Source: the human T2T-CHM13v2.0 reference genome, Homo sapiens
Assembly (NCBI RefSeq): GCF_009914755.1
Contig: NC_060944.1
DNA: 64,000 nucleotides
Reading direction: 5' to 3' (one strand)
Made by a program: the position numbers and the translations under genes. The notes below the pieces were generated by a model that made no database searches, had not been told where the DNA came from, and saw only the letters and a list, made by a program, of their open reading frames with translations. This document shows positions 1 through 64,000 of this stretch, in pieces. Position 1 is the stretch's first letter. Each line of letters starts with the position of its first letter.

Positions 1-2
1 TC

Positions 3-968
<966 letters not shown>

Positions 969-1153
969 TAGATACTTATCAACACTATAAAACTAGTGAT
1001 TCTTAGAATATATTTTGGGAAATGCAGCCTAGAAGCTTCTGAAGTGGGACTGTGTCTTGCTTACTGCTGAATGCGATGCTTCCTATACGTGCCAAGCTCC
1101 AAGTGGGACTGCTTGATTAAATCCAGGCCTTCAGCAGCTCTCCTGTCCTGCAG

Positions 1154-1301
1154 GCATTGAGCCTCCACGGGAGTCTTTCAACCGCTGGATGCTGGAGCGC
1201 AAGGTGGTAGACAAAGGATCTGACCCCCTGTTGCCCAGCAACTGTGAACCAGTCGTGTCACCTTCCATGTTTCGTGAAATCATGAACGACATTCCTATCA
1301 G
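1154..1301 (+). CDS. PCIF1: PCIF1 coding exon ([17 protein letters not shown]...NDIPIR)
   Basis: ctgcag|GC acceptor, AG|gtacag donor; overlaps ORF 1189..1374. Confidence 0.93.
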
Positions 1302-4300
1302 GTACAGCTCCACAGCTGGGGATGACCCTGGGCCATTTGGTTTCTGTGCCCAGTCATGTATAGAAGGCCTCTAACTCTGCCCACTCTGAAACGCAGGTTA
1401 TCCCGAATCAAGTTCCGGGAGGAAGCCAAGCGCCTGCTCTTTAAATATGCGGAGGCCGCCAGGCGGCTCATCGAGTCCAGGTTTGCCTGTCTTCTGCCCC
1501 AGGCGAGATGGGTCTGTGATTAAAGTGGCAGGTCATAGGCCATCTTGCCCAGTCTCATGCAGGGCTGTCATTGCTCTCGGTGGCAGAAGTGGGGCCAGCT
1601 CCCAAAGGCAGAACAAGGGCTGTGATGGAAGCTAGGGGTTGATACCCAGCGAGCCCATGGAATTGGGATGAGGAGGGTGGAGCCAAGCCATTCCTTTCTT
1701 CTGCCCTCCCCTTGACTGGCAGGAGTGCATCCCCTGACAGTAGGAAGGTGGTCAAATGGAATGTGGAAGACACCTTTAGCTGGCTTCGGAAGGACCACTC
1801 AGCCTCCAAGGAGGACTACATGGTGAGTGGGTCCCCGGGTGAGAAGGCCAGTTTTAGGGCTCTGTGGCCACTTCCTCCAGGAAGCCTACTCTGCCTGTCC
1901 AGGCTGGGCAAGGCCTCCCCCAGCGGCCTATTCTTGTGCAGTATGGCAGACGTTCGACATTCGTCAGTCCCCAAACTCATGACTGTGGAGATGTTTCTCT
2001 GGGCTCCTGGCTTTCTCCCACAGAACATTTCCATTAACAATCTTAATGGAGTCTTATGCTTGGCCACACACCACAGATAGCTGCCTTTCAGCCTAATGAA
2101 TGTTCAGCATCTCCCTTGTAGATTTTTGGAAACAGATTGACAGCCTGCTTTTTTTGGGTGTGTGTGTTCATATCATGGTTAAGAGCTACCATCAGATTCA
2201 ATTCCCTACTCTTAATGTGTCCAAAACAGTTCTGTTTTCTGGCCAAAACCTATCACTTCTTAAACCTCTCCACCAGCACTAGCAATGGGCTTTCTTTTCA
2301 GGACCATATTTCACAAGAGACAAGGTTTCGCACTTCACGATAGTAACTGTGTACTTGACACGTAGAGAGTGACAAAGGTAGGTGTACTCACTAGCCAGAG
2401 TGACTCATTCTCACTCTTCAGTTTTACACGTGTGATTCAGCAAAATTACAAATCCCGACAGTCATCTTTGCAAGTAGCTAAAAGCTCAAATCTCAAGTCT
2501 GCAGCAACCAAGCACCCTGTTTTGTAATTGTGTCTTTCCCCAATAGACTGCAAACACCATAAGCTGGGACTGTGCTGGTTTGTCTGTTTCTCCGGTAATT
2601 ATCATGGGATCTAGCAGTGTAACCCCAACAAAAGCTACTGGCATTTATTGTACACTTACTGTATGCCAGGCATTTGGCAAGCCCTTAAGGGAAATGATCA
2701 CATTTAATATTCAAACTGCCCTGTTAGGTATCTCGTGTCCCCTTGACACTTGAGGAATAAGATTGAGAGAAGCCAGGGGATTTGTCCAAGTGACACAGCT
2801 AGTCAGCAGCAGAGCTGGTTTCAAAACAAGGACTGCTGGACTCCAACAGCCCTGCGGTTACCTGCCAGCCCAGCTGAGCCCCTCTGGCCTCCACTAGCGC
2901 CCTGATCCAGAATGTGTCCTCTAGGATCGCCTGGAGCATCTGCGGAGGCAGTGTGGCCCCCACGTCTCGGCCGCAGCCAAGGACTCCGTGGAAGGCATCT
3001 GCAGTAAGATCTACCACATCTCCCTGGAGTACGTCAAACGGATCCGAGAGAAGCACCTTGCCATCCTCAAGGAAAACAACATCTCAGGTAGGGGAAAGGT
3101 GAAGGAGGAGCCAGCTGTGATGCCGTCAGCTCTATACCCTGATGGAAGGGACAAGTGAGACTGAGCCTCAAGGCCAGGGACTGGTTTGGGGCAGAACCTG
3201 CCTGTGTCCTTTGGCTGTACTTCTCTGGGAAACGGAGAAGTGATAAAGGGAGAGCCAGATGGTGGTGGTGAAGATAAGCTGGGAGTCGTAGTTAGGTGTA
3301 CCTGAATTTACATCCATTCTCTGCAAGCCTTACTTTCCCCAGACTGAAGTGTAGCACCTGGTGGTAGGATTGTGTGAGTACTCATAGGTAACTCAAGTAA
3401 ACCATGTGGCCCCAAAAGATCCCCAAATAAAGGATCGTCGCTATTACGATGACGGCGATGCAGTTCTCGTTCTTCTGCCTGGCAGCACAACCCACGGGCC
3501 TGAGCCTTCTTGCCTGACAGCCCAAGGCACGGCATACGGGGCCCTGCTTCGGTACTGAGTGTGTTGACACAGGCCACCAGTTTCTGCCCCGGCCAGTTGC
3601 CTGGCTGGTTTCTTTTTATGGCTTTTCATTCCCTTTCTACTGAACTGGGCCAGAGTATACTGATCTGTGGAATGGGACTTCCCTCTCTCGGTACAAAGCA
3701 TGTGGCCCACAGTGGCTGCAGCGTGAGAATGAGGAGTGTGGTCCCTCACTGCTCTCCCTGCCCACAGAGGAGGTGGAGGCCCCTGAGGTGGAGCCCCGCC
3801 TAGTGTACTGCTACCCAGTCCGGCTGGCTGTGTCTGCACCGCCCATGCCCAGCGTGGAGATGCACATGGAGAACAACGTGGTCTGCATCCGGTATAAGGG
3901 AGAGATGGTCAAGGTCAGCCGCAACTACTTCAGCAAGCTGGTAAGAGCTGTGGGGAGGAAGGCCCTAGCTGATGGCATGAGTCAGGGCCTAGGATCTTTC
4001 CTGAGCAGAGTCCCCAGCAGGAGGCCAGTGATGAGGACATGAGGGAGCACTGCTGAAGGCTCCTCCTCTCTGTCCCGCTCCACAGTGGCTCCTTTACCGC
4101 TACAGCTGCATTGATGACTCTGCCTTTGAGAGGTTCCTGCCCCGGGTCTGGTGTCTTCTCCGACGGTACCAGGTACAGGCCTGGGGCAGCAGGGAGGGCT
4201 CCCCAGGAGGGAACAGGGAGGGTGAGCCCCAGGTGCTGACGGTGGCCACTCCGCAGATGATGTTCGGCGTGGGCCTCTACGAGGGGACTGGCCTGCAGGG

Positions 4301-5808
4301 ATCGCTGCCTGTGCATGTCTTTGAGGCCCTCCACCGACTCTTTGGCGTCAGCTTCGAGTGCTTCGCCTCACCCCTCAACTGCTACTTCCGCCAGTACTGT
4401 TCTGCCTTCCCCGACACAGACGGCTACTTTGGCTCCCGCGGGTGAGGGCCAAGGGCTGCCCCTCTACCCAGGCCAGGGAAGAGGTCCTCCAGAGCACAGG
4501 GCCCGCCTCTGCTGGCTGTAGTGTCAGGCAGGCTTGGGTGGAGTCCCTGCCTCCACCTCTTACCGGCTATGTGACCTTGGACATGTTGCTTAACTTCTGG
4601 GAGCCTGAGCTTTTCTGGTTCTGTGGGCAGGCACGTGACACCCCTAAGCTGGCCTGTGGGTTTCTCAGTCAGTTCAGGGTGGAATAGGAACACGTGGTCC
4701 CAGGCCCTGAGAGGAGTGAGAAGTGGGGCCACAGACCTCAGAGGCCTTACAAACTAGGGGTTGAGGTGACCACAGATGAGAGAAGGTAATGCTGTCTCCA
4801 GAAGGAAGAATGGTCAGGACCTCCAGAGGTCCAGAGCTCAGCAGCTGGGGATCCTGGGTGTAGCTTCTGCTGTGGTGGTGGTGGGCTCAGAACTGGATTT
4901 GAATTCCAGCTTGGTGAACATGGGCATCCCAGCCTGAGCCTCACTCACTGTCCTCATTCATTCAGTGGAGACGGTCATGCCTTGTGCCCCAATGAATTAG
5001 GGTGAATGCTGGCTTCTGGACAGGCCATCTCTTCAGTGTGGCTGCCTAGGGTTGGGGGGTGGCACCTGTTTCTGGTTGAGGGACTGGGTCCTGATGGGAC
5101 TTAGAATGCTCACTCCTGTCCCCAGGCCCTGCCTAGACTTTGCTCCACTGAGTGGTTCATTTGAGGCCAACCCTCCCTTCTGCGAGGAGCTCATGGATGC
5201 CATGGTCTCTCACTTTGAGGTGGGTGCACTGCCAGGGTGAGAGGTGGGCAACAGGCAGGATTGCCAGCCACCTGGGAGGTAGTCCCTGACATCCACCCTG
5301 TGTCCCCTTCCACAGAGACTGCTTGAGAGCTCACCGGAGCCCCTGTCCTTCATCGTGTTCATCCCTGAGTGGCGGGAACCCCCAACACCAGCGCTCACCC
5401 GCATGGAGCAGAGCCGCTTCAAACGCCACCAGTTGATCCTGCCTGCCTTTGAGCATGAGTACCGCAGTGGCTCCCAGCACATCTGCAAGAAGTGGGTGCC
5501 AGGGAGGGCAGGGGAAGGAGGCTGGGCTGGCCAGGCCAGGCCCAGCCCCACCCTGAGCCATTGCCTTTGCCCGCAGGGAGGAAATGCACTACAAGGCCGT
5601 CCACAACACGGCTGTGCTCTTCCTACAGAACGACCCTGGCTTTGCCAAGTGGGCGCCGACGCCTGAACGGCTGCAGGAGCTGAGTGCTGCCTACCGGCAG
5701 TCAGGCCGCAGCCACAGCTCTGGTTCTTCCTCATCGTCCTCCTCGGAGGCCAAGGACCGGGACTCGGGCCGTGAGCAGGGTCCTAGCCGCGAGCCTCACC
5801 CCACTTAA
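1154..5808 (+). CDS. PCIF1: PCIF1 / CAPAM, cap-specific adenosine N6-methyltransferase (3' part, 10 coding exons, about codons 225-704; 5' exons lie before the window)
   Basis: Spliced GT-AG exons 1154-1301, 1397-1480, 1723-1822, 2925-3087, 3768-3940, 4086-4172, 4257-4441, 5126-5219, 5316-5491, 5577-5808 join in frame (1442 nt): [16 protein letters not shown]...FECFASPLN...GSFEANPPF...GPSREPHPT*. Confidence 0.97.
1397..1480 (+). CDS. PCIF1: PCIF1 coding exon ([28 protein letters not shown])
   Basis: acgcag| acceptor, CAG|gtttgc donor; phase consistent. Confidence 0.92.
1723..1822 (+). CDS. PCIF1: PCIF1 coding exon ([33 protein letters not shown])
   Basis: ggcag| acceptor, ATG|gtgagt donor; ORF 1712..2080. 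Confidence 0.93.
2925..3087 (+). CDS. PCIF1: PCIF1 coding exon ([30 protein letters not shown]...ENNIS)
   Basis: ctctag| acceptor, CAG|gtaggg donor. Confidence 0.92.
3768..3940 (+). CDS. PCIF1: PCIF1 coding exon ([16 protein letters not shown]...RNYFSKL)
   Basis: ccacag| acceptor, CTG|gtaaga donor; ORF 3773..4042. Confidence 0.93.
4086..4172 (+). CDS. PCIF1: PCIF1 coding exon ([29 protein letters not shown])
   Basis: cacag| acceptor, CAG|gtacag donor. Confidence 0.92.
4257..4441 (+). CDS. PCIF1: PCIF1 coding exon (MMFGVG...FECFASPLN...YFGSRG), methyltransferase domain
   Basis: ccgcag| acceptor, GG|gtgagg donor; ORF 4233..4445. Confidence 0.94.
5126..5219 (+). CDS. PCIF1: PCIF1 coding exon with catalytic NPPF motif (5169-5180)
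   Basis: cccag| acceptor, GAG|gtgggt donor; [31 protein letters not shown]. Confidence 0.95.
5316..5491 (+). CDS. PCIF1: PCIF1 coding exon ([19 protein letters not shown]...SQHICK)
   Basis: cacag| acceptor, AA|gtgggt donor. Confidence 0.93.
5577..5808 (+). CDS. PCIF1: PCIF1 last coding exon ([10 protein letters not shown]...EPHPT*)
   Basis: ccgcag| acceptor; TAA at 5806-5808; ORF 5584..5808. Confidence 0.94.
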
Positions 5809-6054
5809 CATATCCTGCGGGGAGGAGGAGCCCCAGGGGTGCTAGTCTGGACTGCTGGGACTCGGGCCCCTGGGGCCTCAGAGGGACCCCGGCTGCCACT
5901 GACATATGAAGATTATGGTTCTGCCAGGGCTCCCCTCCCTGCCTGTCCCCAAGTCCTCACCTCAAACTCCCTCCAAGTCCCATGTATATAGGTCCTGATG
6001 CCTTCCCAACCCCGCCCCTCACCCTGTTGCCACCTTGTTTCATTTGTAAAAGGA

Positions 6055-6060
6055 AATACA
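6055..6060 (+). terminator. Probable PCIF1 poly(A) signal, variant AATACA
   Basis: No AATAAA in the proximal 3'UTR; TGTA elements upstream (~5983, ~6045) and GU-rich tgtgtg/gtcttg downstream. Confidence 0.6.
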
Positions 6061-6734
6061 GAAACCCCCCCAAGAATGTGTGAGGGTCTTGAGGGCAGAG
6101 AAGGCTGAGGCAGCTGGAGCTACTTCTGGGACCACACTCCCCTCCCTCCCTCCAGCAGCTCCTTCTCATGGCCCCTGGGCCTTCACTCTCCCATCTGGGG
6201 TCCCACACAGCTGGGTCCCTGGTGGCCTCTGCCTGGGCTCAGGAGGTCCGAAGAGTCCAAGGCCCTGCATCCCCTATCTCCAAACTCCCCCAGCAGGGCC
6301 TGTATGGATACCCCTGGGGATCAGAGGACTGGGAGCTGTGCCTGTCCCCAACCCAAAAGCCAGACTCTTGCTGGCCCTGGATCCCCACAGTGAGCGAAGA
6401 GCTGGGTGTGCCTCACAGTCAAGGCTCAGGAGAGCAGCTTCAGAGGATCTGTAGGCACAGAGCGTGTGCTCCCTAGGGCCCAGGGAGGAAGCAGGTCTGA
6501 AGGTGCTTGCTGGGGCTCTCGCTGGTTCAGCCGTCTCTGAACCAGCCACCTCTCTCATTGCCAGGCCTCTGCAGCAAGGGTCTGCCCTGCTGGTGGATCA
6601 CCGGACTTAACAGGGGCAGGGCAGGACAGGGCACGCTGTGGAGCCAGGCAGCCTCCACCTCACAAGACCTGGCCTGGTACAGGCTACAGCAGCAAGCAGA
6701 CAAAGTAAGCTGTTCAGGACTGGACTCCGGTCCC

Positions 6735-6740
6735 TTTATT
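6735..6740 (-). terminator. ZNF335 poly(A) signal AATAAA
   Basis: tttatt on +, about 265 nt past the ZNF335 stop; U/GU-rich tttgtctgcttg follows on the - strand. Confidence 0.85.
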
Positions 6741-7005
6741 GAGACTGACAGGCCAGTGGGTCCACCCAAACAAAAATAAATTTCTCTCCCAAAGCCTGCC
6801 TGCAGGCTGGGGCACCCAGCATGTCCTGGCTGGGGCCCATGGCTGCCCCTAACCCCAACAGCACAGGTCTGGCTCCCTGGGAATGAGAGGATGCTGGCTA
6901 TCCAGTATCTGGAGATCCTAAATGAAGAGGGAGGTGAGTCCTGGTGGCCCCCTACCCCCAGGAGAGCTGGCCGCAAATCCATGATCTGTGTTGGGCCCTC
7001 GGGGC

Positions 7006-29517
<22,512 letters not shown>

Positions 29518-30183
29518 TCACTCTGAGAAGAGAGGTGACCGTGGCTGGAACAAGTGGGCCATCTCCCCAGCCCCGGCAACCACGGCCACCCATTTGCACC
29601 CCTGCGCCCATTTTGCAGATGCGAAGATTGAGTCTCCGACGGGGCGGAGCTTCCTGGTGTATTGCGAGGGGAGCTCGGGAAAAACTTGACGGAGAAGCTG
29701 TGCTTCCCAGGCTAAGGCCCTTCCCGGGAGGGTGGTCAATGGCTGGTAATCTTGACCCTTTCCCTCGCCCCCACGATTCTCGTGGAGCGTTCCGCTCTGT
29801 GAGCCCCATCCGGGCCCAGTGGTTCAGCCCTTCGGCCCCCGCGTCCCCCCGGGTTGCAGGGCCGGTGGTACAGCCCGCTGGCCCCCTGGGTCAGTGGTTC
29901 GCTCCCCCCCGGTTCCCCTGCGGAGGCGGCTGACAGCGACGGTCTCGGGGCCTGGCGATTTGGGGCTGTCCCCGGCGCTGCCTGTGCTCCAGGCCCGACG
30001 CCATCTTGTGGTGGCGCCGGGTTTCCGCTCAGGCAAGTGCGAGAGCGACTAAAGGGCCTGGGACCCCGGGGCCCTGTTCGGACAGCCCCGCCGGCCTGGG
30101 ACCTCGCCTCCGGGTATCCCCGCAGTGTGACCTCACTCCACGGCAGGGTACGGTGGGGCCGCCTAACTCTACCCGAAGCTCAC

Positions 30184-30270
30184 CCGAGGCTTTCGTAGCC
30201 ACGTTCCTCTCTGACTCCGGCATCGACGAGGTCGCCATCCTCTTTCCTCCGCTGCGGAGGAACCCATCGG
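30184..30270 (-). other. ZNF335: ZNF335 exon 1 (5'UTR; 5' end approximate)
   Basis: Donor CGG|gtgagc at 30184/30183 inside the CpG island, next to ETS motifs. Confidence 0.75.
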
Positions 30271-30890
30271 CCTATTGTAGGCCGGAACTACTTCCCCCGC
30301 TGGCCCCGGGAAAGACACATTTTCAGTGTTCCGGAAGGTCGCTCCGAGGCCTCAAAACCATAATCGGGTCTCAACAGACTCTGGGACTTTATACGTCGCC
30401 CGGTGTTTGGCACTGAGCCCACTATGGTTTGGGGACTACTTTATCTCGGCGGAGTGTTACGTAGGAAGTGGTTGTGACGTCATTCTGGTCCCTTCCCTAG
30501 GCCGCAGGGTTGGGCGCGGCGAATGCGCGCCCCGCTCTCTTGGGGCGTGGCTCCCAGTGGGGGGCGTGGCTCCCGGTGGCTTGGCCGCGCCCCTCCTACA
30601 ACAGCCCGGAAGAGCGTGTGGCCGCGGGCGACTTTGGCTTGGCCAAAGAGGAATTCATGTTGTCAGTCATTTTACCTGACTCATTACTTATTACTTAGCG
30701 CGCTGCTGCAACCCAATCGAGCTCTGCCCGTTAGGTTTGATGTGTTTTGTTGGGAAGGGAATGTATAATTATTGTACAGATAGGGAAACTGAGGTCTGGG
30801 TATGGGAAGGGCTGGTCCAAAATCACATCCAATAAAGGGACTCAGGAGCTAAGTACGGATGGCAGGAGTCGGGGAAATGGAAAGAAGTTA

Positions 30891-32130
<1,240 letters not shown>

Positions 32131-33415
32131 AGGACAAAGGGTGCTTTGAGCTGTTATTTGTGTGCACTTGTGTATGAGGGGATTCATCTGGTCCTTTTCT
32201 TAGGTAAAGTTTTCTTTCCTAGGTTTCCCTTTTGGGTTGAGGGAATGGAACAGGAGGCCTCTGGATAGGTTAGGACCCTCATCCCCTATCCCTTGCAACC
32301 AGCAGGACCAGGCCCCAGAGCAGCTCTGAAGAGCTAGGTCAGCACTGGCATGATGACATGTTGGTTTTACTATCTCCAGGCAGTTTTCCCGTGTGGACCC
32401 CATTCCTCAGCCCTACAGAAGCATCTGCCCCCTCATGCCAGTAGGGTAGTAGGGTGCATCCTACATCTGACCAAGTCACCTCTCCCAAGTTTGGGGTACT
32501 CCGAAGTAGCCCCACAGTACCCTCATTCCCTTCCCCACTAAGACTGAAGCCTCCTAGGAGGTAGAGTCTGCAGTGAACTATGAGTGCGCCACTGCACTCT
32601 GGCTTTGGTGAGAGAGTGAGACCCTGTCTATTAAAAAGAAAAAAAAAAGACTCAACCTTAATCCTGGCCTTTGCCACAGCATCACAAGATTGCAGAATGT
32701 CATGGTACAGATGAAACAGACTCATCATGAAACCGAAGAGGAGCCCAAGGCCCAGAGGGGGAAAGCTAACAGCCCAAGGTCTCGGCTCCTTGGAAACAAC
32801 ATACCAGAACCCTTCCATCACAAAGACAAGCAGGCAAATCCTTGTATTCTGCCTGTGAATCCAGGGTTTGTTCCTCCAGAGAGTGCAGTCTAGTTCTGGT
32901 CTCAGCTTTATTTTTTTGTTTTCTCTTTAAAATTTGTTTTATCTTTTAAAAAATTGTTTATAAAGATGGGGACTAGCTATTTTGCCCAGGCTGGTCTCGA
33001 ACTCCATGGCCCCAGCTTAGAGAGACTTATGGAAGCAGTGAAGGGGCTCTGGGTCAGAGGACATTAAAGTGGACCATTGAGAAAAATGTAGAAGAGCCAA
33101 GAGGGAAAGAGGAGGGAAGATGCCAGGCAGTGTGTGTGCTTTCTGAGTCATGTTTTGTTTTTTTTTTTAATTTGCTTCCACAGAGCTTTATTTCCATTTG
33201 GATCAAGGCTTGGAAGAAGGCTCCAGGGTAATTAAAAAGCTGCCTAGTGGCTGGAGGGAGAGGCTTAGGCAGAAGCCCTGATACTTTGGGAGGGGCCCTT
33301 AAGGCTCCCAGTCGTGCTTGAGGGTGGGTGAGCCTTTCCAAGAGAACCCCACCCAGGCCAGCCTGGGGGCCAGCCACCCTGGGAAGGTTGGTCAAGTGGT
33401 CGCCCATCTTGATGA

Positions 33416-34050
<635 letters not shown>

Positions 34051-34275
34051 TGAGGAGGCCTGCAGGTGCAAATTGAGCAGGTGGTTCACGGCTGCCTCCA
34101 CCTCAGTGGAATAATTCTGACGAATCTGGGAGCTCATGGGCTGGTAAGAAGGAGCTAACCACAAACAATGGTGTTGGCTGGACCCAGAAGCAGAAGGTGG
34201 CTAAAAAGATGGTCCCTGAGGTTGCAAGTGGAGAGGAGATTGATAGTGAGAGGCTGGAAGAGAGGAAGTCCCAGG

Positions 34276-34315
34276 ATCTCTTCCGTCCAAACACTGTTGA
34301 AGCAAGACACAGATC
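34276..34315 (-). promoter_or_regulatory. Iron-responsive element (IRE) hairpin in the FTL pseudogene 5'UTR
   Basis: Minus strand TCTTG-C-TTCAA-CAGTGT-TTGGA-CGGAA: CAGUGN loop (34296-34291), 5-bp upper stem, C bulge. Confidence 0.9.
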
Positions 34316-34492
34316 CGTGGGACTGCCAAATGTGACTCTGCTGAGGAGTCATGGTATCTTAAGGAAACAGGAGTTGTTAAATCATCTTCCACTGTAGAGA
34401 GGAGGCGGCTGAGGCTCAGAGAGGGGAAGAGACTTTTCCAAGGTCATGCAGCCAGGAGGATGGAGCTGGTATATGGAACCAGGTCTGCCTCA

Positions 34493-34815
<323 letters not shown>

Positions 34816-34829
34816 AAGAAATACCTTAA

Positions 34830-37800
34830 ATTACTCTGTGCCGGTCACCATTCTAAGTGGTTTATTTACATTCATTTATTTATCCTCACAACCACCCTAT
34901 GAACCTACGAAGTGGTTGTCATTATTATCTCCATTTTACATATGAGGAAACTGAGGCACAGAACAATAAAAGAATCTACCTAAGTAAAGGATGGAGCTAG
35001 GATTGAAAACTAAGCAATCTGTTAGGCTGGGTGCTGTGGCTCATGCCTGTAATCCCAGCACTTTGCGAGACCGAGGCAGGTGGATCACCAGAGGTCGGGA
35101 GTTGGAGACCAGCTTGACCAACATGGAGAAACCCCGTCTCTGCTAAAAATACAAAATTAGCCAGGCGTGGTGGCGCATGCCTATAGTCCTGGCTACTCGG
35201 GAGGCTGAGGCAGGAGAATTGCTTGAAAACCCAGGAGGCGGAGGTTGCGGTAAGCTGAGATCGCACCATTGCACCCCAGCCTGGGCAACAAGAATGAAAC
35301 TCTGTCTCAAAAAAAAAATTATTAATACTTTTAAAGACTGAGCTGTTTAAGAATTTTTGGGGGAATGTTTCTAGCAGTGACTTTTTTTGGCCTTTTTAAC
35401 ATAATGATAGTGTAAAGACAGGAGCCTTACAACTTAGTCAAAGCATTTCATGTGCAGTCCTTCTTCTATCTCCTTAAAATATGTATTTATTTTACATACA
35501 GACTTTTACACTAACTATTGAAAAATAAAGTAGGATCTGCTACAGTTTCCCCTGAAAATTTATAAAAAGTGTTGAGATTGTTAGAAGGCAGTTTTTAATA
35601 CAGGTGCACTACCCTAAAAGACTTGTCTATTGTCAATAAAGTATTTGTGAAATTATTATTTCTGTTCAGAAATACTATTTCTTAAATCTCCTGGGAATTT
35701 GTGGCATACTAAAGCACATTCAAAGTTCTAATGTGTTTATGAGCTCATTTTCAAAATAGTAAGTTTGTCATCTTTAAAATGAACGTAACTTGCTTCCTTG
35801 ATTTCTGAAATGAATTAACTGAAGATTGCTATAGTAATCTTTATTTCATCTTTCTAGAGTTGTTGGCAATTTTTTTATACAACAGTGACCATTAGAGAAG
35901 GGGGGAAGGGATTTTGGGTGTGTATTTGTAGGTACTAAGGGATTTACTAAATATAGTAGAGCACTGTCACACTTGTTCAAGTAGTTTCAAACGTAGAAAA
36001 TTAAGTATCAGAGGCAGGTATAGGGAGCAATGTAGTCTTTTTTTTTTCTTCAATTTTAAAAATTTTAAATTGTGGTAGAAGCAATGTATCCTTAAGGTGA
36101 AAAACCTACCTCAGTTACATGTGGTTTGTGTTTTCTGGATTAATCTGGATTTTATAATTAGAAATAAAAATGTAAGATTTTGAATCCACTTAATAATTTC
36201 TTGAAAATAATACAAGTCAGTGTAATAGAGAAGCATTCATATATTCAACACTGTAAGACAAAACAGCAGAGACCTTGGATTTGATAATTGATCTGATATC
36301 CTGGACAGTATTCATATGTACAGTGATAGGTATGTTTCTTTGGGGTTTTTTTGTGTGCATATGTGTGTAGTTTTATCGTTCTGAGTTGGTGACCAGTAAG
36401 TTCCATGTAGTGCTGGCACTTATTTAATAACTATTCATGATTTTGTTAATAACTTGTTACAGGATTCAGGCATATATTTTCAGCATAAGAAGCCAGACAC
36501 ACCAGCTTGTCATTGGAGATAATATATTAAGTGAGAAAAACATTCAGGAATCAGAACTTTAACATGTTAAAGTTAGTGCTAAACATGGTCATATTGGGTC
36601 TGAACCTATCCTAATATGTAACCATAAAGCTTGACTTTTGCATTGGAACTATGCTTTCATAAATAAAGGATATCCCATGGGATTGTAATTGTAATCCCAT
36701 ATTATCTGTAATTGTAATTCCCATATTATCTGAGAAGTAGTGTGACACCTTTCTTTTGTTGTTACATTAAGCTGAAAACATAATACTAATAGACGACTAA
36801 CAGTTTGCTTATCAGGCACATCAACTAAGGCACCTCCCCCCATGCTAAGTTTCTCCTGGATATATGGAAGTTGGTTGTTTCCCAGTTTAAAAACTTGAAC
36901 TAATATTACCTAAGAAAACCTGAGCCCATATTGTTTTTATTTTACTTAGCTAGAATCTCATAGCATGTTAAAGTCATACCTTATCCCCACTAAAAATAAC
37001 TATGTCTATGTGAGAGGAATATTATGTGTGGGAGCTGTATTAAATACTATTATAGGTGTTACAGAATCTTTAAATAAATGGACGTGGACCAACCTTCCAT
37101 CTAGTAGTGTACGATCTATATAGTGCATGTCAGTAGCACAAAATGCAGTCTTAGTTAGCATTAGCCTGTCTAATCTGAATAGTTTACTCAAAAGTACTTC
37201 TTTGTGTTAATTATTCAGCCATTGTTTTTAGATCTAGTTAATAGGTTCTATTTAATTTGCTGCAACATTTATTGAATGGGTGAGTGAAAGAACTGATGCA
37301 TATTGGGAAATATCTTACCATTTTTTAAAGATAATGTTACATTAGGAAAAGAACACTTTTAAGGAATTTATAGCAGTGATGAAATGAATTCAGTCTATAT
37401 CAGATACACCAAACTGTTGATGGTATTTAAATGTGACTGCAAGTTAGTATTTCTGTATATATTATTGATTACTGGTTTGTTTTTAGATATGTAAGTCTGT
37501 CCTAATCTACGGTTCACGTATTGACAGTTGCTCTGGTAATAATAGAATGTTAGTGATGATCACTTGGTGGATGTTGATTAAGTGCCTGTGTTTTGTTTTG
37601 TTTCCTCCTCTGGATACCAAATAGGTGTATGCTACTTTTTTGGTGAACTTATTTCTTGGAAGATTTGGTTATGCTATTCAGGGTTTTTATTCTTATGTTT
37701 TTCTTCTAAACTTAAGCAGCATCCTGCTGCTACCATATTAAAGCTCAAATTTAACTTTTGTGGAAAAATCAGCTAATTCAGGTAATCCAAATATTTGTGG

Positions 37801-38015
37801 AAAAACATCTGGGTAATTTATTGACCACATTAGTATTGTGTAGACAGCTTTGATTATTCCCATTGCATAGGTTTTTATTGTAGAATAGTCAACTTAATAT
37901 AGATTCACTTTTAATTTACATGTATAAAGTAATACTCAATAAAAATTTTTTCATTTATTTAAAAAAAAGAAAACTAAGCAATCTGGCTCTAGACTCCATA
38001 CTTTTAGATTGCTGT
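34830..38015. mobile_element. MIR element split in two by the 35022-37968 insertion
   Basis: Left half ccattttacatatgaggaaactgaggcacaga...gagctaggattgaaaactaagcaatctg resumes after the insert as gctctagactccatacttttag. Confidence 0.7.
35022..37968 (+). pseudogene. L1-mediated retrocopy of an unidentified mRNA 3' end (Alu + ~2.6 kb AT-rich 3'UTR-like sequence)
   Basis: Perfect 17-bp TSD GAAAACTAAGCAATCTG at 35005-35021 and 37969-37985; AATAAA 37938-37943, then A8 at 37961-37968; splits a MIR; no credible ORF. Confidence 0.8.
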
Positions 38016-38231
38016 ACCATTTCTCATCATAATGCTTGACTCTTAGGTGATATTTTGTCTTCTCCTGAGTCAGGCCTGGTGGTTACTATTTTCCCATTTT
38101 ACAGATGAGGAAATTGAAGCCCAGAGAGGGGATTTGACTTGCTCAAGATCACAGAAATTTTCTGGTGTAATGGAAGGGGCTGTGAGCCCAGGCCAGATCT
38201 CCTGCAGTAGATAATAATCACACTAGCAGTT

Positions 38232-40810
<2,579 letters not shown>

Positions 40811-40849
40811 TGCCTCTAAACACATACACACAAGACACAACACAACACA

Positions 40850-41330
40850 CAGAGGGAACTTAATGTGGAGAATTAGCTACAAAGTTGTTTTATGGGTAGA
40901 AATAGCAACCAGGGGAAGTTGAGGCAAACCTGAGATTAGCAACTTCATGAAGCTGCTACCTCACCCAGGGCTGGAAGTATTCATATCAAGGGAGGAGGTA
41001 GCATTACTGGAGACCAGCAACTGGGGCCACCCTGAGAGAAGCTGGAATCACAGCAGGTCTGTCTAGCAGGAGCTGAACCATGAAGGAGTCATTGCAACTG
41101 CTAAAGATCCCCCCACCCCATCCTTCCCGAAGACGAGAGAAATGGAGGAGAAAGACCCTGGCTTCTCCCTTCTTTCTCTCCAGTCTCTCACCAGGACTTC
41201 CCATTGGCCAATCCTAGCCAAAAGCCAGTTGGCAAGGGAGTCCAGGAAACATGGTTTGCAGGGATTAGCCTCTGCTGCACGGAGCAGAGCAGAAGGGCAG
41301 AGAATGGATTTGAGACAAACAGAAAAATTA
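40850..41330. mobile_element. Old MLT1-type LTR fragment
   Basis: cccattggccaatcctagccaaaagccagttggcaagggagtccaggaaacatggtttgcag. Confidence 0.55.
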
Positions 41331-42182
41331 CCTGGCCCAAATTATCCCATACCTAGGAAGGATTGCATTGTGTATGCATTGTCAGGCAGTGCCCCTCCCC
41401 CAAGTCCATGTGACCTTTTTAGTCTCTTTATCTTTCTATGTCTGCCTTAAGTATCACCTCTTCCAGGAAGCCTTCTTCCCAGCAGAGCTGGTATTTCCCT
41501 TCAGCGCGTTCCCCTAGCATGCTCTGCCTACCTCTGTCACAGAACACACACCACCGTGAGATGCTGCCAGTTACCTGCCAGGCTCCTCGATGGACGGAGC
41601 CTCCCAAAGCCAGTCCTGAGTCTGTTTTGTTTCTCTGCTGAGCAGAAAATGATTGTTGAATGAGTCAGCTGTTGGAAGGATAACATGGGGCAAGGAACTC
41701 TAGAGTCAGACCAAACTGAGGGTCCACAAGTCTCAGTCTCCTCATCTGTAAAACGGGAACTTTGAGGAGTAAAAGAGAGAATGCGTGGCAGTGCAGTTAA
41801 GCTCATAGGCTCTGGAATCAGAACATCTGCAGTCAACCCCCAGCTCCGCTTGGAGTTACTTAACTTTCTACTCCTCTGTTTCTCTCTTATAAACTAGGGA
41901 TGATATTAATATTTCATATGGTATCTGTGAGGATTAAATTAAACTGTGTGGAAAACAGTGCAAGTGCTTAATAAATGTACCTAGTATTATTATGTGTGGT
42001 GCCTAGTCACATGCCTGAACGTTGCATAGGTAAGAGGATATATATCAAACAGGGAACTTTCTTTCTTTCTTTCTTTTTTTGAGATGGAGTCTTGCTCTTG
42101 TCACCCAGGTTGGAGTGCAATGGTGCGAATACAGGCGTGAGCCACCGTGCCCAGCCTTTAATTTTTAATTAAAAAAAAATAG

Positions 42183-42317
<135 letters not shown>

Positions 42318-42515
42318 TGACCACTGTAGCCCCATTACCAAGCATAGTCACTGAAACGTAGTAGGTGCTTAGTCAATCTTTGGGGTTGTTTTTTAGGACA
42401 GGGTCTTGGTCTGTCACCCCGGCTAGGGTACAGTGGTACAAACATGGCTCAGTGTAGCCTTGACGTCCTGAGCTCAAGCGATCCTCCCACCTCAGCCTCC
42501 CCTGCTCCCAAGTAG

Positions 42516-42864
<349 letters not shown>

Positions 42865-44424
42865 CTTTTTTTAATTTTTATTTTGTAGTGACGAGGTCTC
42901 ACCATGTTGCCTAGGCTGGTCCCTAACTTATGGACTCAAGCGATCTGCCTGCCTCAATCCCCCCAAGTGCTGGGATTACATATGTGTGCCACCACCCCTG
43001 GCTTCAATCAATCTTTTCTGGGCCATAGAACAATGGCTGAGTTTCATTTGATAACATCAGTCTGCCTGTGAGTCCAGTGTCTAGTTCTGTGACCTTCCCC
43101 TCTGTCCCAGGCACCACAGAGGATATTCGGCCTACACCACCAGCCCAACCCTGGCACTGAGGCCTCTCCAACAGGTCAAGGGACCACCCTGGGATTAAAG
43201 GTGGGGACTTTGGAGCCTGGGAGGAGGGGGCATGCATGGAAGCAGACAAGGGTCTAGAGCAAAGGACTAGCAAAGGAATCTAACACTTATTGAGCATCTA
43301 CTGTGTGCCAAGTGCTGTACACACTTTATTGCATTTCATCCTTACAGCAGCCTGCAAAGCACAGATTGTTATGCCCACTTCAGAGGTGATGAAATGTGAG
43401 TTCCAGGGGTGAAGACACTCACCGAAGGTCATACAGAAATGAAGGAGCACAGTTGGATTTGAACTCCAGACTGTCTGACTCAACCCCCTGTTCTTTTTTC
43501 TTTCTTTTTTTTTTCTTTTGAGACAGAGTCTCGCTCTGTCTCCCAGGCAAGATCTTGGCTGTACAGTGGCAAGATCTTGGCTCACTGTAACCTCCACCTC
43601 CTGGGTTCAAGCAAGCACATCCAGCTTATTTTTGTATTTTTAGTAGAGACACCGCTTTAGCCAGGCTGGTGTCGAACTCCTGACCTCAAGTGGTCCACCT
43701 GCCTAGGCCTCCCAAAGTGCTAGGATTGCAGATATGAACCACTATGCCTGGTCCTCCCTGTTCTTTTCACTGTACCCAAGCTGCCTCCCAGAGGAAGGAG
43801 GAGGTAGGGGAATGGAAGGCAGGAGGAGGCAGGGGAATGGAAGCTGAGCCTCAAGCCATACGGGAAGCCATGAGAGCCAATGCTGAGGCCAGGCTCAGGC
43901 AGAATGACAGCTTGAGACCATGACTTTGACAGCTGTGCCGAGGTTGGCCTGAAAGCAAGTGGCTGGGGAAGACGAGCTGTGATTGTCAAGACAAGAGATA
44001 GCCAGGGGCTTCAGCAGGGCGCTGAGGAGGTGCTGGGCCCCGAACAGAATGTCCTTGAGCCCCGAACCCAACAGAACAAGCTCCCTACTTACTTGCTCTG
44101 TGACCTTAGCAAGTCACTCAATCATCTCAGTTGGGCGTCCTCACTTGTCACACAGAGTCACCACACATGCTGAGTTGCCAAGGGATGACATGAGACAATG
44201 CAAGGAGACAGAACTGGGTCAAGTCCAGGTGAGGACTCAATTACCAATTAATCTATGATCTGAGGCAAGTCACTTCACCTCTCTAAGCCTCAGTCTCCCT
44301 ACCTAGCAAATGGGCACAGCTCCTGTCACACCAGTTTGCTGTGAAGATGTAGTGATTAAAGTATGGGCTCTGGAGTAGGTTTCCCTGGGTTCAAATCATG
44401 TTCCACCACCTTAAGTTGCTTGGT

Positions 44425-44474
44425 TCTTTTCTTTCTTTCTCTTTCTTTCTTTCTTCTTTTCTTTTTCTTTCTTT

Positions 44475-44526
<52 letters not shown>

Positions 44527-44617
44527 TCCTTCCTTCCTTCTTCCTTCCTTCCTTCCTTCCTCCCTCCCTCCTTCTCTCTTTCTTTCTTTCCCCTCTCTCT
44601 CTTTCTTTCTTTTTTTC
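44425..44617 (+). repeat. (TTTC)n/(TTCC)n polypyrimidine microsatellite at an Alu tail
   Basis: About 190 nt of C/T only. Confidence 0.95.
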
Positions 44618-44767
44618 AGACAGAGTCTCCCTCTGTCTCCCAGGCAGGAGTGCAGTGGCGCAATTTCAGCTCATTGCAACCTCCACCTCCTGGGTTCAAA
44701 GGTGATTCTCCTGCCTCAGCCTCCCATGTAGCTGGGATTACAGGCTCTCGCCACTGCGCTCAGCTGA

Positions 44768-44938
<171 letters not shown>

Positions 44939-45509
44939 TAGGAATTGCTAGGTTTTTCTGTACCTTGGTTTCCTCCCCTGGAAAGTGGAGGGTGAAGATA
45001 AGCACACTTACTTCATGGAGATGTGATATTAAATGATCTCCTCACCAGGAAGAACGCAGAATGGCGTCTGGCACAGGTGAGCTCTCTGTCACTGAAATCA
45101 TGAGCCCTGGGTCTAGCACCTAATAGTAACTAATGCTTGCTGCTTGATGGGCACCACTTTGGACACTTTACGCTTTGACTGTAATCCTCAAAGCAGTCCT
45201 ATGAGCTAGGTAATATGACTGTCCCCATTTTATCCATGAGGAGCTGAGTTATTCTGATGTCCAATGACTTGCCAGAGGTCACACAGCAGTCAGGTCCCAG
45301 ACCAGGATTTGAGCTCTGGCAGACTCTGTTATTTATTCATCTCTAATGAAGTCTTCACAAATGGTGCAATTAGGACGTCTACGTTATGTATGAACGTGTT
45401 TTGGAACCAGAAGAGATGTAAGTGGAGAATGCCTTCAAGGAGCCCTAAAGGCTGGGCGAGGAGGGTGGGGTGAAAGGATGGAGGGACCACTCTGTTCAGC
45501 TCCCGTTTG

Positions 45510-45528
45510 CTGCCAGCAGGGGGCACCC
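45510..45528 (+). promoter_or_regulatory. CTCF core motif
   Basis: CTGCCAGCAGGGGGCACCC matches the CCASYAGRKGGCRS consensus, in a CpG-enriched non-repeat patch. Confidence 0.7.
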
Positions 45529-45714
45529 GCTGCCTCCACCAGGTCTCCCAGACCTGAACCAGGAGGCCGGGCTGGAGACCTGTCCAGTGGCCCATCCAGG
45601 CGGACCTTGGGGACCACGCGCAGGGGCTGCAGAGAGTGGCGGTGTTAGCCCGTGCAAAGCCAGGGGCATGCCAAGAGAGGTTTATCTCCCCAAGCGGGCT
45701 GCGGAGCTGCCTCA

Positions 45715-48555
<2,841 letters not shown>

Positions 48556-48717
48556 GTGATAGAATTGTATACTTAAAATAGGTGAGTCTTGTAGGCGTGA
48601 GCCACTGCACCCGGCCTTCTAAGTACATTTTTAAAGGAGTATAACATAGAGAACATAGAGAAATGTGCACAAACTGTAAGTGTACAGCTTGATGAATTCT
48701 CACTAATTGTACACACC

Positions 48718-54912
<6,195 letters not shown>

Positions 54913-55319
54913 CATCTGTAAACTTTCAAACTTTGCCTTGTATCAGGTCACCTGGGGATCTTATGCAGGTGAGGCAGATTCTGATTCAGTATGTCTGTGG
55001 TCTGGCCCGAGATTCTGCATTTCTGACTGGCTCCCAGGTGATGCCAATGCTGCCGGTCCGTGGATTACACTTTGAGTAGCAAGCCGTTAGACAACATTCA
55101 CATCTTTCCTGGCCCTCACTGCAATGACGACTTTAAAAACAGGTTGGAGTCAGGCTCAGCAGGGCCTTGGATGCCAGGCTAAGGAGTTCAGCGTTTATTC
55201 TGGAGGCAATAAGGAGCTGGATGCTGGGTGCTAGAGGGGCTGAGCTATTGCAAAAACAGGAGAGAGAGGTGGCAAGGCTGAAGCTCAGGCAGAGGCAGTG
55301 GGAATGCAGAGGATGGTGG

Positions 55320-55711
55320 TGTCCTGGGCTGAACTGTGTTTCCCTCAAAAAATTCAGTGTTGAAACCTTAACCCCTAGCACTTCAGAAGGTGACTGTATT
55401 TGGAGATAGGGTATTTAAAGAGGTAATTAAGTTAAAATGAGGTCATGGGAATGGGCCTTAATCCAATATGACTGGCGTCCTTAAGAAGAGGAAATTAGGA
55501 CACAGACATGCACAGAGGGGAGACCATGCGAAGACAAGGAAAGTAGATGGCCATCTACAGACCCAGGAAGGGGGGCTCAGAAGAAACCAGCCCTGCCAGC
55601 ACCTTGATCTAGGACTTCTGCCTCCAGAACTATGAGAAAATACATTTCTGTTGTTTAAGCCACCCATCTATGGGACTTTGTTATGGCAGCCCATGCAAGC
55701 AAATAAATACA
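55320..55711 (+). mobile_element. MLT1B solo LTR, near full length
   Basis: TG...CA ends, ~390 bp; gtgactgtatttggagatagggt...gaggtaattaagttaaaatgaggtcat...ctgttgtttaagccaccc. Confidence 0.85.
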
Positions 55712-56389
55712 GAGGGGCTGGATTAAAGAGGACTGTCCAGGTTGTCAGTTACTTGAATGTCATTGTGGGGGGCTATCGGATGCCATACAGGTGATTTGGA
55801 AATTGGGAAGGCCTGGGAATGAATAGGAAGCTGGAGGAGGGGCCCAGAGGGAGGAGCAGGGCTGGGGAGGACTGGATTTGGACCAGGTTACATTGGAGGT
55901 GCCACTGGGACCTCGGCAGGTGCTACCCAGGGGGCTTTAGGAAATGAGGCCAGTGGTGCTTTCCGTTAAAGCCAGGCACTCAGGGAGTGAGGAGAAGGAA
56001 GAGAATGGTCCTGTATTAGTGGGGGCCCTGGGTTTTAAATAAGCAAAACTGGCTCAGGCTAACTTAAGCAAAAAGGAATGTACTAAACAGATTTCTGGAG
56101 GCTCACAGCAGCGATGTGAAGGCTCAAGGCCAAGCTTGGAAGGTGAGCTGGTGTCGAGGGAGACTGGCCCACAGTGGGCACGATCAGGAACGCGTAGCAG
56201 GGTCAGCCTGGACTGACCCTGGAGGACCCTCAGGACTGCTGGGCTCTGCTCATACATCAATCCAGCAGTCTCCTAAGATTCAGAGATCTGGGGGGAGCAT
56301 CCTATAGCCCAAACCCAGTCACATGTCTGCATCCCTGATGCCCGGGGGAGGTTTCCAGTGGGAGGATACCTCTCCATCCCTGGAAGATT

Positions 56390-57950
56390 AAAGATGGCTG
56401 CACGCTCTGTGATACTCCTTTCATATCACAGGAGATAGAGAATTGGGCTCTATCTTCCTCTCCTGGCCTGTGACTGCTTTGGCCAATAGAATACAGTGGA
56501 TGTGACACTATGCCAGCTTCAGGCCCAGACTTTAAGGGAAGTGGCAGCTTCTGCCTTGGTCTCTGGGAGCCCTGAGTCACTCACTCCGTAAGAAGACTGA
56601 CTGGAGAGACCACATGGAGATTACGTGGGGAAGGGAGAAGGGCACACTACAGCCCAGCCTTCCAGCTAGCTCTGCCAAGACCCCAGTGTTTTATATACAT
56701 ATTTTTCTTTTTTATTTTAGAGATGGTGGTCTTGCTATGTTGCCCAGGCTGGTCTCAAACTCCTGGGCTCAAACAATCCTCCCACCTCGCCCTCCCAAAG
56801 TGCTGGGATCACAGGCATGAGTCACCGCACCGGCTGACCCCCATGTTTTAAATTGTACCTGGGATTTTGTTTTTATTCAGGTATGGCGAGGCCAACAGAT
56901 CAGGAGATGATTGTCATTGAAAGACAGTTGGTTAACCACAGTTCTCAAGAGGAGGGGGCATGCCATGTCACACAGGGCCACATGGGGAAGTACCAGCATC
57001 AGTCAGGAGGCAGAAGGAGGAAGGGGGAAGTGTGGGCCAGAGTCTTCATTGTGATTTTGGTGGGAAGGAATAGGCAAGGCAGGGTAGACAAGCTGGATGG
57101 GTTTAGGACTGGCTAGCTTGAACAATTCCCTTGGGTTCTGGGCTATAGGGGTGGTCCCTAGTTGTCTAGTACCTAAGCAGGATGATCTAGAATGGGGGAT
57201 AGCATCCTGAACTGCAGGAGCTGATAAAAGGAGGTAGGAGGTGGATGGGGGTTATGGAATCAAGATTGGTTGGTTTGCACATTAAGAGGTGCTCCCAGGC
57301 AAGATTGCCATCTCTAGGAATTAGCTATCCCTAGGAGGGGCAGTCCCTTTTCGGGTCCATAAGGCCCCTGGATGTCAAAGCATCATAAAATACAGAAAAG
57401 AAAAAACACGATTAATAGGCCAGGCGTGGTGGCTCACACCTACAATCCCAGCACTTTTGGAGGCTGAGGCAGGAGTATCACTTGAGCCCAGGAGTTTGAC
57501 ACAAACCTGAGCAACATAGTGAGACTCCATCTCTGCCAAAAACAAACAAAAAATTTGCTGGGTGTGGTGGCGCATGCCTGTAGTAGCAGCTACTCAGGAG
57601 GCTGGGGCGGGAGGATCACTTAAGCCCAGGAGTTAGGGGCTGCCATGAGCTATGTTCGTGCCACTGCACTCCAGCCTGGGAGAAAAAGTGAGACTCTGAC
57701 TCAAAAAATAAAAAATAAAAACATGATGAATCCATCCAGGAATGGGAGTAAAACATCTTGGACTTTCCAGTCCACACTGAGCCACCAGCTGACTCCCTCA
57801 GCTGAGGCCTCAGGCATCATAGAGCAGAAGGAGCAGCCCTGCTGTGTTCTGTCCAAATTTCTGACCCACAGAATAGTGAGATACAGTCACAATAAATTGT
57901 TTCAGAGCCTTTAAATTTCGAGGCCGTTTGTCATGCAGGTGTAGATTTCT
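56390..57950. mobile_element. MLT1 LTR pieces with nested MER21-like LTR (~56855-57400) and Alus
   Basis: tgactgctttggccaatagaatacagtggatgtgacac; tattcaggtatggcgaggccaacagatcaggagatga; tttctgacccacagaatagtgaga. Confidence 0.6.
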
Positions 57951-59139
57951 GGAGCCCCTCCACCCTCCAAGACTCACTCATTAGCAGATTCCTTCCCAAT
58001 CTCAGAAGGGACTTGGGAAAGATAATTCCATGATTGGTTAAAGCCATGACTCCCATGACCATATAATCAGCTTAATTTTAACTCCCATTACAAAGATGAA
58101 GAAACTGAGGTTCAGGGAGGGAAAGTCATTTACCCAAGGTCACACAGTGCAAATTCAAATCCAGGTATGCCAGATTCCAGCATCCAGCCCCTTCCACTGT
58201 ACCAGCTGTCACCTAGTTGGCCTCTTTATGGAGCCCATGGTTGGAGCTGAGAGAGCCTTATGGATGGTCTCCAAACCAGGCCCCCCATGAATCTCACCCG
58301 CCCCCTCTCCATGTGCTCCCCGTGTTTTCCCATTGGAGAAATCCCGCATCGCCTCTCATCAGGAGCTGGGCTGGAACTGCTACTTCCAGACCCTGGGAAG
58401 CTTCGAGTGCTTCCCTTCCGCTGGCCTTCCTTGCATCCATGCAGAGACTGTGCCATCTTCCCTGCATCCCAGCACCCCCGGCTTCAGGTGTATCAAAGTC
58501 CCAGCGCTGCGTGAAGTTCAGGTTTGAACACATCTCAGCAGGCTTTGTGAATACATTAGTTTTTGTTTTCCCCTAACATGCCACAGGGGTGGGAGGAATG
58601 GGAGGGGGCACTGGAATTTAATATGCAAATGTATGCAGATCGCATCTAAATGAGGGTGTCCCAGGATTAATGGGAAGAACAGGCAATCAGAGCAGGCCCA
58701 GCCCAGCCTGCAGCCCTGGGACTCTGCAGCAGCACAGTCAGAAATGACTCTCCGGGGAGGGTGTCTTGGGCTCTTTTACAGAGCGTGTTCTTTGAAGCAA
58801 TGTCTCCGCAGCACAGGGGAAGGAAGAGCTGCGGAAATTGGTTCTGGATACTTCCTGGCAAAGTGTTCTCAATTGCTTCAACTATGTTGGGGGTGGGTGG
58901 GAGAGAGGGGGTAGAATCTCTGAACCTCTCAGTGAACACAGCCAGCAGCGGCTGTCCCTATCAGTGATTTCTAAACCGAAGGAGCTTGCTAACATCTACT
59001 TCCAGATCACACTGATTACTAAACCAGAATCTCTTGAGAACCTTTGTTTTTTAAAAGTCCCTGGCTTTAGGAAATACTGACACTAACCAGGCGTTCTTAA
59101 TCTGGAGACTCTTACAGGTTCCGGGGCCCGGTATAGCAA

Positions 59140-62165
<3,026 letters not shown>

Positions 62166-64000
62166 CTCCACTTGACTGTTCTCTGCCCTACCAGCTACCT
62201 CACTCTTATTTTCCTTTTTTATCTCCAACTTTTCTTTCCTACAGATTTCAGCCAAATAACTCACATCTGTTCCCTCTGTTGGTTCCTAAACATAACTCCT
62301 CCAGCCTGGCTTCTGGGCAATCACCCCTCCCTGCCCCTAGACTGCTGCCCCCATGGACTTCCTTTTTGCGAGAGCCAGTGACCTGATCTTAGCACGGGAT
62401 TGGGAGTCAGAAGGCCTAGGCAGCTGGTCACTCACCAGCTGTGTGACCGTGAGCAACTTAAAGCACTTCTCTGAGCCATGGGTATGAATGTTAATTTGCA
62501 AAGTTGAGATGAGAGCATTAGAGTAATAGAATCATAATAGCTAAACTGTGTGTGTGTGTGTGTGTACCTGCTAAGAGCCAGGCACTGTGCTGAGAATTTG
62601 CCATGTATAATCACATTTAATCCCCACTACAACACCTCCAAATGAGGTCTGCTTCTTTCCCCACTTTACAAATGAGAAAATGGAGGCACAGAGAGGTAAA
62701 GTGATTTGCCTAAAGTCCCACAGCCCATAAATGATAGGTAGTAGAATATGAACCCAGGAGGTCTGATTCCAAAATTTATGCCCTATGGCTTCCTTACTGA
62801 CGGTGCTCAGTACAGATAAGTGGGAGGTGTGACTTGGTGTTAATAGGGACTCTAAGAGTCAGTGTGGGAATTGCCATTCCCCTGAAGCTAGGGATGGCAG
62901 GTGTGTTTGTGGGTTGGGGGTGGGGTACTTGAGTGATGCTCTCCCCTGAGGCAATGTCTTGCAGGATACACACCTTTCTACTTCATCTCAGATTTCAGTG
63001 TCTCCTCCACATCCTGCCAGAGCCTCTCTGGCCTGGCTGCCCCTCCCCTCTCTGGCAGGTTTGGGAGAAAGAGGCTTGGAGTTCCCCCATCCTAGATAGC
63101 GGGACAGATTCCTCATCTCGTGAGGCTGACCCTGATCTGGGGGCCTGTTATTAATAATGGCCTGCAGGGCTGTGTCATCCAGCTAGTGATTCAGGACTCC
63201 AGGGTCAGCACCCTCCCCATCCTGATGGAGCTACCTCAGTGAGGGGCTTAGAGTCTAAGCTATGACTCTACGTGAGGGTATATGCTGTTCTCTGCCTGCA
63301 CTCCCAGGGTCTTGGCTAAACTCTATTGTGGTATTAAAAAGAGAGGCTGGGGGAAGTGGGGAAGGGGATGTGGTAACCAGAACCACTTCCTGCCACTGCA
63401 GTGTTGAAAGCCAAGCTCTGTCCAAGTTCCCCTTGATGGGGGTTGGGGAGCCAGGAGGTAAAGGAGGAAGTTGATGGGAGTTGGGGGGGATGTTAAAAAA
63501 AGGAGGATTCTTATTTGGATTGACTCCAGGAATCAAGATCTGGGTTTCCTGGCTGCTCTCTCCCTGCTCCCATTTGGTAAAAAACAGCGGCTGTCCTGAA
63601 GGTGGTCCTAATTAGCATAGCAGTGAACACTTATTATCATGTGCCAGGCACTTTATATTTGCTAACACTTTGAGCCTTACAACCACCCCATGAAGGAAGC
63701 ACTATTATTACTCCAATTTTACAGATGGGGAAACTGAGGCACTGAAATGTTGTGTCAGTTGCCCTTGTCACACAGCAAGTCAGTGGCAGAGCTGAGATTT
63801 GAACTTAGGCAGCCTGGCTCCAGAGTGCAGGCTCTTGCTCTGTGACCACTCTGAGCCTCAGTTTCCTCATTGCATGATGAGGGTAATTGGAATACATAAA
63901 TCCACTTTCCTTTCTTGATGCCTGATTCTCTGGTAATTAATTATTCATTCAATTTCTCCCCATGCTGAACTCTCAGATCCATGAACAATGAGACAAAGGC

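What the first reader, a model, noticed from the sequence alone, without database searches (positions are those of the whole stretch)
35005..37985. Orphan 3-kb retrocopy: Alu + 2.6 kb 3'UTR-like DNA inside a perfect 17-bp TSD, splitting a MIR
Seen: GAAAACTAAGCAATCTG occurs at 35005-35021 and at 37969-37985. Between them lie TTA, a full Alu (~35025-35318), ~2.6 kb of AT-rich sequence with no recognisable repeats that contrasts sharply with the flanks, AATAAA (37938) and an A8 tail. Removing the block rejoins a MIR. Established: a TSD at a TT/AAAA-like site, a poly(A) signal and a poly(A) tail mark L1 target-primed reverse transcription. Inference: a 5'-truncated retrocopy of a long mRNA 3'UTR, with no coding part and so easy for protein-based pseudogene annotation to miss. 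The 3 nt before the Alu (TTA) match the end of the sequence after its tail (AATTATTA), so the Alu may already have been in the parent RNA, with reverse transcription stopping just past it; an Alu-mRNA template-switch chimera is the alternative. The many T-runs argue against Pol III read-through. I cannot name the parent gene.
Basis: partly seen in the sequence, partly recalled or inferred. Interest (0 to 1): 0.8.

Follow-up and report, generated by a model that had tools for sequence, protein, structure and literature searches.

The report
Retrocopy of the PAWR 3'UTR end
This 3-kb block is an ordinary L1-made, non-coding retrocopy of the far end of the PAWR (Par-4) gene's long 3' untranslated region from chromosome 12, and the Alu at its head was already in the parent RNA.

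Summary
The 17-base repeat is exact at 35005-35021 and 37969-37985 (0 of 100 shuffles give two matches). It encloses TTA, an Alu, about 2.6 kb of 31-34% GC DNA, AATAAA (37938-37943) and A8.

A search of the window's own genome found the parent on chr12:79566470-79569173, minus strand. That stretch lies 2.1-4.8 kb downstream of the stop codon of PAWR; its last exons match Par-4 in PDB 5fiy.

The parent carries the same Alu at the same place, including the TTA. It has no A-run after the cleavage site. This is therefore a 5'-truncated, L1-mediated retrocopy of a distal 3'UTR, not an Alu-mRNA template-switch chimera.

Copy and parent differ by about 5%, which suggests an age of roughly 15-30 Myr. 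Removing the block in silico restores one dispersed repeat, MIR by recall.

One extra result: about 221 bp (36467-36687), holding a proximal AATAAA, is missing from chr12. It survives here and in a second, older PAWR-UTR retrocopy on chr19 that ends at that signal.

This is a known kind of element and of low interest.

The parts
34841..35004 (+). Left part of the old dispersed repeat (MIR by recall) into which the block inserted
   Evidence: nhmmer with a profile of 29 genomic copies: the left flank matches model positions 21-206, E 5e-32. The first look found 132 genomic candidates; 40 were scored and all 40 matched.
35005..35021 (+). 5' target-site duplication (17 bp), preceded by TT, so the site reads TT|GAAAAC
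   Evidence: Exact repeat of 37969-37985; 2 matches in the window; 0 of 100 shuffles gave two matches. The sequence is itself part of the dispersed repeat, at model positions about 190-207.
35022..35024 (+). TTA: parental bases lying just upstream of the Alu in the chr12 source
   Evidence: The parent reads ...CAGTTATTA before the Alu, and the alignment to chr12 starts here.
35025..35318 (+). Full-length Alu (body 35025-35308, A10 tail 35309-35318), copied from the parent RNA
   Evidence: Two SRP-like halves in Rfam. It is 91.5% identical to the chr12 Alu; the next best of the 52 other near-full-length Alus compared is 86.7%. It aligns contiguously with the downstream UTR.
35319..36466 (+). 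Copy of PAWR distal 3'UTR, part A
   Evidence: Aligns to chr12:79567728-79568865, minus strand. 51 substitutions in 1126 aligned sites; K2P 0.047.
36467..36687 (+). About 221 bp absent from present-day chr12, holding a proximal AATAAA (36662-36667). The edges are ambiguous by a few bases because GGATT/ATTGTA recurs at both
   Evidence: In the whole genome it is found only here and in the chr19 copy (2 of 2 candidates scored). The chr19 copy runs through the left edge and ends in an A-run about 17 bases after the AATAAA.
36688..37960 (+). Copy of PAWR distal 3'UTR, part B, up to the cleavage site
   Evidence: Aligns to chr12:79566470-79567730, minus strand, 94%. 45 substitutions in 1227 sites; K2P 0.038.
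37938..37943 (+). Poly(A) signal AATAAA, conserved in the parent
   Evidence: Read. The parent has AATAAA at chr12:79566492, followed by a T-rich stretch after the cleavage point.
37961..37968 (+). A8: remnant of the poly(A) tail, not templated in the parent genome
   Evidence: At this point the parent continues ...CATTTATTTTTCAACAGTGG with no A-run.
37969..37985 (+). 3' target-site duplication (17 bp)
37986..38045 (+). Right part of the same dispersed repeat
   Evidence: The in-silico empty site gives one hit over model positions 22-258, 115.4 bits. 0 of 200 shuffled and 0 of 200 random controls reach that score. The right flank alone gave no hit at E<=10.

Best explanation
The block is a processed, non-coding retrocopy made by L1 target-primed reverse transcription.

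Proposed course of events:
1. A polyadenylated Pol II transcript from the PAWR locus on chr12 extended to a distal poly(A) site about 4.8 kb past the stop codon.
2. L1 endonuclease nicked a TT|GAAAA site inside an old MIR-like repeat on chr20, and the RNA was reverse-transcribed from its tail at that nick.
3. Only the last 2.9 kb was copied. The copy ends 3 bases (or 6, if one TTA unit was later lost) upstream of a sense-oriented Alu that was already embedded in the parental 3'UTR.
4. Second-strand joining left a 17-bp target-site duplication.

The insert has no coding part and is best taken as a neutral fossil about 15-30 Myr old.

Shown here: the TSD, the untemplated tail, the end at a poly(A) signal, the parent locus with the same Alu, and the position of the parent downstream of PAWR's last coding exon.

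Inferred: that the template was the long-3'UTR PAWR mRNA itself; that the 5' end reflects ordinary 5' truncation; and the age.
For: - The 17-bp repeat is exact and non-chance.
- A whole-genome search gives one near-full-length relative, on chr12, at 93-94%.
- blastn shows window 35022-36466 and 36688-37960 colinear with chr12:79569173-79566470, minus strand. The alignment runs through the Alu, its tail and the TTA.
- The retrocopy's Alu is closest to the chr12 Alu (91.5%; next best 86.7% among 52 others).
- The parent genome has no A-run where the copy has A8. It keeps the AATAAA and has a T-rich stretch after the cleavage point.
- Upstream on the same strand of chr12 lie open frames that match Par-4/PAWR in PDB 5fiy (E 1e-13 and 1.7e-11). 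The second ends at the protein's C-terminus, placing the stop codon about 2.1 kb before the copied stretch.
- No ATG-started ORF longer than 64 aa lies in the non-Alu interior.
- GC is 0.32 in the block and 0.36 in the 20-kb chr12 stretch, against 0.50 for the window.
- The in-silico empty site restores one dispersed repeat.
- A second, independent retrocopy of the same UTR on chr19 has its own 14-bp TSD and A-run. This shows the region was in polyadenylated RNA more than once.
- PAS-seq in two human cell lines lists PAWR among genes with 3'UTR lengthening, so the gene uses more than one poly(A) site (passages read in PMC12116747).
- UTR-only, 5'-truncated mRNA pseudogenes are a described class (abstract and passages of PMC2831318).
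Against: - No annotation of chr12 was available, so I could not show that an annotated PAWR transcript reaches the distal site.
- The 2.1 kb of UTR between the stop codon and the copied part has no other copy in the genome (1 of 1 hit is itself). No retrocopy therefore links the coding part to the distal part.
- The 5' end falls within 3-6 bases of the Alu's 5' edge. Random truncation would do this only rarely (about 7 positions in 4800). An AATAAA lies about 45 bases upstream of that Alu in the parent. The template could therefore have been an RNA species other than an intact long PAWR mRNA.
- The target site is TT|GAAAA, one base off the TT|AAAA consensus.
- The orthologous empty site in other primates was not examined because no primate genomes were available.
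Confidence: 0.9

Rival explanations
1. The template was not a 5'-truncated long PAWR mRNA but a separate RNA whose true 5' end lay at the Alu. One candidate is the downstream product of cleavage at the AATAAA about 45 bases upstream of the Alu. Another is a 5'-to-3' decay intermediate trimmed back to the folded, protein-bound Alu. Either would later have been polyadenylated at the distal site. On this reading the Alu fixed the 5' end and may have helped the RNA capture L1 ORF2p.
For: The copy starts 3-6 bases upstream of the Alu. An AATAAA lies at chr12:79569217, about 45 bases upstream of the parental Alu. Terai et al. propose that long mRNAs are truncated before reverse transcription (abstract of PMC2831318).
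Against: There is no direct evidence for such an RNA. One coincidence noticed after the fact is weak support. The other PAWR-UTR copy, on chr19, starts at an unrelated point with no Alu, so ordinary truncation does occur in this UTR. The target-site end ATCTG also resembles the parental ATCAG just upstream, which would fit microhomology-guided joining at a chance position.
Confidence: 0.08
2. Alu-mRNA template-switch chimera: L1 reverse transcriptase copied the UTR and then jumped onto a free Alu RNA.
For: The Alu is full length and sits at the extreme 5' end, as in known chimeric retrocopies. That class is described in the abstract of PMC13174262.
Against: The chr12 parent has the same Alu at the same junction, with the same flanking bases on both sides, in one unbroken alignment. 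The two Alus are each other's closest relatives among the 53 compared.
Confidence: 0.01
3. Either Pol III read-through from the Alu's internal promoter, or a DNA-level segmental duplication from chr12.
For: For Pol III: the copy starts almost at Alu position 1. For DNA-level duplication: high identity over 2.7 kb.
Against: Against Pol III: 37 sense-strand runs of T4 or longer (16 of T5 or longer), the first only 11 bases after the Alu tail, and an end at an AATAAA-type Pol II site. Against duplication: an A8 tail absent from chr12, an end exactly at the cleavage site, and a 17-bp TSD.
Confidence: 0.01

Closest known systems
5'-truncated, UTR-only processed pseudogenes of mRNAs (Terai et al. 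2009, PMC2831318; abstract and passages read)
   Same: It has a poly(A) tract and a TSD near the 15-bp mode reported for the class. It holds only 3'UTR sequence, comes from a long transcript, and is missed by protein-based pseudogene finders.
   Different: At 2.9 kb it is much longer than the class that paper stresses (300 bp or less; median of the newly found pseudogenes 356 bp). It also carries a parental Alu, which that paper's pipeline deleted from both genome and mRNAs before searching.
Classical L1-mediated processed pseudogenes / mRNA retrocopies made in trans (Kojima 2010, PMC2912911, abstract read)
   Same: Target-primed reverse transcription marks, 5' truncation and a normal-length TSD.
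   Different: It has no coding sequence. The usual 'intron loss' criterion cannot be applied, because the copied part is a single exon.
Chimeric L1-made retrocopies formed by template switching (Law and Burns 2026, PMC13174262, abstract read; earlier work by Buzdin and colleagues recalled, not read)
   Same: A full-length small-RNA-derived element at the 5' end, fused to the 3' part of another transcript inside one TSD.
   Different: Here the two parts are contiguous in the source locus, so no switch is needed.
The second PAWR 3'UTR retrocopy on chr19:10229901-10230868
   Same: Same parent UTR. It is 5'-truncated and has its own 14-bp TSD and A-run.
   Different: It is older: 22 lineage-specific changes, against 5 for chr20 and 8 for chr12, in 404 shared sites. 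It ends at the proximal AATAAA that chr12 no longer has, and it was later split by a younger Alu with a 17-bp TSD.

Membership tests
L1-mediated processed retrocopy (processed pseudogene in the wide sense) | Target-site duplication of about 7-20 bp flanking the insert | tested here: met
   17-bp exact repeat; 0 of 100 shuffles gave two matches.
L1-mediated processed retrocopy (processed pseudogene in the wide sense) | 3' poly(A) tract that is not encoded at the source locus | tested here: met
   A8 at 37961-37968; chr12 continues with no A-run at that point.
L1-mediated processed retrocopy (processed pseudogene in the wide sense) | The 3' end coincides with a polyadenylation site of the source transcript | tested here: met
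   AATAAA at 37938-37943 is conserved in chr12. Homology stops 17 bases after it. Use of that site in present-day RNA was not tested.
L1-mediated processed retrocopy (processed pseudogene in the wide sense) | A source gene elsewhere in the genome that lacks these marks | tested here: met
   chr12:79566470-79569173, minus strand, 2.1-4.8 kb downstream of the PAWR stop codon.
L1-mediated processed retrocopy (processed pseudogene in the wide sense) | Loss of introns relative to the source | not testable with these tools
   The copied stretch is colinear with genomic DNA apart from small indels and the ~221-bp piece. No intron falls inside it, so the criterion does not apply.
L1-mediated processed retrocopy (processed pseudogene in the wide sense) | L1 endonuclease-type target (TT|AAAA consensus; recalled and as quoted in PMC2831318) | tested here: inconclusive
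   The site reads TT|GAAAAC, one base off the consensus.
L1-mediated processed retrocopy (processed pseudogene in the wide sense) | An empty orthologous site in species that diverged earlier | not testable with these tools
   No primate genomes were held. As a substitute, the in-silico empty site restores a single dispersed repeat.
Template-switch chimeric retrocopy | The 5' and 3' parts derive from different source loci | tested here: not met
   The Alu and the UTR are contiguous at the chr12 source. The Alu pair are each other's closest relatives.
Pol III Alu transcript with read-through flank | No strong Pol III terminator (T-run) between the start and the 3' end | tested here: not met
   37 runs of T4 or longer, 16 of them T5 or longer, on the sense strand.
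MIR (mammalian-wide interspersed repeat), for the flanks | Match to the family consensus or core | tested here: inconclusive
   The flanks match a profile of 29 genomic copies of a highly dispersed repeat. No repeat library was on hand, so the family name rests on my recall of the core sequence.

The most novel reading that the evidence does not exclude
The Alu at the head of the insert may not be a bystander. On this reading the mobilised RNA began at the Alu. It would be either the downstream product of cleavage at the nearby AATAAA or a decay intermediate whose 5'-to-3' trimming stalled at the folded, SRP9/14-bound Alu. The Alu then helped this Pol II-made, polyadenylated RNA capture L1 ORF2p. 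The event would be an Alu-led piggy-back mobilisation of 2.6 kb of downstream sequence. Separately, this copy and the chr19 copy act as fossils showing that the PAWR 3'UTR once held a working proximal poly(A) site, which the gene in this genome has lost through a deletion of about 221 bp.
Probability: 0.07. Interest if true: 0.55.

Novelty: new member of a known kind. Interest (0 to 1): 0.15.

Why it matters
The finding names the parent (PAWR) of an unannotated 3-kb insert between FTLP1 and MMP9.

In itself the insert is a routine neutral fossil. It has two minor uses:

- It is a clean presence/absence marker for catarrhine or ape phylogeny.
- Together with the chr19 copy, it preserves an ancestral stretch of about 221 bp of the PAWR 3'UTR with a poly(A) signal that the gene in this genome no longer has. 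That bears on how 3'UTR isoforms of a tumour-suppressor gene changed during primate evolution.

The position of the 5' end next to the Alu is a single anecdote. It would matter only if a genome-wide survey showed it to be a pattern.

Tried and rejected
- A Pfam scan of three chr12 open frames gave nothing above the curated cut-offs. The best was PRKG1_interact at 23.5 bits against a cut-off of 32.4. Gene identity therefore rests on the PDB matches.
- blastn of the right flank alone against the window gave no significant repeat hit. nhmmer of the right flank without the TSD gave no hit at E<=10. The MIR continuity rests on the in-register hit that includes the TSD and on the joined empty-site test.
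- A genome search with the proximal 2.1 kb of the PAWR UTR found only itself. No retrocopy bridges the coding sequence and the distal UTR.
- Literature searches: 'PAWR' with 'processed pseudogene' gave 0 papers, and 'PAWR' with 'retrocopy' gave 0 papers. 'PAWR' with 'alternative polyadenylation' gave 6 papers. I read passages of one of them, and it gives no coordinates. Supplementary tables of retrocopy catalogues were not examined and may list this copy.
- One search had a badly formed term and was re-sent in corrected form.
- The rivals of template-switch chimera, Pol III read-through and DNA-level duplication were considered and rejected; the reasons are given under rival explanations.
- The first three-way alignment (segment s2) included misaligned chr12 bases beyond the deletion. 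Its chr12 distances were discarded and recomputed on 36059-36466 only.
Full report
**1. Observation**

None of 100 dinucleotide-preserving shuffles gave two matches.

Between the two copies the sequence reads, in order:
- TTA (35022-35024)
- an Alu body (35025-35308)
- A10 (35309-35318)
- 2.64 kb of AT-rich unique DNA
- AATAAA (37938-37943)
- 17 more bases
- A8 (37961-37968)

Rfam sees the Alu as two sub-threshold 7SL-like halves (43.9 and 42.5 bits; gathering score 70). That pattern is expected for an Alu dimer (established knowledge).

GC is 0.31-0.34 inside the block, against 0.44-0.52 in the flanking bins. No ATG-started ORF over 64 aa lies in the non-Alu interior.

**2. The parent**

I searched the window's own genome with the 2641-base interior. 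Besides the window itself, the search returned a two-piece match on chr12:79566470-79568865, minus strand, at 93-94% identity. It also returned two partial matches, on chr19 and chr13.

blastn of the wider region showed two colinear alignments:
- window 35022-36466 with chr12:79569173-79567728 (92%)
- window 36688-37960 with chr12:79567730-79566470 (94%)

The first alignment runs without a break through the TTA, the whole Alu, its A-tail (about 20 A in chr12, 10 here) and on into the unique sequence.

Among 52 other near-full-length Alus in the window and the fetched loci, the chr12 Alu is the closest relative of this one, at 91.5% against 86.7% for the next best. The Alu was therefore in the template RNA, and the template-switch alternative is rejected.

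At the 3' end, homology stops 17 bases after the conserved AATAAA. There chr12 continues with a T-rich stretch and no A-run. The A8 is therefore a post-transcriptional tail remnant.

**3. Which gene**

On the same strand of chr12, upstream of the copied part, are open frames whose translations match rat Par-4 (PRKC apoptosis WT1 regulator, PDB 5fiy). The first matches chain residues 39-76 (E 1e-13). The second matches residues 75-104, the C-terminus (E 1.7e-11). Pfam gave nothing above its cut-offs.

The stop codon lies at about chr12:79571277-79571279. The copied stretch therefore spans about +2.1 kb to +4.8 kb of the sequence downstream of the PAWR stop codon.

That this stretch is PAWR's own long 3'UTR is an inference from position and strand, because no chr12 annotation was on hand. 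A PAS-seq study lists PAWR among genes whose 3'UTR lengthens in two cell lines, so several poly(A) sites are in use (passages of PMC12116747).

The proximal 2.1 kb of this UTR has no other copy in the genome. No retrocopy links the coding part to the distal part.

**4. Mechanism**

Four features together are the signature of L1 target-primed reverse transcription of a Pol II transcript:
- the TSD
- the untemplated tail
- the end at a poly(A) signal
- the TT|GAAAA target, one base off TT|AAAA

This signature is summarised in PMC2831318 (abstract and passages) and PMC2912911 (abstract).

Pol III read-through from the Alu is excluded. There are 37 sense-strand runs of T4 or longer, 16 of them T5 or longer, and the first lies 11 bases after the Alu tail. 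DNA-level duplication is excluded by the tail and the TSD.

The 5' end lies 3 bases upstream of the Alu. It lies 6 bases upstream if one unit of the parental TTATTA was later lost.

The end of the target site, ATCTG, resembles the parental ATCAG just upstream. This would fit microhomology-guided 5' joining.

The closeness of the 5' end to the Alu edge is an unexplained coincidence, roughly 7 positions in 4800 under random truncation. So is the presence of an AATAAA about 45 bases upstream of the parental Alu. I keep a low-probability reading in which the template RNA really began at the Alu.

**5. Age**

Copy and parent differ at 133 of 2681 aligned sites (K2P 0.052). Excluding CpG sites the count is 112 of 2629 (K2P 0.044).

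In the 404 sites shared with the chr19 copy, lineage-specific changes number 5 on chr20, 8 on chr12 and 22 on chr19. The parental UTR therefore does not appear to evolve more slowly than the copy, though the counts are small.

A divergence of 4-5% lies between the human-orangutan and human-macaque genome divergences as I recall them (about 3% and 6.5%). That puts the age at roughly 15-30 Myr. This is an inference and was not tested on orthologues. Because the insert contains an Alu, it cannot predate primates.

**6. The insertion site**

The left flank belongs to a highly dispersed repeat: 132 first-look candidates, of which 40 were scored and all 40 matched.

A profile built from 29 fetched copies gave these matches:
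- the left flank at model positions 21-206 (97.5 bits)
- the 3' TSD plus right flank at positions 196-259, in register but weak (3.3 bits)
- the right flank alone: nothing at E<=10
- the two flanks joined in a script, with one TSD copy: a single hit over positions 22-258 at 115.4 bits

None of 200 shuffled right flanks (maximum 110.0 bits) and none of 200 random window 90-mers (maximum 113.5 bits) reached 115.4 bits. The block does split one old repeat. Calling it MIR is my recall of the core sequence.

**7. A fossil of a lost piece of the PAWR UTR**

Window 36467-36687 (about 221 bp) has no counterpart in chr12, where the two alignments abut. GGATT/ATTGTA recurs at both edges, which is what a microhomology-mediated deletion would leave, so the edges are ambiguous by a few bases.

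Across the whole genome, the piece is found only here and on chr19 (2 of 2 candidates scored; 95% identity over 212 bases).

The chr19 element (L009 5901-6885) is a separate retrocopy of the same UTR:
- It has its own 14-bp TSD.
- It starts at the equivalent of window 36059.
- It runs through the left edge of the missing piece.
- It ends in an A-run about 17 bases after the AATAAA at window 36662-36667.

Two independent RNA-derived copies therefore show that the ancestral UTR held this piece and that its AATAAA was used as a poly(A) site. The chr12 gene in this genome has since lost it.

Whether the loss is fixed in humans could not be tested. The right edge of the deletion coincides, within a few bases, with that old cleavage site, and I have no explanation for this.

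**8. Comparison and verdict**

This is a 5'-truncated, UTR-only processed retrocopy, a class already described at scale (PMC2831318). It is longer than most and carries a parental Alu.

RefSeq has no row for it in the hub's table. My two literature searches for a PAWR pseudogene or retrocopy found no paper. I did not check catalogue supplements or the GENCODE/UCSC tracks, and either may already list it.

It is a new member of a known kind, with low interest.

Noticed in passing
L009 5887-6902 (G000:C19:10229886-10230901): A second, older retrocopy of the PAWR 3'UTR, equivalent to window 36059-36684. It has its own 14-bp TSD (AAAAGACACAGCTG) and an A8 run, and it ends at the proximal AATAAA. 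It was later split by a younger Alu with a 17-bp TSD (AGAAATAAAAATGTAAG) and carries an expanded (GT)n run.
   Followed up: yes
window 36467-36687 versus G000:C12:79567728-79567730: About 221 bp of ancestral PAWR 3'UTR, including a once-used poly(A) signal, is missing from chr12 in this genome. It survives in the chr20 and chr19 retrocopies. The right edge of the deletion falls within a few bases of the old cleavage site, which I cannot explain.
   Followed up: partly
L010 5960-6661 (G000:C13:81412959-81413660): A third, more diverged fragment (74-84%) of the same UTR region, equivalent to window 35878-36276. It is interrupted by an antisense Alu. No tail or TSD was seen, so its origin (old retrocopy remnant or something else) is open.
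   Followed up: partly
G000:C12:79569217 (parent locus; L012/L011): An AATAAA followed by an A-rich run lies about 45 bases upstream of the parental Alu, and so just before the point where the chr20 copy begins. It may be another PAWR poly(A) site. Further AATAAA or ATTAAA hexamers lie at +100 to +4793 from the stop-codon region (15 in all).
   Followed up: no
window 36685-36733: In the chr20 copy, the stretch just after the missing-in-chr12 piece reads as two near-identical units of about 24 bases (GTAATTGTAAT(T)CCCATATTATCT). The chr12 counterpart is more diverged. This makes the local alignment and the deletion edge ambiguous.
   Followed up: no
window 38077-38125, 63675-63746, 62658-62692: Further copies of the same dispersed repeat core (MIR by recall) lie in the window. 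Alus flank the site at about 34512-34803 and 38245-38538.
   Followed up: no
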